This document shows positions 1-64,000 of a DNA stretch of 64,000 nt, one piece after another. The translations under genes were made by a program, and so were the position numbers. The DNA is taken from the IMG/VR virus record IMGVR_UViG_3300023174_003073, positions 1 to 64,000 of that record; one strand, 5' to 3'. Below the pieces are notes generated by a model. That model saw only the letters and a list, made by a program, of their open reading frames with translations. It was not told the DNA's origin and did no database searches. The stretch is from a virus. Positions within the stretch are counted from its first letter, which is position 1. Each line of letters begins with the position of its first letter.

Positions 1-108
1 GACATTTTTTCCTGTAAAGAGTATAATATCGAAACAGCAAAAGAAGTTGTAAGGGAATATTTTGGTGCTACTAAAATGAAATCAACCTTCATTGAGCGCC
101 AAGCATAA
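1..108 (+). CDS. speD: S-adenosylmethionine decarboxylase, C-terminal fragment (runs off the window)
   Basis: Frame 1 reads DIFSCKEYNIETAKEVVREYFGATKMKSTFIERQA*. The D-[IV]-F-S-C-K motif and terminal R are typical of the AdoMetDC C-terminus. Confidence 0.7.
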   Translation, partial: DIFSCKEYNIETAKEVVREYFGATKMKSTFIERQA

Positions 109-112
109 ATTT

Positions 113-187
113 CCGGCGTTAGTATAATGGATAATACAGCGGTCTTCTACACCGTGAATGTGGGTTCGATTCCTGCACGCCGGACCA
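113..187 (+). tRNA. tRNA-Arg(TCT)
   Basis: Acceptor CCGGCGT/ACGCCGG, anticodon loop CTTCTAC, T-loop TTCGATT, encoded CCA. Confidence 0.93.
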
Positions 188-188
188 A

Positions 189-767
189 TTACTTAATAAA
201 TAATTGCCAATCTTCCATACTATAATGATAGTTTTCTAATATATCTAGCATTTTGATAAAAACTATCATTGTCTTTTTATGACCGGCAAGTTCAGTTCGT
301 GTATGCGTGATTTTTCTCTCTACTATTGCTTGTAGAAAGTTTTCACCTTCTTTTTTCAATTTGATTTTTTTACTAACGATGTTTAATTTTCGTATAGTGT
401 TCTCGCATTCATTGATGGCACCAGTAGTGTTTCTCTGAGCCTCATATATGTCAAGTTTCATCTTTAATATTAAATCATCAAATTCTGGGTTTATCTGTAA
501 AGTATGATGCGATATCATATTAGCAAGTCTACCTAAAATTTCATTCTCAATGCCGGCTTCTTCATAATGTTCGCCGGTTGAATCATAGTGTGAACGTTTC
601 GTTGGATCACTTAGTATTTCATATGCTAACTTGATTTTTTTGAATTTCTCTTCGGATCCCCCTTTATCAGGGTGGTGTGTTTGGGCTAGTGTTCTATATT
701 TTTGTTTGATTTCATCAGGAGTGCATGTAGGTGACAATCCAAGTTCTTCATATAAGGTAGTATCCAT
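189..767 (-). CDS. J-domain (DnaJ-type) co-chaperone
   Basis: N-terminal LYEELGL...HHPDKGG...AYEILSD J-domain with HPD motif, followed by a helical C-terminus. Confidence 0.9.
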   Translation of the reverse strand: MDTTLYEELGLSPTCTPDEIKQKYRTLAQTHHPDKGGSEEKFKKIKLAYEILSDPTKRSHYDSTGEHYEEAGIENEILGRLANMISHHTLQINPEFDDLILKMKLDIYEAQRNTTGAINECENTIRKLNIVSKKIKLKKEGENFLQAIVERKITHTRTELAGHKKTMIVFIKMLDILENYHYSMEDWQLFIK

Positions 768-805
768 AACGTATTTATCGTGTTGTGTTTTTGCAACAAC
801 AACGG

Positions 806-939
806 TTTACAACAAATACGTTTGGTGTTATACTATCTTTAATGAGTTGAGAGATTGATTCAAAGGTAAGTTGAAGATTCTAAGTGACGTAGAAATACAA
901 CACAAAAGAATTGACGATAAATCTGTTTAGATGTATAAT
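806..939 (+). promoter_or_regulatory. Tandem sigma70-type promoters upstream of the ncRNA/tRNA block
   Basis: TTTACA(806)-17-TATACT(829) and TTGACG(911)-17-TATAAT(934), each followed by TTTAATGAGTTGAGA. Confidence 0.75.
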
Positions 940-963
940 ACATTTAATGAGTTGAGAAAGCAG

Positions 964-1200
964 GTTGTTTCAAACAGCAAGACACGCTAGCAATAGCAAA
1001 AAGTCAAGCAGGAAACATTAAATGAGTTTGTGACTCAGCCTAAACTACTCTGAGACCGCTGAGGAACAGTGGTATCACAAGGGACCCATGTCAACATGGG
1101 TCCTCAGAGTATAAAGCAGAGGGAGAAAGTTCCCCGAGGCTGGCAGTTGAAAAATTACTGCCAAATGATTAAACAACGCAGTCGATTGAGACTAGTTGTA
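964..1200 (+). ncRNA. Candidate multibranched structured ncRNA (unassigned)
   Basis: No credible ORF. Helices include TACTCTGAG/CTCAGAGTA, GGACCCATG/CATGGGTCC, CAGCCT/AGGCTG, GGCAGT/ACTGCC and GTTGTTT/AAACAAC. Confidence 0.55.
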
Positions 1201-1250
1201 ATGTTCGTTAAAATTTTAATTTTTCGTATAGCCCTGTTTAAGTTACAGGG

Positions 1251-1483
1251 ACTATATGAAAACACATTAGGGTTACCTAGTCCGTTAGGGGTGAACGAAG
1301 GTTGATACGAACCGGATACCCATGAAGCAGGAGGGTTCTAGAGTATGACGAGACACCATCGAGTCAAAGGGCAAGAACTATACCAAACTCCAGGGAGGCG
1401 ACGGAACAACTAGGCACGTAATGAGGTCTTGACGCAAGTTGGTGATGAGTGTCAAAAACTTCCCTAATGTATTTTCATATAGT
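1251..1483 (+). ncRNA. Long-stem ncRNA cassette A
   Basis: 22-bp closing stem ACTATATGAAAACACATTAGGG / CCCTAATGTATTTTCATATAGT (1 mismatch), with inner CCTAGT-CCGTT / GACGG-ACTAGG helix. Confidence 0.6.
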
Positions 1484-1485
1484 AG

Positions 1486-1568
1486 TTATATGTAAACATG
1501 CTTCAGCGGGATAGCCCGTGTTGGATAGTTTCTGTTTAGTACAGTATCCGAAGTGTGTTTTCATATAG
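1486..1568 (+). ncRNA. Long-stem ncRNA cassette B
   Basis: TTATATGTAAACATGCTTC / GAAGTGTGTTTTCATATAG stem enclosing two small hairpins. Confidence 0.55.
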
Positions 1569-1571
1569 TAT

Positions 1572-1646
1572 GCTCGGGTCGTCTATCGGTTAGGACACAT
1601 GCCTTTCACGTATGTAAGAGGGGTTCGATTCCCCTTCCGAGTACCA
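1572..1646 (+). tRNA. tRNA-Glu(TTC)
   Basis: Cloverleaf, loop CTTTCAC, TTCGATT, ACCA end. Confidence 0.95.
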
Positions 1647-1651
1647 AATAT

Positions 1652-1730
1652 GCACCGCTAGCTCAGTCTGGCCTAAGGCGCCGCCCTGTCACGGCGGAGA
1701 TCACGGGTTCGAATCCCGTGCGGTGCGCCA
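1652..1730 (+). tRNA. tRNA-Asp(GTC)
   Basis: GCACCGC/GCGGTGC acceptor, loop CTGTCAC, GCCA end. Confidence 0.95.
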
Positions 1731-1735
1731 AATAT

Positions 1736-1827
1736 GTTGAGTTGGATGAGTGGTTTAAATCAACACCCTGCTAAGGTGTCGCCTGTAGTAATATGGGCCG
1801 TGGGTTCAAATCCCACACTCAACGCCA
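1736..1827 (+). tRNA. tRNA-Ser(GCT)
   Basis: Long variable arm, loop CTGCTAA, G discriminator plus CCA. Confidence 0.95.
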
Positions 1828-1842
1828 GAGTTAAATAAAGTT

Positions 1843-2358
1843 ATGAAAGAATTTTACGATACAAAAGATTTTCCCTTTGTCAAAGAGTTTGAAAACAATT
1901 GGGAAAAGATATACAATGAATGTAAGAACATTCAGCCTTGGATGATTAATTGGCCAATGAACGCACAAGACAATACTAATTGGAATGTGTTTGGATTGTA
2001 TTCTTGGCCTGACGGTAATCCAGTAGAATTACATTGCAGTGCGTGTCCATTCACTGCTAATTTGATAAATTCAGTTGTACCTAATCATAGGACAGCATCG
2101 TTTTCAAAACTGAAAGCAAATTCAGTTATCAAGCCTCATGTGGGTTACAACGGTGATGTATTAAGAATGCATTTAGGATTGTATATACCTGAAGGTGATT
2201 GTGCAATTAAAGTAGGTAACAGTACTTTTAATTGGAAGAACGGAGAAGCATTAGTATTTGATGACAGACTAATGCATGAGACTTGGAACAACACAAATGA
2301 AGATAGATTAGTTTTTATCATTGACTTTGTACCTGACTTCAAGTTAGAATCTCTATAA
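1843..2358 (+). CDS. Aspartyl/asparaginyl beta-hydroxylase family 2OG-Fe(II) oxygenase
   Basis: IKPHVG...LRMHLGLYIP...FDDRLMHETWN..RLVFIID motifs. Confidence 0.88.
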   Translation: MKEFYDTKDFPFVKEFENNWEKIYNECKNIQPWMINWPMNAQDNTNWNVFGLYSWPDGNPVELHCSACPFTANLINSVVPNHRTASFSKLKANSVIKPHVGYNGDVLRMHLGLYIPEGDCAIKVGNSTFNWKNGEALVFDDRLMHETWNNTNEDRLVFIIDFVPDFKLESL

Positions 2359-2362
2359 GAAC

Positions 2363-2547
2363 GTTCTAGCGTCACTAGATACTCTGACCCGGAGGATGAG
2401 AAGTACAATGACATGTACGGGTGGTACACTTTAAACCGAAAGTGCGTTAGCAATACGATAACGGTCCCTGTCGGGAAGCGGGTGGAGGGTGCATGTGATG
2501 ACTCCAAAGGTTTGATGCACTATAATTACCGCCGAGGGATGCAGAGC
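2363..2547 (+). ncRNA. Candidate ~185-nt structured ncRNA (unassigned)
   Basis: Closing helices GTTCT/AGAGC and GCGTC/GATGC. Inner helices GTACA/TGTAC, CACTTT/AAAGTG, GTGCAT/ATGCAC. GC-rich relative to the genome. Confidence 0.5.
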
Positions 2548-2555
2548 ATTTATAT

Positions 2556-2633
2556 GTCTCGGTACCAGAGTGATTTAATGGCTCCGCCTGCAAAGCGGCT
2601 GATTCGTAGGTTTGAATCCTACCCGAGACTCCA
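2556..2633 (+). tRNA. tRNA-Cys(GCA)
   Basis: GTCTCGG/CCGAGAC acceptor, loop CTGCAAA, U discriminator plus CCA. Confidence 0.92.
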
Positions 2634-2653
2634 AGTTTTTAAAGGAGAACATT

Positions 2654-2782
2654 GTGGCGCACAAGCAACAAGGTATTCTAACACGTAGTCCTCAATGGTG
2701 GAAACACCTTAGAGATTGGAAGCGAGTGTTCTGGAAATCAGAACGACAAGCACAAAAGAGAAATTTTAACAAAGGTGAATGA
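2654..2782 (+). CDS. Small basic hypothetical protein (42 aa, not in the ORF track)
   Basis: AAGGAG RBS, GTG start, MAHKQQGILTRSPQWWKHLRDWKRVFWKSERQAQKRNFNKGE. Confidence 0.6.
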   Translation: MAHKQQGILTRSPQWWKHLRDWKRVFWKSERQAQKRNFNKGE

Positions 2783-2870
2783 CATGAAACGTAGTAAACG
2801 TTAGTGTCATCTTTAGACTTCCATGTATGGTCTAGGGATGGCACGTAAAAGAAAATCTAATACGTACTAT

Positions 2871-2945
2871 CCCTTCGAGGTGTTATGGTAGCATACTCGG
2901 CTCTTACCCGATGAGGCGTCAGTTCGACTCTGACTGAAGGGACCA
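2871..2945 (+). tRNA. Atypical tRNA, anticodon CTT (Lys)
   Basis: CCCTTCG/TGAAGGG acceptor, loop CTCTTAC, TTCGACT, ACCA. It has A at position 8 and a mismatch at the top of the anticodon stem. Confidence 0.8.
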
Positions 2946-2951
2946 ATTCAT

Positions 2952-3027
2952 GGAAGCATAACTCAATGGCTAGAGTACCCGGCTTTTAACCGGATAGTTG
3001 TGGGTTCGAGTCCCACTGCTTCTACCA
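2952..3027 (+). tRNA. tRNA-Lys(TTT)
   Basis: Loop CTTTTAA, TTCGAGT, ACCA. Confidence 0.95.
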
Positions 3028-3110
3028 TATAAAAACACATTGAATACTAACTGCGACATCCATCGAAAGGTTAGTAGAAGTCTTGCAAGCCAGTGTGTTT
3101 CTATATGGTA
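3023..3110 (+). ncRNA. Long-stem ncRNA cassette C
   Basis: 20-bp stem TACCATATAAAAACACATTG / CAGTGTGTTTCTATATGGTA, inner TACTAAC/GTTAGTA. Confidence 0.6.
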
Positions 3111-3191
3111 GTTATATAAAAACATATTTGACTAAACTCGGGTTCATCCGTGATAGCAATTGCTACTATATCAAATGTGTTTCTATATGGT
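3111..3191 (+). ncRNA. Long-stem ncRNA cassette D
   Basis: GTTATATAAAAACATATTTGA / TCAAATGTGTTTCTATATGGT stem with two inner hairpins. Confidence 0.55.
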
Positions 3192-3199
3192 AAAAATTT

Positions 3200-3285
3200 G
3201 GAGGTGTAGGAAAATTGGTAACCCCAGTGGACTGTAAATCCGCCGCCCCTGTGCATTGTTGGTTCGACCCCAGCCACCTCCACCA
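3200..3285 (+). tRNA. tRNA-Tyr(GTA)
   Basis: GGAGGTG/CACCTCC, loop CTGTAAA, long variable arm, ACCA. Confidence 0.94.
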
Positions 3286-3288
3286 AGT

Positions 3289-3505
3289 TTTGTAAGTGTT
3301 AGCAAGTGAAATCACGCTATTCAGTATTCTTCGAAGGTTCTGTATAGTAGAAGGTTGCGGGTTCGATGCCCGACTGGTCGCTTGAGTGGGACCGGTATAC
3401 ATGATGGCGTATCAGCTGGATGAATCCCAAGTAACGTACCGACTACTGTCCGGACTTGTATAATCAGTTGAATGGTGCTAATAATGTGGTAGCACTACTT
3501 ACAAA
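3289..3505 (+). ncRNA. Candidate ~215-nt structured ncRNA with a T-arm-like hairpin
   Basis: Closing TTTGTAAGT/ACTTACAAA, plus CGGG-TTCGATG-CCCG, ACTGGTC/GACCGGT and GGTGCTA/TAGCACT. Confidence 0.5.
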
Positions 3506-3558
3506 TTAAATAAATTATTCGCAAAAAGTATAAATACAGTGTTAATGAGGAAAATCTA

Positions 3559-3951
3559 ATGTATAAATTTTTACACAGCTATTATCATCCTGAAGGACAT
3601 CCTATAGCAAGAATATTAAATTCATATGAAATTAAATTTTGGGAATTTTTGCAAAATTGCTGGAATATTCCAGGATTAGAACCTGTAATAGAGTTCTTTA
3701 GAAGTGAAGATTACACCACTGAAGCTATTACATGGAGTTGGGAAACTAAAGAAAAATATGATGAATGGATTACAGTAGCCGGTAGCAAATGGAGTTCTGC
3801 ACTAGTACTTGGTGAAATTTACAGCGACTCGGTTGGAGTAACGCAAACTCATAATCTTCCTGATTATAATGTAGAGCCAGCAGCCGATATGATAGCAACA
3901 ACAGTTGAAGATGTAATGTTGGATTATGGTAAATCTCAAATTACTCAGTAA
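3559..3951 (+). CDS. Hypothetical protein
   Basis: 130-aa ORF, GAGG RBS, TATAAATA late-promoter motif upstream. Confidence 0.75.
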   Translation: MYKFLHSYYHPEGHPIARILNSYEIKFWEFLQNCWNIPGLEPVIEFFRSEDYTTEAITWSWETKEKYDEWITVAGSKWSSALVLGEIYSDSVGVTQTHNLPDYNVEPAADMIATTVEDVMLDYGKSQITQ

Positions 3952-4514
3952 TCTATTATATATTCTTTAAAAATTAATTTAGCAGTACCCATTGGAATTA
4001 TATTACCATCAAAGTCATGTAGTACCATAGTCAATGATCTTCTTATACCACCAAACGTAATCATTTGATGGGGGATCCCTACTTGAATTAAACTAGGTAA
4101 TCCGATTTTATTAGAATATATTTTCTCTAATTTGTAACGTTCAAATACTGTATATTTTCTTATAACATTTTCGGGTGCATCACTGTTTTCCATGATATCA
4201 GCATCTACTGGTATGTTTGCTTTGTAATTATACCAAGACATTTCGTGATGCTCTCCCCATACCCAAATTAATTTTGACATATCACCAGTACCATGCAAAT
4301 CTGAATGGATTGGTCCTGGTTGATACGCATCCCCGTATACATCATAAAAACTAGAAATTGTAGTAATGACAATGCCCTTAGTTTTTAAAAAATCTAATAA
4401 TTTTGGTTCGATAAATTCTACAGGAATTAAATTCCAACCTTCTTTTGGTAAGTCATCCATAGGAATTTTTAATGGGTTTAAATCTAATTTTAAGTTAATG
4501 CATAAATCATTCAT
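3945..4514 (-). CDS. Hypothetical protein, possible cupin/2OG oxygenase fold
   Basis: IHSD...IPHQ gives an HxD..H pattern; TAAATA upstream. Confidence 0.6.
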   Translation of the reverse strand: MNDLCINLKLDLNPLKIPMDDLPKEGWNLIPVEFIEPKLLDFLKTKGIVITTISSFYDVYGDAYQPGPIHSDLHGTGDMSKLIWVWGEHHEMSWYNYKANIPVDADIMENSDAPENVIRKYTVFERYKLEKIYSNKIGLPSLIQVGIPHQMITFGGIRRSLTMVLHDFDGNIIPMGTAKLIFKEYIIDY

Positions 4515-4552
4515 ATAATATTACCTATAGCAATATTTATTATAAGTAAAAG

Positions 4553-5092
4553 ATGTTTAATAAAGATAGTTTCAGTAACGGACAAATTGATAGCAAGTTA
4601 TGGCTATGCCGAGAACTAGAGAATTTAGGTTGGACGTCTGACCTAACACATATCTATGGTGGTTGGTATGGCGTACTTGCTTTTTTGTTATTAACTAGAG
4701 AGAAATTTGTTGTCAATCGTATTAATAGTTTTGACATTGATCCAGAATGTGAATCAATAGCAGATATGATTAATAATAACTATGTTTTCAAAGAATGGAA
4801 GTTTAAAGCACATACCAGTGATTGCAATACTATGATTAGCAATGCAGATTTGATTATCAACACATCCAGCGAACATTTTGAAACAATGGATTGGTTTGAT
4901 AATATTAAATCAGGAACAAGAGTTATCATACAAGGTAATGACATGGATCACGATGACCATGTTGTTCATAGTGATACACTAGAAAAATTTATAAAGCAGT
5001 ATCCATTAAGTGAAATTGCATATCAAGGTGAGTTAGAATTCATTTACCCTGATTGGAACTTTCATAGATATATGCTTATTGGTAAAAAATAA
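4553..5092 (+). CDS. Putative class I SAM-dependent methyltransferase-like protein
   Basis: HIYGGWYG glycine loop, SFDIDP, DLIINTSSEH. Confidence 0.65.
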   Translation: MFNKDSFSNGQIDSKLWLCRELENLGWTSDLTHIYGGWYGVLAFLLLTREKFVVNRINSFDIDPECESIADMINNNYVFKEWKFKAHTSDCNTMISNADLIINTSSEHFETMDWFDNIKSGTRVIIQGNDMDHDDHVVHSDTLEKFIKQYPLSEIAYQGELEFIYPDWNFHRYMLIGKK

Positions 5093-5093
5093 T

Positions 5094-5167
5094 GTCTTGG
5101 TGGTGTAATGGCAGCATAGCGGTCTCCAAAACCGTTTGTGGGGGTTCGAGTCCCTCCCGGGACGCCA
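5094..5167 (+). tRNA. tRNA-Trp(CCA)
   Basis: Loop CTCCAAA, TTCGAGT, GCCA. Confidence 0.94.
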
Positions 5168-5168
5168 A

Positions 5169-5375
5169 TTATAAGTTATTGAATTCAGGTCCTGCTAGAA
5201 TGAAAGGTTTTTCTTCTAGTATAACGTCATTGACGTATTCTTGTTTCACTATTTGAAACAATGGATTCAAAACAAATTCATTAGGAAGTACCCAAGACAG
5301 TTTAGGATCGTAAGGATCTTTACTAAATGTTTGATATAAAACTTCTACTGTCTGGCGTTGCTCAAATGGAATCAT
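5169..5375 (-). CDS. Hypothetical protein
   Basis: 68-aa ORF filling an inter-tRNA gap, TAAATA upstream. Confidence 0.6.
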   Translation of the reverse strand: MIPFEQRQTVEVLYQTFSKDPYDPKLSWVLPNEFVLNPLFQIVKQEYVNDVILEEKPFILAGPEFNNL

Positions 5376-5390
5376 ACAGTATTTATTAAT

Positions 5391-5483
5391 GCCCCTGTAG
5401 TTTAACGGTTAAAACGGCGGATTTATATCCCGTAAGCAACAGATAATTGGTTCATGTGAGTTCGATTCTCGCCGGGGGTACCA
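5391..5483 (+). tRNA. Atypical tRNA, anticodon TAT (Ile), long variable region
   Basis: GCCCCTG/CGGGGGT acceptor, GCGGA-TTTATAT-CCCGT, ~22-nt variable region, TTCGATT, ACCA. Confidence 0.75.
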
Positions 5484-5526
5484 AATAGTTTGACAACATA
5501 TAGTAAATGCTATATACTATGTATAT

Positions 5527-5601
5527 GCGGTGTTAGCTCAGTGGTAGAGCAGGGCCCTCATAAGACCTTGGTCGTTGGATCGTTCCCAACACACCGCACC
5601 A
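5527..5601 (+). tRNA. tRNA with CAT anticodon (elongator Met or Ile2)
   Basis: GCGGTGT/ACACCGC, loop CTCATAA, atypical T-loop ATCGTTC, ACCA. Confidence 0.88.
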
Positions 5602-5612
5602 AATTTTATATT

Positions 5613-6029
5613 ATGGACTTATCAAAAGAAGATGCCGACAAACGTAATAGTTTACCTTATCCAATGGAACTAGGTAGCCCTGCTTTTGCACCTGTCGATG
5701 TTTTTAAAGAAAAGGACATAATACACAATGCTGGCAAACTTCATGCTCAACAAGAGTATGATAGAATCATGGAACAAGTTGAAGTTCTAAAGCGTCAGGC
5801 TGATAGTTTGGCACATAGAATGAAAATAAGTGACATGATGTATAATATCAGTATTACCTTTAAGCCTGTACATGGTAAGATTTATTATGTATACTTAGAC
5901 ACAATTAAGAATGTTCATTGGGTGTCAATGAATCATCCTAACAGTTGGTCAGCACTAGGTATACATCATAAATTTGCAGTTGCTGTTCAACTAATGGGTG
6001 ACAGTAATTGGCAAGAAGTTGAGTTATAA
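5613..6029 (+). CDS. DUF2452-like protein
   Basis: Start moved to MDLSKE, after the tRNA. LPYP..LGSPAF, a coiled coil, FKPVHGKIYYVY and D..W resemble DUF2452. Confidence 0.65.
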   Translation: MDLSKEDADKRNSLPYPMELGSPAFAPVDVFKEKDIIHNAGKLHAQQEYDRIMEQVEVLKRQADSLAHRMKISDMMYNISITFKPVHGKIYYVYLDTIKNVHWVSMNHPNSWSALGIHHKFAVAVQLMGDSNWQEVEL

Positions 6030-6188
6030 AGAACGAATGAAGTAAATTGCTGATTCGGTATCAGTAAAGTATTTCATTCTGATTGAGAAAGTGTAAATAT
6101 CATGTACGATGATGTAACAGGTGGAATCGTTACTCATTGAAAGATGGATGAACAATCCTGAATCAGTGATAGCATCGTAAGTGTGCAT
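6024..6188 (-). CDS. Small hypothetical protein (54 aa)
   Basis: MHTYDAITDSG... start outside the tRNA, ATAAATAC upstream. Confidence 0.55.
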   Translation of the reverse strand: MHTYDAITDSGLFIHLSMSNDSTCYIIVHDIYTFSIRMKYFTDTESAIYFIRSL

Positions 6189-6200
6189 AAAAGTATTTAT

Positions 6201-6274
6201 GCGGGGTTCGTATAGTGGTAATACCTTAGCCTTCCAAGCTAATGCTGAGAGTTCGATTCTCTTACCCCGCTCCA
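6201..6274 (+). tRNA. tRNA-Gly(TCC)
   Basis: GCGGGGT/ACCCCGC, loop CTTCCAA, TCCA. Confidence 0.95.
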
Positions 6275-6293
6275 GATTATTAATAGAGCAAAC

Positions 6294-7853
6294 ATGCAAA
6301 CAATTATTTTTTCAGATGTACTTGCTCCTGGTTATGGTAAAAGCGCAGGTGCATATAGAATTGCATCAGAGTTACGGTCAAACGGGTTTACATGTCAAGT
6401 AGTTGATTTTTTCGCACATCTTTCTATTAATCAAATTTATTCAATTATAGATACTTTAGCAACCAGCGATACATTGTGGGTAGGATTTTCTACTACGTTT
6501 TTCTTTACACTGGATGAAAGTATTGACGCACAAAATCAATCACCTGATGAAAGAAACGAAAAGATATTTTTTGATAAAGTACCGTATCCTATAGTTGATA
6601 TGAAAACTGGTTATCCGTTCAGTGCTTCTATTATGAAGGATATATTTCGTTATATTAGAAGTAAAAGTTCAACAATAAAAATTGTTATAGGCGGCGGTAG
6701 AAGTCAACAGGCAGCTTTTCATGATGGGTCTATACTTAACAAAGTATGGGGAGATTATTATGTACATGGTTTTGCCGATGAATCTGTTACTGTATTGACT
6801 AAGTGGTTAATAGATAAATCAAATCCAGAACCAAAATTTTCCGGATTTTATAACAATTTCATTGATTCAAACAAAGAATATGATTATCAAGAATTTAACA
6901 AATCAAGCCTTCATTTTCAAAAAAATGATGTAATTGGTTCTACTGAATTCATCCCGATTGAAATCGCTAGGGGATGTATTTTTAAATGTAAATTTTGTTG
7001 TTTTCCATTATTAGGAAAAAAACGCGGAGATTACACTAAGACAAAAGAAACTTTGCAAGAAGAATTCATACGAAACTATGAAAATTTTGGTACAACCAAT
7101 TACATGTTTATGGATGAGACCATAAACGATTCAATGGAAAAAGTAGAATTCTTGTATGATGTTATATCAACTTTGCCCTTTAAGATTAAGTGGGGAGGAT
7201 ATCAACGTTTAGACTTGTATTATACAAATTCGGAAATGCCTTCAATTATTCAGGAAATAGGATGTGAACAAATTATTTTTGGAGTTGAAACATTAAACAA
7301 GAAAACCGGTGAAGTTGTGGGTAAAGGAATGCATCCGGACAAAGTAAAAGAGTTACTTAAAAAATTAAAAAATCAATGGAAAGATAACATTCAACTTTCT
7401 TCCGGTTTTATTATTGGGTTACCTTATGAAACTAAAGAATCATTAAAGGATCTTGAAACATATCTTCTATCTGATGATTGTGGTTTAGATTCTTGGTCAT
7501 TGTATCCTTTTATGATAGTTGAAGGAATGGATACAATGATAAGTTCTAATCCATCACAGTATGGATATAAAATAATTGATACTGACTATGGAACAGAATG
7601 GGAAAACGATTACATGACCTTTACAGAGGCACATCAAATCACAACTGAAATCAGAAAAAATACCATGCATAAATGCAAAGTTAATGGATGGGTACAGATG
7701 AGATTACGAAATGTCGGATACACTAAGGACGAACTAAATCGTATGACAATCTTTGACTATCACAATAATATGAGTGAAATACATAGCCGACTAACATTAA
7801 AGAAAGAAAATTACTTTAACATTTTAATGGGAAACAAAGAGATTGACAATTAA
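6294..7853 (+). CDS. B12-binding-domain radical SAM protein
   Basis: IEIARGCIFKCKFC (CxxxCxxC), FMDETIND, FGVET, FIIGLPYET; N-terminal B12-binding-like region (VGFST, IVIGG). Confidence 0.9.
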   Translation: MQTIIFSDVLAPGYGKSAGAYRIASELRSNGFTCQVVDFFAHLSINQIYSIIDTLATSDTLWVGFSTTFFFTLDESIDAQNQSPDERNEKIFFDKVPYPIVDMKTGYPFSASIMKDIFRYIRSKSSTIKIVIGGGRSQQAAFHDGSILNKVWGDYYVHGFADESVTVLTKWLIDKSNPEPKFSGFYNNFIDSNKEYDYQEFNKSSLHFQKNDVIGSTEFIPIEIARGCIFKCKFCCFPLLGKKRGDYTKTKETLQEEFIRNYENFGTTNYMFMDETINDSMEKVEFLYDVISTLPFKIKWGGYQRLDLYYTNSEMPSIIQEIGCEQIIFGVETLNKKTGEVVGKGMHPDKVKELLKKLKNQWKDNIQLSSGFIIGLPYETKESLKDLETYLLSDDCGLDSWSLYPFMIVEGMDTMISSNPSQYGYKIIDTDYGTEWENDYMTFTEAHQITTEIRKNTMHKCKVNGWVQMRLRNVGYTKDELNRMTIFDYHNNMSEIHSRLTLKKENYFNILMGNKEIDN

Positions 7854-7883
7854 TGATACATAGTATATAATATACTTTGTTTT

Positions 7884-7968
7884 GCGAGTGTGACGGAATA
7901 GGTAGACGTAACAGACTTAAAATCTGTCGCTTTAGGGCGTCCCGGTTCGATTCCGGGCACTCGCACCA
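7884..7968 (+). tRNA. tRNA-Leu(TAA)
   Basis: Loop CTTAAAA, long variable arm, ACCA. Confidence 0.95.
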
Positions 7969-7973
7969 GATAT

Positions 7974-8002
7974 GCCCTGGTGGTGGAATTGGTAGACACG
8001 CT
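7974..8002 (+). pseudogene. Truncated tRNA-Leu (5' acceptor strand and D-arm only)
   Basis: GCCCTGGTGGTGGAATTGGTAGACACGCT matches a Leu tRNA 5' third and stops before the anticodon. Confidence 0.7.
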
Positions 8003-8030
8003 TTTTTGTGTGTCTAGCATAAATAGATAT

Positions 8031-8480
8031 ATGAAACACATTGAAGAATATATTACATTATCAAAGGCAGACCGACAGCAACATCTTAAATTAGATGAAG
8101 CCTGCATTGAAAGAGGAGCTGGCAGTTATTATTTCAAAGGATTGTTAGCACATTTATTAGATACAACAGTGCCAACAGGACATAAGATACACTTGTGTCA
8201 TGCTTGTCATAATGGTCAGTGCGGTAATCCTAATCATTTGTATTGGGGCACTGCTCAGGAAAATAGACAGGATCAAGTAACAAATGGTGGAAAAACTATT
8301 TGGGAAAGAACAGTAGAAAAACATGGTTTAGAAGAAGCCTACAAAATGCAAACTAAAGGCAACAAAAGTGCAGGTGGTAAAGCAAATAAAGGTAAACCTA
8401 AATCAGAAGAACATAAGAGAAAAATTGCCGCTAACCATAAAGGTGGGCGACAAAAGAAAGTTAATGCGGACGTGACGTAA
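8031..8480 (+). mobile_element. Free-standing HNH (His-Cys/Zn-binding loop) homing endonuclease with NUMOD3-like tail
   Basis: LCHACHNGQCGNPNHLYWGTAQEN motif; C-terminal KPKSEEHKRKIA; CATAAATA promoter motif upstream. Confidence 0.85.
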
Positions 8481-8550
8481 TTGGTAGCCGTACCAGTCTT
8501 AGAAGCTGGCGCCGAGAGGTGTGTGAGTTCGAGTCTCACCGTCCGCACCA
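8466..8550 (+). tRNA. tRNA-Leu(TAG)
   Basis: GCGGACG/CGTCCGC, loop CTTAGAA, variable arm, ACCA. Confidence 0.94.
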
Positions 8551-8560
8551 AAGTTTTAAT

Positions 8561-8636
8561 GGGGGATTAGCTCAGTTGGGAGAGCGGCTGGTTTGCAACC
8601 AGTAGGTCGCAGGTTCGATCCCTGTATCCTCCACCA
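8561..8636 (+). tRNA. tRNA-Ala(TGC)
   Basis: GGGGGAT/ATCCTCC with G3:U70, loop TTTGCAA. Confidence 0.95.
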
Positions 8637-8670
8637 AGAATCATAAATATAGTATGTCGAGGAACATGCT

Positions 8671-8853
8671 ATGCAATTGAAAGTTTATATCAACAACAAA
8701 CTATACAAAACTGTCACAGTACAAGGTGAAAGTTATGATCCAGGATTCATTTGGCCTGAATTGCAAGCCGATAGAGATTCTGGGTTACTTGTAGGATTTG
8801 ATTTAACCAAGGGAATCAACATTCGTTACGAAAAAGTAACAAACAAGAAGTAA
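8671..8853 (+). CDS. Hypothetical protein
   Basis: 60 aa, GAGG RBS, CATAAATA upstream. Confidence 0.65.
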   Translation: MQLKVYINNKLYKTVTVQGESYDPGFIWPELQADRDSGLLVGFDLTKGINIRYEKVTNKK

Positions 8854-8855
8854 CC

Positions 8856-8930
8856 GCTTGATTAGCACAGTGGAAGTGCGCTTGCTCGACATGCAAGAGG
8901 TCAAAAGTTCAAATCTTTTATCAAGCACCA
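8856..8930 (+). tRNA. tRNA-Val(GAC)
   Basis: GCTTGAT/ATCAAGC, loop TCGACAT (C33), ACCA. Confidence 0.88.
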
Positions 8931-8951
8931 ACTAATCACAAATAAATATGT

Positions 8952-9026
8952 CGCGGGGTGGAGAAGTAGTATCTCATTAGTCTCATAAGCTAAAGATCGG
9001 CGGTGCGATTCCGTCCCCTGCAACCA
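8952..9026 (+). tRNA. Initiator-like tRNA-Met(CAT)
   Basis: CGCGGGG 5' end with C1:A72 mismatch, loop CTCATAA. Confidence 0.88.
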
Positions 9027-9041
9027 ACAACAATCATTCAA

Positions 9042-9281
9042 ATGCTAGAATATTTTATAACCTTTTTTGCTGTATTTTTTACTGATATCTTTTATACTTA
9101 CTACTTGAAGGCAGTACAAGAAGAACAGGTAATGAAAGCCAGTTTATGGGCAGTGGTAGTATTCATAATTGCTTGTATAGCAGTTATAAATTACACTACT
9201 AACTATTGGTTACTTATTCCAGCAGGCATAGGTGCATTTTGTGGCACATATGTTGGGATGATTTTAAGAAAGAAAGAATAA
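9042..9281 (+). CDS. Small membrane protein (3 TM)
   Basis: Hydrophobic segments, GAFCGTYVG. Confidence 0.75.
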   Translation: MLEYFITFFAVFFTDIFYTYYLKAVQEEQVMKASLWAVVVFIIACIAVINYTTNYWLLIPAGIGAFCGTYVGMILRKKE

Positions 9282-9358
9282 CGGAGTGTAGCGCAGTCTG
9301 GTAGCGCACCTGGTTTGGGACCAGGGGGTCCAAGGTTCGAATCCTTGTACTCCGACCA
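9282..9358 (+). tRNA. tRNA-Pro(TGG)
   Basis: CGGAGTG start, loop TTTGGGA, ACCA. Confidence 0.95.
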
Positions 9359-9377
9359 ATTTTATAGAAAGAAACTA

Positions 9378-9650
9378 ATGCAAGTAAGAGCAAAACATAT
9401 TTTAGTAGAATCACTCAGTGATGCAATGGATCTATACATCAAAGTTAAAAACAATGGTGAAGATTTCAGCACACTAGCACAGACATACAGCAAGTGTCCA
9501 AGCGGTCGTAATGGCGGAGACTTAGGAACGTTTGATCGTGGGCAAATGGTTAAACCATTTGAAGATGCTACATTTGGTTTAGAAGTAGGTGGCTTAAGTC
9601 AACCTGTTCAAACTCAGTTTGGTTATCACTTGATTCAAAGGACTGCATAA
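9378..9650 (+). CDS. ppiC: Parvulin-type peptidyl-prolyl cis-trans isomerase
   Basis: RAKHILV...SKCPSGRNGGDLGTF..GQMVKPFE..VQTQFGYHLI. Confidence 0.93.
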   Translation: MQVRAKHILVESLSDAMDLYIKVKNNGEDFSTLAQTYSKCPSGRNGGDLGTFDRGQMVKPFEDATFGLEVGGLSQPVQTQFGYHLIQRTA

Positions 9651-9817
9651 TGACTTGTAGAGGATATGATCCAAAAGCTGTTAAGGTCTCTAAAACAGTA
9701 AAACGTGCGGCAGCATTGATTATGGATAGTCATCAACGTGGCGCTTTTATTCGTAGTTTTGCTAAAATCGAACAAGCTAACAGTCGTTCAGCAGGACGAG
9801 TTAAAGAAGAAAAGTAA
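9650..9817 (+). CDS. Small basic hypothetical protein (55 aa, not in the ORF track)
   Basis: MTCRGYDPKAVKVSKTVKR..., coupled to both neighbours by TAATG overlaps. Confidence 0.65.
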   Translation: MTCRGYDPKAVKVSKTVKRAAALIMDSHQRGAFIRSFAKIEQANSRSAGRVKEEK

Positions 9818-10425
9818 TGCCATATATCAAAGAAGTTTTTGATGTAACAACATTTGAACACGCTAAACACGTTGTTCTTACCAGTGACCCAGACAACCCA
9901 AACAAGTTTGAGAATGAAACAAACTTTTTGATTAATACAATTGCGGAACAAAATATTATACTGAAGGATTCAGTTGTATTAGATTTTGGTTGTGGTATGG
10001 GTCGTGTTAGTAAAAAACTGATTGAGAAATTTGATTGTAATGTCATTGGTGTTGATATAAGCAATACTATGCTTACATTTGCTAATATCTATGTGTCTAA
10101 GCCAAAGAAGTTCAAACCATTGAATTCATATAATATGGCAAATACTATAGATGTTGCTATCAGCACTTTTGTATTACAACATGTAGAGAATCCAAAGACT
10201 GAGATAGATATCATTTACAATAATCTTAAAGTAGGTGGTTATCTAATATTAGTGAATGAGAACAAGAGATATGTACCAAGTGACGTTGATAGTAATCGTT
10301 ATATAGTTTGGAACGATGATGGCTTTGATGTTTTTGGCGAATTAGATAGTAGACTTAACAGAATAAATAGTGTAAAATACATGTCAACAGACACAGACAT
10401 TATCTTTTATAGGAGAGAAGTATGA
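9817..10425 (+). CDS. Class I SAM-dependent methyltransferase
   Basis: VLDFGCGMGR, GVDIS..ML, FVLQHV, LKVGG. Confidence 0.9.
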   Translation: MPYIKEVFDVTTFEHAKHVVLTSDPDNPNKFENETNFLINTIAEQNIILKDSVVLDFGCGMGRVSKKLIEKFDCNVIGVDISNTMLTFANIYVSKPKKFKPLNSYNMANTIDVAISTFVLQHVENPKTEIDIIYNNLKVGGYLILVNENKRYVPSDVDSNRYIVWNDDGFDVFGELDSRLNRINSVKYMSTDTDIIFYRREV

Positions 10426-10610
10426 GTGGAAAAGGAAGTAAACCTCGCCCATTTAGCATATCTCAACAAGAGTACGATACTCGGTGGGATGCTATATTTC
10501 AGCGTGATATTAAAGAAGAAATGAAAGACGAGAAGGCTCCAGTGCTAGAAAACAATCAGAGTAAAGAATCTGATAAAGTTTCTAGTTCTGGCGGAACAAT
10601 TAATATATGA
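10422..10610 (+). CDS. Hypothetical phage protein
   Basis: MSGKGSKPRP...WDAIF, ATGA overlap. Confidence 0.7.
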   Translation: MSGKGSKPRPFSISQQEYDTRWDAIFQRDIKEEMKDEKAPVLENNQSKESDKVSSSGGTINI

Positions 10611-10616
10611 TAATAT

Positions 10617-10692
10617 GCATCCTTAGCTCAGTTGGTAGAGCGTCGCCTTTACACGGCGAATGTCGGCGGTTCGAGCCCGTCAGGATGTACCA
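10617..10692 (+). tRNA. tRNA-Val(TAC)
   Basis: Loop TTTACAC, TTCGAGC, ACCA. Confidence 0.95.
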
Positions 10693-10707
10693 GTTACTAA
10701 ATAGAAC

Positions 10708-11274
10708 ATGTTTACTAAATTAAATATCAATCATAATTTTTCCCTACAAAGTTCGAGAAAACTTAAATTTCAATTTGGAAAAGTGATTGATGATGCTTGG
10801 CGTGGAATTTCATACTACGAAGCAGATATAGAAATGGATACCAAGATAAAAAAATATATTCCTGAAAAATATAGAAATTACTTTGATGTTACTATGATGA
10901 TTATTTCAGGACCTTATATTCCACCGCATATCGATGATGGCACTTTGGTAACCATGAATTTTTATATGGAAACAAGTAATGCATGTACATATTTTCATCA
11001 AGTAAAAGACAATATTACACCTACTATTAAAACGCTGCCTTCACAAAAGACAACCGGTAAATTTTTTGCAATTGAAGATTTAGAAACTGTTAGTCAATTT
11101 ACAGCGAATCGTGGAGAAGTTTATTTACTAGATGTTAGTAAAATACATAGTGTGAGTGTAGAAAACTCACCAGACAGAGAAGCATATTGTTTACAAACCA
11201 ATGAGCTTACATACACACAGGTATTAGAAATTTTAGCTGAGAGAGAATTCTCTCAATCAGATAAGCGGGATTAA
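10708..11274 (+). CDS. Putative 2OG-Fe(II) oxygenase/cupin-fold protein
   Basis: PPHID (HxD)...LLDVSKIHSV. Confidence 0.65.
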   Translation: MFTKLNINHNFSLQSSRKLKFQFGKVIDDAWRGISYYEADIEMDTKIKKYIPEKYRNYFDVTMMIISGPYIPPHIDDGTLVTMNFYMETSNACTYFHQVKDNITPTIKTLPSQKTTGKFFAIEDLETVSQFTANRGEVYLLDVSKIHSVSVENSPDREAYCLQTNELTYTQVLEILAEREFSQSDKRD

Positions 11275-11339
11275 TTCAGTGGTAGAATGTTTCGTTGCCA
11301 ACGAAAATGTCATCGGTTCGAATCCGATATCCCGCTCCA
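11265..11339 (+). tRNA. tRNA-Gly(GCC)
   Basis: GCGGGAT/ATCCCGC, loop TTGCCAA, TCCA. Confidence 0.94.
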
Positions 11340-11356
11340 AATAACCTAAGGATGAT

Positions 11357-11569
11357 ATGCCAAGACAAACAAGTGAAGCCGCAGTAAACGCTGTAGGTAA
11401 TAGATACGATTTAATTCTTATAGCAAGTCAACGTGTTAGAGAATTAACGGCAGGTCATCGCCCTAAATTAACAACAGCTAATGGTCATTCAGTTACCGCA
11501 TTGCGTGAGATTGAAGAAGGACTAATCAACCGTGAATATCTAAAACGAATCAAAAAGGTTGAGCGTTGA
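11357..11569 (+). CDS. rpoZ: RNA polymerase omega subunit
   Basis: VGNRYDLILIASQRVREL...VTALREIEEGLI. Confidence 0.92.
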   Translation: MPRQTSEAAVNAVGNRYDLILIASQRVRELTAGHRPKLTTANGHSVTALREIEEGLINREYLKRIKKVER

Positions 11570-12075
11570 ATCTACAGCCAGACTATACACTAGACAAATA
11601 TCTTAGCCAAGAAGAAGTTGAGATGTTTCATAAGAGTGGTGAGCATTATGATTTGTTAAGCACCTTTTCTAAGCAATTCAATAAAGTTAAAATTTACGAT
11701 ATTGGAACTTATAAAGGTCTTAGTGCCATTGCACTGTCAAGTAATCAAAGTAATTTAGTTGTTAGTTATGATATAGGTTACTATGTAACAGTTAAACAAC
11801 CCTACAATGTAGAGTTTCGTATAGGTAGTTTTTACCATGATAGAGAAATGTTAAGTAGTCCATTAATCATGTTTGACATTGATCCACATGATGGAATACA
11901 AGAAAAGAAGTTTGTAGAGAATTTAACTAATGTGGGTTACAAAGGTACTGTTATCTTTGATGACATACATTTGAATGATGGAATGAAAGACTTCTGGAAT
12001 TCTATCACACAAGAGAAACATGACTATACCCAGCACGGGCATTGGTCTGGTACCGGCATAGTTATATTCAAATAA
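11566..12075 (+). CDS. Methyltransferase-like protein (Methyltransf_24-like)
   Basis: DIGTYKGLSA, FDIDPH, VIFDDIH, GTGI. Confidence 0.75.
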   Translation: MNLQPDYTLDKYLSQEEVEMFHKSGEHYDLLSTFSKQFNKVKIYDIGTYKGLSAIALSSNQSNLVVSYDIGYYVTVKQPYNVEFRIGSFYHDREMLSSPLIMFDIDPHDGIQEKKFVENLTNVGYKGTVIFDDIHLNDGMKDFWNSITQEKHDYTQHGHWSGTGIVIFK

Positions 12076-12165
12076 GGAAGTGTGTCCGAGCGGTTTAAGG
12101 AACTGGTCTTGAAAACCAGCGATGTTTTACGATATCCGTGAGTTCGAATCTCACCGCTTCCGCCA
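12076..12165 (+). tRNA. tRNA-Ser(TGA)
   Basis: GGAAGTG/CGCTTCC, loop CTTGAAA, long variable arm, GCCA. Confidence 0.95.
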
Positions 12166-12181
12166 AGAATGAAAGTTAATA

Positions 12182-13105
12182 ATGGAACGATTTGAAAATT
12201 GGATGAGTTATAGTTATGATGGTGTTGAGTATGGAAAGAAAACATCTTATAAATCTCAATTTAAATTATTAATTAATAAAAAAATAGCCACTCCTATTCC
12301 ATCTTATAAAGATGCGTTGTTTAATAATGCAAAATTAATGCGTGATATGTATGATGAACCATTTGACGTTTGTCTTAGTGGTGGAATTGATAGTGAAGTA
12401 ATAGTCAGAACATTTAAGACTTTAGGTATAAATTTCAATACCTTTATATTTAGGTTAGAAGATAACCTAAATATAAAAGATGTAACAGATGCTATTGATA
12501 TTTGTACAGAATTAAAATTAGATTATAAAATTATTGATTTTAACTTAAGGTCGTTTTTTGAAAATGATGCGTTAGCTATGTTCAATCAACACCCGTATGC
12601 TGTAGTAGAAAGATTACCCAGACTTAAGTGGATAGACTATCTCGACAATATACCCGTATTTGGTGATGGTGAACCTTATTGGAGGAGACAGAAAGAAAAT
12701 GATTTCTCTACAAAGTCTGAATGGAAATTTGTATTTGCTGAGGAGTCGCAATATGCAAATTCTTTTTATGCGAGAGATATAGGCAGAAAAGTTATTTCTG
12801 AGTGGTATGAATATACTCCGGAAATTATAATGTCATACTACAATGAACCAGTAATTAAACAATTATTGAATGATGAGATACCTGGTAAAATAAGTTGTTA
12901 CAGCTCCAGAGCAGAACTACATCGTACTATCTGGTCTGAAATTAAATATAAACAAAAATTAGTAGGGTATGAGGGATCACTAGCACCATCTACTGATGCT
13001 ATGCCTGAATATATGACAAAATTTCATAACACATATATAAAACGATATGAATACTCTAAAATTTGGTATTCTATTAAAGAATTAGAAAATTTGTTACTTG
13101 ATTAA
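12182..13105 (+). CDS. PP-loop (adenine nucleotide alpha-hydrolase-like) protein
   Basis: VCLSGGIDSE motif. Confidence 0.75.
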   Translation: MERFENWMSYSYDGVEYGKKTSYKSQFKLLINKKIATPIPSYKDALFNNAKLMRDMYDEPFDVCLSGGIDSEVIVRTFKTLGINFNTFIFRLEDNLNIKDVTDAIDICTELKLDYKIIDFNLRSFFENDALAMFNQHPYAVVERLPRLKWIDYLDNIPVFGDGEPYWRRQKENDFSTKSEWKFVFAEESQYANSFYARDIGRKVISEWYEYTPEIIMSYYNEPVIKQLLNDEIPGKISCYSSRAELHRTIWSEIKYKQKLVGYEGSLAPSTDAMPEYMTKFHNTYIKRYEYSKIWYSIKELENLLLD

Positions 13106-13930
13106 ATTTTCTTTAATCCATTTACCCCAATGAACACAGTGATCCTCATATTGATTCATTGCTTTCATTAATGGAAAGTAGTTACCCTTTTGTAATTCAG
13201 CAGTAGCAACATCCTCTTTAAATACAATATCTAATGTTTCAAAAATCATACGTCGGTTAATATCAGTTTCCTCTGTATAGTAAAATTGTGTTATCCAATT
13301 AAAACCATATTCAGTTTCTTTGTTATGCGGTATGATATTGTTTACCATTACACAACCGGGGTTGCCGTATTCAACAAAGGTATAAGGATATACATATAGC
13401 CACCATCCATCGGGGTGTGTTTGTAAAATCCAACCATCACCTTGATCCATAACAATATCATCTAGTTTTACTTGTTTGGATAATAATGGATGTATTCCAT
13501 TCATGTGTAGATGTAATAGGTCAGCTTCAGCATCCATTAACCATAGCCAACTACCTTTACTGGATCCTTCTAACGAATGACTGTATTGCAGTGAAGTTTC
13601 TTTCGACAAATCATCTACCCATTTGTGATCGGGTTCTGTAAAGTCTTTGAATACTAAACCAGATTTACCTATTGAGGCTTGACCACAGTTCAACTTTTTA
13701 TTGTTGTTAAGTGGTACCCCATCCTTATCCCATTCAAATGCATGAAACTTGCAGTATATATTTTGTACATGTGTTCCGGGATCCGCTAATGGATACATAC
13801 GATGAGGACAAAATCTATGAAACAAGTTTACATCATTTGTTGACTTGTTAAGAATATAATCAGGAACTACAAAGTTTCCAGAATTAAGAGCACTACTGTG
13901 TGCAAGAATTTTAGGTTGTTTTTTGAACAT
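13094..13930 (-). CDS. Rieske [2Fe-2S] non-heme iron oxygenase-like protein
   Basis: CPHR...CKFHAFEWD Rieske motif; D..HL...H and ED mononuclear iron-like residues. Confidence 0.85.
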   Translation of the reverse strand: MFKKQPKILAHSSALNSGNFVVPDYILNKSTNDVNLFHRFCPHRMYPLADPGTHVQNIYCKFHAFEWDKDGVPLNNNKKLNCGQASIGKSGLVFKDFTEPDHKWVDDLSKETSLQYSHSLEGSSKGSWLWLMDAEADLLHLHMNGIHPLLSKQVKLDDIVMDQGDGWILQTHPDGWWLYVYPYTFVEYGNPGCVMVNNIIPHNKETEYGFNWITQFYYTEETDINRRMIFETLDIVFKEDVATAELQKGNYFPLMKAMNQYEDHCVHWGKWIKENLIK

Positions 13931-13980
13931 GCAGTATTTAAGTTAATGTATATAAGATTAAATTTTTTACCCAAAACACA

Positions 13981-14009
13981 TTGACGTTAATCACTTAATC
14001 ATATACAAT
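13981..14009 (+). promoter_or_regulatory. sigma70-type promoter for the ncRNA-rubrerythrin-DUF2828 unit
   Basis: TTGACG-17-TACAAT. Confidence 0.7.
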
Positions 14010-14033
14010 ACGTGTATTGATTAAATCAATTTT

Positions 14034-14197
14034 AGGATCGGCACAGCAACAAACTCATTAACTATGGACTGTTAGACACTGTGGTAGTAACTGGAGCAGA
14101 GTGCGTAAAAACACCGAGCGTTGAAGGGTGCTATTGAAGCAAGACTAACGAACCAGGTGTGATGGCCCTGGCTAAACAAGCAGTCAACAACGATCCT
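14034..14197 (+). ncRNA. CAGCAAC-motif structured RNA, copy 1 (candidate Y-like RNA)
   Basis: AGGATCG/CGATCCT closing stem, 3 nt, CAGCAAC; inner GACTGTT/AGCAGTC and CCAGG/CCTGG. Confidence 0.6.
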
Positions 14198-14220
14198 GTT
14201 AACTTAATAAAGGAAAAAAT

Positions 14221-14688
14221 ATGCCATTTGAGAAAGTATCACCAACACTAAAGAATCTCGAAAGCGCACTTGCCGGTGAGTCAATGGCTCATATCAAGTA
14301 TCGTTATTTTGCAAAGATTGCACGTGAAGAAGGTTTTGAAGAAGTTGCACGACATTTTGAACACACCGCTGTTCAAGAAATTCTTCATGCTTGGGGTCAC
14401 CTAGAATTGTTGATTGGTAAGCCAACAACTAAAGAATGCTTGATGAAAGCAATCGAAGGTGAAACCTATGAATTCACTACAATGTATCCTGGATTTGAAG
14501 CGGACGCAAAAGCCGAAGATAACCAAATTGCATTGAATGAATTCAGAAACCAAATTGTTGAAAGCGCCGATCATGCTGAACAGTTTAAGGCTGTGTTAGC
14601 AAAAGCAGAGAAACGATTTGCGGCATTGGCTAAAGTTGAAAAACGACACGCTGATGCATATACACAAGTTTTGGAGAGTTTAGAATGA
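14221..14688 (+). CDS. Rubrerythrin
   Basis: NLESALAGES..Y..FAKIAREEG...E..HA..H, AIEGETYE..MYP..E..HA. Confidence 0.92.
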   Translation: MPFEKVSPTLKNLESALAGESMAHIKYRYFAKIAREEGFEEVARHFEHTAVQEILHAWGHLELLIGKPTTKECLMKAIEGETYEFTTMYPGFEADAKAEDNQIALNEFRNQIVESADHAEQFKAVLAKAEKRFAALAKVEKRHADAYTQVLESLE

Positions 14689-14819
14689 GTGAACAACATG
14701 TATGTATCGTATGTGGACACATCCACGATGAAGAACTAGAAGGTAAATGGGAAGAACTTCCAGATACTTATATCTGCCCCGAATGCGGTGTAGGTAAAGA
14801 AGATTTTGAGATAATTTAA
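14685..14819 (+). CDS. Rubredoxin (44 aa, not in the ORF track)
   Basis: MSEQHVCIVCGHIHDEELEGKWEELPDTYICPECGVGKEDFEII, with CxxCG and CPxCG. Confidence 0.9.
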   Translation: MSEQHVCIVCGHIHDEELEGKWEELPDTYICPECGVGKEDFEII

Positions 14820-14827
14820 TATTTTTT

Positions 14828-14882
14828 AGGATGCATTCAGCAACTTTTAATTTCAACCATAAATGAAACCAAAGCGCATCCT
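14828..14882 (+). ncRNA. CAGCAAC-motif structured RNA, copy 2 (candidate Y-like RNA or leader)
   Basis: AGGATGC/GCATCCT closing stem, 3 nt, CAGCAAC; inner TTTCA/TGAAA. Confidence 0.6.
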
Positions 14883-14912
14883 GTTGCATAACACACACGG
14901 AAGGAGTACAAT

Positions 14913-23966: not shown

Positions 23967-24461
23967 ATGGCAAAAAAACACACAGTATATATTCAAGAAG
24001 ATCCTGATACAGGTGATTTAATTCTTCCACTACCAGAAGGTATGTGTGATGAGTTGGGCTGGGAGATCGGTGATGACATTAAATTCAAACCACACAAAGA
24101 CGGTAGCTTTACCTTGACTAAGAAACAAAAACAAGAAACACAATGGGTACTAGTTGATTGTGTCAGTACATTCCGTATACGATATATGGTTGAAGTGCCT
24201 ATTGGTGTTGACAAGTACGGAAAGAACAAAGCTGATTGGGCATTAGATACTGTTACAATGAACGGGGCAAAAGAGTTTAGCCAAGAACACATTGGTGAAC
24301 AGATTGTTAGCCATCGTGTTGTCACTAAAGAAGAGGCATTGGTATTGTGCGATGTTGACAATGACTATTGTAGTTCTTGGGATGAAGAATTAAAGGTAAA
24401 GAACTTTTTTACAACTTGGCAGGAACAAGAAGATGACACCTACAATAACGACAACGAGTGA
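23967..24461 (+). CDS. AbrB/MazE-like N-terminal domain protein
   Basis: GDLILPLPEGMCDELGWEIGDDIKF. Confidence 0.7.
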   Translation: MAKKHTVYIQEDPDTGDLILPLPEGMCDELGWEIGDDIKFKPHKDGSFTLTKKQKQETQWVLVDCVSTFRIRYMVEVPIGVDKYGKNKADWALDTVTMNGAKEFSQEHIGEQIVSHRVVTKEEALVLCDVDNDYCSSWDEELKVKNFFTTWQEQEDDTYNNDNE

Positions 24462-24738
24462 TTGGACAGATACAGATTGGACTAAGTTTGAAACTTGGTT
24501 GCGAGGTATGTTGAGCACCGATACTGTTACAGTAACCTTCACTAAGAAGGATGGTACCGAACGTGTGATGAATTGCACAACTAATCCTGATGTTGTTCCT
24601 AAAGTTGAAATCAAAGAAGGTGCAACACCTCGCAAAGTATCAGAAACTACAATGCGTGTCTTTGATACAGATATTAAAGAGTGGCGCAGTTTTACTACAA
24701 AGTCTATCAAACAGATAAACGTTACACTTGGAGCATAA
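24433..24738 (+). CDS. WYL_2 / SH3-like beta-barrel protein
   Basis: VTFTKKDGTERVMNCT...VFDTDIKEWRSF. Confidence 0.75.
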   Translation: MTPTITTTSDWTDTDWTKFETWLRGMLSTDTVTVTFTKKDGTERVMNCTTNPDVVPKVEIKEGATPRKVSETTMRVFDTDIKEWRSFTTKSIKQINVTLGA

Positions 24739-24739
24739 G

Positions 24740-24976
24740 ATGATTCGATATGATGAAACTGCACAGGTCAAGTGTGTTGACAATGGACAAACTGTAACAG
24801 CCGATGTACTTGAATTCAAACCTCAAGTGTTGTTAAGCATTAGCCTGAATAAAAGTATCAAAGTGGTACTGAAATATTCTATTAATAGTGATGAATATCA
24901 GGGTGATTTGTATGGTAGAACTTTTGTTTCAAAGGGACCAAAAGGCACACACTACAGTACAGGTCGCTCCGGTTGA
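24740..24976 (+). CDS. Hypothetical protein
   Basis: ORF, start MIRYDE. Confidence 0.7.
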   Translation: MIRYDETAQVKCVDNGQTVTADVLEFKPQVLLSISLNKSIKVVLKYSINSDEYQGDLYGRTFVSKGPKGTHYSTGRSG

Positions 24977-25008
24977 CAATAAATAAGGGTTCTGCTATAC
25001 TAATGGTT

Positions 25009-25161
25009 ATGAAAAAAGAACTCTTATCTTTCAAAATTGAACAGCCCAAACACAGGGCCCATCGTGTATTGTTCCAAGAAAATACACCGTTCAAACCCAA
25101 GGTTGTGCAAAGCAAACTTGCATATCGCCGTAACCCAAAACATAAAAATAGTGAGTACTAA
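25009..25161 (+). CDS. Small basic hypothetical protein
   Basis: PFKPKVV.SK..Y.R..KH; follows TTGACA-17-TATACT. Confidence 0.6.
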   Translation: MKKELLSFKIEQPKHRAHRVLFQENTPFKPKVVQSKLAYRRNPKHKNSEY

Positions 25162-25162
25162 C

Positions 25163-25396
25163 ATGGAGATCCTACTTTGTAAGGATTGTAAGTATATCAG
25201 CCAAGTTCCGTTACTTAACAAGGTAATACGAAATGACTATGAGCATACTTGCACACACCCTGATTCTTTGACAGAACCAACACCCGATTACGTACTAGGC
25301 CGCTCTAGGACCAGTTATTTTAAGACCTGCGAACAATCACGCATGTACGGCGAAAAGTGCGGGATATCCGCTAGAAATTATACCCCCAAAGTGTAA
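25163..25396 (+). CDS. Cys-rich hypothetical protein
   Basis: LCKDCKY...C...C...CG. Confidence 0.65.
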   Translation: MEILLCKDCKYISQVPLLNKVIRNDYEHTCTHPDSLTEPTPDYVLGRSRTSYFKTCEQSRMYGEKCGISARNYTPKV

Positions 25397-25418
25397 CAAA
25401 AAGTATTACATTTTTTGG

Positions 25419-25447
25419 TTGACAATAAATGTCTTTGGGTATATAAT
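25419..25447 (+). promoter_or_regulatory. Repeated early promoter
   Basis: TTGACA-ATAAATGTCTTTGGGTA-TATAAT. Confidence 0.87.
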
Positions 25448-25479
25448 ATATCTTGTTCAGTTGATTAAAGGAGTAAACA

Positions 25480-25782
25480 ATGGAACGTCTTTCACAGATT
25501 CAACAAGTCAATAAAGCTATCATGTTCGGTAACTTTACCAATGATGAATTGAATAGCATTGCCGATGCAGTTAAATTTGCCCGTGCTAGTATTGCAAAGC
25601 AAAACAAACGTGAAATGGGTATTGGTACTGTTGTCAAATTTACAAACAGCCGTACTGGTATGATTGTGACAGGTACTGTCAAAAAGGTAAACAGAAAGTA
25701 TATCCTTGTGAATGAGCAAAAGCCAGGTAGTTTGATTGGTTCTACATGGAGAGTTCCAGCTAGCATGTTGTCTGTTGCTTAA
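25480..25782 (+). CDS. Hypothetical protein
   Basis: AAGGAG RBS, 100 aa. Confidence 0.8.
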   Translation: MERLSQIQQVNKAIMFGNFTNDELNSIADAVKFARASIAKQNKREMGIGTVVKFTNSRTGMIVTGTVKKVNRKYILVNEQKPGSLIGSTWRVPASMLSVA

Positions 25783-25799
25783 AAACAACATACCCAAAT

Positions 25800-25828
25800 T
25801 TGACAATAAATCGGTTTGGGTATATAAT
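25800..25828 (+). promoter_or_regulatory. Repeated early promoter
   Basis: TTGACA-ATAAATCGGTTTGGGTA-TATAAT then AGAATCTTAGACAGTAAA leader. Confidence 0.88.
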
Positions 25829-25860
25829 AGAATCTTAGACAGTAAAGAAAAGGAAACGAA

Positions 25861-26103
25861 ATGACTACACTGACAACTGAAATTTATTATGGTATGTATT
25901 CTGACGAAGGCAACATGGCTGTTCACGGTATCGTGGTAGCTGCCAAAAGTCAAAATCTATCATGGAAACAGACCTTCAAGGCGTTGCGTGATTTGGCTGA
26001 CAGCAACCCTGACAGTTTCGGCGAGGCAATGGACACTGTGGTTCGTGAATGTGTCTATGATGCTATCGGTGCCGACAAGCGTGGTGAGTGTTTTTATCTG
26101 TAA
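25861..26103 (+). CDS. Hypothetical protein
   Basis: EAMDTVVRECVY; RBS. Confidence 0.75.
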   Translation: MTTLTTEIYYGMYSDEGNMAVHGIVVAAKSQNLSWKQTFKALRDLADSNPDSFGEAMDTVVRECVYDAIGADKRGECFYL

Positions 26104-26112
26104 GGAATCAAA

Positions 26113-26379
26113 ATGACTAAGAAAATCTCCATCAAAGTTTTTGCAGACCCTGGTCATGCTTGGGCACGTATTGCAAAATCCAAACTGGTGTCACTTGGCA
26201 TCGCCGACAAAATTAGTACTTATAGCTACATGAATGGTAGTAACGCATTCCTGGAAGAGGACTGTGACTTGTCAGTGTTGGTGGGCGCTCTCCGTGAGCG
26301 TGGCTATGAAATTAAATTCAACGAAAGTCACACCAACCGTCAAAGCAAAATCCGTAGTTATAATACATACCGGGCTTGA
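26113..26379 (+). CDS. Hypothetical protein
   Basis: DPGHAW...FLEEDCD motif. Confidence 0.8.
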   Translation: MTKKISIKVFADPGHAWARIAKSKLVSLGIADKISTYSYMNGSNAFLEEDCDLSVLVGALRERGYEIKFNESHTNRQSKIRSYNTYRA

Positions 26380-26404
26380 CAATAAATCAATTCGGGTATA
26401 TAAT
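26376..26404 (+). promoter_or_regulatory. Repeated early promoter
   Basis: TTGACA-ATAAATCAATTCGGGTA-TATAAT; the -35 overlaps the upstream TGA stop. Confidence 0.87.
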
Positions 26405-26436
26405 ATAATCTTAAACAGTTGAAACAAGGAATCAAA

Positions 26437-26706
26437 ATGAAAGCACTTCAAAAATACATTGACCAAAAAAATGCATGGAATGCAATTTTCAAAGGTGGAC
26501 AATTTGAAATTCAAACTGCTGAGGGTCGCAAACGTGTTGCAGAAAGCATTGATGCTGAACTTAGCCCTGAAAACTTGACCTGCGATGGTGAACTGCCCCG
26601 TAGTCAAGTGCAAGCCCGTTACAAGGCATTGACAGGTGCCGCTAAGGACCTTATCAAATTGGATCCTAGCATGGCTCAATACATGTACGAATTTTCGGAG
26701 GTATAA
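26437..26706 (+). CDS. Hypothetical protein
   Basis: LSPENLTCDGE motif. Confidence 0.8.
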   Translation: MKALQKYIDQKNAWNAIFKGGQFEIQTAEGRKRVAESIDAELSPENLTCDGELPRSQVQARYKALTGAAKDLIKLDPSMAQYMYEFSEV

Positions 26707-26708
26707 TC

Positions 26709-26927
26709 ATGGGTGCTATCCTTGCTGGTATAGGAGCTACTGTTTTAGCCATCGCAGGTATTTTATTTTTTAGTTTCTTGTGTTCATGGCCGGTGTACAT
26801 GCTGTGGAACTATTGTTTGGTTGGTGCAGTTGCAGGTGTCTACGAAGTGTCCTGGTTGCAGGCATGGGGCTTGGCAGTGCTATGCGGATTGTTGTTCAAA
26901 ACTAATGTGGAAAGAAAATCAAAATGA
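26709..26927 (+). CDS. Hypothetical membrane protein
   Basis: Hydrophobic, GGAGG RBS. Confidence 0.75.
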   Translation: MGAILAGIGATVLAIAGILFFSFLCSWPVYMLWNYCLVGAVAGVYEVSWLQAWGLAVLCGLLFKTNVERKSK

Positions 26928-27121
26928 GCGAAAAGTTAACACAGGCTGAGGTCAAGTATCATGAACTGGTTAACACGGTGCAAACATTGACCAAACAACT
27001 CACAGAGTTCCGCAAAATCACTTTTGACTTTGATGGGTTCGACTTTGATGAAATTAACGAAATGTTATACGACATGTTGGGCGAGATTGATGCCCAATTA
27101 CTTGAGGAGAATTTTGAATGA
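26924..27121 (+). CDS. Hypothetical protein
   Basis: Coupled ORF. Confidence 0.7.
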   Translation: MSEKLTQAEVKYHELVNTVQTLTKQLTEFRKITFDFDGFDFDEINEMLYDMLGEIDAQLLEENFE

Positions 27122-27288
27122 GTAATGCAGAGAAAATGAAATTGGCAATTGCAAGATTGGAAGAAGCCAAAGAATTAATGATTGAATCATTGGGTGAAAT
27201 GGATTTTGTAATGGACCATCTCATCCTTATTGATACTATGATTGATGAATTAGCAGAGTATAGAATTGAGGAGTTAGAAAATGAGTAA
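27118..27288 (+). CDS. Small acidic hypothetical protein (56 aa, not in the ORF track)
   Basis: GAGGAG RBS, MSNAEKMKLAIARLEE... Confidence 0.6.
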   Translation: MSNAEKMKLAIARLEEAKELMIESLGEMDFVMDHLILIDTMIDELAEYRIEELENE

Positions 27289-27454
27289 AATGGCTGATGT
27301 AATGTTGGATATTGAAATGATGATTGAAGAAGGAACACATCCTATGACAATCGCCAGAATGCTTGATATCCCCATCGTGTGGGTGTATGATACACTTGAA
27401 CAAATGGAGCCGAACGAAGAAGAACTAAGTCCCTTTGCTACATTGAATTCATAG
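27281..27454 (+). CDS. Small HTH-like protein (57 aa, not in the ORF track)
   Basis: GAGGAG RBS, MSKMADVMLDIEMMIEEGTHPMTIARMLDIPIVWV... Confidence 0.6.
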   Translation: MSKMADVMLDIEMMIEEGTHPMTIARMLDIPIVWVYDTLEQMEPNEEELSPFATLNS

Positions 27455-27611
27455 TATGGTTATCCTTAACTTATTCTTTGCATTCTTAGCGGCTAAGTGG
27501 ATTATTGAATCTGAGAAATATTCCTTTGCTTGGTTCTTAAGTGGAACCTGTTTTGTGTTTAATACGCTGGCGGTGTTGACGCACCTAGAACAAATTTTTT
27601 GAAAGAATTAA

Positions 27612-28673
27612 ATGAGCTATTTTTTGAAGTCTGGTAATACCTTTCGTGTTGCTAGTGATGAAGCGATGGACATTCATCGCAAACTGCCCGTCGGTAACTA
27701 TGTTATCAAATTGAATGATATGTCAGGTGAATTGTATTTGGAAGGCATTGATAATTTTAATATTCCAAGTAAAATTTATGGTAATTGTCTAAAGCATACA
27801 GACAAGATTATCCGAACCTTTATGGATCGTGATAATGCAACTGGTGTAATGATGACCGGTGAAAAAGGTAGTGGTAAAACATTGCTTACCAAGAATGTCT
27901 CTATTCAATTGGCTAAGCAGGGCATCCCTACAATCGTTATCAATGCTCCCTGGAGTGGTGATAAGTTTAACACATTCATTCAAAACATTGAACAGCCCTG
28001 TGCTATTCTATTTGATGAATTTGAAAAGACCTACAATGAACGTGATGAACAGGAAGCTATTCTGACATTGTTGGATGGTGTGTTCCCAACTAAAAAGTTG
28101 TTCATGTTGACTTGTAATGACAAGTGGCGTATTGACCAACATATGCGTAATCGTCCCGGTCGTATTTTCTACATGATGGATTTCAAAGGTTTGGATGCAG
28201 ACTTTATTCGTCAATACTGCAATGATAATCTAGAGAACAAGGTTCACATTGAAACTATTGTCAATGTCGGTAGCTTGTTTGCCGAATTCAACTTTGACAT
28301 GCTGAAAGCATTGGTTGAAGAAATGAATCGCTACAATGAAACTCCACAAGAGGCATTGGAGATGTTGAACGCTAAGCCTGAGTTTGATAGCGGTACTGAG
28401 TACAAGGTCAAGATTGTGCATAATGGTAAGGAAATTATCGAACCTCGCCGAAGCACATTCGCGGGCAACCCACTGCAACCTCGGGGTGTTGAAGTTGAGT
28501 TTGATGCTGACCCTGATGATGATGAAAGCGAATACATTTGGAAGACTTTCAAACCCGATGCATTGATTCATGTCGATGGTCGTAAGGGTGAATTCACTTT
28601 CCAAGACAACGGAACCACTGTTGTGTTGACAAAAATCGAAAAGAAAACGTACCATCTGTACGATGCTTTTTGA
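27612..28673 (+). CDS. AAA+ ATPase
   Basis: GEKGSGKT Walker A, ILFDEFEK Walker B, NRPGRI. Confidence 0.92.
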   Translation: MSYFLKSGNTFRVASDEAMDIHRKLPVGNYVIKLNDMSGELYLEGIDNFNIPSKIYGNCLKHTDKIIRTFMDRDNATGVMMTGEKGSGKTLLTKNVSIQLAKQGIPTIVINAPWSGDKFNTFIQNIEQPCAILFDEFEKTYNERDEQEAILTLLDGVFPTKKLFMLTCNDKWRIDQHMRNRPGRIFYMMDFKGLDADFIRQYCNDNLENKVHIETIVNVGSLFAEFNFDMLKALVEEMNRYNETPQEALEMLNAKPEFDSGTEYKVKIVHNGKEIIEPRRSTFAGNPLQPRGVEVEFDADPDDDESEYIWKTFKPDALIHVDGRKGEFTFQDNGTTVVLTKIEKKTYHLYDAF

Positions 28674-28693
28674 AACTAAAAGTATACACTTTT

Positions 28694-28720
28694 AAAAGAG
28701 TACTTTTGTACTCTTTTTTT
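28694..28720 (+). terminator. Rho-independent terminator
   Basis: AAAAGAGTAC-TTTT-GTACTCTTTT plus T run. Confidence 0.8.
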
Positions 28721-28732
28721 CGGTTAAAAAGG

Positions 28733-28761
28733 TTGACAATAAATCGGTTTGGGTATATAAT
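28733..28761 (+). promoter_or_regulatory. Repeated early promoter
   Basis: TTGACA-ATAAATCGGTTTGGGTA-TATAAT then ACTTGTATTGATTGATTAAAGGAG. Confidence 0.88.
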
Positions 28762-28790
28762 ACTTGTATTGATTGATTAAAGGAGTTCTT

Positions 28791-28922
28791 ATGTTTCGCA
28801 TTAACAGTTACATTTTTCGCAATGCAGAGGCCCTAGGTGAATATCTCAAATTGCACAAAGGTAAAACTTTTGTAGTAGAATATATTACTGAGTATATGTT
28901 GAACGATCCAATGGAACAGTGA
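28791..28922 (+). CDS. Small hypothetical protein (43 aa, not in the ORF track)
   Basis: AAGGAG RBS, MFRINSYIFRNAEALGEYLK... Confidence 0.6.
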   Translation: MFRINSYIFRNAEALGEYLKLHKGKTFVVEYITEYMLNDPMEQ

Positions 28923-28928
28923 AAACGG

Positions 28929-28957
28929 TTGACAGTAAATGGATTTGGGTATATAAT
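28929..28957 (+). promoter_or_regulatory. Repeated early promoter
   Basis: TTGACA-GTAAATGGATTTGGGTA-TATAAT then AGAATCTTAAACAGTAAACAACAGGAG. Confidence 0.88.
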
Positions 28958-28990
28958 AGAATCTTAAACAGTAAACAACAGGAGAAACAA

Positions 28991-29401
28991 ATGGCTTACA
29001 TGTCTCAGGAACGCAAATCAGAAATCGCCCCTAACGTCAAGGCTGTGCTGAAAAAGTTCGGTATCAAGGGCTCACTGAGCGTCCGTCATCATTCTACATT
29101 GTCACTGACCTTGAAGTCAGGTAATATTGACTTTATTGGTAACTCTAATCGTGTGTGTGGTTCCGATCACTATCAAGTCGCACGTGGTTTTAAACCTAAC
29201 GCAAGTGGTTACGATTCCATCAACCCTTACTGGTTCCACGAACACTATGACGGTGATGCTAAGGCATTCCTTACCGAAGTCATGGAAGCAATGAATGATG
29301 GTAATTGGGACAAGAGCGATATCCAATCCGACTACTTTAACGTAGGTTGGTATGTTGAAGTACATATCGGCAAATGGAACAAGCCCTATATTCTGGGTTA
29401 A
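28991..29401 (+). CDS. Hypothetical phage protein
   Basis: MAYMSQE...SDIQSDYFNVGWY..IGKWNKPY. Confidence 0.8.
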   Translation: MAYMSQERKSEIAPNVKAVLKKFGIKGSLSVRHHSTLSLTLKSGNIDFIGNSNRVCGSDHYQVARGFKPNASGYDSINPYWFHEHYDGDAKAFLTEVMEAMNDGNWDKSDIQSDYFNVGWYVEVHIGKWNKPYILG

Positions 29402-29515
29402 TTAACAAGATTTTGGTAACACAAATGGTTGACATTAATAACCCTTTGTGTTATCATTATAACTGTGCTGAAAAGCATATTTTATCAACTAGCTATATTT
29501 TTTAAAGGAATACAA

Positions 29516-29899
29516 ATGGCTAATCAAACTTTCAAAGTCGCAGGTATTACAGTTCACAACGGTAACGCTAAGGTTCGTTTCACTGATGACATGGTGCGCC
29601 GTGTTAAACAATTCTCTAAAGGTGGTGCTACTCGCATTGACCTGATTGAGTTGCCTAGCGAAATGACTAAGGTCGAGGCACTTACTTATTTGGCTGCTCA
29701 TGCAGACTTCCAAAGTGCTGAGGATCAGGCAACTATCAGTGATGCATTGGCTGATCGTGTGAAAGAGGCAAGCAAGGGCACTGTTAAAGTGCGTACTACT
29801 AAAGCCGCAAAGCCTAGTCTTGATTCTATCAAGGCTCGTGGTAAGAAAGAAGTTACTGCTGAACAAGTGTTAGCAGAAGTCGGTGTCGCAACCGTTTAA
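29516..29899 (+). CDS. Hypothetical protein with Ala/Lys-rich tail
   Basis: MANQTFKVAG...KVRF..D; AAGGA RBS; downstream AGGCGC/GCGCCT hairpin. Confidence 0.8.
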   Translation: MANQTFKVAGITVHNGNAKVRFTDDMVRRVKQFSKGGATRIDLIELPSEMTKVEALTYLAAHADFQSAEDQATISDALADRVKEASKGTVKVRTTKAAKPSLDSIKARGKKEVTAEQVLAEVGVATV

Positions 29900-29948
29900 A
29901 CAAACAAGGCGCTACGGCGCCTATCTCCATTTATAACAAGGAAACAAA

Positions 29949-30137
29949 ATGAAATTAAGTGATAAACTTGCTAAGGTTAGTGATAGCCTTACCGTTAATA
30001 TGTACGACAATGGTTTTATGGTTGAAGTATCAGGTCGTGATGAAGAATCTGATTGGAAGAGTGCAAAGATTATGTGCCCTACATTGGAAGAAGTCTTTGC
30101 AGTTATCCGTGAAGCCAGTGAAATGGAACGTGATTAA
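29949..30137 (+). CDS. Hypothetical protein
   Basis: YDNGFMVEVSGRD. Confidence 0.75.
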   Translation: MKLSDKLAKVSDSLTVNMYDNGFMVEVSGRDEESDWKSAKIMCPTLEEVFAVIREASEMERD

Positions 30138-30370
30138 TGGCAACGTATGATAATTGGACCACACTAAGTGAAACGGCAATGCGCCGCCGAAGATTTGATC
30201 CAACAAACAAGACCGATTTGTATGAATTGGCTTACTTTAAGCAAAATCATAAGTGGCGCACTAGTTGCCCGTTTTATTTAGAATGGCCTTTTGAGGATGT
30301 GATTACAATGTGTCATACTAAGTACACCGATCACATGCTAAACAAGTTAGAGATTAAAAACTTTATATAA
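30137..30370 (+). CDS. Hypothetical protein
   Basis: CPFYLEWP. Confidence 0.75.
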   Translation: MATYDNWTTLSETAMRRRRFDPTNKTDLYELAYFKQNHKWRTSCPFYLEWPFEDVITMCHTKYTDHMLNKLEIKNFI

Positions 30371-30371
30371 T

Positions 30372-30398
30372 AAAAAAGCCCCTAAAGGGGCTTTTTTT
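30372..30398. terminator. Bidirectional terminator between convergent blocks
   Basis: AAAAAAGCCCC-TAAA-GGGGCTTTTTTT. Confidence 0.9.
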
Positions 30399-32272
30399 TA
30401 TGTTGCTGATGTAATAGTTTCCCAACCACTACCAGTATACACTTTTAATTTATGTGAAGTGTTACTATAATATATCATACCCTCTGTAGGTGATGTAGGG
30501 GCAGTTGACATAGGTGTCAATTTTATAAATGTATTTGCATAGATAGTCTCTGCATTGATTACATTGGCAATTGTATTGCCAGTAACATTAGCAGTGGTTG
30601 CAACAATATTACCTAAAGTACTATCACCTACAACTTTTAATGTACCGGTAACGTTAGCCATTCCACCTACATATAAATTCTCTCCAACACCAACACCACC
30701 TGCAACTCTTAATGCACCAGTTGTGTTAGATGTTGATGTTGTAGTAGTATCAATCTGTACAATGCCTGCGGCAATTTGTACTGCATATGCATTGGTTAAT
30801 GTAACATTGTTACCTGCAATTGGCGCACCTGCAACATACAATGTTGAAGCCTTAGTAGCAGTAACAGCAATGTTACTTGCCGCAATCGTTGGTCTGTTGA
30901 TTACGTTAATTGCGGCACTTGATACTGTACCTGATCCTGCTGTTGTACTATCTGTATATGTTGCAGATGATACAATCAATCCAGTACCACTAGTACCCCA
31001 TGCTGAAGTAGTTTGTGAACCGGACACTTGAAGCGTTGGTGCTATAACTGATGTATTTGCTAAAAGATTGGCACCTGTTATGTTAGCAGAAGTTGTTACA
31101 AAGCCATTGCTAGAAACATTTCCACCACCGCGAATCTTTCCTAGAACAGTAACATTACTTGATAATGTACTTGATACAACTACTGCATTGGAGTTGCCTG
31201 TAATAACAGTGTAATCACCGTTGTAACCTGTAGGGGTAACACCTGATACGTTTATTAGTGAATTTGCAACGAATGGAATTCCATCTTGTGTTGCAAAAAT
31301 TATTGTAAGTTCATTTGTTGGTCCACCGGTACCACTCATTTCAGTGATTGATAAATTGGCACCTAAACTTATACCATTTAATGAGTTCACTATGCCGGTT
31401 GTGACAAAGTTTCCAGCATTAACGTTTCCTGAAATATTGGCAACGGTGTTACTCACGATGTATTCAGCAGTAAGATTGCCTACTAGAGTTATATCATCAG
31501 GTATCTCAATTTCAATTGTACCGGACTCTGTAATCGGTGAATTATTAACAGTTAGTGAATCACTAGTTACATCAACTCTAGTAACAGTTCCGATTGCTCT
31601 CAATGAGGATGATATTGTAATATTACCAGTACTATTGCTAATTTCAATTCCAGTACCTGCATTTATTCGTGTAACACCGGTGTTAGTAATGCTGATGATT
31701 CCGCTATCTATTACTGGACCACCTTCTATTAATAATCCAGAACCTACTGCTTGTACTGCAACACTTGTTACAGTCCCAGCTACAGTTGTGTTTGCAATGC
31801 TAGTAATTCGACCATATGAATCTACTGACATTAATGGATTAATATAATCACCTGCTTCAAATCCAGAACCAGTAGGTATAATCGGTAATTCAACTCTAAT
31901 ATCACCTGCACTAATTATAGGAGAATCTGTTACTGATAACGAAGTACTGAGTATACCAACACTAGTTACACCAACCATGCCCTCAGAACCAGAAGCGGAT
32001 ATTACAACTTCACCTGTTGTTCCGGATAATGTAATCCCGGTACCTGCTGTTAAACTTAAAACACCAGTATTGTTTACTCTCACAACACCGTTGCTATTAT
32101 ATGATGATATTGATATACCATTTCCACTGGTGAATGTATTGTATGGACTAGCGCAAGCAAATAGTGTAGTGAAATTATTTGCAGTTTTATTAAAGGCAGC
32201 AAAAATACTATCAGCACCGGATGCTTGATTTTCTACCCCTACGTTTATTGTTTCTTTTCCTGAAATTGCCAT
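30398..32272 (-). CDS. Tail fibre / virion structural protein
   Basis: T/G/N/S-rich repeats (AGTGITLS, VDSYGRIT, TGALRVAGGVGVGENLYVGG); C-terminal P..GMIYY..KVYTGSGW; late-promoter motif upstream. Confidence 0.8.
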   Translation of the reverse strand: MAISGKETINVGVENQASGADSIFAAFNKTANNFTTLFACASPYNTFTSGNGISISSYNSNGVVRVNNTGVLSLTAGTGITLSGTTGEVVISASGSEGMVGVTSVGILSTSLSVTDSPIISAGDIRVELPIIPTGSGFEAGDYINPLMSVDSYGRITSIANTTVAGTVTSVAVQAVGSGLLIEGGPVIDSGIISITNTGVTRINAGTGIEISNSTGNITISSSLRAIGTVTRVDVTSDSLTVNNSPITESGTIEIEIPDDITLVGNLTAEYIVSNTVANISGNVNAGNFVTTGIVNSLNGISLGANLSITEMSGTGGPTNELTIIFATQDGIPFVANSLINVSGVTPTGYNGDYTVITGNSNAVVVSSTLSSNVTVLGKIRGGGNVSSNGFVTTSANITGANLLANTSVIAPTLQVSGSQTTSAWGTSGTGLIVSSATYTDSTTAGSGTVSSAAINVINRPTIAASNIAVTATKASTLYVAGAPIAGNNVTLTNAYAVQIAAGIVQIDTTTTSTSNTTGALRVAGGVGVGENLYVGGMANVTGTLKVVGDSTLGNIVATTANVTGNTIANVINAETIYANTFIKLTPMSTAPTSPTEGMIYYSNTSHKLKVYTGSGWETITSAT

Positions 32273-32296
32273 GATAATCCTTATCTAGTATTTATC

Positions 32297-32620
32297 TTAA
32301 ACTGAGAAGGAACTTCCACAGCCGCATGTACTAGATGCTGTGGGGTTTTTAATCCTAAATTCCGACCCCATTAGTTCCTCAACATAGTCAACCTCTACTC
32401 CCTGAAGATATTGAGCCGACATTACGTCAACCAGGACCCTTGAGGAACCTGCTGAAAATTCAAGGTCATCTTCACTTTTACTGTCATCTAACATGAATCC
32501 ATAACTAAACCCCGAACATCCCCCACCCTGCACAAACATGCGTAATTTTAAGTCAGGATTGTTCTCTTCCGCAATAATATCTGCTATTTTGATACTTGCT
32601 GATTCTGTAATTGTTATCAT
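32297..32620 (-). CDS. erpA: A-type Fe-S carrier, ErpA-like
   Basis: [17 protein letters not shown]...[16 protein letters not shown]. Confidence 0.88.
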
Positions 32621-32940
32621 ACTCTAAAACTTTCTCCGCATCCACAGCGGTCACGTTCATTGGGGTTTATAAACTCAAACCCCTCATTTAATCCTTTTTT
32701 AACATAATCTATAGTCATTCCTTCTAAGTATACATTATGTTTTTTATCTACTATTACACAAAAGTTAGGTTGGGCATAATTGATAGTAGTAGAATCATCA
32801 ATATATTCGTCAATATATTCTAATACATAGGCAAGACCGCTACAACCGGTTGTTTTTACCCCTAGTTTTATTCCTGCATAGCCTTTGAGTTCAGTTAATT
32901 TTTGTATCTTATCTTTGGCCTGTGGAGTAACTGATATCAT
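32617..32940 (-). CDS. iscA: A-type Fe-S carrier IscA
   Basis: [15 protein letters not shown]...[25 protein letters not shown]. Confidence 0.9.
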
Positions 32941-35051
32941 AGTACGGCTAAATATTCTTTAAATTTTTTATGACGCTGTTTTACAACATTCGTTGGTTCA
33001 TTGGCATTGATAGCCTTTACAACTTCAGTAGTGTTATTGAAGTTACTAACATTAGGTCTTACTTGATTCTTCCAAAACCATAATGCAATCTTAGCACCAA
33101 CATCTAACCTACTTGCTAATTCAGGATTCTTTACTAATCTATCATCACCAAATATTTGCTGACTTGCTCTGGTATAGTTGTCACGTCCGGTCAACTGAAT
33201 AAAACCACGACCCTTAAATAGTTCCCCATCACCTTTGACTTTATTACCTAATCGTTTTGCTAGTCTAGATTTTTCGTATTTAGCAAATTGTTTTTTACTG
33301 CCCACTTCTTTCATCTTAGAGAAGTCCCAGCTTTCATGTCTAGTCTGTGCCATGAATTGTGCTAGTTCTGAGCCTTTGAGTCCTGCAGCCTTGGCAGCAG
33401 TTTGTAATGCCGCTTCTGCATCACTGTTGTTACTTAGTAATGTAACACCTTCATCTTCTTTGTCATGTGAGAACTTTGGTATCATTGATGAGATTTTATC
33501 TTTCAATGACGGCTCCGGCTTTGCAACTTTAGCAGGCTCTTGCTTAAGAGTAGGCTTTACAGTTGCAGGCATTTTACTAATAGGTTTAGAATAATCAGGT
33601 ACTAGAACTTTTTGTCCTATTTCTAACTTAGTGTTGCGATCCATCTTGTTTAGTTTGTATATCTCTTTTGGATCTGCACCCGTCTGTCTTGCTATACTAT
33701 AAATTGTATCACCTGGTTCAACTATTTGATGAACCATTTGAGGACCTTTAGCCTGAGCACCCATTGCCATAGCACCTGCCATAGCACCTGTTGCTAGTGC
33801 AGATCTCCAATCTTCTTCTAAATCATCTTCCATTATACCAGCAATGCCAGTACCAATACCTGCACTTGCTAGTGTATACTTAATTGTGTCACTCCAACTC
33901 TTTCCATTGATTCTAGACACTACAGTTGGAATCACGGTATTCAATATTGCTTGCAATGCCAAGTTAGTTTGTGCAGGAGTCAATCCCATTTTCTGTGCTG
34001 AACTTAATACACCACCGGCAAGTAATGCACCGATTGTTGTAACAACACCACCTTGAACATATGGGCTTTGTTTTGCTTGTTTAAAAATATCTAGTATCTT
34101 TGATTTGACGGTGGGGTCACTGACCTGACTTAACATCTCTTTTGCAGTACCAACATAGTTGTCAACTGGTTCTTTGCTGATATGTCCGGCATGTTGATAG
34201 AAATCTAATATTGCATTTGCTATTGGATCTTTTAATTTGTCATCACCTTCCGCCACACCTTGCTTTATCCTAGACAATTCGTATATAACTATGTCACCGT
34301 TGTCGGCACGGAAAGCCCTATATCCTAACGCTTTGGAATAACGTTGTACAAGTCTATCGTACAATTTAGCACGGCTTTCTGGATTTGGTTGAGGCTGGTC
34401 AGGCTCATAATATATTGTTGGATCAGTTGCTTTACTAGCTGAGAAACTTAGTTTTTGTGGTTTGTATTTTTTGATGTATTTTTGTATGGCATCCAACACC
34501 GTGGCAAAAATTCGTTGTGCATCGCCCTCGCCTGTGACTTCTTGGCTGTTGTTTCTATAAAACTCAACTTGTACAACTTCTTCACCTTCGTCACCTTGTT
34601 GATTGTTGAACATGATACTTAGATTAGTGCCATCTGGTAATTTTGTGTTTAGGTCAACGTCACCGTAATCGCTTTTCTCCCACTTACCCTTATAAGGATT
34701 GTCAAAGGCTTCCCAAATACGAACATCTTCTCCACGATGTTTATTCCAAAAGCCTGCACCTGCATCAGTTTGGTCATAGCTACGATGTATCTCGTAACCT
34801 TTGCTTTTTGCATAATCATACATTATTCTAGCAATACCTTGACCTTGGTATCTTTCATCAACTTTTAAGTCTTGTGGATCTAGTTCATTGTTGTCGCCAA
34901 TATTAAAGGCAACAGAACCCAATATATTATTACCCCAATCATCAAGTGCATTGATGACTAATACATGACCATTCTTAACCATCTCAATGGTCATGCCCTC
35001 AAAATCTTCTCGGGTTGTTTTGGCTTCTGTGATAAATTCATATGCTCTCAT
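32937..35051 (-). CDS. Multidomain protein: GNAT-like, unknown, helical, LysM, GH19 glycoside hydrolase
   Basis: VDERYQGQGIA (GNAT motif A); VEPGDTIYSIARQ..LN..L.IGQKVLVP (LysM); AQFMAQTRHES, FKGRGFIQLTGRDNY (GH19). Confidence 0.85.
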   Translation of the reverse strand: MRAYEFITEAKTTREDFEGMTIEMVKNGHVLVINALDDWGNNILGSVAFNIGDNNELDPQDLKVDERYQGQGIARIMYDYAKSKGYEIHRSYDQTDAGAGFWNKHRGEDVRIWEAFDNPYKGKWEKSDYGDVDLNTKLPDGTNLSIMFNNQQGDEGEEVVQVEFYRNNSQEVTGEGDAQRIFATVLDAIQKYIKKYKPQKLSFSASKATDPTIYYEPDQPQPNPESRAKLYDRLVQRYSKALGYRAFRADNGDIVIYELSRIKQGVAEGDDKLKDPIANAILDFYQHAGHISKEPVDNYVGTAKEMLSQVSDPTVKSKILDIFKQAKQSPYVQGGVVTTIGALLAGGVLSSAQKMGLTPAQTNLALQAILNTVIPTVVSRINGKSWSDTIKYTLASAGIGTGIAGIMEDDLEEDWRSALATGAMAGAMAMGAQAKGPQMVHQIVEPGDTIYSIARQTGADPKEIYKLNKMDRNTKLEIGQKVLVPDYSKPISKMPATVKPTLKQEPAKVAKPEPSLKDKISSMIPKFSHDKEDEGVTLLSNNSDAEAALQTAAKAAGLKGSELAQFMAQTRHESWDFSKMKEVGSKKQFAKYEKSRLAKRLGNKVKGDGELFKGRGFIQLTGRDNYTRASQQIFGDDRLVKNPELASRLDVGAKIALWFWKNQVRPNVSNFNNTTEVVKAINANEPTNVVKQRHKKFKEYLAVL

Positions 35052-35599
35052 AAATTCTTACCCCAGCGTGTATTGATATGACTCCAGTTCATTATCTTCC
35101 AAGTATTTTCTAAGTATTCTTTTTTATTAGGACCGTAGTCTAAAAAATATGCATGTTCCCACCAGTCAACTAATATAAGAATATCGTCACGAACCTCGTG
35201 GTTTGCAATAGTCTTTATCTCACCGTCATAACTCATGTAAATCCAACCACTACCTTGTATCTTCATGGCTTCTTGTTTGAATTGTTCTTTAAAATCTCTC
35301 CACCAAGTATACTTGCGTTTAATGATTCCTAACACAGGTCCGTTGGGTGTGTTATCTTCTTGTATCTTACGAAATTGACTGAAATAAATGTTGTGCAGGA
35401 AAGCCCCTGCATAGTTGAAATCTTTATCACCTTCACCCTTGTTGTATCGGGTAGCGTATCCATGGGCTAAATCCCCATAGTGATAATCCATTGTCTTTTT
35501 ACTAAGTACTGGATTTAGGCTGGAAAGGTCGTAGGATAGATTGTCTATCTCTAGCTTTTTTGTGCGGGATTCGTTGATTCTCTCTACAATGTCATACAT
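35048..35599 (-). CDS. Fe/Mn superoxide dismutase
   Basis: H...Y, LHNIYF, QGSGW, DWWEHAY; all four metal ligands are present. Confidence 0.88.
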   Translation of the reverse strand: MYDIVERINESRTKKLEIDNLSYDLSSLNPVLSKKTMDYHYGDLAHGYATRYNKGEGDKDFNYAGAFLHNIYFSQFRKIQEDNTPNGPVLGIIKRKYTWWRDFKEQFKQEAMKIQGSGWIYMSYDGEIKTIANHEVRDDILILVDWWEHAYFLDYGPNKKEYLENTWKIMNWSHINTRWGKNL

Positions 35600-35640
35600 A
35601 GTAGAGTATTTATCGCAACTTAGACTTGTGTTAGCCATTA

Positions 35641-35665
35641 AAAAAGAGCCCCGAAAGGCTCTTTT
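35641..35665 (-). terminator. Rho-independent terminator
   Basis: AAAAGAGCC-CCGAAA-GGCTCTTTT. Confidence 0.8.
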
Positions 35666-35705
35666 ACTTAGAAAAATCTATTAAACCAGCGTTTAATGCC
35701 GGAGA

Positions 35706-36353
35706 TTAGTTTCCCAATAAGCTGTCTAATTTAGAATCAACTGCATTCAAACGTGCCTCAATTGCATCTAATGCTGGGTCAGCAGGTGTGGCTACTGCAT
35801 CAGCAATTTGTTGTTGTACTTCTGGAGTAACTGCATCAACACCTGTTGCTGTTGCAACTACTTCAGCTACTGCGGCAACTACTTCAGCTACTGCCTCTGG
35901 AGCCGGAGCTGGCATATCAGCAACTGCTTCTACGATAGCGGCTGTCATTGCTACTGGATCTAATACAATTTGTGGCTCTGCTGTAACAACTGCAACAACA
36001 GCGGCTGTAACCATATCAGCAACTTCAGGATTGATAATAGCATCTGCTTCATGTAGATCAGCAACCACATCTGTTACTATAGCGGCTGCTTCTGGGATAT
36101 CAGCACTTGGGGAAAATACGATTACATCTTCAACTGCTACTGGAGCTTCATCTGCTGGAGAATAAACAATAGCGTCAATATGACTTTCAGTTTTTGCAGT
36201 CATCATATGGTCGATGTGTGCTTCAACTACTGATAATCTTGCATCTAATTCTTCAATGCTTGTGGCATTGTCTGTGTTAACTGATGTTCCAGTTAGTGTT
36301 GCTAATTTGGCTTCAACAGCTACCAATCTTACTGCTAGGTCTTCTAATCTCAT
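35706..36353 (-). CDS. Ala/Val-rich acidic protein with short coiled-coil repeats
   Basis: 215 aa; RL..V[ED]..[LI] occurs three times; AAGGA RBS. Confidence 0.75.
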   Translation of the reverse strand: MRLEDLAVRLVAVEAKLATLTGTSVNTDNATSIEELDARLSVVEAHIDHMMTAKTESHIDAIVYSPADEAPVAVEDVIVFSPSADIPEAAAIVTDVVADLHEADAIINPEVADMVTAAVVAVVTAEPQIVLDPVAMTAAIVEAVADMPAPAPEAVAEVVAAVAEVVATATGVDAVTPEVQQQIADAVATPADPALDAIEARLNAVDSKLDSLLGN

Positions 36354-36446
36354 GGGAATTTCCTTTAAGGTTTTTATCTGTGTGTGTCACCATGACACAT
36401 AAGTATTTAATTACTATTCCATGAATATTGCGTGACAAGTAGAGTA

Positions 36447-37166
36447 TCAGCTCCAATACTTAGATGAGTCTAAACTATCCCAATATTGCTTATTATTGCG
36501 GTTTACAAAGTTCTTAACAAGATACGTAGCCATCCCAAAATATCCCATCTTTTTGAATCTACGACTATCTTGTCCAAAATAATGTTTAATTATTCTAAAT
36601 TTTCTCGGGCTGTATTTGCGAGATAAGAAATAGTCCTCTGAAGTTGACATCTTTTCAGGGAAACCGCCAAATTCTTCAAATCTGTCTCTGCGTGTTAGCA
36701 TGAAAGCACCAACCGCAAATGGACTAAAATGCTTTAAAATTTTATTGATACCATTGAACATAGCAAATCCAATAGTAGCACGTTTGTCACGGTCATAGCA
36801 TTTGATGTTTAATCCGATCAAATCTAAGTTCTTTGATTCCATTTCAGCTACTGCGTCACGGATAACAGTCTCTTTAAAGAAACGAACATCAGCATCAATG
36901 AACAATATGTAGGGTGTAGTTACTAGTTTGGCTCCGTTATTTTTAGCAACACTAACAGGTCCGCCGTCAATGATTTCAACATTTAAGTTACCCTTCATTA
37001 CCTGTATAACTTCTCTAGTGTTGTCTGTAGAACAATCTGCAATAATGACTCTGGTATCTTCTATATCTTGACCACGTAGATGCATCAATAGATGTACTAT
37101 ATAGTTTTCTTCATTCTTACAGGGAACAACAATTGTAATTTTATCACTTAGTTTTGTTTTTTGCAT
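36447..37166 (-). CDS. Glycosyltransferase family 2
   Basis: IVVPCKNEE, ADCSTDNT, LFIDADV, SED. Confidence 0.92.
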   Translation of the reverse strand: MQKTKLSDKITIVVPCKNEENYIVHLLMHLRGQDIEDTRVIIADCSTDNTREVIQVMKGNLNVEIIDGGPVSVAKNNGAKLVTTPYILFIDADVRFFKETVIRDAVAEMESKNLDLIGLNIKCYDRDKRATIGFAMFNGINKILKHFSPFAVGAFMLTRRDRFEEFGGFPEKMSTSEDYFLSRKYSPRKFRIIKHYFGQDSRRFKKMGYFGMATYLVKNFVNRNNKQYWDSLDSSKYWS

Positions 37167-37321
37167 TCTGCTATCACCTTAAAACTTTTAAACTTCAAAT
37201 CGTATTTAACTGTTAATAATGCTTGCTCACAACTTTGTTGATTTGGAAACGTTAGTTCTATTCTTCCTGGTTGATCCTGCGGGTTGTTCGTGTGTACTGC
37301 TATCAATATCATTATCCACAT
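37148..37321 (-). CDS. Small hypothetical protein (57 aa, not in the ORF track)
   Basis: AAGGAG RBS; MWIMILIAVH...F..QQSCEQAL...C. Confidence 0.5.
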   Translation of the reverse strand: MWIMILIAVHTNNPQDQPGRIELTFPNQQSCEQALLTVKYDLKFKSFKVIAECKKQN

Positions 37322-38072
37322 TGTCACTCTCCTTAATCCAAGTAACTATTTCCCAACGACCATCGTGGTGTTCGACCAATGCTGTGCAACTCTCTACCCA
37401 ATCACCATCATTCATGTAAGTAACACCATCAATTTCTTTTATCTCAGCGTGATGTATATGTCCACAAATCACACCGTCGAATCCACGCTTCTTACAATAT
37501 TTGGCTAAGTTTTCTTCAAACTTAAAAATAAAATCTACTGCTTTTTTGACCCTGTGCTTAAGGAAACGGCTAAGGCTAAAGTACCCAAAACCAAACCGAT
37601 GACGTATCCAATTAAACTTGCTATTGAGGCTAAGTATGAAATCATATGCTTTATCTCCTAAAAATGATAACCATGGAGCTAATCTTGTTATGCCATCAAA
37701 CATGTCTCCGTGTACAACTAGATAGTGTTTACCATCTGCGCCAATATGTTCTATTTGATTGTGTATTTCTATTAAGCCAAAGCTGAAACCATATGGTATC
37801 ATTGGTCTTAAGAATTCATCGTGATTGCCTGCAATGAATATTACTTTGGTGCCACGCTTGGCATGACCTAATACTCTGCGTACTACGTTGGTATGCGATT
37901 GTTTCCAACGCCATTTGTTTTGTTGTATCTTCCATGCATCTATGATATCGCCTACAAGATATAGTGTATCACATGAATTGTGTTTGAGGAAGTTATTTAA
38001 TTTCTCTGCTTGAGAATCTTTTGTACCTAAGTGTACATCACTTATAAAGATAGAGCGATAAGTCTTTAGCAT
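37227..38072 (-). CDS. LpxH-like UDP-2,3-diacylglucosamine diphosphatase / metallophosphoesterase
   Basis: ISDVHLG, LVGDIID, GNHD, HGD, CGHIH, NDGDWVESC. Confidence 0.88.
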   Translation of the reverse strand: MLKTYRSIFISDVHLGTKDSQAEKLNNFLKHNSCDTLYLVGDIIDAWKIQQNKWRWKQSHTNVVRRVLGHAKRGTKVIFIAGNHDEFLRPMIPYGFSFGLIEIHNQIEHIGADGKHYLVVHGDMFDGITRLAPWLSFLGDKAYDFILSLNSKFNWIRHRFGFGYFSLSRFLKHRVKKAVDFIFKFEENLAKYCKKRGFDGVICGHIHHAEIKEIDGVTYMNDGDWVESCTALVEHHDGRWEIVTWIKESDNVDNDIDSSTHEQPAGSTRKNRTNVSKSTKL

Positions 38073-38302
38073 AAGCTAGTATTTATCGCCCCATCTATTA
38101 CAGTATTGTTACAATACTATATATTTACTACCGTCCATTTTGCATCAAATGGTTTGCCTTCGGCGCGGTGCTTTAGTATCTTACGAAATTCTTCTAGGCG
38201 AAGTTTCATAATTGCATCTTCATCGTGTCGGACGCAAGCCTGATACAACTTAGAAACTAATTTCTTTTGTTTCATGGCGAGTTCCTCCTTGACTAGTATT
38301 TA

Positions 38303-38518
38303 TTATCGGCGTCGTGTAATACGACCTTTAGTTAAGTCATAGGGGCTGAATTCAACTTCTACAGTGTCGCCCAACAATATTTTAATATCATGCTTACGCA
38401 TACGGCCGCTGATGTATCCCATGATAATGGATCCAGCTTCCATTTCTACTTTGAACATGGCATTGGGTAGTACATCTACTACCTTGCCGTCCATCTTAAT
38501 ACCCTCTTCTTTTGCCAT
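38303..38518 (-). CDS. infA: Translation initiation factor IF-1
   Basis: [21 protein letters not shown]...[26 protein letters not shown]. Confidence 0.95.
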
Positions 38519-38830
38519 TTAAAATCGCAACTCCTTTGCTTTTAACTTGATCCACATAAACTCTTTCATAAACTTTTCGTTCTTGGTTACATATCCATAC
38601 ATACCAACTGGATAGGATATTCTATCTTTGACAATTTTGACACCACCGCGTGGTCCTTGCATCCATACCCTGTCACAGTTATGTGACAGTCTGGTTTGCC
38701 CGCCATAATAACCGCCCATCCGCCCCGGGGATGAATACACACCGGCTTTCCAGGAATCGATGTGATCCGTACGGTCTTGTTGTAGTTCAAAATAATAAGT
38801 GCAACGATTATTTTTAATAATTTTAACCAC
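38519..38830 (-). CDS. Hypothetical protein (start uncertain)
   Basis: ORF with QGPRGGVK; probable GTG start overlapping the upstream gene end. Confidence 0.6.
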   Translation of the reverse strand: MVKIIKNNRCTYYFELQQDRTDHIDSWKAGVYSSPGRMGGYYGGQTRLSHNCDRVWMQGPRGGVKIVKDRISYPVGMYGYVTKNEKFMKEFMWIKLKAKELRF

Positions 38831-39212
38831 GGCGCATCCTTGAAATTTCAACTGCTTGTTCATCGCTAAACACAGGTACAGCATTTGACTTGTGCATTGT
38901 AGCAATACCAATGATTTTGTCACCTGTGTACACTTTATGTACAGCGGCAGTAGAACCGCCGGGTGTGCTTAGACTTTTGATTTTTTGTGTCTCACGACCG
39001 GGCGGCGCAGACAATGAATATGTAAGAGTAGGAGCCTTAAGTGCCTTAGCACGTTTTTTTTCTTCGGCTTCAATGCCTTGACGTTTCAACAAATCTTTCC
39101 AAGATTCTTCTAAGTCACGGGCACGTTTGGCTTCTTCGGCATTACGAAACTTTTTTTTGCCTTTGCGTTTGCCACCGAGGCTGAGCCAAGGGCCCTCAAG
39201 ATGCATAGTCAT
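38823..39212 (-). CDS. Hypothetical phage protein
   Basis: YTG..IIGIATMHKSNAVPVF...MRR motif. Confidence 0.8.
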   Translation of the reverse strand: MTMHLEGPWLSLGGKRKGKKKFRNAEEAKRARDLEESWKDLLKRQGIEAEEKKRAKALKAPTLTYSLSAPPGRETQKIKSLSTPGGSTAAVHKVYTGDKIIGIATMHKSNAVPVFSDEQAVEISRMRRG

Positions 39213-39276
39213 AATACGTGGGTCATAGTGTTAAACATGTACATATTATAATCTAAAACGGAATTACTGTCAAGTA

Positions 39277-39657
39277 CTACTTTTTCAGTATAGCCCACAT
39301 CTTTTCTTTCTCAATGATTTCGGCTTCAAGTTCTATATATTGCTTGCGTAATTCTCGCAAGTTTTCCCATTTCTTTTCTAGTGCTTCATTTGGGTGTAAT
39401 ATAGCTAATCGTTCTTCAATGGCTAATAGTGATTCTTTGATTGACTTACCTTTAATAGCAATATCACCTTGAAAAGTAACATCACCTTCAAACTCAGCAT
39501 CACCTTTAACTTTTAATGATGTACCTTCAAGATTGGGATTGGTTGCAATTGAGTAAGTACCATTAGTCATAGTAGTACCCCAGTTAATCCCGTTAGTATT
39601 AGGTGTAGTAACTGTTAGTGGTACTGATGTTCCTGTACTAGTATAAACGTAATTCAT
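39277..39657 (-). CDS. Hypothetical protein
   Basis: IEERLAILHPN..LE..W. Confidence 0.75.
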   Translation of the reverse strand: MNYVYTSTGTSVPLTVTTPNTNGINWGTTMTNGTYSIATNPNLEGTSLKVKGDAEFEGDVTFQGDIAIKGKSIKESLLAIEERLAILHPNEALEKKWENLRELRKQYIELEAEIIEKEKMWAILKK

Positions 39658-39842
39658 TCGTCTTTTCTTGTTAAAATGAACTGCCCCTTAGTATCAACAC
39701 CAAACTCAATGTTGTCACCTGGTTTCCAACCTAACTCTTTTAATAAAGATTTTGGTATAGGCATCAACATATCACCATTTTCATCTTTGTGAGAAATGAC
39801 TTCATAACTTTGTATTTTACCTTCAGGCAGTTTTTTGCTCAT
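39654..39842 (-). CDS. AbrB/MazE-like DNA-binding protein
   Basis: GDMLMPIPKSLLKELGWKPGDNIEF. Confidence 0.75.
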   Translation of the reverse strand: MSKKLPEGKIQSYEVISHKDENGDMLMPIPKSLLKELGWKPGDNIEFGVDTKGQFILTRKDE

Positions 39843-39849
39843 CTAATAT

Positions 39850-40377
39850 TTAGTGATTTAGATAAGGGGCATAGATTTTGTTCAACTGCATTATGGTATG
39901 TTCAGTTGAAGCATCACTATGTTTAATTGCAATACCACCTGCTTCTGCCCAACTATTAAGGTAATAATTGAAGTCATCTACTAATACATTGGGTTGATTG
40001 TCTGTAACAGCATATTGAAATTTACGCTGAGTAAAGATAGCAGTCTGACTAGTGCCCGGATTATATTGGTCTAGCCAATCACGTTTACCTCGTTTACTTG
40101 CTTCGGGTTCATTTCGTAACGGAGCACTTAATACAGTGAACGGAATTTTGTTATCGTGCAACCATTTAATGATAACTTGTCCACCGGGTAGTGGGTTTAA
40201 ATTACGAAACAATTTATATACACTTTCGGGACCTTTAAGGCTTAGTCGTGTTATTGCATCATTTTGGTCTGCAATGTCATCCCAATGAGGTACATTTTCT
40301 AGTTCTGCTACTCGTTGGAATAAATCTGCTTGGACACCGTCCATGTCTAGGTATAAATGTGGCATGTTTAATTTCAT
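39850..40377 (-). CDS. 5'(3')-nucleotidase-like HAD hydrolase
   Basis: YLDMDGVQADL, VLSAP, K..WL, LVDD, W..AGG. Confidence 0.85.
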   Translation of the reverse strand: MKLNMPHLYLDMDGVQADLFQRVAELENVPHWDDIADQNDAITRLSLKGPESVYKLFRNLNPLPGGQVIIKWLHDNKIPFTVLSAPLRNEPEASKRGKRDWLDQYNPGTSQTAIFTQRKFQYAVTDNQPNVLVDDFNYYLNSWAEAGGIAIKHSDASTEHTIMQLNKIYAPYLNH

Positions 40378-40473
40378 AACATAATAGTATCATATTTTAC
40401 ATAAGACTGTCAAAGTTTTTGGGCATAAAAATAATAAATACTACTATAATAATTATAACTTAGGGAGACTAAA

Positions 40474-41025
40474 ATGGCAGAAGTAAAACAAGAAGCAAAA
40501 CCTCTATCTCGTTCAGAGCGTGAGGCATTAATCAAGGATAAAGCAGGATGGGTTATTGTCGTATTTGCGGCACTACTTGCTATCAATACCTACATGGGTG
40601 GTAGTAACAGTGGTAAAGTATTGAACAATACTATTGACGCTAACAACACTTGGAGCTTCTATCAAGCTAAGAGTATCAAAGGTACACTGGCAGAGATGGC
40701 ACGTGATGATGCCGTGGCAAGAGGTGATAAAGAAAAAGTTGCAAGACTACAATCTAAAATTGACCGCTATGAATCTGATCCAGAAACAGGTGAAGGTAAG
40801 AAAGAGTTAATGGCAAAAGCACGTGGTCTAGAAGCCGACCGTGCTGTAGCTAAACTACGCAGTCCGTGGTATACATTTGCAGGTAGCTTGTTCCAAATCG
40901 CTATTGTGTTGTTATCAGCAAGTATCTTAGCAGTTAACAATCGTTTATATACAGCAAGTTTGTATGTAGGTGGTGTAGCAATGATACTAATGAGCCAAGC
41001 ACTTTGGCTTTGGTTACCTATCTAA
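40474..41025 (+). CDS. DUF4337-like membrane protein
   Basis: NTWSFYQAKSIK, FQIAIVLLSASIL. Confidence 0.8.
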   Translation: MAEVKQEAKPLSRSEREALIKDKAGWVIVVFAALLAINTYMGGSNSGKVLNNTIDANNTWSFYQAKSIKGTLAEMARDDAVARGDKEKVARLQSKIDRYESDPETGEGKKELMAKARGLEADRAVAKLRSPWYTFAGSLFQIAIVLLSASILAVNNRLYTASLYVGGVAMILMSQALWLWLPI

Positions 41026-41062
41026 TTTAATGCGGCTATGCCGCATTACCTAAAGGACCATT

Positions 41063-41887
41063 GTGGATCCGTTTACCCTTTTTGCATTAGCCAACGGCGC
41101 AGTTCAAGCCGTTAAGAAGGGTTGCCAACTCTATAAAGACATAAAGAGTGCGGCAGGTGATGTAAAGGGCGTACTTAAAGATTTAGATGACCAGTTTCAT
41201 AAAAAATATGACGGCAAAGAAGTACCTCCGGAAGCTAAAAAACAATTAATTGAAGAAAAGGCGCGTGTTACTGAATTAAACAAACGCAGTGAAGATACTG
41301 CTAATATCTATACTGAAATCGGTGATTACTTGGGTCAGTATTATGACAACTATTTTAAATGTTTAGCCGTACTTGAAGAAGAGGAAAAGCGTAGCAAGAC
41401 TGAAGTCTACACCGGTGGAGATAGTCTAGCCAAACGTGCTTTAAAACGTGTCCTAATGAAAAAGCAATTAGAGCAAATGGGAACTGAATTACGTGAGTTA
41501 ATGATTTATCAATCACCACCTGAACTTGGTGCATTGTTTACTGACGTTGAGGCCATGACCAAAGAACTAGGAGTACAGCAAAAAGTTCTTATGGTTAAAG
41601 AAATGGAAAAAGCCAGATTACGCAAACAACGTCTGGCTCACTATCAATTTGAAATCTCAGTTGGCATTGCAGCAATCGTGTTGGTGTTTGTAATGATGGG
41701 TGTGTTTATGTACATTGCTTATGATGCACAACAACGCTGGGGAGGTGTTTCTAGCACACGATACAGAGATACACTAGAACAAGTAAGAAAACAAGAATGG
41801 TTTGAACATCAGAAGAAGCTACGAGAGTACGAACTTTTCCTACAGCAACAAAAAGCAGAGAAACAAGCAAGTGAATCCAGTAACTAA
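41063..41887 (+). CDS. Coiled-coil membrane protein
   Basis: MDPFTLFALANGAV..., C-terminal TM segment. Confidence 0.8.
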   Translation: MDPFTLFALANGAVQAVKKGCQLYKDIKSAAGDVKGVLKDLDDQFHKKYDGKEVPPEAKKQLIEEKARVTELNKRSEDTANIYTEIGDYLGQYYDNYFKCLAVLEEEEKRSKTEVYTGGDSLAKRALKRVLMKKQLEQMGTELRELMIYQSPPELGALFTDVEAMTKELGVQQKVLMVKEMEKARLRKQRLAHYQFEISVGIAAIVLVFVMMGVFMYIAYDAQQRWGGVSSTRYRDTLEQVRKQEWFEHQKKLREYELFLQQQKAEKQASESSN

Positions 41888-42206
41888 AACACTGTTAATA
41901 GTATTAGGTTCTATTCTTGGTATATTTTTAGTTCCTGCAATACTGATTATATTCCATGAATACATCAATGCCTTTATTTTTATAATATCAGTGCTTGCTT
42001 GTTTTATTCTGTTTGGATACTATTCTTACCAAGAGTTTTACCCAGAGGTAATGCGGAAACAGATAGAGGAAGAATCAATCATACATGGGTTCAATGGTGA
42101 TCCAGAAAAGATACGATTCTATCGGGCATTCAAAAAACACTTTGATGGGGATTTAAATTTAGAACAGTTAAAGAAATGGTTGATTGACCACCCAAGAAAA
42201 CATTAA
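41871..42206 (+). CDS. Hypothetical membrane protein
   Basis: Two TM segments. Confidence 0.65.
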   Translation: MNPVTKTLLIVLGSILGIFLVPAILIIFHEYINAFIFIISVLACFILFGYYSYQEFYPEVMRKQIEEESIIHGFNGDPEKIRFYRAFKKHFDGDLNLEQLKKWLIDHPRKH

Positions 42207-42407
42207 TAACGGGTATACAAAAATACACCAAACAATGTTAATACTGATGCAAATAAAAAGAATAACATAATTATAGCCAATGCTAACCAATAGTTTTCTA
42301 CACCTTCAAGGTGTATACGTAGTTCATCCAATATTGATTCTTTTTTCATATAAATATTTAGAATAAATAAATAAGAGAAATAGTACTATACAATATAGGA
42401 GAACAGA

Positions 42408-42626
42408 ATGGCACAACCAGTAATGGAAATACTAAACAGAATCAAGAATTTACGTCAGTTTGAAATAGAAGTAGATTTACCAGACGGCTTTCATCTAAAT
42501 GGAGTTATTCCATTTGATATGACAATATCAGAAAGTAAGGGTAAGTTTAAGGTTTATGCTGACTCTCTAGCCGATGCAAAAACAAAAGTAGATAGTTTTA
42601 TTCAAAGAAACATTTCAGAAGAATAA
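42408..42626 (+). CDS. Hypothetical protein
   Basis: AGGAG RBS, followed by a terminator hairpin at 42634-42652. Confidence 0.7.
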   Translation: MAQPVMEILNRIKNLRQFEIEVDLPDGFHLNGVIPFDMTISESKGKFKVYADSLADAKTKVDSFIQRNISEE

Positions 42627-42655
42627 CAACATTGCCCCGTAAGGGGCTTTTTCAT

Positions 42656-42901
42656 ATGCGAAATATCATTATATTATCATTATTGTTACTTCCAATAGTC
42701 ACTACTAGCGACATGAATGACTGCGTTAGAATGACCAATCAAGACAAAAAGAATTTTTGTATGGCATCTTATAGTGGGAGTAGCACATTCTGTGATAAAA
42801 TTAAAAATTTTGGTGATAGAACTCAATGTATGAGAATGGTAGTAGCAAAACAAAGACAATCACAATATGGAATGACAAAACAAAAACAAGAAGGAGAATA
42901 A
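42656..42901 (+). CDS. Small secreted Cys-containing protein
   Basis: Signal-like N-terminus, 4 Cys. Confidence 0.65.
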   Translation: MRNIIILSLLLLPIVTTSDMNDCVRMTNQDKKNFCMASYSGSSTFCDKIKNFGDRTQCMRMVVAKQRQSQYGMTKQKQEGE

Positions 42902-43074
42902 TATGAGTTGGTTTAAACATACACCGCCAAAACACCCACCGTTACAAAAACATCACCTACACCCGTATCGTTCTAGCCCTGCAACTCAAAAATCAATGGA
43001 TGAGGCAAAGAAAACAAGACCACCGGATTCAGTACAACGCAAATCTAGCTAAATACTAGTTTACAGGAGCCACT

Positions 43075-43395
43075 ATGAAGAAGTTATTATCAGTGGCGTT
43101 CCTATTCTGCCTAACTAGCTCTATAGCAAACGCCCAGGAGATTATTGACCTAACTAAACCTATGAAATGTTCTGACGCACAATCAGTAATTAACTATTTC
43201 GTAGATACACACAAAGAAACACCAATCTGGGTTGGGAAATCAGTACATAACACTCATATAACATTGTTAATGAACAAAGAAACACGTTCATGGACTATGA
43301 TAGAATATGATGCTAGGTTAGCATGTGTATTGGGTGCCGGAGAAGAAAAGACGGGAAGCAGTCCTAACTTAGGTGTAAAACTCAACATACATTGA
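43075..43395 (+). CDS. Hypothetical secreted protein
   Basis: Signal peptide ending ANA; KPMKC...N.ET.SWT..ACVLG. Confidence 0.75.
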   Translation: MKKLLSVAFLFCLTSSIANAQEIIDLTKPMKCSDAQSVINYFVDTHKETPIWVGKSVHNTHITLLMNKETRSWTMIEYDARLACVLGAGEEKTGSSPNLGVKLNIH

Positions 43396-43456
43396 GACCT
43401 AGTCCCTGTTAAATATTGTTATAGTACTCCTATAATAATAAAAAGAAGGGACTATA

Positions 43457-43756
43457 ATGAAGAAATTCAATAATTTACTGTTGGGTGTTGCTGCCGTAGT
43501 AACTGTAGTTGCGCCGCTAGTTCCAAAGAATTTATACATAAACATAAATTCAGAACCAACTCACACGACAAGCAAATCTAAATTGGTTAATAGTCAGTGT
43601 GATTTAGCCTATACCTCGGTTACCGATAATGGAATGCAAGTATGTGAGTACCACTGTAGAGAGGGCAACAAAGCAACAGTATATAAAACATTTCGTAGCA
43701 ATGCAGTTAGTTGCTCTGATACCACAACAGAAAAGGTGCAACAAAGCAAAAAATGA
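43457..43756 (+). CDS. Hypothetical secreted Cys-containing protein
   Basis: Hydrophobic N-terminus, CEYHC. Confidence 0.65.
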   Translation: MKKFNNLLLGVAAVVTVVAPLVPKNLYININSEPTHTTSKSKLVNSQCDLAYTSVTDNGMQVCEYHCREGNKATVYKTFRSNAVSCSDTTTEKVQQSKK

Positions 43757-43971
43757 AAGATATTTTTAAAGAAGTAAAACGTTTTCTACGTCACCCTACA
43801 TTACACAGTCTGATATTAGCACTAACAGCTATGTACTTATTGTTTGGTGTATTGAATGCCGGATTTATAATGATTAGTGTACTTGCTAATATTGCTGATT
43901 TCTTTTGGAATCATCTACCGTTTGATTGGAGTGTAGTCTACGTTTGGAATAGGACTATAATCCTTAGTTAA
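43753..43971 (+). CDS. Hypothetical membrane protein
   Basis: Hydrophobic core, ATGA coupling. Confidence 0.55.
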   Translation: MKDIFKEVKRFLRHPTLHSLILALTAMYLLFGVLNAGFIMISVLANIADFFWNHLPFDWSVVYVWNRTIILS

Positions 43972-44166
43972 TCGGTTACGCATTTCATCACCATACTTAA
44001 GTGTAATGTAACTGAATGTCTTTTCGGCATCTTTCTTAAACTTGTTGATACCAATCATTAGATGATTTTCCCAACGCACTTTAGTGGTGATGAGTTTCTT
44101 AAGATTGATATCATTGAGTATATCATCAAAGTTGTTTGATTCACGGTAAAAAGTAAAGTACTTCAT
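43915..44166 (-). CDS. Hypothetical protein
   Basis: SYITLKYGD. Confidence 0.7.
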   Translation of the reverse strand: MKYFTFYRESNNFDDILNDINLKKLITTKVRWENHLMIGINKFKKDAEKTFSYITLKYGDEMRNRLTKDYSPIPNVDYTPIKR

Positions 44167-44363
44167 TTTTTCCAAAGTATAAAGTTAATGTAGTCTGTTT
44201 CAGATTTAAAGTAAAATTCATATTTACCCGGATGATATCCTGCCATACCTTTTATTTCATAGCACCAATCAGCGATGCATTGATTTTGACACCAGTGTAC
44301 GATTGGTGCAAGCTGTCCAAACTCAATGTCTATCTCAGTCTTGTACTGTGTGTCGGGTGACAT
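44163..44363 (-). CDS. Hypothetical protein
   Basis: WC...FYF..E.D...FILW pattern. Confidence 0.7.
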   Translation of the reverse strand: MSPDTQYKTEIDIEFGQLAPIVHWCQNQCIADWCYEIKGMAGYHPGKYEFYFKSETDYINFILWKK

Positions 44364-44778
44364 TTACTCCACTCTTGTTTAAGAAATTTATACCATCATC
44401 GCTACGATAAGTGTTACGGTATAAAACGTTGTTAATACCACTTTGGTAGATAAGTTTGGCACAGTCCAAACATGGAGCATGGGTAATAAACAAAGTAGAA
44501 CCCACACCAGATTCGTTAGATTTAGCCAACTTGGCCAAGCAATTTGATTCCGCATGTAATACCTCCGATCGTGTTACTAATTCTTCTATCTTCGTCTGAG
44601 GGTGTCTAAAGACATATTCGCAATTATTGTCCCAACCACTAGGCATACCGTTATAACCAATGCTAATGATTCTATCATCTTTCACAATGATAGCACCGAC
44701 TTTCAATCGTACTGCATGACTTAACTGACTTGTACGTTCAGCTACATCCATAAAGTAGTCAACAAATTTTTGTTTCAA
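44335..44778 (-). CDS. dCMP deaminase
   Basis: VGAIIVKD.RIISIGYNG, HAE, PCLDC. Confidence 0.92.
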   Translation of the reverse strand: MKQKFVDYFMDVAERTSQLSHAVRLKVGAIIVKDDRIISIGYNGMPSGWDNNCEYVFRHPQTKIEELVTRSEVLHAESNCLAKLAKSNESGVGSTLFITHAPCLDCAKLIYQSGINNVLYRNTYRSDDGINFLNKSGVNVTRHTVQD

Positions 44779-44999
44779 ACTACGAATCCCTGATTTTCAA
44801 TATAATCTCTTGCACTCTCATCAGATAATTGAGGAATGATAAAATTTCTTATATCAAATCTATCACAAAATGCTTTACCAAAACGTATACCTCTTAGTTT
44901 AAGAAATATGTATTCCTTACAGAATACTTGGTACTCTTCCCAACTAACACTATCACGTGTACTCTCAATTGTCAAGTTATGAACCATACTATCAAACAT
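44775..44999 (-). CDS. Hypothetical protein
   Basis: RFGKAFCDRF. Confidence 0.65.
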   Translation of the reverse strand: MFDSMVHNLTIESTRDSVSWEEYQVFCKEYIFLKLRGIRFGKAFCDRFDIRNFIIPQLSDESARDYIENQGFVV

Positions 45000-45000
45000 A

Positions 45001-45540
45001 TTAATCCCAAAGGTTACGAAAATATTTAGCAAACAAATCAAGACCCTCTTGAATTTTTTCTTGATGTTTCATGTGACCAACGTGGTCATACCAGTGTTCA
45101 TCCGGATTCTTATCAACCATTTGATATGTTGCTTCTACTTTGCCTGTAACAGGATTTGGATATGTTCTATCAGTTTTAACCCAATCATATTCAGGATTAC
45201 CATGATGATATAAGTCATCATAATCTTCATATGCAATTTGACCAAATGACCAAATCATTTTATCTAGTGTTTCATCCCAACGCTTACTTCCAATCTCCCA
45301 GGCTTCATCGTGTGACTCCTTGTAGAAATCAAAACTATCTTGGTCTGCATATTTTTCACCACCAATATCATTTACAAACTCACTAGGAAACCCATGTTTA
45401 GTAGCTTTTAATTGAATTAACATTGGATATATAACCTTAGCCAATGTTCCATCCATGTTCCATGTGTCCCATGGATCAATCTGGATATCAACTTTTTGCT
45501 CTCCCGGGCCTTTAGGCCACTTATTGATTTTAATTTTCAT
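45001..45540 (-). CDS. Hypothetical phage protein
   Basis: WDTWNMD.TLA..I.PML.QLK..KHG...GL.LF.KY..LWD. Confidence 0.8.
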   Translation of the reverse strand: MKIKINKWPKGPGEQKVDIQIDPWDTWNMDGTLAKVIYPMLIQLKATKHGFPSEFVNDIGGEKYADQDSFDFYKESHDEAWEIGSKRWDETLDKMIWSFGQIAYEDYDDLYHHGNPEYDWVKTDRTYPNPVTGKVEATYQMVDKNPDEHWYDHVGHMKHQEKIQEGLDLFAKYFRNLWD

Positions 45541-45902
45541 TCTTTTTTAGTCACGACACCGTTGATGAAAGTGAACACTTTATCATCGTGAATCACTGCG
45601 GCATATTTGATGTTTTTGTATTGTTGTGATAGTGTGGCTAATTCTTCAATAGTTTTGGCTTGACAAATGAAATCTTCTTCATCGGTATACAGATACAAAA
45701 TATCATTAATTTTTTGAATTCTTAATCTATATACTTCGGTTACTGCTTGCTTTGCTTTTTCAATCTTATCTAATTCGGCTTCAATGTTAATACCTTCTTT
45801 GGCAGCAACGTCCATTATGATGTGACGCATTCTATATAGGCAATAGAATTCGCCAATAAGATAACCAACAACAAGACCTACGATAAGAAGCAATATTTCC
45901 AT
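45537..45902 (-). CDS. Hypothetical membrane-anchored protein
   Basis: N-terminal TM segment. Confidence 0.7.
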   Translation of the reverse strand: MEILLLIVGLVVGYLIGEFYCLYRMRHIIMDVAAKEGINIEAELDKIEKAKQAVTEVYRLRIQKINDILYLYTDEEDFICQAKTIEELATLSQQYKNIKYAAVIHDDKVFTFINGVVTKKE

Positions 45903-45906
45903 AATA

Positions 45907-46188
45907 TTATTTATTGATTTTTAAGTCAGACCAAATCTTCAATTTTTCAAATTTCTTCATCTTGGCTTGTTGAATCCCTTCAACTGATACACCAACATCT
46001 AAGTCAGTGAGCAATTCAACCATAGCAAAGAGATCACCAATTTCTTCTTCAAGCATATTGATATTAGTACGTTCCTTACCCGGTTTCATTTGATCGGGAC
46101 CAAAACGAAAACACTTACTAATTGCTTGTGTAACTTCTGCACATTCTTCTTGTAGAATTAACATTACTTCTCTCAAATCATCATTCAT
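45907..46188 (-). CDS. MazG-like nucleotide pyrophosphohydrolase
   Basis: ILQEECAEV.QAISK..RFG...LEEEIGDL. Confidence 0.85.
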   Translation of the reverse strand: MNDDLREVMLILQEECAEVTQAISKCFRFGPDQMKPGKERTNINMLEEEIGDLFAMVELLTDLDVGVSVEGIQQAKMKKFEKLKIWSDLKINK

Positions 46189-46415
46189 TTGTTATTCCAT
46201 TCATAATCGTTTAAAATTTTAACTACATCTTCAAGTGATTCTTCTACTTCCCATGTGCCATGAGGTGGACAAAATACATACGTGATGTTTTCAATTATAC
46301 CATCTTCCATCTTTGCTAAGTTTTGTGTTTGATATACTGTAGCAATTATATCAGTATTGATTGAAATTTTATTACCTTTGTGTGCTAAGGCAGCATTTGT
46401 TAGTGTGATATACAT
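46185..46415 (-). CDS. FlbD-like small protein
   Basis: MYITLT...INTD.I...T...V.ESLEDVV. Confidence 0.55.
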   Translation of the reverse strand: MYITLTNAALAHKGNKISINTDIIATVYQTQNLAKMEDGIIENITYVFCPPHGTWEVEESLEDVVKILNDYEWNNK

Positions 46416-46416
46416 A

Positions 46417-46944
46417 TTATAGTTTCTTTTTACTTGCCATTGAAATTTTTGGTTCAACGTACTTTTTGTGATAGTCTTGGTAATTGTTCAAATAATTTTC
46501 GTGTTGAACCCATTGATTTTTTGTTTTAGTCCTATTGATTAGAAATCCCCAATCACGTACTTGTGGACCCATAAAGAATAATGTAGTTGCAGGACCTACT
46601 AACTCATCAAGTTCTAGCCAATGAAAATCTTTTGCTCGGCGAAAGATAATACTACCCGGGCCATGCCAACGTTGAAATTCAGCAATCTTTTTGCCTTCAG
46701 TATTAAAGACAGGTGTGTGTTCCCAATAACCACCACTAAGAACAATAGTCATAAAGGGCCAAGGATGGTCATGAAAGATTGGGTCATCACTCTTTACAAT
46801 CTTGTGTAATGTGACATTGAATGGAAACCATTTGCGGTCTTTGAGAAATAGATAGTAGCGGTGCATATAATCTTCACCTGTCCTACGATCCGGAATTAAA
46901 CGATAACGCCCTAGCTTGTCCATTATCTTGTGAAATAAACCCAT
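46417..46944 (-). CDS. Cupin-fold protein
   Basis: HDHPWPF..IVLSGGY.E...H.LEL..TLF..GP..R.WGF. Confidence 0.8.
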   Translation of the reverse strand: MGLFHKIMDKLGRYRLIPDRRTGEDYMHRYYLFLKDRKWFPFNVTLHKIVKSDDPIFHDHPWPFMTIVLSGGYWEHTPVFNTEGKKIAEFQRWHGPGSIIFRRAKDFHWLELDELVGPATTLFFMGPQVRDWGFLINRTKTKNQWVQHENYLNNYQDYHKKYVEPKISMASKKKL

Positions 46945-46993
46945 TGATTGCTCCTTTTGTGTATTATAACACAAAACTTAATTTCGTGCAAAT

Positions 46994-47021
46994 GAAAAAA
47001 GGGTGATAAACACCCTTTTTC
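46994..47021 (-). terminator. Rho-independent terminator
   Basis: AAAAAGGGTG-ATAAA-CACCCTTTTT. Confidence 0.8.
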
Positions 47022-47039
47022 TCTTAGTCTCGTTAGAGA

Positions 47040-47309
47040 TTAGACGCCGAGTGCCAATGCACGATAGCCAGCGGCTACGATTTCACGGCTAGGAGTACCT
47101 AAACGGTACTTGGTGCTAACACGACCTTTAGTGTCGGTGTGTTGATTTGCATAGATAGCAAAACCACCACGCAAACGCAAATCACTAACAGTTGCTGTTG
47201 GGTTAGCAATGCCAAAACGTGATTTGATTTGTGCCGCTGTCAGTTTCTCACCTGACTTGAATGCCTCGATAAGGCGTTCTTGTTTAGTTACAGTTACTTG
47301 CTTGTTCAT
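47040..47309 (-). CDS. Winged-HTH DNA-binding protein
   Basis: LTAAQIKSRFGIANPTATVSDLR..G..IY..KYRLG.PSR. Confidence 0.75.
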   Translation of the reverse strand: MNKQVTVTKQERLIEAFKSGEKLTAAQIKSRFGIANPTATVSDLRLRGGFAIYANQHTDTKGRVSTKYRLGTPSREIVAAGYRALALGV

Positions 47310-47418
47310 AATTTTCTTTCTTAAAAAAATCGTTGCTCTCACAACGTATAAAGATTATAATACAAATAGAGGAGTAATACAACAGTATTTGGTAAACTGT
47401 TTTATAATGTTTACCCGT

Positions 47419-48123
47419 TTAGTCTTTAACTAAAGTTCCGTTAGGACCCAACTTACCTTCTACCCCAATTGGTTGGATTTCTTGCACCAGTGAATCGGGT
47501 AGATATTGATACAACAAATGTTCAATGTCAATATACTTACCTTCACTTAGTTTCTTTTTCATTTCTTTAACTGCGGTTTCATAGAATACAATAACACGCT
47601 CGTTCATTGCAATTGGCCATGACCAAAGCCTACTCATGCGTTGAAATGGTACACCTATAACATCTAATGGAAATTGACTATTGTATTTTTTAGTGGATAC
47701 AATCTTCTTTGGGTCATAAGTTGATGTATCAAAATTTTCATTCAAGTAATATCTACCTGATAGTTTGAATATTCTATCGACTCCGGTAAACAAGTCATGT
47801 TCTCTTAGAACCTTTAACCCATTATGAAAGCACATCACTTCGCACAAATTCTTTACAATGTCCCAGCTATCTGTAGCATTGTAAACTTCATGTACGTAAG
47901 CCTCATTGGAAAAATTCAATACATAGTGTGAATTATCTTGAAGGACCTTTAAGGTTTCTTCATCTAAAGGAACGCCAGATGATTCAAAGATGACGATTTT
48001 TGAATCGGGAGCCCTTGCTTGGACACTCCCTATTGTAGCAAGGGTTTGTGACAATCTCACTTCTTTAGAAAATGCCCCAAACCTTGTATTGACTGCGCTA
48101 GTGATTATAAATAAATTTTGCAT
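47419..48123 (-). CDS. Hypothetical protein, glycosyltransferase-like
   Basis: IITS..R..QTL.TI.S, FKLSGRY, DIEH. Confidence 0.6.
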   Translation of the reverse strand: MQNLFIITSAVNTRFGAFSKEVRLSQTLATIGSVQARAPDSKIVIFESSGVPLDEETLKVLQDNSHYVLNFSNEAYVHEVYNATDSWDIVKNLCEVMCFHNGLKVLREHDLFTGVDRIFKLSGRYYLNENFDTSTYDPKKIVSTKKYNSQFPLDVIGVPFQRMSRLWSWPIAMNERVIVFYETAVKEMKKKLSEGKYIDIEHLLYQYLPDSLVQEIQPIGVEGKLGPNGTLVKD

Positions 48124-48965
48124 TAAACTTCCAAATATTTTAACTGGAAGATATCAGCATGTTCATCCCAACCACCGTAACCTCGTGGGTTACATACGAT
48201 TCGTGTTTCACCAATCATATAGTCAAATGGGTCATGTGTATGACCATGAGTCCATAGTTTAATCTGAGGATGATCCAAAATGAATTCGCTCAAATCACTG
48301 TGATAACCACCGTTCATCAAATCTTGCCCATGATATTTTTCATGTATACTCATGTGACTAGGACTGTGATGACCGACAATAACTACCTTATCTTCCTTCA
48401 TATTACTTAGCATAAGTTTAAAGTAGCTTAAAGTTTGTTGGTGGCGATACATGCTATGTGCTGGACGCAATTTAGTGTATCCATGTTCATCATTACGAAT
48501 AACACGATAGTCATTCATCATGTCCTGCAATGCATGAAGTGTTAATGGATCACCCTTATTACAGTCTGTCCATAATGTAGCACCAATGAAAGTAATATCA
48601 TTGATTTTCTTAGTATCGTTTTCAAGGAAGTAGATGTTTGGGTATCTTGCACACTCGTCACGTAAGTGTTGGATACTAGCTTTCCAACGACCATGGTAGA
48701 ATTCGTGATTGCCTGCAATATAAATTACATGTGGGAATTGAAAACTACAACGACTTAGAAAATCACGGAATCGCAATGCAGTTTCTTGTCTACGACCTAA
48801 GTTAGGGATGTTAACTGGGTCATTGGGATGTACGGGTGGATGGTTGTGTAAATCTTCCGCAGTCATAATATCACCGCTTAGGATAAGGACCTCTGCATCT
48901 TCCTCATTCTTGAGGTTGATGTCCATGAATTCAAGGTGTAAATCACTGCATACTGCTATCTTCAT
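48123..48965 (-). CDS. Calcineurin-like metallophosphoesterase
   Basis: SDLHLE, LSGDI, GNHEFY, HHSPS, HGHTH, NPRGY. Confidence 0.9.
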   Translation of the reverse strand: MKIAVCSDLHLEFMDINLKNEEDAEVLILSGDIMTAEDLHNHPPVHPNDPVNIPNLGRRQETALRFRDFLSRCSFQFPHVIYIAGNHEFYHGRWKASIQHLRDECARYPNIYFLENDTKKINDITFIGATLWTDCNKGDPLTLHALQDMMNDYRVIRNDEHGYTKLRPAHSMYRHQQTLSYFKLMLSNMKEDKVVIVGHHSPSHMSIHEKYHGQDLMNGGYHSDLSEFILDHPQIKLWTHGHTHDPFDYMIGETRIVCNPRGYGGWDEHADIFQLKYLEV

Positions 48966-49094
48966 TATCCAAACATCCATTCAGCAAGTTTCATACCTGC
49001 AGCCAAACAAAATATCATAAAAGGAAATCCTACTAGTGCAATGCATATTAGTAGTACCTCAAACTTTACCCAACTATTTTTTTGTAAATTAAAT

Positions 49095-49430
49095 TTACTC
49101 ATTCTTCAACTCCGAAATGTGTTTACAACTACCACGATACATATATCCAGGGCATGTACATGTCTTTTCTTCTGTATCAATACTATATATATTACCTTTG
49201 CTACCGGAGACTTTAATTATTGTTGACTTTTCTTTAATCTTTTTGAAAGGGCTAACCTTCAATGCTTGAAACTTGCGACCACGTTTGTCTATTGTGATCG
49301 GGTTCTTAAAATAAAAGGGAGCAGTGTCGCCTACTTTGATGTATGCAATCATTTTAGATCCATCTAGTAGATAGGTATGATTAGCGTTATTGCTATCGTT
49401 CCAGACTGTAGTCTCGACAACTGCTTCCAT
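49095..49430 (-). CDS. SWIM zinc-finger protein
   Basis: CTCPGYMYRGSCKHI. Confidence 0.8.
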   Translation of the reverse strand: MEAVVETTVWNDSNNANHTYLLDGSKMIAYIKVGDTAPFYFKNPITIDKRGRKFQALKVSPFKKIKEKSTIIKVSGSKGNIYSIDTEEKTCTCPGYMYRGSCKHISELKNE

Positions 49431-49432
49431 GC

Positions 49433-49897
49433 TTATACTTCCTGTGATTCTTTATCTTTAGCCAATTCTTTTGACAACAAATGAAAATTCTCGTCACCTT
49501 GATACATAACATACCAAGTGTCATCTTTCATAATATATGCAAACTCACACCAACCATCATTGAAATGTTCAATCAATGATTCTTTGCTAGTATGTGTGAC
49601 AAACTCTTGACCTTCTTCATCACGGTCACGACCATAGAATGTAGTCATGTTGCCATACTTATCTTCCCATGCACTTGCAGACATGCCGGGAATGTCAAAC
49701 GCACTGAAGGGGTGTTTTCTACCAATGTTAGCTTTGAGACTAGAGATATTGCCCAACGCAACAAGGTTGTTTGCTTTAGGTGAATCGTAATGTTTTTGCA
49801 AAATACGACCATTGTGTGATAGATAGCCATCCCAATGACAATAAACTGTTTTGTAATTGTTACCATGAACAACTGCGATTAGTGAACGTGTACCCAT
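49433..49897 (-). CDS. Hypothetical phage protein
   Basis: MGTRS.I...YCHWDGY...YGRDR.E. Confidence 0.8.
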   Translation of the reverse strand: MGTRSLIAVVHGNNYKTVYCHWDGYLSHNGRILQKHYDSPKANNLVALGNISSLKANIGRKHPFSAFDIPGMSASAWEDKYGNMTTFYGRDRDEEGQEFVTHTSKESLIEHFNDGWCEFAYIMKDDTWYVMYQGDENFHLLSKELAKDKESQEV

Positions 49898-49930
49898 TGC
49901 AAACTCCTGTTGTTTACTGTTTAAGATTCT

Positions 49931-49959
49931 ATTATATACCCAAAGTGATTTATTGTCAA
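49931..49959 (-). promoter_or_regulatory. Repeated early promoter
   Basis: Minus strand TTGACA-ATAAATCACTTTGGGTA-TATAAT, with a leader identical to the 28929 copy. Confidence 0.88.
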
Positions 49960-49960
49960 G

Positions 49961-50392
49961 TCAATAACCTGTACACTCTACCCTACCGCCAAGTCGCTCA
50001 CGGCAATCGTAATTTCTGTAACCCTGGTCTTGTGAAGTTTGGGCATTGGTCTTTTGATGGAGATTATTCATAAATTGGTCATGACTTACTTGTGCAGCCG
50101 CCCGTTCAGTAGCCTGCTGATTTCGAGTACTAATTATTACATTTTGAACACACTGTGAATGAGGTACTGTTCCTGCTTGGAAGCCCATTGAGTTACATTG
50201 TGCCTTTGCAGATTTTAGCATTTTTTCATTACTCCATTGGATTACTTCATCTGAGCAAACTCCATAACCACATAATATTTTAGCACCAAATGACGGCTCT
50301 GTGGATCCAACTTTTGATCCAACATTCATATTACTACTAGCACACCCAGTAAACATAGAACTAACTAAAACCAAAAGGGCAATTCGTTTCAT
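49961..50392 (-). CDS. Putative lipoprotein
   Basis: MKR, hydrophobic stretch, FTGC lipobox. Confidence 0.75.
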   Translation of the reverse strand: MKRIALLVLVSSMFTGCASSNMNVGSKVGSTEPSFGAKILCGYGVCSDEVIQWSNEKMLKSAKAQCNSMGFQAGTVPHSQCVQNVIISTRNQQATERAAAQVSHDQFMNNLHQKTNAQTSQDQGYRNYDCRERLGGRVECTGY

Positions 50393-50580
50393 TTTGTTTC
50401 CTTTTACGCAAATGTATTGGTAGTACTATCTTTCACCACCTTAAAGGCTTCTAATGTCTTTTTGGGTTGTGCTAGGGGATTCTTTGCAATAAATTGCATC
50501 ATTGCAAAAGAGGTCAAGCCCAAAAACTTAGCTTCCTTGTTAATCACATTGAGAGCGGTTTCTAATTTCATGTTAACTCC

Positions 50581-50853
50581 TTAAACCAAATCTAATTGAA
50601 TTTGCTTGTTGCGAATTGTAGTACCGAGACCTGTTGGGACAGGCTTGCGAGTTGCCTCTGCCATTCTACGCTCGTAAGACAACTGAATCAATGCTTCCCA
50701 AACCAGTGTACGTGCAAGAGTGGTAGCAAACATTTCAGTCATTTGGCTGATTGTCATATACAGACCGATTTCGTTTTCGGATCCGTCACCTTTGAAAATC
50801 ACACGAAATTTTTGTGAATTTTTGAAACCTTCAATCACTGTTTTTGTACGCAT
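50581..50853 (-). CDS. Hypothetical protein
   Basis: Start MRTKT after AAGGA. Confidence 0.7.
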   Translation of the reverse strand: MRTKTVIEGFKNSQKFRVIFKGDGSENEIGLYMTISQMTEMFATTLARTLVWEALIQLSYERRMAEATRKPVPTGLGTTIRNKQIQLDLV

Positions 50854-50886
50854 TTGCAAGTCCTTTTCTTTACTGTTTAAGATTCT

Positions 50887-50915
50887 ATTATATACCCAAA
50901 TCCAATTACTGTCAA
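50887..50915 (-). promoter_or_regulatory. Repeated early promoter
   Basis: TTGACA-GTAATTGGATTTGGGTA-TATAAT. Confidence 0.87.
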
Positions 50916-51052
50916 GTTTTGGCAAGAACTTCATCGATTTGTTGTAATACTTTTTTCTGAGCAAGTGAGCCCGGCACCAATGAGAATGCTTTTCTGTAAA
51001 GTTTCAGTAATTCAATATTCATTGTGTGCTCCTTTAATCAATCAATACAAGT

Positions 51053-51081
51053 ATTATATACCCAAAGTGATTTATTGTCAA
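51053..51081 (-). promoter_or_regulatory. Repeated early promoter
   Basis: TTGACA-ATAAATCACTTTGGGTA-TATAAT, with a leader identical to the 28733 copy. Confidence 0.88.
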
Positions 51082-51281
51082 TTTTCCTGCATCATTTTCT
51101 GAAAGGATTGCATCATATTTAGGGCTTTTTTCATTGCCAAGTCAGGATCTTGTTGCTGTACGCAAATAGCTTTAACTTCCTGAGCCTTCAATTCTAATAC
51201 TTGAGTATTACAAGATTTCAAATCTGAATACGATCCTACTGTATTGAGAGCGGTGCCAAGAATGATTACTAAATTATACAT
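51078..51281 (-). CDS. Hypothetical protein
   Basis: Y.DLKSC...C. Confidence 0.65.
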   Translation of the reverse strand: MYNLVIILGTALNTVGSYSDLKSCNTQVLELKAQEVKAICVQQQDPDLAMKKALNMMQSFQKMMQEN

Positions 51282-51283
51282 TT

Positions 51284-51502
51284 TTAGTCCTTTAACACGG
51301 GAATACAAATGTATTCTTTTTTATTTTGCATGATAGAGGTAATACTTTTCTCTACTTCTGGTAAAGTCTGACCTGGAGGATTCATACGGGCACTGTATAT
51401 TGCACGTATTGCATTTTGACAACTATTCATACCAGTGTAATTGCCTAAAAATGCAGGAGTTGAACCTGACATAATGAATACTAAAACATACATGCTGTTC
51501 AT
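51284..51502 (-). CDS. Hypothetical protein
   Basis: Y.GMNSCQNA...YICIP. Confidence 0.65.
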   Translation of the reverse strand: MNSMYVLVFIMSGSTPAFLGNYTGMNSCQNAIRAIYSARMNPPGQTLPEVEKSITSIMQNKKEYICIPVLKD

Positions 51503-51503
51503 A

Positions 51504-51704
51504 TCAACCCCTCAGTACATCAAAGATGGAATTTTGCAGAAGGGCGACCTCGTCACGGTCAACGTAAAAGTCGGTACGAGGATCGTAGTACTCACCTTCT
51601 TTAGGATCGTAATACAGAACCTGACCATTGGGGTAGTGAAACGGACCCTCGAGACCCTTGCGAGGACCGTATTCTTTATTATGCTTGAAAACAACGTAAG
51701 ACAT
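51504..51704 (-). CDS. Small aromatic-repeat (OCRE-like) protein
   Basis: GLEGPF..LYYDPKEGEYYDPRTDFY. Confidence 0.7.
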   Translation of the reverse strand: MSYVVFKHNKEYGPRKGLEGPFHYPNGQVLYYDPKEGEYYDPRTDFYVDRDEVALLQNSIFDVLRG

Positions 51705-51733
51705 AGAGACTCCTTTTCACTACAGAAGCCTCT

Positions 51734-51762
51734 ATTGTATACCCAAAGTGATTTACTGTCAA
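51734..51762 (-). promoter_or_regulatory. Repeated early promoter
   Basis: TTGACA-GTAAATCACTTTGGGTA-TACAAT; the -35 overlaps the clpP TGA stop. Confidence 0.85.
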
Positions 51763-52346
51763 CCGCGCTTTGTAACTATTTCGTCTACAAGACCATAGTC
51801 TAATGCTTGTTGGGCACTCATAAAATTGTCTCGTTCCATGTCAGCTTGTAGTACATCAAAAGTTTTACCTTTAGAATTATGCTTAACATAGATTTCAGTG
51901 AGGTTCTTTTTCATAGATATAATTTCATTGACTTGAATCAGCATATCAGTTGCTTGACCTCTTGCACCACCTGAGGGTTGGTGAATCATATGTCGTGCGT
52001 TTGGCAACATAAAACGTTTACCGGGTGATCCTGCTTGTGCAAGCAAACTGCCCATGCTACATGCTTGACCCATTACGATTGTATGAATATTAGGCTTGAC
52101 AAATTGCATAGCATCATAGATAGCCATACCTGCAGTTACACTACCGCCGGGTGAATTGATATACATTGAGATATCTTTTTCACCCTCTGATTCTAAGAAT
52201 AGTAATTGGGCAACGATAAGATTTGCCATTTGGTCGTGTACTTCACCCTCAAGCAAAATTACACGGTCACGCAATAAGCGACTGTAGATATCATAGCTAC
52301 GTTCACCTTTAGCTGTTTGTTCAATAACGATTGGGACTAAACTCAT
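51759..52346 (-). CDS. clpP: ATP-dependent Clp protease proteolytic subunit
   Basis: [22 protein letters not shown] (Ser), MIHQP (His), ERDNFM (Asp). Confidence 0.96.
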
Positions 52347-52403
52347 ATTGTTCCTTAAAAAACTCTATTATACAGAGTTTTAAATACAAGTCAACAACTT
52401 TGG

Positions 52404-53825
52404 TTACGTGTCAGTCACACTGAAACTTAGTTTTTGTGCATTTGGTGAAGCAGAACTTGATTTGCTATACATTTCAACATGCCCATTAACTGTGCCTGGC
52501 CATAATACATCAGCAAACAATTTACCTTGCCGCTCACGTGAAAAGATTTGGACAAAGTTGTAGCCCAAAACTTCTAGTACAGTTTTCCTAAATGCAGGAT
52601 ATACATTTTTTATATTGACTAGATCCATTACAATTTTGTTTAATTGATAATGTACCTTACCAAAATGACTCCCGCTCAATTCACCTCTAACAGCCTTGAT
52701 GTTTGTTAACTTAATAAACTTTCTAGGACAAGGTAATGTTGGATCTTCTAGTGTATCTAGCAGTCTATTGTATTCACCTTCAGTTACGGGGAAAATAGCC
52801 TTAATAAAATCAGGTACTTTATCAGGTACAGTATTAATTAGTAACTGCATTAATCTGAACGGTTGTTGTAACGCACTAGCCGCACGTGCTTCATCAAGTA
52901 ATTTTACAACATTTGCAATATTTTTATTTTTAGTGCTACGAATACTTTCTGGAACAATTAAGTTGTCCATACTAGGAGGTGCACCTTTGTCAGCACCTTT
53001 AGCACTTAGTTTCAAAACGTGACCTGTTGCACTGTTCTGTAATGCTAGACTGTCTGCAAGAGGTGTGTTTGTTGACTTAGGAAAATATAATATTAAATTA
53101 CTCATGGATGCTTGGTCAACATTCATAAATTCAAAAAAGGCATCACTATTGGGGAAGTTAGCAATACCTTGAACTAGTTGTTGAACACCCAAGTATTCTC
53201 CTGCATAGTCACGAATTGCCTTCAGTGCTGGTACAGGAAGATCCTTCTTACTTGGCATAGTTGGAACTTGCCCTGCAGAGATTTGCTTAGACATTCCAAT
53301 AACTGCATGACCTACTAATCCTGCACCCTGAAGAATCTTATCAGACTGAATCATTTGACCTAATACACCTGCTCTAAATGCGCCGGTTGACATAGCAATC
53401 TTCAATGCATTAGGATCATCAGGGTTGAACTTTTTCTCTGTTCCTGAGATAGATAAATTGGATGGTTTGATGGGTAATGCTTCCTTGCCCCCTGGGTTAT
53501 CAACTGCACTCACACCACCAAATTCTTTAGTTTTTTCTAGCATTGCTAGGGTTATTGGGCGGCCATCAGCCGCTATAAAGTTGTTAGGGAACTCACGGTA
53601 ACTATTTGTAGTAATAGTTTTAAGTAAAGCAAGGATATTTCTATCTTTTTTCAAGACTACTTGTCCCCCACCGCCAACTAAGTGAAAGGGTAAACCTGAA
53701 GCATACATTTTTACAAAGTTATCTATGCGACTTTGTTTGGCTGCTTGAGGTCCAAAATCACCTTTCTCTATTTTGCGTTCAGTCAAGATAGTTTTTGATT
53801 CAGTAATAAATTCAGTCGCTCTCAT
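52404..53825 (-). CDS. Hypothetical protein with capsid-targeting-like N-terminus, possible PD-(D/E)xK fold
   Basis: MRATEFITE; GEYLG...FP...PLADS...LSAKG; ATAAATA upstream. Confidence 0.65.
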   Translation of the reverse strand: MRATEFITESKTILTERKIEKGDFGPQAAKQSRIDNFVKMYASGLPFHLVGGGGQVVLKKDRNILALLKTITTNSYREFPNNFIAADGRPITLAMLEKTKEFGGVSAVDNPGGKEALPIKPSNLSISGTEKKFNPDDPNALKIAMSTGAFRAGVLGQMIQSDKILQGAGLVGHAVIGMSKQISAGQVPTMPSKKDLPVPALKAIRDYAGEYLGVQQLVQGIANFPNSDAFFEFMNVDQASMSNLILYFPKSTNTPLADSLALQNSATGHVLKLSAKGADKGAPPSMDNLIVPESIRSTKNKNIANVVKLLDEARAASALQQPFRLMQLLINTVPDKVPDFIKAIFPVTEGEYNRLLDTLEDPTLPCPRKFIKLTNIKAVRGELSGSHFGKVHYQLNKIVMDLVNIKNVYPAFRKTVLEVLGYNFVQIFSRERQGKLFADVLWPGTVNGHVEMYSKSSSASPNAQKLSFSVTDT

Positions 53826-53861
53826 TCTACAAATTCCTAAGTAATGTAGTATTTATCTTAA

Positions 53862-54335
53862 TTACGACTTAAATAAATCTTGTTTTTTGAACCATTGTCT
53901 GGTAGAATAGCAGGTTTTGATTGAAATATTATGCTCCCACATCTTCAACTGATATCTATAAAAGCTAGGACCGTGACTCATAACTCTATTCTTACGACCA
54001 TGACTGAATACATCCCATTGATATTGATGTGCCATTTCATGTGCTAACATTGTTACCATCCATTGTGTGCAGTACCATTTATCACTTAATTTGATCCTAC
54101 AGTAGGTTCCATTATAATACGGGTTGTCTTCCCCGTAACACATACCCCAATACTCACGGCAAGTGCCCAACTTAATGTTGGGCCTAATTAAAATATTATC
54201 AAAAACTTGCTCGTTTAGCAAATCATATACATGCTCCACGTCATCTAAGTCTGGTCTAAATAGTAGTCTTTTTTGCGCGGTGACTCCGGGCAAAGGTAAA
54301 TCCATCAATTCTCGCAATGACAAGGACTTGAACAT
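53862..54335 (-). CDS. SprT-like Zn metalloprotease
   Basis: LN..VF..L, LAHEMAHQYQ, SHGPSF. Confidence 0.85.
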   Translation of the reverse strand: MFKSLSLRELMDLPLPGVTAQKRLLFRPDLDDVEHVYDLLNEQVFDNILIRPNIKLGTCREYWGMCYGEDNPYYNGTYCRIKLSDKWYCTQWMVTMLAHEMAHQYQWDVFSHGRKNRVMSHGPSFYRYQLKMWEHNISIKTCYSTRQWFKKQDLFKS

Positions 54336-54401
54336 ATAGTATTTATGAAAAAATATGCTTTGGAACCAGCCATCATAAATATTAGTTCAAGGAGATTTAC
54401 T

Positions 54402-54701
54402 ATGGAAGTTATTATCATTATTGCTATTATCGTAGCAATTGGTTACGCATTATACAGTACATTCGGAAGCAAATCCCCAGCTGTACAACAAGAAGTTGCT
54501 AAGGTTGAGGAAGTTGCTAAAGAAGTAGTTACTGAAGTTAAAGCAGAAGTAGCCGCTGTTAAGGAAGTTGCTAAAAAGACTACAACCCGTGCTAAAAAAG
54601 CATTGGATGTTAATCAAGATGGCAAAGTTAATGCTCAAGATGCAGTTGCTGCCGTTAAAAAAGTAGCCGCTAAAACATCTAAAGCTAAACCAAAAGCGTA
54701 A
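54402..54701 (+). CDS. Membrane-anchored protein with EF-hand-like loop and Lys/Ala-rich tail
   Basis: N-terminal TM segment; LDVNQDGKVNAQDA; AAGGAG RBS. Confidence 0.75.
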   Translation: MEVIIIIAIIVAIGYALYSTFGSKSPAVQQEVAKVEEVAKEVVTEVKAEVAAVKEVAKKTTTRAKKALDVNQDGKVNAQDAVAAVKKVAAKTSKAKPKA

Positions 54702-54763
54702 TATATACTGCTTTATTGCGAAATAGGGCAACAGCCCTATTTCCATATAATTTATAAGAAAAT

Positions 54764-55471
54764 ATGATTCTTGGTTTTGATGTAATCAGTGATTTAAATT
54801 TATCAGAGAACGACACCTTTATATGGGAAGATAAACCCACAAGTTTATATTGTATTGTTGCAGGTAATATAAGTGATGATTTGGCAATGGTACAGACAGT
54901 ATTAGACATTCTAGGTAATTGCTATCAGGGTGTCTTTTTTATTGACGGTGCGTTAGAACATAGCACTGTTATCATTAGAGAAAAACGAAACAAAGAAATT
55001 GAAGATATTTGCAAACCGTTGAAAAATGTAATCTACCTACATGACAATGTAGTAGTGTTAAATGAAATTGCAATTGTGGGGGTCAACGGATGGCATGGTA
55101 ATTATAGCCCTAAGAATAAAATGGCTGAGATAGAATTGATATGTGCAGGCTATCAGGATGTTTCATATCTATGTAGTACTGTTCATAGACTTCAATTGCA
55201 CTCAGAAGTTAAACATATTGTTGTTGTTTCTAGTTGTGTTCCAACTGAAAAATTATACTATGGTGAACAACCAAATATGCATGAGACAGGTCCGATAACT
55301 GATGCATTAGAATATGATACTGAAAAGAAAATATCTCATTGGGTGTTTGGTACATATGGAAAAATAGTTGATACAGTCATGGACAATATCAACTATCTTA
55401 ATAACCCATGTAACGGGCGTAACCCTTATTACGCTAAACGTATAGAGTTTAAGACTCTTCCTCAATTTTAA
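54764..55471 (+). CDS. Divergent metallophosphoesterase-fold protein
   Basis: ISDLNL, AGNIS, IDGALEH, WVFGT; metal ligands partly lost. Confidence 0.7.
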   Translation: MILGFDVISDLNLSENDTFIWEDKPTSLYCIVAGNISDDLAMVQTVLDILGNCYQGVFFIDGALEHSTVIIREKRNKEIEDICKPLKNVIYLHDNVVVLNEIAIVGVNGWHGNYSPKNKMAEIELICAGYQDVSYLCSTVHRLQLHSEVKHIVVVSSCVPTEKLYYGEQPNMHETGPITDALEYDTEKKISHWVFGTYGKIVDTVMDNINYLNNPCNGRNPYYAKRIEFKTLPQF

Positions 55472-55754
55472 CTTGTAACGGATAGCCCTCAGTTCTGGCT
55501 TCCATGGTTACTTCAATTCCCTTTTGCTCTGCAATTTCATAGGGCAATACTGCAACAACTGCACTTCCGGATTCATGTATTCCAGTAGTGATATTTAATG
55601 CAGTATCGTTATTGTAGTGAAAATGGTCAACTAAACTACGTATGACAAATTCCATACTAGTGAGTTCATCATTGATATAAATTACTCTAAACAAAGGAGG
55701 TTCTTTAATGTCAACGATAGGTCGTACTTTAATATTTGAATCAGTTTGTGCCAT
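55449..55754 (-). CDS. clpS: Clp protease adaptor ClpS
   Basis: PPLFRVIYINDELTSMEFV..L...IHESGSAVV..EIAE.K..YPL. Confidence 0.92.
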   Translation of the reverse strand: MAQTDSNIKVRPIVDIKEPPLFRVIYINDELTSMEFVIRSLVDHFHYNNDTALNITTGIHESGSAVVAVLPYEIAEQKGIEVTMEARTEGYPLQVKIEEES

Positions 55755-55817
55755 TTTTTTTCTTTCAAAATAGTGTGCAGTTTCCTGCACACTTGTATTT
55801 ACAATAATGCTATTATA

Positions 55818-56264
55818 TTATTTATTATAGTTTATTGCAATCTTCTTGGGCTTATGCTCTTCTGGAACAATGCGTTCTAGTTCGATGGTCAAAACCCCGT
55901 TTTCATTTATAGCACTTTTAACTTCAACATGTTCTGCTAAAGTAAATTCACGCACAAAATTGCGGTTACTGATACCACGATGTAGATATTCTTTTGGGTT
56001 ATCTAAGTCATGGATTTTGTTACCGGTAATTGTAAGCACACGACTTTCTAATTCAATAGAAACTTCCCCTTCACTGAATCCAGCAACCGCTACTTCAATA
56101 GCGAAACGGTCCTCTGTTTCCTTTACTATGTTGTATGGTGGATAGTTCGTATTAGATTGTGTTGCATTCATACGCATCAACTCATCTATCATGGTATCAA
56201 ATCCGATTCCAAATCTATGAATGGTTGGTATATCTAACGCTCTTAGTGTTAATTCTCTTGACAT
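55818..56264 (-). CDS. Small heat-shock protein (IbpA/Hsp20)
   Basis: IGFD, NYPPYNI, AVAGF, YLHRGIS.R.F.R.FTLA, NGVL.IEL. Confidence 0.93.
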   Translation of the reverse strand: MSRELTLRALDIPTIHRFGIGFDTMIDELMRMNATQSNTNYPPYNIVKETEDRFAIEVAVAGFSEGEVSIELESRVLTITGNKIHDLDNPKEYLHRGISNRNFVREFTLAEHVEVKSAINENGVLTIELERIVPEEHKPKKIAINYNK

Positions 56265-56270
56265 TTTATA

Positions 56271-56323
56271 TCTCCTTTAATAAGCAAGAATAATTGTTGG
56301 GCCCGCAACTTGCGGCACCCAAC
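56271..56323 (-). promoter_or_regulatory. ROSE-like RNA thermometer leader of hsp20
   Basis: TCTTGCTT pairs with the AAGGAGA SD with a bulged G; upstream GTTGGGTGCC..GGGCCCAAC hairpin. Confidence 0.7.
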
Positions 56324-56331
56324 TTTGATAG

Positions 56332-58224
56332 TTAAACAGTCTCTGCTGACTCTTTAACTTCTGCATCAACCACATCTTCAGGTTGTGATTGTTTCTTTTC
56401 AGCTTCCTCAGCATCATGTTTAGCTTTAGTGATTGGACTAATCGCCTCATACAATTTAGGAATGCTTTCTTGGATGACTGTTGGATCATCACCTTTAATT
56501 GCTTCTTCAACTGCTTTGATTGCTTCCTCAGCCTTAGTTTTTTCTTCTAGTGTAACTTTGTCACTATACTTGTCAAAGTCTTGTTTGAATCCATTTAGTG
56601 TAGATTCTGCACCATTACGTGCTTCAATCAATTCACGGGCTTTCTTATCAGACTCAGCATTCAACTCAGCATCTTTAACCATTTGTTGAATCTCGGCTTC
56701 TGATAAACCGCTATTTGACTTAATAGTGATTTTGTTTTCCTTACCAGTGCCTTTGTCTTTAGCACCGATGTGCATAATACCATTAGCATCAATATCAAAT
56801 GTAACTTCAATTTGTGGCACGCCTTTTGGTGCTGGTGGAATTCCATCTAAGTTGAAATCACCTAGCAACTTGTTGTACTGTGCAATCTCACGCTCACCTT
56901 GGTATACTTTGATAGTAACTGCTTGTTGATTGTTTTCTGCTGTACTGAAAGTTTGACTTTGTTTAGTAGGAATAGTTGTATTCTTTTGAATCAACTTACT
57001 CATTACACCACCTAGTGTTTCGATACCAAGACTTAGTGGAGTAACATCAAGCAATAGAACGTCAGTACGTCCACCACCTAAAACATCACCTTGAATTGCG
57101 GCACCAGCAGCCACTGCTTCGTCTGGGTTAACATCCTTGCGAGGTGCTTTACCAAAGAACTTCTCAACAGCCTCTTGTACTTTAGGCATACGTGTCATAC
57201 CGCCAACAAGAATAACCTCGTCAATATCACTGTTACTTACTTTGGCATCTTGCATTGCAACTTTACAAGGTGCAATACTACGTTGAATCAATTCGTCAAC
57301 TAAACTTTCTAACTTAGCACGTGACAATTTGACATTCATATGCTTAGGACCACTAGCGTCTGCTGTTACGTATGGCAAGTTAACATCTGTTTGTGCTGAA
57401 CTTGATAATTCAATCTTAGCTTTTTCTGCGGCTTCTTTCAATCGTTGTAGTGCTAACACATCTTTACTTAAATCAACTCCTGAATCTTTCTTAAATTCAT
57501 CAATTAAGAAATCCATGATGCGTTGGTCAAAGTCTTCACCACCTAAGAATGTATCACCGTTTGTTGACAATACTTCAACTTGTGTGTCACCATCAACGTT
57601 GGCAATCTCAATGATTGATACGTCAAATGTACCACCACCTAAGTCATAGACAGCAACTTTACGGTCACGCTTTTCCTGTTTATCCACACCATACGCTAAT
57701 GCGGCTGCTGTGGGTTCGTTAATGATACGCAACACTTCCAAGCCTGCGATTTTACCTGCATCTTTGGTTGCTTGTCTTTGACTATCATTAAAATAAGCGG
57801 GAACAGTAATAACTGCTTGTGTAACTTCATGACCTAGATAATCTTCCGCAGTCTTTTTCATCTTGCGTAAGACTTCGGCTGAAATCTGTGGGGGTGCTAA
57901 CTTATTATCGTTTACTTGAACCCATGCATCACCGTTGTCATTTTCAACGATGGTATATGGCATCAAGTCTATATCTTTTTGTACAGCCTCTTCTTTGAAT
58001 TTACGGCCAATCAGTCGCTTTGCGGCATAGATTGTATTCTTTGGATTAGTAACTGCTTGACGTTTAGCACTTGCACCTACAAGAATCTCATCATTGGCAT
58101 AGGCAATGATTGAGGGTGTAGTTCTAGCACCTTCGCTGTTTTCAATTACTTTGGGGATTCCGTTTTCAATGACGGCTACACATGAATTTGTGGTACCTAG
58201 GTCGATACCGATTACTTTGCTCAT
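56332..58224 (-). CDS. dnaK: Chaperone DnaK (Hsp70)
   Basis: [35 protein letters not shown]-terminal DVVDAEV. Confidence 0.98.
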
Positions 58225-58229
58225 AATTT

Positions 58230-58282
58230 TCTCCTTTGTTAAAGCAAGATAGATGTTATAGACCCGTTAGGCATCTATAACA
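58230..58282 (-). promoter_or_regulatory. ROSE-like RNA thermometer leader of dnaK
   Basis: TCTTGCTTT pairs with AAAGGAGA; upstream TGTTATAGATGCC..GGGTCTATAACA hairpin. Confidence 0.65.
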
Positions 58283-58325
58283 GTATATATTTTACATGAT
58301 TGTGTAATATATACAACTATTTAGG

Positions 58326-58547
58326 TTAATATAGTTTTTTGGGTAATTGTTGGTCTCGTAGATGTTTCTTCCATCTACTTTTTGCTTTGCTCTTAGCAAC
58401 TTTGCGCTGGGCAGTGGGTTTAACGAACTCTTGACGGTCGCGGACTTCTTGCAGTAGACCTTGCTCTGCAATTTTCTTTTTGAATTTACGCAATGCTTTT
58501 TCAACATTGCCATCAGTTACTAGTACCCGTCTTCCGTTTCTTGCCAT
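58326..58547 (-). CDS. rpsU: 30S ribosomal protein bS21
   Basis: VEKALRKFKKK...GLLQEVRDRQEFVKPT..RK. Confidence 0.92.
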   Translation of the reverse strand: MARNGRRVLVTDGNVEKALRKFKKKIAEQGLLQEVRDRQEFVKPTAQRKVAKSKAKSRWKKHLRDQQLPKKLY

Positions 58548-59736
58548 ATATTGGTGTGGGATTTAAAATTTGATCCACATCTATATTTAGCACAGTTACG
58601 TTATTTTCTTTGTATTGCTTGGTATAGAACATATGACACATTAACACACGCTCAATCTCAGTATGCAATCCACGTGCTCCAGTCTGTAGTGTTAGTGTAT
58701 TTTCAGCAATTTGCTCAAGGGCTTCTTTTGTAAAGGATAGATTGATATTATCTAAACTTAGCAAATACTTATATTGACTGATATAATTATTCTTTACATC
58801 GGTCAAGATATTGACTAATTGTTCTTTGGTCAATTCTTGGATACTGACTGTTGTAGTGAAACGACCGATAAATTCAGGAATCATACCAAATTTAGTTAAG
58901 TCATCAGGACTAACCTTTGTCAAGTCACCCTCAATCTTGCTGTCTGTGATAGTAGCATTAAATCCAATGCTGGTACCATTCATACGATTAGCAATGATAT
59001 CCTTTAATCCAACGAATGCACCACCTGCAATGAATAATATATCTTTAGTGTTGATTTCACTCATATCACCGCCGGGGTGTTTACGACCACCTTCTTTGGG
59101 AATACGAACAGTGCTACCTTCTACCATTTTAAGCAATGCTTGTTGCACACCTTCACCTGATACGTCACGTGTGATACTTGCACTTTCACCTTTGCGGGCA
59201 ATCTTGTCAATTTCATCAACAAAGATAATACCGCGCTCTGCAAGTTTTACATCACCACCTGCGGCATGAATCAGCATACTAATCATAGACTCAACATCAT
59301 CACCTACATAACCGGCTTCTGTTAAACTTGTAGCATCAGCAACGATAAAGGGCACTTTGAGATATTTTGCGGCTGTCTTAGCAAGTAACGTTTTACCACT
59401 ACCAGTAGGACCAACAATCAGTACATTACCTTTTTGTATCTCAATATCTTTTGGTGGATTGTTGATTCGTTTATAGTGATTGGCAATAGCTACACTTAGA
59501 ATCATCTTAGCATCTTCTTGACCAACTACGTGCATATCAAGATACTCTTTGATAGCCTCTGGGTCACGATTTGGTTCAATTGGATTTTCAGGTTCTACTT
59601 CATCATTGATTAGATTTTGACATAGTTCCACGCATTCGTTGCATATAGCAACCTTTTCACTAACAACAAGTTTCTTTACGATTTCTTTGCTGTTACCACA
59701 AAAGTGACAATAATTTATTTTAGATTCTTCGGACAT
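58513..59736 (-). CDS. clpX: ATP-dependent Clp protease ATP-binding subunit
   Basis: CHFC..C.EC Zn finger, GPTGSGKT, DATSLTEAGYVG, DEIDKI, RDVSGEGVQQALLK, IGF, GARGL. Confidence 0.96.
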   Translation of the reverse strand: MSEESKINYCHFCGNSKEIVKKLVVSEKVAICNECVELCQNLINDEVEPENPIEPNRDPEAIKEYLDMHVVGQEDAKMILSVAIANHYKRINNPPKDIEIQKGNVLIVGPTGSGKTLLAKTAAKYLKVPFIVADATSLTEAGYVGDDVESMISMLIHAAGGDVKLAERGIIFVDEIDKIARKGESASITRDVSGEGVQQALLKMVEGSTVRIPKEGGRKHPGGDMSEINTKDILFIAGGAFVGLKDIIANRMNGTSIGFNATITDSKIEGDLTKVSPDDLTKFGMIPEFIGRFTTTVSIQELTKEQLVNILTDVKNNYISQYKYLLSLDNINLSFTKEALEQIAENTLTLQTGARGLHTEIERVLMCHMFYTKQYKENNVTVLNIDVDQILNPTPIYGKKRKTGTSN

Positions 59737-59766
59737 GTTATTACTTATCACTTTGTGACATTTTAA

Positions 59767-60756
59767 TTAATTATTTAACTTCACGCATGTTTTGGTTACG
59801 CTTAGTTCAACACTGTCAGCACGTTCTAATGCAGCCTTGATTTTATAATTGATAGGTATCTGAACATTATTATCTAATACTTCGTTACCAAAGATAGTAT
59901 AACTACCTCTATCATTAGCACCTGCAAATGTTGCATCTGGGTTATAACATTCTGCAAAAATAAGGTCACCGTCACCATCTTTGATTTTTGCTTGAATAAA
60001 GAATTCACCACGAAATGCACTTTTCAATTGCTCTGGTTTTAAACTATCATTAAAATAATAAGTATCTGTTCTACCTAAAAACCAATCTTTGGGATTCTTA
60101 CTGACTACATGGATACGTTCAGGTGAACGCTTATCACCATGTTGTATTTTTGACAATGACTCATTCAATGCAACCAAGTACTTATAACTCCAACGCATTT
60201 CGAATGGTACAATCAAAACGGCTCTACGTTTAGTATCTACTACAAATTCATGCTTACCTTGTTTAATGTCAAATGCACGATTTGGGTAATCATTCAATAC
60301 AGCACCTAGAAAAGAATCACCTGATTTTTGTTCTTGCAAATAAGTATCGTATTGAGTTGATAGTCTATCACCTTCAATTTGCTTTTCACTACGACCAGTG
60401 TTTAATACTCGTTCATGTATTTTGCTACTCTTAACAATTACGTCAACAATAACAATTACATCATTTGGATTTTCAATTTTATTGATGATTTGATAACGGT
60501 CAACATAACCTGCACTGTAGTTTATGAGGTCGTCTTTGTTTAGATTGTCTTTGCGTGATTCTCGTTCACTCAATACAGCAGTGCCAACAATCATTGTAAT
60601 TGCATTTCTAAATGCATCATTCTTTGCATTCTCTAATGTTGTACCATTTCCCACTGACCTAACATAGCCGGGGTCTTTAGTATCTAACTTAGTGGTAGGC
60701 TGAGAATGTACTGACTCTGTACAAAACAGAGCCAGTACTATCAATAAGTATTTCAT
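59767..60756 (-). CDS. Secreted protein, LPP20/FlgT-N-like
   Basis: Signal peptide; G.GTTLENAKNDAFRNAI..G. Confidence 0.65.
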   Translation of the reverse strand: MKYLLIVLALFCTESVHSQPTTKLDTKDPGYVRSVGNGTTLENAKNDAFRNAITMIVGTAVLSERESRKDNLNKDDLINYSAGYVDRYQIINKIENPNDVIVIVDVIVKSSKIHERVLNTGRSEKQIEGDRLSTQYDTYLQEQKSGDSFLGAVLNDYPNRAFDIKQGKHEFVVDTKRRAVLIVPFEMRWSYKYLVALNESLSKIQHGDKRSPERIHVVSKNPKDWFLGRTDTYYFNDSLKPEQLKSAFRGEFFIQAKIKDGDGDLIFAECYNPDATFAGANDRGSYTIFGNEVLDNNVQIPINYKIKAALERADSVELSVTKTCVKLNN

Positions 60757-61379
60757 TGCATTTTCTTAACGAATTGATTACGTGAGTTATCACTTTCGAT
60801 ATCCCAGCGAATAGTAACTGCAACTTCTTGCTCACCTACCACACGCTCATCAATTTTAACAAAACCTTTAAGGATAGCACCTGATGAGGTTCTAATAGTT
60901 TCAGTCAATTGAACTACAGTGTCATTCACATTTTCTCGGCTAGAGATAGCCTTTGCCTCTTTGTCAGTCATTTCAACAGCATTGTCATCAGCTTTACCTG
61001 AATTAACTTTGTCAGTTGCCTTTTCTAGGTTCTTTGCAATAGTAGTTTGCACACGATTAGTAGTAACTTCTTTTTGCAAGAATTCTGCTACATTAGCATT
61101 GGCTCGCATTTCAGCACGAACTAATGCATTTTTACGATTAGAAATAGTGTTACCGAATGCAGGTGCAGTACCAGTAGATTCAATAGCAACAACATCGCAA
61201 CTAGTACCAAACGATAACCAAGAACATTTGGTTTCAATCTTAACCTTCTCACTTACAAATGATGTAGAAAGTTTTTGATTGATAATTGGTGTATTAGAAT
61301 TAGTACCATTACCAGTTTTCATACTAGAACATGCGGTCAATGACAAGGCAATGACTAGTGCAGATAATTTAAGTTTCAT
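60753..61379 (-). CDS. Lipoprotein, LPP20-like
   Basis: LTAC lipobox; A..RA.A.VAEF..G.ILKG. Confidence 0.75.
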   Translation of the reverse strand: MKLKLSALVIALSLTACSSMKTGNGTNSNTPIINQKLSTSFVSEKVKIETKCSWLSFGTSCDVVAIESTGTAPAFGNTISNRKNALVRAEMRANANVAEFLQKEVTTNRVQTTIAKNLEKATDKVNSGKADDNAVEMTDKEAKAISSRENVNDTVVQLTETIRTSSGAILKGFVKIDERVVGEQEVAVTIRWDIESDNSRNQFVKKMQ

Positions 61380-61461
61380 AAAGACCTCTGTGTGTAGTTA
61401 AACAATGAATATAGTTTAACAGTAAATGGATTTACTGTCAACGATTTTTAATGATTTTGGG

Positions 61462-63111
61462 TCAAGCCGATTTCAAGTGATTCGCAATGGCTTCTTGTTC
61501 TAATTCGGTTAATAATTCAGGATCGTATTCACCGGTGCTAATTTGGTCCATTAAGAATTGTAAGTACTTAGTATTACTTAAATAACTAGCAGTTGTATTT
61601 TTGTTAATGTCTATCCATTTTTCACCGTTACTCTTGTAAACACGATGTGGTATAGCATCAATGCGAATATGGGTGTCACCGATTTTTCCAATGTTGGCTA
61701 ATCCTTGACCAAAAGTAATTTTTACTTCTCTTGGATTATCTTCTTTGATAGCAAATAAGTCAGGACGCTTATCTTTTAGTACATGGGCACTCATTCTTTT
61801 ACCCTCGTACTCTACATAACCACCACCTAAATCTTTAAATCCTACAGTGGATCTTACATTTGGGTCAGCAAGTGCAGGACCGGTTTGTATCCATTTACCA
61901 GTTTTCAAATCCTTGATGCCCTCGTAGGGAGGAGTGTCATCAACAACTGTCTCTTCCTCTACTACATCAGTATTTTCTTTTAGTTCAGGAATAACTACCC
62001 AACTAGTTATCGGAGGCAAATCTTCTTCTACAACATCTTCAAGTATTTGATAGTCAATATACATATCAGGATATCCAGGAGAAGCTACAATATTCATAGA
62101 TTCTTCTGGTATGGTTACTTTGGTTACCAAATATCTAGGATCAGGATCAGTGAATTTGTTAGCTACATAATGTTCAGATGATTCAGGTTCTGGTTCAGAT
62201 GGGAAGGGCCATGTTGCTTTCGGTTCAGTTTCTGGGGCAGGGACTATATCAACTTTTTCTACTGGTTCATCCAATACTATGATTTCTTCTTTGGGAGGGA
62301 TGATAGCCATTGCATGTTTATCATCGCTAATTTTTTTATCCCAATCTTTACTTTGATTAGCCGCAATAACTAAAATAATAGCAAGAGGATCAAATACAAT
62401 AACAAGTAAAATAATTACCCAACGTACAGCACGTTCAAGTAAATTTGCATCAGGATTATCACCATAAATAAATGCCGCAATATATTTGATTGGACCTACT
62501 TCTGCTTCAACCTTACGAACTTCTGACGCAATAGGTGCTCGTTCTTCATTCAGTTTAGCAATTTTTGTTTGTTCGGCTGTAATCTCGTTTTGTAATCTAA
62601 CTCGTTCTTTTGCTTGTCCCCTACGAATAGACACTGCTTTGTCTGCACCTTTTTCTGAATCTGACCTTGCCATGACCTGATCCACAGCCTCATCCATTTG
62701 TTTAAGTGCCTTACGATTAGCCTCAATATTTTCTTTTGCTGTTTTAATCTTCTCATCTAGTATTTGTACTTTGGCAATACTATTTCCACCTGCAACACTT
62801 TGGTCCAAGTGTGCTTTAGATAAGAAACCAAAGATACCCATACTTGTTAGTAATGCGAGTGCTATAACAGCAGGTACAAGATATACCTTCATTATCCATG
62901 TACAACGATACCAATACTTACGCAACCACACTGTTGTAGTGATTTTTGCAAGTTCAAGTGCTGAACCCATAATGATAATAGGTACAACCGCACCAGCAAA
63001 GATAGCGGTTAGACCGACAATACTATACCAAGCGGCGATAGTACTAAGTGATAATGCCACTAACAATGTGGCATTACTGAATGAAAAAATTGATAAAAAT
63101 CGTGTGAACAT
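61462..63111 (-). CDS. Membrane protein with coiled coil and acidic Pro-rich tail
   Basis: N-terminal TM segments, TSMGIFGFLSKAH, EVGPIKYIA, VFDPLAI. Confidence 0.8.
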   Translation of the reverse strand: MFTRFLSIFSFSNATLLVALSLSTIAAWYSIVGLTAIFAGAVVPIIIMGSALELAKITTTVWLRKYWYRCTWIMKVYLVPAVIALALLTSMGIFGFLSKAHLDQSVAGGNSIAKVQILDEKIKTAKENIEANRKALKQMDEAVDQVMARSDSEKGADKAVSIRRGQAKERVRLQNEITAEQTKIAKLNEERAPIASEVRKVEAEVGPIKYIAAFIYGDNPDANLLERAVRWVIILLVIVFDPLAIILVIAANQSKDWDKKISDDKHAMAIIPPKEEIIVLDEPVEKVDIVPAPETEPKATWPFPSEPEPESSEHYVANKFTDPDPRYLVTKVTIPEESMNIVASPGYPDMYIDYQILEDVVEEDLPPITSWVVIPELKENTDVVEEETVVDDTPPYEGIKDLKTGKWIQTGPALADPNVRSTVGFKDLGGGYVEYEGKRMSAHVLKDKRPDLFAIKEDNPREVKITFGQGLANIGKIGDTHIRIDAIPHRVYKSNGEKWIDINKNTTASYLSNTKYLQFLMDQISTGEYDPELLTELEQEAIANHLKSA

Positions 63112-63144
63112 TTGAGTATTTATTCGGGTTTATATGTCATAGTA

Positions 63145-63366
63145 TTATAACACTTTGCCCAAGCAATTCCAAATCAATTGGTCTAGTTCAGCTTGATAAT
63201 CTTTACCAAGTCTACGTTTTTCATATATGGCTTCAAGCATTTCTTTACCATCACCATAATCGGCACCAGCACCACGATTTTCTAATTCTTCAATTAGGTC
63301 ATCTGTTTCAAAATCACTGAGGTCAACATCAACTTCAACCTCAGTGTAAATGGTCTTATATGTCAT
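63145..63366 (-). CDS. Hypothetical protein
   Basis: EVEVDVDLSDF.TDDL.EELE.RG. Confidence 0.7.
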   Translation of the reverse strand: MTYKTIYTEVEVDVDLSDFETDDLIEELENRGAGADYGDGKEMLEAIYEKRRLGKDYQAELDQLIWNCLGKVL

Positions 63367-63556
63367 TATCTTCTCCAAATAAATGTTTGTAATTGCTCAT
63401 AAATTCTTTGTGTTGCATAACCAATTTTCTAGGTAGACTAGAGTTCATTGAAATTAAATAATGCACCCATAATCCATCTTCTCTTGGCTTAACTTGAATC
63501 ACTTCAATTCTACCACCATCTTCAAATGTATATGATTTTCCTACTAGATTACTCAT
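63356..63556 (-). CDS. Hypothetical protein
   Basis: LPRKLVM; coupled ORF. Confidence 0.7.
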   Translation of the reverse strand: MSNLVGKSYTFEDGGRIEVIQVKPREDGLWVHYLISMNSSLPRKLVMQHKEFMSNYKHLFGEDNDI

Positions 63557-64000
63557 CGGCTCTATCTATTGATTCTGTATGTGCGGCACATTCTGGGCAG
63601 ATACCTTCTTTGTAACAATCGTTTTCTACACCACTCCAACCACATTCAGTACATTGGATAGTATGTGTCATTAGTTCATCAAACTCACGTTTGAGTTCTT
63701 CTAATGCCTCTTCTAGGTCTGCTTGTGATACAGTATCATCTTCTTCACGACTATCAAACATTACCCAACCATCTTGACATGTAGGGCAAAAGAGTTGTCC
63801 ATTCAATTCAGGAAGTTCGCTTTCTTTGTGCATTGCCTCACAACTGAAACAAGGAACTTCTTCTTCATTGTCTTTGGCTTCTTGTGCCCAACGTGCCTCA
63901 CGTTCTTTATTTTCTAGTTCTTCTTTAATACCAACTTCTGTTAGTTCAGTATCACTATCACACATTGGACAAATATCTTTATCACTATGTGATTCTTCTT
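63549..64000 (-). CDS. Multi-Zn-ribbon protein, 5' end outside the window
   Basis: Frame stays open to the edge (EESHSDKDICPMCD...); CxxC pairs CPMC, CFSC, CPTC, CTEC, CPEC. Confidence 0.75.
   Translation of the reverse strand, partial: EESHSDKDICPMCDSDTELTEVGIKEELENKEREARWAQEAKDNEEEVPCFSCEAMHKESELPELNGQLFCPTCQDGWVMFDSREEDDTVSQADLEEALEELKREFDELMTHTIQCTECGWSGVENDCYKEGICPECAAHTESIDRADE

What the first reader, a model, noticed from the sequence alone, without database searches (positions are those of the whole stretch)
964..1200. Promoter-proximal multibranched RNA starting with a third stem-N3-CAGCAA module
Seen: about 240 nt without a credible ORF follows a consensus promoter (911-939). It begins TGTTTC-aaa-CAGCAA-GAC..GCTA-GCAA-TAGC..GTC-aagcag-GAAACA (966-1017), the same stem, 3 nt, CAGCAA geometry as the two elements at 14 kb but with a different stem sequence. 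A nested domain follows: CAGCCT/AGGCTG encloses TACTCTGAG/CTCAGAGTA, CCGCTG/CAGTGG and a 9-bp GGACCCATG/CATGGGTCC hairpin. Known: large ornate RNAs such as GOLLD and ROOL occur in phage tRNA clusters. Inference: this is an unassigned large ncRNA, possibly another ligand of the DUF2828 protein, which would link that protein to the tRNA operon.
Basis: partly seen in the sequence, partly recalled or inferred. Interest (0 to 1): 0.7.

Follow-up and report, generated by a model that had tools for sequence, protein, structure and literature searches.

The report
Hairpin modules in phage tRNA-operon leader
The 240 bases are real folded RNA, but they are four separate hairpin modules inserted into the rRNA-operon-style leader of a giant lake phage's tRNA operon, not one large RNA and not a third partner of the DUF2828 protein; one module belongs to a widespread RNA motif family absent from Rfam.

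Summary
The sequence features are all present and fold far better than shuffles (z -5.6). The interpretation only partly holds.

1. CAGCAA at 975-980 is chance. The nine variants of this hairpin in related phages read ACGCAA, AAGCGA, AAGCAA or CAGCGA. A model of the real DUF2828-associated CAGCAA family does not score it. The stem-N3-CAGCAA geometry is expected about 2.6 times per 64 kb.

2. The region is modular, not one RNA:
- H1, 966-1017
- H2, 1023-1037
- a roughly 125-nt module, ND plus hairpin A, 1046-1162
- H3, 1174-1198

Each is conserved on its own and shows compensatory changes. Only 5 of 34 distinct related leaders carry the full set. In 22 of 33, the promoter lies just 26-46 nt from the next element.

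3. That next element is GTTCGTTAAAA (1203-1213). Most relatives have GTTCTTTAAAA, the boxA consensus. With tandem sigma-70 promoters and a hairpin just upstream, this mirrors an rrn antitermination leader.

4. ND is an RNA motif absent from Rfam: 34 pairs, 99% paired, 11-13 covarying. I found 64 distinct contexts in lake phage contigs, mostly between protein genes.

The function of H1 and ND remains inferred.

The parts
806..834 (+). Promoter P1 (TTTACA-N17-TATACT, with TG before the -10)
   Evidence: 10 of 12 matches. Conserved in relatives (A1). Followed by the box TTTAATGAGTTGAGA at 838-852.
911..939 (+). Promoter P2 (TTGACG-N17-TATAAT)
   Evidence: 11 of 12 matches. Conserved in relatives. 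No + strand terminator-like site in 700-1700.
943..957 (+). Start-proximal box TTTAATGAGTTGAGA, also after P1 (838-852), with a degenerate third copy at 1018-1030
   Evidence: In the simplest relatives this box forms a GTTGA-GAAA-TCAAC hairpin directly before boxA.
966..1017 (+). H1: rod-like hairpin. Outer stem 966-971/1012-1017; GC 977-978 with GC 1008-1009; GAC 981-983 with GTC 1003-1005; apical stem 986-989/994-997 with GNRA loop GCAA. CAGCAA (975-980) lies in an internal loop.
   Evidence: z -3.3. Nine variants in relatives. With H2: 16 pairs, 100% paired, 9 with compensatory changes, 0 of 500 shuffles. The hexamer varies as MMGCRA.
1023..1040 (+). H2: small hairpin TGAGT/ACTCA followed by invariant GCC
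   Evidence: The stem changes to TGAG/CTCA, TGAAG/CTTCA, TGGG/CCCA and TGAC/GTCA in relatives.
1046..1111 (+). ND part 1: helix P2 (1046-1054/1103-1111) enclosing hairpins P3 (1055-1061/1067-1073, loop GAGGAAC) and P4 (1082-1090/1095-1103, loop TCAA)
   Evidence: G-U pairs fit the + strand only (GU:14 at one P3 pair).
1115..1141 (+). ND part 2: P5a (1115-1117 with 1139-1141) closing P5 (1121-1123 with 1133-1135)
Evidence: P5a covaries: GC:9 and AU:8 at one pair, GC:12 and AU:5 at the next.
1142..1162 (+). Hairpin A: GGCAGT/ACTGCC with loop TGAAAAATT, directly after P5a (one unpaired base between them in the family consensus)
   Evidence: z -4.05. Compensatory GGCAGT/ACTGCC versus GCCAGT/ACTGGC. 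The loop was also kept in all 13 hits of a scan keyed on P4 alone.
1174..1198 (+). H3: hairpin CAAC-GC-AGTC-GATTGA-GACT-A-GTTG, 4 nt before the boxA-like word (the boxB position of an rrn leader)
   Evidence: Compensatory variants AAAG..AGTT/AACT..CTTT and TAAC/GTTA in relatives.
1203..1213 (+). boxA-like word GTTCGTTAAAA
   Evidence: Present in all 34 distinct leaders collected by this word plus its downstream context: 25 GTTCTTTAAAA, 9 GTTCGTTAAAA. Also conserved in the leader alignments built from synteny and BLAST anchors. GTTCTTTAAAA fits the published consensus GYTCTTTAANA (PMC5725501).
1245..1484 (+). Context only: conserved stem-closed RNA cassette that follows the leader. A second cassette lies at 1485-1571, then tRNA-Glu at 1572-1646.
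   Evidence: This is the subject of a separate first-stage note.

Best explanation
Window 964-1200 is the variable, promoter-proximal part of the leader of the phage's tRNA operon.

The operon starts at two tandem sigma-70 promoters (806-834 and 911-939). The constant part of this leader in related phages is a short hairpin followed within a few bases by the word GTTC(T/G)TTAAAA (1203-1213 here). That is the promoter, boxB-position hairpin and boxA layout of bacterial rrn operons. I infer that it recruits host NusB/S10 and partner factors, so that the long untranslated tRNA transcript escapes Rho termination.

In this phage's sub-lineage about 240 nt of extra RNA lies between the start site and that signal. 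It is not one RNA but four autonomous modules:
- H1, a GNRA-capped rod with purine-rich internal loops, seen only ahead of tRNA-Glu in tRNA arrays.
- H2, a small hairpin followed by GCC.
- ND plus hairpin A, a copy of a roughly 125-nt five-helix motif that occurs mostly between protein genes of related lake phages.
- H3, the hairpin in the boxB position.

Shown: the folds, their covariation, their patchy and modular distribution, the + strand, the absence of coding, and non-membership of the CAGCAA family.

Inferred: the modules act in cis on the transcript that carries them, as binding sites for a protein or for RNA polymerase, or as processing or stabilising structures. They are accessory to, not required for, the boxA leader.
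For: Modularity and distribution:
- H1 plus H2 are present in window, L002 and L005 but absent from L003 and L014-L017. Segment 1041-1199 is absent from all seven first-aligned relatives.
- The full set is found only in the nearest kin: L052/L078/L222/L223, L043, L219 and L227.
- L227 has H1 plus H2 twice. In L229, ND sits before a promoter and H1 after it.
- Of 34 distinct leaders, 5 have H1+ND+H3, 8 have H1 and 7 have ND or its tail.
- The distance from the -10 element to boxA is 26-46 nt in 22 of 33 leaders, against 263 nt here.

Structure:
- ND: 34 pairs, 99.1% paired against about 36% when slid, 11 pairs with compensatory changes, 0 of 500 shuffles.
- On 42 distinct metagenome copies: 98.8% paired, 13 pairs compensatory.
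- H1 plus H2: 100% paired, 9 of 16 pairs compensatory.
- H3 shows compensatory variants.
- Fold z-scores are -3.3 to -5.7.

ND autonomy: there are 64 distinct contexts. Nine have boxA within 90 nt downstream, about 21 are followed by an RBS plus ATG, and 6 by a promoter. Where flanks were read by eye, ND lies on the same strand as the flanking genes.

rrn-like layout: tandem promoters, the boxA word, and a hairpin 3-6 nt upstream of it in every lineage examined. The rrn order boxB-boxA-boxC, with boxA decisive and boxB dispensable, is described in PMC8632103.

Not coding: frameshifting indels in near-identical kin.

Not the CAGCAA family.
Against: - No expression, end-mapping or binding data exist, so function is inference.
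- The window's own boxA word has G at position 5 (GTTCGTTAAAA), one mismatch to the consensus. The host, and therefore its own boxA, is unknown.
- No boxC-like element was identified.
- A promoter-like match (TTGAGA-N17-TAAAAT, 1186-1214) overlaps H3 and boxA, so the word could partly be a -10 element.
- Most ND copies are not next to boxA, so ND's role may have nothing to do with antitermination.
- The ND searches were seeded with conserved P4 or hairpin-A words, so loop and stem invariance at those places is partly by selection.
- Alignment A7 was fitted to the model, so its pair counts lean towards the structure.
Confidence: 0.7

Rival explanations
1. H1 and/or ND are small-RNA genes riding on the transcript. 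They are cut out by RNase P/E/III-type processing, like the stable RNAs C and D of the phage T4 tRNA cluster, and act in trans, for example by binding or titrating a host or phage protein.
For: ND is self-contained and occurs in many unrelated transcript positions: after ORF stops, before and after promoters, and inside tRNA arrays. Loops and junctions are strongly conserved. The same operon holds stem-closed cassettes flush with tRNAs that look made for excision. Earlier scan notes report the same.
Against: No flanking processing signals were identified around H1 or ND. They are not flush with a tRNA. ND often ends 15-25 nt before a start codon, which fits a cis role. There are no expression data.
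Confidence: 0.2
2. The ND tail (P5a-P5 hairpin, one unpaired base, hairpin A with a GAAAAA-containing loop), with or without the rest of ND, is a processive antitermination RNA. It would act either as a put-like element that binds RNA polymerase directly or as a boxB-like site for an N-like phage protein.
For: The geometry is two hairpins separated by a single base, about 50-60 nt. The put RNA of HK022 is described as a roughly 65-nt double hairpin acting in cis (PMC8632103). The tail alone sits between promoter and boxA, directly before tRNA-Glu, in L234 and L250. The full ND sits directly before boxA in L220. Other copies lie after a first small gene or after promoters, as nutR and putR do.
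Against: This is a resemblance of shape only. No sequence or model comparison with put or nut was made. Most copies have no boxA nearby. No terminators were mapped downstream. No N-like protein was identified.
Confidence: 0.15
3. ND and H1 are intercistronic processing or stabilising structures (RNase III/E sites or 3'/5' end protectors), like the RNase III sites between phage T7 genes.
For: Most ND copies lie just after an ORF stop and before the next RBS. P2 stacked on P4 gives about 17-18 bp of helix.
Against: Plain duplex sites do not need the observed conservation of loops and junctions (GAGGAAC, YCAA, TGAAAAATT, CGAGG). No cleavage data exist.
Confidence: 0.2
4. One reading: 964-1200 (or 940-1570) is one large ornate ncRNA whose first hairpin is a third stem-N3-CAGCAA module and a ligand of the DUF2828 (Ro60-like) protein.
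For: The window sequence does show a 6-bp stem, 3 nt, then CAGCAA. The DUF2828-associated CAGCAA family is real and widespread.
Against: CAGCAA is found in 1 of 9 H1 variants. H1 lacks the family's TTAGGAT/ATCCTG stem words. Model R1 gives no hit on 966-1017 with filters off. The geometry is expected 2.6 times per window by chance. The parts are gained and lost independently. There is no GOLLD, ROOL or other Rfam match.
Confidence: 0.03
5. The inserted modules are selfish or neutral insertions, for example remnants of duplication of the promoter-proximal region, with no function for the phage.
For: Distribution is patchy and most relatives lack them. The start-proximal box is repeated three times, and H1 plus H2 are tandemly duplicated in L227, which points to duplication and recombination.
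Against: Base pairing is maintained through many compensatory changes across divergent copies. This is not expected for decaying neutral sequence.
Confidence: 0.08

Closest known systems
Bacterial rrn operon leader (tandem P1/P2, boxB hairpin, boxA, boxC; the Nus/SuhB/S4 antitermination complex)
   Same: Two tandem sigma-70 promoters about 100 bp apart, then a hairpin, then within 3-6 nt a boxA-type word, ahead of a long untranslated stable-RNA operon. The word is GTTCTTTAAAA in 25 of 34 related leaders, fitting GYTCTTTAANA, and GTTCGTTAAAA here.
   Different: The cargo is a phage tRNA array, not rRNA. No boxC was seen. In this sub-lineage about 240 nt of extra structured modules sit between the start site and the hairpin-boxA unit. 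Nus binding is untested.
DUF2828-associated CAGCAA RNA family of these same phages (window 14032-14198 and 14826-14883)
   Same: A 6-bp closing stem, three unpaired bases, then CAGCAA in the window's copy of H1.
   Different: The family has TTAGGAT...ATCCTG stem words and CAGCAA kept in all 47 BLAST-collected copies. H1 has neither the stem words nor a conserved hexamer (MMGCRA), and it does not score with the family model.
HK022 put RNA and lambda nut boxB
   Same: These are cis-acting RNA hairpins placed after promoters or after a first gene. put is a roughly 65-nt double hairpin (PMC8632103). The ND tail is two hairpins one base apart, the second with a GAAAAA-containing loop.
   Different: The likeness is of shape and position only. 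The hairpin A loop is 9 nt, not a boxB-type pentaloop. No sequence relationship was tested and no function is known.
Stable non-tRNA RNAs of phage tRNA clusters (T4 RNA C and RNA D); GOLLD and ROOL near phage tRNAs
   Same: Structured non-coding RNA co-transcribed with phage tRNAs.
   Different: There is no Rfam match to GOLLD, ROOL or any family. The modules here lie in the leader, not between tRNAs, and are much smaller. ND is found mainly outside tRNA arrays.

Membership tests
DUF2828-associated CAGCAA RNA family | Closing stem embedded in the conserved words TTAGGAT-NN ... NN-ATCCTG | tested here: not met
   All 47 distinct BLAST-collected copies upstream of DUF2828 have these words. H1 has GGTTGTTTC...GAAACATT.
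DUF2828-associated CAGCAA RNA family | CAGCAA three bases after the stem, kept in orthologues | tested here: not met
   H1 variants read ACGCAA (4), AAGCGA (2), AAGCAA, CAGCGA and CAGCAA; only the window has CAGCAA.
DUF2828-associated CAGCAA RNA family | Significant score with a covariance model of the family | tested here: not met
   R1 scores 71.7 bits at 14826-14883. It gives no match on 966-1017 with filters off at E up to 10. The model also misses the long-cargo form at 14032-14198, so it relies heavily on sequence.
GOLLD, ROOL, Y RNA and any other Rfam 15 family | cmscan match at or near the gathering score | tested here: not met
   Only tRNAs reach gathering score in the whole window. 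The best hits in 930-1575 have E of 5.5 or worse. ND relatives give only chance-level hits.
rrn-type (nut-like) antitermination leader | Tandem strong sigma-70 promoters ahead of a stable-RNA operon | tested here: met
   806-834 and 911-939. Twenty tRNAs follow on the same strand from 1572. The promoters are conserved in relatives.
rrn-type (nut-like) antitermination leader | boxA word (consensus GYTCTTTAANA, PMC5725501) in the leader | tested here: met
   25 of 34 related leaders have GTTCTTTAAAA exactly. The window and 8 others have GTTCGTTAAAA, one mismatch. The published consensus is for gamma-proteobacteria and the host is unknown.
rrn-type (nut-like) antitermination leader | Hairpin in the boxB position just upstream of boxA | tested here: met
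   H3 at 1174-1198, with compensatory variants. Other lineages have GTTGA-GAAA-TCAAC, TAGTTA...TAACTA or hairpin A at that place.
rrn-type (nut-like) antitermination leader | boxC element downstream of boxA | tested here: inconclusive
   No GU-rich boxC-like word is evident after 1213. No model of boxC was available.
rrn-type (nut-like) antitermination leader | Binding of NusB/S10 and resistance to Rho termination | not testable with these tools
   Needs biochemistry or reporters.
HK022 put-type antiterminator RNA | Roughly 65-nt double hairpin acting in cis on RNA polymerase | tested here: inconclusive
   The ND tail is a double hairpin with a one-base spacer. No sequence or model comparison with put was made and no functional data exist.
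Protein-coding gene (78-aa ORF, 1069-1305) | Reading frame kept in relatives | tested here: not met
   Frameshifting indels in L052 and L043. No Pfam hit.

The most novel reading that the evidence does not exclude
ND, or at least its two-hairpin tail, is a new class of phage cis-acting RNA that modifies the transcription complex, as a put-like or boxB-like processive antitermination element. It would be used both in tRNA-operon leaders next to boxA and between early protein genes of a large group of uncultured freshwater phages.
Probability: 0.15. Interest if true: 0.7.

Novelty: new variant of a known kind. Interest (0 to 1): 0.45.

Why it matters
The result removes a tempting but false link between the DUF2828/Ro60-like system and the tRNA operon.

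It shows that the leader of this phage tRNA operon is built like a host rRNA-operon leader. That suggests giant lake phages use the host Nus machinery to transcribe their stable RNAs. Earlier notes of this scan reached the same reading on other genomes.

It also defines two RNA motifs absent from Rfam, each with solid covariation:
- H1 is leader-specific.
- ND is about 125 nt and was found in 64 distinct contexts in freshwater phage contigs.

Their function is open. ND is compact, abundant and well defined enough for direct tests of binding, processing or antitermination.

Tried and rejected
- BLASTN of 780-1580 against 50,697 deposited phage genomes found no match. The DnaJ neighbour has only distant relatives among cultured phages, so no host could be assigned.
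- Rfam at permissive thresholds, on the window and on ND relatives, gave nothing credible.
- The own 171-kb record holds no second copy of H1, ND or hairpin A.
- A genome-contig scan with a 21-base ND-tail pattern gave 2 hits, neither a convincing ND: 14.7 bits and no match. ND therefore looks confined to phages, within the limits of one narrow pattern.
- The first viral scan with GGACCCATG...CATGGGTCC gave nothing, because relatives have A at the first position.
- A third promoter at 1186-1214 is not consistently present in relatives, whereas GTTC.TTAAAA is conserved as a whole.
- Ideas examined by eye and dropped:
  - a hammerhead core, because CUGAGA is paired and no GAAA follows stem II
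  - a K-turn in H1, because the G-A order is wrong
  - a CsrA decoy, because the GGA in the loops is not invariant
  - pairing of the P3 loop GAGGAAC with boxA GTTC, which is lost in the window and irrelevant where boxA is absent
- PHROG search of the small genes flanking ND in L226 was uninformative.
- A literature search for boxA leaders in phage tRNA operons found no matching paper in the held library.

Full report
**Setting**

The window is the first 64 kb of a 171-kb IMG/VR phage record that is about 43% complete. It holds 21 tRNA genes, 20 of them in a + strand array from 1572 to 12165. A dnaJ-like gene lies on the minus strand at 189-767. Between its start and tRNA-Glu (1572) there are about 800 nt without a credible gene. 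The finding covers 964-1200 of that stretch.

**Check of the observation**

All quoted sequence features are at the stated coordinates.
- The promoter at 911-939 is TTGACG-N17-TATAAT, 11 of 12 matches. A second promoter lies at 806-834.
- Segment 946-1204 folds at -84.1 kcal/mol, z -5.6. The nested domain 1036-1143 has z -5.7 and the first hairpin z -3.3.
- Rfam gives no match in 930-1575, even at E up to 10. Only tRNAs reach gathering score in the whole window.
- The 78-aa ORF at 1069-1305 has no Pfam match. In contigs 93-96% identical it is broken by a 2-nt deletion and a 4-nt insertion.

So the non-coding, structured character is confirmed.

**Relatives**

The dnaJ neighbour, two conserved DNA words and the DUF2828 protein brought in related contigs from IMG/VR. 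Several come from genomes of 225-525 kb.

Aligning the stretch from dnaJ to tRNA-Glu gave four results:
- Both promoters are conserved.
- The first hairpin (966-1017) is present in only two of the seven relatives first aligned.
- Segment 1041-1199 is absent from all seven.
- Strong conservation resumes at 1200.

Closer kin (L052/L078/L222/L223 at 96%, L043 at 93%, L227, L219) carry the whole stretch.

**The CAGCAA claim**

The elements upstream of the DUF2828 gene form a real family.
- In 47 distinct sequences collected by BLAST, TTAGGAT-NN-N3-CAGCAA ... NN-ATCCTG is kept, and the NN pairs covary.
- Further copies enclose varied cargo.

The hairpin at 966-1017 is not a member.
- Its nine variants in relatives read ACGCAA, AAGCGA, AAGCAA, CAGCGA and, only in this window, CAGCAA.
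- The two variable positions are among the very few that change between otherwise near-identical copies of the hairpin.
- It lacks the family's stem words.
- A covariance model of the family scores 71.7 bits on 14826-14883 but gives no match on 966-1017, with filters off and E up to 10.
- A 6-bp arm followed by N3-CAGCAA is expected 2.6 times per 64 kb by chance and is seen four times.

**What the region is made of**

*H1 (966-1017)* is a conserved rod.
- The outer stem is TGTTTC/GAAACA here, TACTTC/GAAGTA in L219 and TGCCGC/GCGGCA in L130.
- Inside lie a GC/GC step flanked by purines, a 3-bp stem (GAC/GTC, or AGC/GCT in L229), and an apical stem always capped by a GNRA loop (GCAA, GTGA, GAAA).

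*H2 (1023-1037)* follows the invariant ATTAAATG, and invariant GCC follows it. Its stem changes to TGAAG/CTTCA, TGGG/CCCA and TGAC/GTCA.

For H1 and H2 together, 16 pairs are 100% paired and 9 show compensatory changes. None of 500 shuffles reaches this.

*The nested domain plus the next hairpin (1046-1162, 'ND')* proved to be a module of its own.
- It occurs in other genomic places in related phages: after the stop of a small lysine-rich ORF, before a small 'YFGMF' ORF, directly after or before promoters, and inside another tRNA array.
- On 17 distinct copies the consensus has 34 pairs: P2 enclosing hairpins P3 and P4, then P5a-P5, one free base, and hairpin A.
- 99.1% of cells are paired, against about 36% when partners are slid. 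Eleven pairs show compensatory change, and 0 of 500 shuffles reach this.
- A G-U pair kept in 14 of 17 copies fixes the + strand.
Its 3' strand instead forms P5a (1115-1117 with 1139-1141), which covaries as AGC/GCT, GGC/GCC and GAC/GTC.
- A model of ND finds one copy per contig: 21 full and 11 'tail-only' (P5a-P5 plus hairpin A) copies among the viral loci. Sixty-seven more hits came from lake metagenome contigs, 42 of them distinct, with 98.8% paired and 13 compensatory pairs. That alignment is fitted to the model.
- Of 64 distinct contexts, nine have the boxA word within 90 nt downstream, about 21 are followed by an RBS and ATG, and six by a promoter.
- The two hits of the ND-tail pattern in the representative bacterial genomes were not convincing copies. 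ND is not in Rfam.

*H3 (1174-1198)* is a hairpin with compensatory variants: CAAC/GTTG against AAAG/CTTT and TAAC/GTTA, and AGTC/GACT against AGTT/AACT. It ends 4 nt before GTTCGTTAAAA.

**The frame around the region**

The constant feature of all 34 distinct related leaders is the word GTTC(T/G)TTAAAA. Twenty-five have GTTCTTTAAAA and nine, including the window, have GTTCGTTAAAA. These leaders were collected by that word together with its downstream context, but the word is also conserved in alignments built from synteny and BLAST anchors.
- GTTCTTTAAAA fits the boxA consensus GYTCTTTAANA derived for gamma-proteobacteria (PMC5725501).
- A hairpin always precedes the word by a few bases. It is GTTGA-GAAA-TCAAC in the simplest leaders, H3 in the window's clade, and hairpin A in L234, L250 and L220.
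- Together with the tandem promoters, this is the layout of rrn leaders. In those, boxA is decisive and boxB dispensable (PMC8632103).
- In 22 of 33 leaders the -10 element is only 26-46 nt from boxA. In the window it is 263 nt.
- Only 5 of 34 leaders have H1+ND+H3. L227 has H1 and H2 twice.

The region 964-1200 is therefore a lineage-specific expansion of a short, conserved leader. The start-proximal box TTTAATGAGTTGAGA occurs three times (838-852, 943-957, degenerate at 1018-1030). This points to duplication and recombination as the source of the expansion.

**Mechanism**

Shown: the modules are RNA-level elements under selection for their folds, on the tRNA strand, downstream of strong promoters, with no terminator-like site on that strand before the tRNAs.

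Inferred:
- H3 plus the boxA word nucleate a Nus-type, termination-resistant transcription complex for the untranslated tRNA operon.
- H1, H2 and ND are accessory.

ND's conserved loops (GAGGAAC, YCAA, TGAAAAATT) and junctions suggest recognition by a protein, by RNA polymerase or by tertiary contacts. Its usual place, between an ORF stop and the next RBS, fits three roles equally well: a processing or stabilising element, a nut/put-like element, or an excised small RNA. I cannot separate these without expression or binding data.

**Relation to earlier notes of this scan**

I reached the rrn-style reading from the sequence and PMC5725501 before looking the notes up.
- Notes on other genomes report the same kind of boxA leader before phage tRNAs and GOLLD. 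They agree but are not independent evidence.
- Notes on this window describe the CAGCAA/DUF2828 system and the stem-closed cassettes from 1251 onward.
- Look-alike cassettes were followed up on other genomes.

**Verdict**

The structure is real and new in detail. The headline interpretation, a third CAGCAA module and a single large RNA that is a DUF2828 ligand, is not supported. The most useful product is the definition of the ND and H1 motifs and of the expanded rrn-like leader.

Noticed in passing
window 14032-14198 and 14826-14883; L163:1077-1192, L004:4321-4432, L043:8716-8829, L194:1250-1367: The DUF2828-associated TTAGGAT-NN-N3-CAGCAA...NN-ATCCTG stems enclose very different cargos. Several cargos contain a T-arm-like GGTTCGA(T/G)TCC hairpin and a D-arm-like TAGCTCA..GGTAGAGCA segment in permuted order, reminiscent of the tRNA-like domain of bacterial Y RNAs. 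Several phage contigs carry 2-3 copies.
   Followed up: partly
window 1225-1231, 1251-1257, 1476-1482: CTATATG (1251-1257) can pair either with the upstream CGTATAG (1225-1231), extending the CCCTG/CAGGG hairpin, or with the downstream CATATAG (1476-1482), as part of the roughly 21-bp closing stem of the cassette. The two pairings exclude each other and both are conserved in relatives, so a conformational switch is possible.
   Followed up: partly
window 1485-1571; L219 and L227: The second cassette is bounded by the repeat TTTTCATATAGTA (1472-1484 and 1559-1571). In L219 and L227 the interior of the first cassette (1265-1486) is missing and only the second cassette's interior remains. This suggests that interiors are exchanged by recombination at the shared stems.
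   Followed up: partly
L233:8483-8600, L270, L237 (downstream of ND): A further structured element of about 100 nt (CGAATGG...CATTCG) lies between ND and the small 'YFGMF' gene. It has no Rfam match.
   Followed up: partly
L259:5019-5190, L262:737-900 (downstream of the ND tail): A long GC-rich, apparently structured non-coding stretch follows the ND tail. It may be another large phage RNA.
   Followed up: no
window 1186-1214: A promoter-like match, TTGAGA-N17-TAAAAT (10 of 12), overlaps H3 and the boxA-like word. It is not consistently present in relatives.
   Followed up: partly
window 113-187 versus L004, L005, L006 (between dnaJ and P1): tRNA-Arg(TCT) lies downstream of dnaJ in the window but between dnaJ and promoter P1 in some relatives, so tRNA genes move around this locus.
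   Followed up: no
L226:11845-12162: A GIY-YIG homing-endonuclease-like ORF lies about 130 nt upstream of the lysine-rich small gene that precedes ND in that contig.
   Followed up: no
L229 (reverse strand), about 30-60 nt before tRNA-Glu: In this relative the boxA place is taken by GGTAGTTCTCCAAAAACTACC. This is a hairpin containing a boxA-like GTTCTCCAAAA, and the conserved cassette follows tRNA-Glu instead of preceding it.
   Followed up: no

Follow-up and report, generated by a model that had tools for sequence, protein, structure and literature searches.

A constant clamp stem encloses variable inserts in the tRNA arrays of uncultured phages

Four hairpin elements between phage tRNA genes

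The window analyzed here is the whole stretch of 64,000 nucleotides at positions 1 to 64,000 of the IMG/VR virus record IMGVR_UViG_3300023174_003073, a contig of 171 kb from a giant phage. Four hairpin elements, A to D, all lie on its + strand, as do 21 + strand tRNAs. A (1251..1483) and B (1486..1570) precede a tRNA-Glu (1572..1646, + strand) that follows B after 1 nt and whose leader (..AGUAU before the first G) fits the generic consensus U-3 A-2 U-1. C (3022..3111) begins on A76 of a tRNA-Lys(UUU) (2952..3027, + strand), and the base of its stem is made by the 3' end of this tRNA (U72 A73 C C A76). D (3112..3192) is followed after 7 nt by a tRNA-Tyr (3200..3285, + strand). B and D each come after another cassette, and A comes after a small hairpin. 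A sigma-70-like promoter, read from the sequence at 911..957 on the + strand (TTGACG-N17-TATAAT; a weaker copy lies at 806-852), is the probable origin of the transcript carrying A, B and the tRNAs following them. At the other end, RNase P cleavage at the 5' end of tRNA-Tyr would set the 3' side of the C-D unit.

Each element is closed by a helix that we call the clamp stem. In A, positions 1251-1272 pair with 1462-1483 around an insert of ~189 nt (1273-1461), and the arms are of the G-type, AUAUGAAAAC.. / ..GUAUUUUCAUAU, with one C.A mismatch. B has a G-type clamp with a U.U mismatch and an insert of ~45 nt made up of two small hairpins. C and D have A-type clamps, with an A.C mismatch and a 48-nt insert in C, and with U.G pairs at the base and a 39-nt insert in D. 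The four inserts bear no relation to one another and belong to different insert clusters. At stem position 6, following AUAUR, C and D carry A.C and B carries U.U; this position is paired in A, where the C.A mismatch sits further inward instead.

Based on a repeat search, the arms of A are 22 nt long with 95% complementarity and those of C are 21 nt long with 90%. Minimum free energy folding recovers all four hairpins, with z-scores of -3.8 (1245-1575) and -5.8 (3020-3200) that no shuffled sequence equals. The arm motif is matched 7 times in the window, where 1.4 matches are expected and none of 100 shuffles reaches 7; over the whole 171-kb contig it marks A to D and, beyond these, two singletons with one mismatch. 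The original prediction had described four stem-closed elements in two tandem pairs and had allowed that such stems might arise by chance. The elements are real and the hairpins lie far beyond chance, although the boundaries of B, C and D given above are slight corrections. Both of the conserved junction strings that had been described were located (1472-1496 and 3098-3122), and the 5' arm of C does take in the CCA of tRNA-Lys(UUU), the tRNA end at 3027 being the first A of ATAT. A CRISPR array is excluded, as had been argued, because the arms are reverse complements and not direct repeats.

A family of clamp stems in uncultured viruses

We trained a covariance model (CM R1) on 57 copies from other contigs together with B, C and D. 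The model scores higher on the + strand. It assigns 66 bits to C, 45 to B (20 on the - strand) and 55 to D (44 with filters off), with E-values from 1e-8 to 1e-14. A fits the arm pattern and, having a long insert, is missed by CM R1.

Stems of this kind occur in at least 107 uncultured viral contigs, at no fewer than 119 loci that match the hairpin pattern, and the covariance model search adds further divergent copies. The family comprises at least 153 elements, at least 132 of them unique, with at least 95 unrelated insert types. The consensus is ..UACC-AUAUAAAAACACAUU, an insert of 25-223 nt and AGUGUGUUUCUAUAU-GGUA, and the nearly constant stem, about 20 bp long (19-23 bp), is supported by covariation. 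The elements of the window carry the constant stem CCAUAUAAAAACACAUU / AGUGUGUUUCUAUAUGG by which family members are recognized. The earlier proposal of a constant handle with a variable payload, to be examined by a covariance search of phage contigs, is thus borne out in both of its parts, as the stem is conserved across these contigs and the cargo is diverse.

The distribution of the family is restricted to phages, with effectively no members in prokaryote genomes. Of the 120 matches listed from 596 Gb of prokaryote genome sequence, only one truly belongs to the family. It lies on a 1.5-kb contig, apparently mis-binned, of a single metagenome-assembled genome, and none of 120 other genomes of the same family carries the clamp. 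The remaining prokaryote matches are essentially chance hairpins, and we rejected mimicry of a host element. The search of cultured phages gave no clamp match, and a search for relatives through a neighbouring hydroxylase protein returned no loci. In the complete carrier genomes there are 1-4 copies each, all inside the tRNA array. Comparison with Rfam 15 gave no non-tRNA match at gathering score in the window and no match on A-type variants in four other loci; a cmscan of the interiors, which had been suggested as a check, likewise found nothing over A to D up to E = 10. Our literature search found no account of such an element and, given its incomplete coverage, does not prove novelty; the clamp-stem RNA family is apparently previously undescribed.

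Several patterns indicate that the stem pairs as RNA on the strand of the tRNAs. Core stem columns contain 65 G.U/U.G pairs and 3 A.C/C.A pairs among the matches listed, and this wobble asymmetry, together with covariation above all 500 shuffles and all slid controls, argues for pairing in the transcript. One unconstrained column pair (22/79) takes six pair types. With a strand-symmetric detector, every oriented element among the matches listed points the same way as its nearest tRNA. The pair at the special position of the stem is A.C in 106 copies, A-U in 28 and U.U in 14 of the matches listed, with the reverse G.U form at 0; a normal A-U at the mismatch position is found in 18% of the copies listed. 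Identity of the arms is ~94%, a figure inflated by ascertainment through the pattern, compared with 74% for the adjacent tRNA-Lys. Arm conservation beyond what pairing and generic processing need hints at a sequence-specific binder.

Register with tRNA ends and turnover of inserts

The first base of the stem is A76 of the upstream tRNA in 93 of 94 cases among the matches listed, and that tRNA is tRNA-Lys(UUU) in 63 of 101. On the other side, G1 of the next tRNA (or G-1 of tRNA-His) directly abuts the stem in 43 of 71 listed cases and is not flush in the other 28. The stem ends 3' in UAU, and the leaders of 1446 other tRNAs in the carrier phages have this same generic consensus (U-1 in 76%, A-2 in 60%, U-3 in 54%). 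This exact register, which suggests that the elements are released by the usual enzymes of tRNA processing, was overlooked in the original prediction, and we consider it the most informative feature of the family. The prediction held instead that each tandem pair sits directly before a tRNA, which is true in the window, whereas the general rule is that an element starts on the CCA of a tRNA. We also rejected the idea that tRNA position 72 has co-adapted to the clamp: in tRNA-Lys and tRNA-Gln, U72 is just as common where no clamp is detected as where one is.

The inserts turn over rapidly. Two loci (L089 and L109) with flanks that are 96% identical have unrelated inserts, and among listed pairs with tRNA-Lys at least 90% identical only 4% have an insert in common. 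The site orthologous to C holds a different insert in L010 and L015 and in G001; the insert of D is ~95% conserved in L010 and L015, and a related one is present in L040. Other inserts are shared more widely. The B insert family occurs in five further loci, with either arm type and with 3 compensatory pairs, and one of these (L141) places it in a different tRNA context. Inserts of the A type occur with the same clamp in seven other loci, and the family is conserved across 8 contigs. Based on these sequence comparisons, some inserts, such as those of the A and B families, are conserved structured RNAs. For the ~190-nt insert of A, an alignment with MAFFT and RNAalifold was too divergent for interior structure to be read from it.

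Among the matches listed there are 60 pairs of related inserts; both members always face the same way with respect to the tRNAs, with no inverted pair, and we therefore rejected an inverton. Inserts fold only a little better than shuffles do (mean z -0.33); given so small a difference, many may be loosely structured or without function. The suggestion that the inserts are guide-like RNAs found no support, as the inserts of A to D are no more complementary to the 171 kb of this phage than shuffled controls are.

A proposed route of excision and its alternatives

We propose that A to D are spacer cassettes which the usual maturation of tRNA ends releases as small RNAs with clamped ends, and that the inserts are exchanged by recombination in the arms, a reading that is drawn from sequence and that we give about an even chance of being correct. 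A cassette would be transcribed together with the tRNAs of its operon. The constant arms would then pair as a helix of ~17-21 bp, and at its base GGUA on the downstream side would pair with UACCA, the terminal bases of the preceding tRNA (or module). Because the helix has A76 as its first base and its last is often position -1 of the following tRNA, excision by the enzymes that mature tRNAs is suggested; these would set the cassette free as a separate hairpin whose ends are almost flush, with RNase P presumably acting on the 3' side and 3' trimming by endo- or exonucleases on the 5' side. The tandems C-D and A-B, which have no intervening tRNA, cannot be separated by RNase P alone, and host RNase III cutting within the stem possibly assists. 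The mismatch following the outer AUAUA helix may allow the outer part to breathe, giving processing enzymes access. The clamp would insulate the folding of the tRNAs from that of the insert and would shield the insert from exonucleases. The inserts would be many different small RNAs, swapped between phages by recombination in the constant arms, and any function of theirs is conjectural. Candidate phage enzymes were sought in carrier contigs: searches of 10 contigs, 5 of them complete genomes, revealed no gene for RNase III, RtcB was absent from the carrier contigs examined, and the TROVE domain (PF05731) was absent from five contigs. The lack of an evident dedicated phage enzyme is consistent with the use of host tRNA-processing enzymes.

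The original prediction had already raised RNase III-type processing stems and protein-binding decoys as candidate mechanisms. The same stems could be mainly host RNase III sites that cut a long tRNA precursor, with the inserts as tolerated loops of little function. RNase III stems split rRNA operons and the T7 early RNA, and ~20-22 bp is the classic minimal length of a substrate. The clamp matches that length and makes about two turns of double-stranded helix, it is placed between stable RNAs of a polycistronic unit like the ~20-bp helices that flank 16S and 23S rRNA, tandem cassettes need another endonuclease, and the marginal folding of the inserts agrees with loops of little function. However, the sequence specificity of RNase III is weak, whereas the clamp is near-constant in at least 100 phages, across tRNAs that have diverged to ~70% identity, and keeps its A.C or U.U mismatch. 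RNase III also does not require the A76/G1 register, and it gives no account of small interchangeable inserts whose families are conserved with compensatory changes and recur in different contexts. The 10 contigs searched, moreover, lack a phage RNase III. We judge this reading, in which cleavage at the clamps is predicted from sequence, to be improbable. Alternatively, the stem with its mismatch could be a handle for an RNA-binding protein, either of the host or the phage's Ro-like DUF2828 protein, and the insert a decoy, aptamer or tether. Conservation at the level of sequence beyond pairing, with a fixed non-Watson-Crick position, agrees with such a handle, and the high turnover of inserts fits a role in an arms race. 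Y RNAs and YrlA offer a model, since in them Ro (Rsr) has as its handle a long terminal stem, which carries a conserved irregularity and is joined to a variable module. The likeness extends to paralogues standing side by side, to sub-threshold YrlA-like RNAs in related arrays and to a Ro-like gene in the window's phage, a DUF2828+DUF7788 protein (phrog_850, 'RNA-binding protein') encoded 11 kb downstream, for which we found no sequence relative in the PDB; among the matches listed, 9 other loci have a DUF2828 homologue no more than a few kb from a cassette. On the other hand, only one of six carrier genomes at least 90% complete has a DUF2828 homologue, 702 cultured phages have DUF2828 and none has the clamp, B to D have no tRNA-like domain, and the cassettes do not match Rfam YrlA (RF02553) or Y_RNA (RF00019) even at E = 10. 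With TROVE missing from the five contigs as well, we rejected a Ro/Y-RNA link. A conserved neighbour as partner was also rejected, as no ORF family is universal near cassettes: Metallophos, RNAP-omega-like, PF04308 RNase H-like, deaminase, HNH and DSP phosphatase families each occur at 22 or fewer of the 126 loci among the matches listed. Overall, we consider a protein handle unlikely.

Two further explanations were weighed. Terminal inverted repeats around a variable centre, cassette-like replacement with the same insert at different sites, and HNH endonuclease genes nearby in 16 loci among the matches listed would all suit features of the DNA (MITE- or Correia-like palindromes, recombination hot spots or invertible segments) for which transcription is incidental. 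Orientation tied to the tRNA strand and the RNA-type wobble asymmetry argue against this, as do the lack of a consistent target-site duplication in the flanks, the few clustered copies in complete genomes and the absence of inverted insert pairs. The interiors also differ between copies, unlike those of MITE families, forming 95 clusters among the 132 unique copies listed. We therefore hold a DNA-level origin to be very unlikely. An element that starts exactly at a tRNA 3' end might also be a self-cleaving ribozyme that matures this end, and theta (HDV-like) ribozymes adjoin phage tRNAs with a proposed role in tRNA maturation (PMC10879173). Theta ribozymes have a conserved catalytic fold with a nested double-pseudoknot core, whereas the 60-sequence alignment contains no conserved unpaired core, the helix alone being constant and the interiors unrelated, and no Rfam ribozyme family was matched at E-values up to 10. 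This makes a ribozyme scarcely credible.

Other RNAs from tRNA clusters resemble the cassettes in part. Small non-tRNA RNAs among phage tRNA genes are known from T4 (species 1 and 2, rnaC and rnaD) and T5 (RNA1/RNA2), presumably freed like the cassettes by the tRNA-processing machinery; those RNAs are single, tRNA-shaped and without a shared clamp, whereas here one stem serves about a hundred inserts. The E. coli 3'ETS-leuZ and metZWV ITS RNAs are by-products of RNase E/P processing with functions of their own, excised from tRNA precursor spacers as is proposed for the cassettes, but they are single-stranded base-pairing sponges with neither a conserved closing helix nor cassette exchange. In the TMERs of murine gammaherpesvirus 68, a viral tRNA or tRNA-like gene is followed by one or two hairpins freed by tRNA 3'-end processing, a layout shared by the C-D and A-B tandems. 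The TMERs differ in being eukaryotic, in feeding their hairpins to Dicer, and in having no constant stem sequence or downstream tRNA.

Small RNAs encoded in the tRNA clusters of phages have been known from T4 onwards and lack an explanation to this day. The clamp family offers a way into this problem, having a stem that is constant and searchable, an exact register for processing, and natural inserts numbering about a hundred. Should these inserts help in counter-defence or in taking over the host, they would be a large untapped catalogue of functional RNAs; even otherwise, the clamp would show how nature frees stable RNAs with protected ends from a tRNA operon, and could serve as an expression scaffold. 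More speculatively, and with considerable doubt, the family may be a modular expression platform, an RNA counterpart of the integron, in which a protein-recognized stem displays exchangeable small RNAs for conflict between phage and host or between phages. The payloads of such a platform would act as decoys, as aptamers or as inhibitors of defence nucleases, tRNA-directed ones among them. tRNA-Lys(UUU) and tRNA-Gln(UUG) are targets of known anticodon nucleases, and if the family is such a platform, the preference of the cassettes for docking on these two tRNAs would not be accidental.

Clamped hairpins among the tRNA genes

The window is the first 64 kb of a contig 171 kb long with 37% GC, whose estimated completeness at that length is only 43% (IMG/VR), so the source is a very large phage. 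The 21 tRNA genes within bases 113-12165 all lie on the + strand, as do four clamp-stem hairpins: elements A (1251-1483), B (1486-1570), C (3022-3111) and D (3112-3192), each closed by a stem of 19-22 bp. RNA folding yields four distinct hairpins (z = -3.8 and -5.8 compared with dinucleotide shuffles) and the arm motif was found 7 times in the window against 1.4 expected, confirming that the four stem-closed elements of the original prediction are real. Across the full 171 kb, the motif is restricted to A-D, apart from two singletons with one mismatch. An Rfam search of the window retrieved tRNAs only, even with E = 10, and A-D thus fail the test for membership of an Rfam family.

Other features surround the elements. 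Tandem promoter-like repeats occur at 806-852 and 911-957 (+), the second reading TTGACG-N17-TATAAT. Each is followed by the start motif TTTAATGAGTTGAGA, of which a third copy lies near 1017, and they precede a non-coding sequence of about 250 nt, structured in appearance, that runs into element A. After tRNA-Tyr, an RNA-like stretch of about 210 nt (3293-3502, +) has another kind of long stem closing it and a T-arm-like hairpin (GGGTTCGATGCCC) inside; it has no Rfam match and is kept in two related viral loci, L010 and G001. A DnaJ-domain protein is encoded at 189-767 (-) and a full-length homologue of DnaK/Hsp70, with about 70% identity to regions of bacterial DnaK, at 56332-58224 (-).

Constant arms and variable inserts

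Scanned for exact copies of the tandem junction, IMG/VR gave 8 loci, and for a hairpin pattern (both arms separated by 35-65 nt) at least 119. After filtering for real stems, at least 153 elements were retained from at least 107 contigs, at least 132 of them unique. The family consensus is (C)UACC-AUAUAAAAACACAUU ... AGUGUGUUUCUAUAU-GGUA; A and B have the less common 'G-type' arm (AUAUGUAAAC / GUUUUCAUAU). Among the matches listed, the inserts between the arms are 25-223 nt long (median 45), have 49% GC in genomes of 37% GC, and form at least 95 clusters. The same arms around so many inserts support the predicted constant handle with a variable payload. A covariance model, the check then proposed, was built from 60 copies and extends these arrays with more divergent members, to as many as 4-5 per locus. 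In each of five complete carrier genomes (160-364 kb) there are only 1-4 copies, all clustered. In locus L109, a second element after 7711 (tRNA-sense coordinates) has divergent arms (AUAUUGAAGUAUAC.. / ..GUAUUUCAAUAU) that stay paired via several compensatory changes; arm variants therefore exist beyond the reach of the search pattern.

The clamp family appears confined to uncultured phages. BLAST against 50,697 GenBank phage records gave no match to it, and in 596 Gb of prokaryote genomes nearly all of the matches listed were chance AT-rich hairpins. The single true one among them comes from a contig of 1478 nt assigned to a 'Ca. Planktophila' MAG, and the clamp occurs in 0 of 120 other genomes of that MAG's family.

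Across related loci the inserts behave as cassettes. At the site following tRNA-Lys(UUU), the window, L010/L015 and G001 have unrelated inserts within unchanged arms, and L089 and L109 differ in their inserts despite flanks 96% identical on both sides. The D insert of the window recurs in L010 with about 95% conservation, even though the adjacent tRNA-Lys genes are visibly different. The B-type insert, found with both arm types, lies between A and tRNA-Glu in the window and between tRNA-Gln and tRNA-Lys in L141. Among the matches listed, tRNA-Lys pairs at least 90% identical have an insert in common in only 4% of cases, and related inserts have the same direction relative to the tRNA in 60 cases and are inverted in 0, ruling out an invertible switch.

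Some inserts are clearly conserved RNAs: the B insert family forms two hairpins, in which three pairs are compensatory, and the A insert of about 190 nt is kept in eight contigs with motifs in common. Over all inserts, folding is only a little better than that of shuffled sequence (mean z = -0.33, p = 7e-4). Complementarity of A-D to the 171 kb of their own phage does not exceed chance.

Pairing in the transcript and register with tRNA ends

The pattern of pairing indicates an element that works at the RNA level and in the sense of the tRNAs. Using a detector that accepts either orientation, with each element oriented by its nearest tRNA, stem position 6 is A.C in 106, A-U in 28 and U.U in 14 of the matches listed, with no mirror-image G.U. 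The 60-sequence alignment has, in its core stem columns, 65 G.U/U.G pairs against 3 A.C/C.A, the mark of selection for pairing in the sense RNA. Covariation from pair counts exceeds all 500 shuffles and all slid controls. Arm conservation is partly imposed by the search pattern, but the covarying columns cited here were left free: column pair 11/90 is AU in 54, GC in 5, GU in 1 and unpaired in 0, and at 22/79, which was under no constraint at all, six pair types occur.

Of the new results, the register of the stem with tRNA ends is the most informative. Among the matches listed, an upstream tRNA is present for 101 of 153 elements (Lys(UUU) in 63, Gln(UUG) in 18), and the first A of the stem is A76, the last base of the tRNA CCA end, in 93 of 94 unique cases. 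The first nucleotide of the downstream tRNA abuts the stem AUAU in 39 of 71 of these matches, and 4 further cases are tRNA-His with an extra G-1. In flush cases, the acceptor stem of the next tRNA begins with GGUA, the partner of the upstream UACC. The UAU at the 3' end of the stem matches the 5' leader typical of the carrier phages' other tRNAs, 1446 in number (U-1 76%, A-2 60%, U-3 54%).

Given this register, RNase P cutting at the downstream tRNA would set the 3' side of the cassette and CCA-end maturation of the upstream tRNA its 5' side, together freeing a hairpin with almost flush ends with no other enzyme needed. RNase III genes are absent from the carrier contigs examined, five complete genomes included, as are RtcB and TROVE genes from the carrier contigs examined, so processing would depend on host enzymes. 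Our preferred reading, to which we give about an even chance, is that tRNA end-processing yields clamped small RNAs in this way, their inserts exchanged by recombination in the arms.

U72 prevails in tRNA-Lys(UUU) and tRNA-Gln(UUG) throughout these related loci, the window included: about 76% of the former have G1.U72 and most of the latter U1.U72, compared with 23% U72 in the other tRNAs; the excess is the same with or without a following clamp.

Candidate partners and known systems

It is possible that the clamp is a handle for an RNA-binding protein. The window encodes a 475-aa DUF2828+DUF7788 protein (14913-16340, +; phrog_850, 'RNA-binding protein', possibly Ro-like) to which no PDB sequence is related, and nine other loci have a DUF2828 homologue a few kb or less from a cassette. 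However, of 6 carrier genomes with completeness of 90% or more, only 1 encodes a homologue, 702 cultured phage records have homologues (44-47% identity) and all lack the clamp, and no ORF family is a universal neighbour of the cassette loci. Any binder would thus have to come from the host or be a phage protein that has escaped recognition.

In their presumed working, the elements come closest to the processing or stability stems of stable-RNA operons and to the RNAs derived from tRNA-operon spacers. Their arrangement is reminiscent of T4 species 1/2 RNAs and of herpesviral tRNA-hairpin chimeras. Theta ribozymes adjoining phage tRNAs (PMC10879173) occupy the same place with a different solution. 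Cassettes fail membership tests for YrlA, MITEs, HDV-like ribozymes, invertons (0 inverted of 60 related pairs) and, as predicted, CRISPR arrays. The literature open to searching, whose coverage is incomplete, yielded no description of such cassettes.

Sub-threshold YrlA (Rfam) matches occur at L050:7145-7258 (43.7 bits, E 1.5e-6) and L016:4472-4583 (28.9 bits), both inside tRNA arrays of related phages; the L050 record also has a DUF2828 gene. The tRNA arrays of 19 related loci share with the window (11357-11569, +) a small ORF carrying the RNA polymerase omega/Rpb6 domain (PF01192). Neighbours that likewise recur are a Metallophos phosphoesterase, a PF04308 RNase H-like protein, a cytidine/dCMP-type deaminase, HNH endonucleases and a dual-specificity phosphatase. 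A group I intron (RF00028) lies at L140:6439-6638 within the tRNA array of a related phage, its score of 57.5 bits exceeding the gathering threshold.
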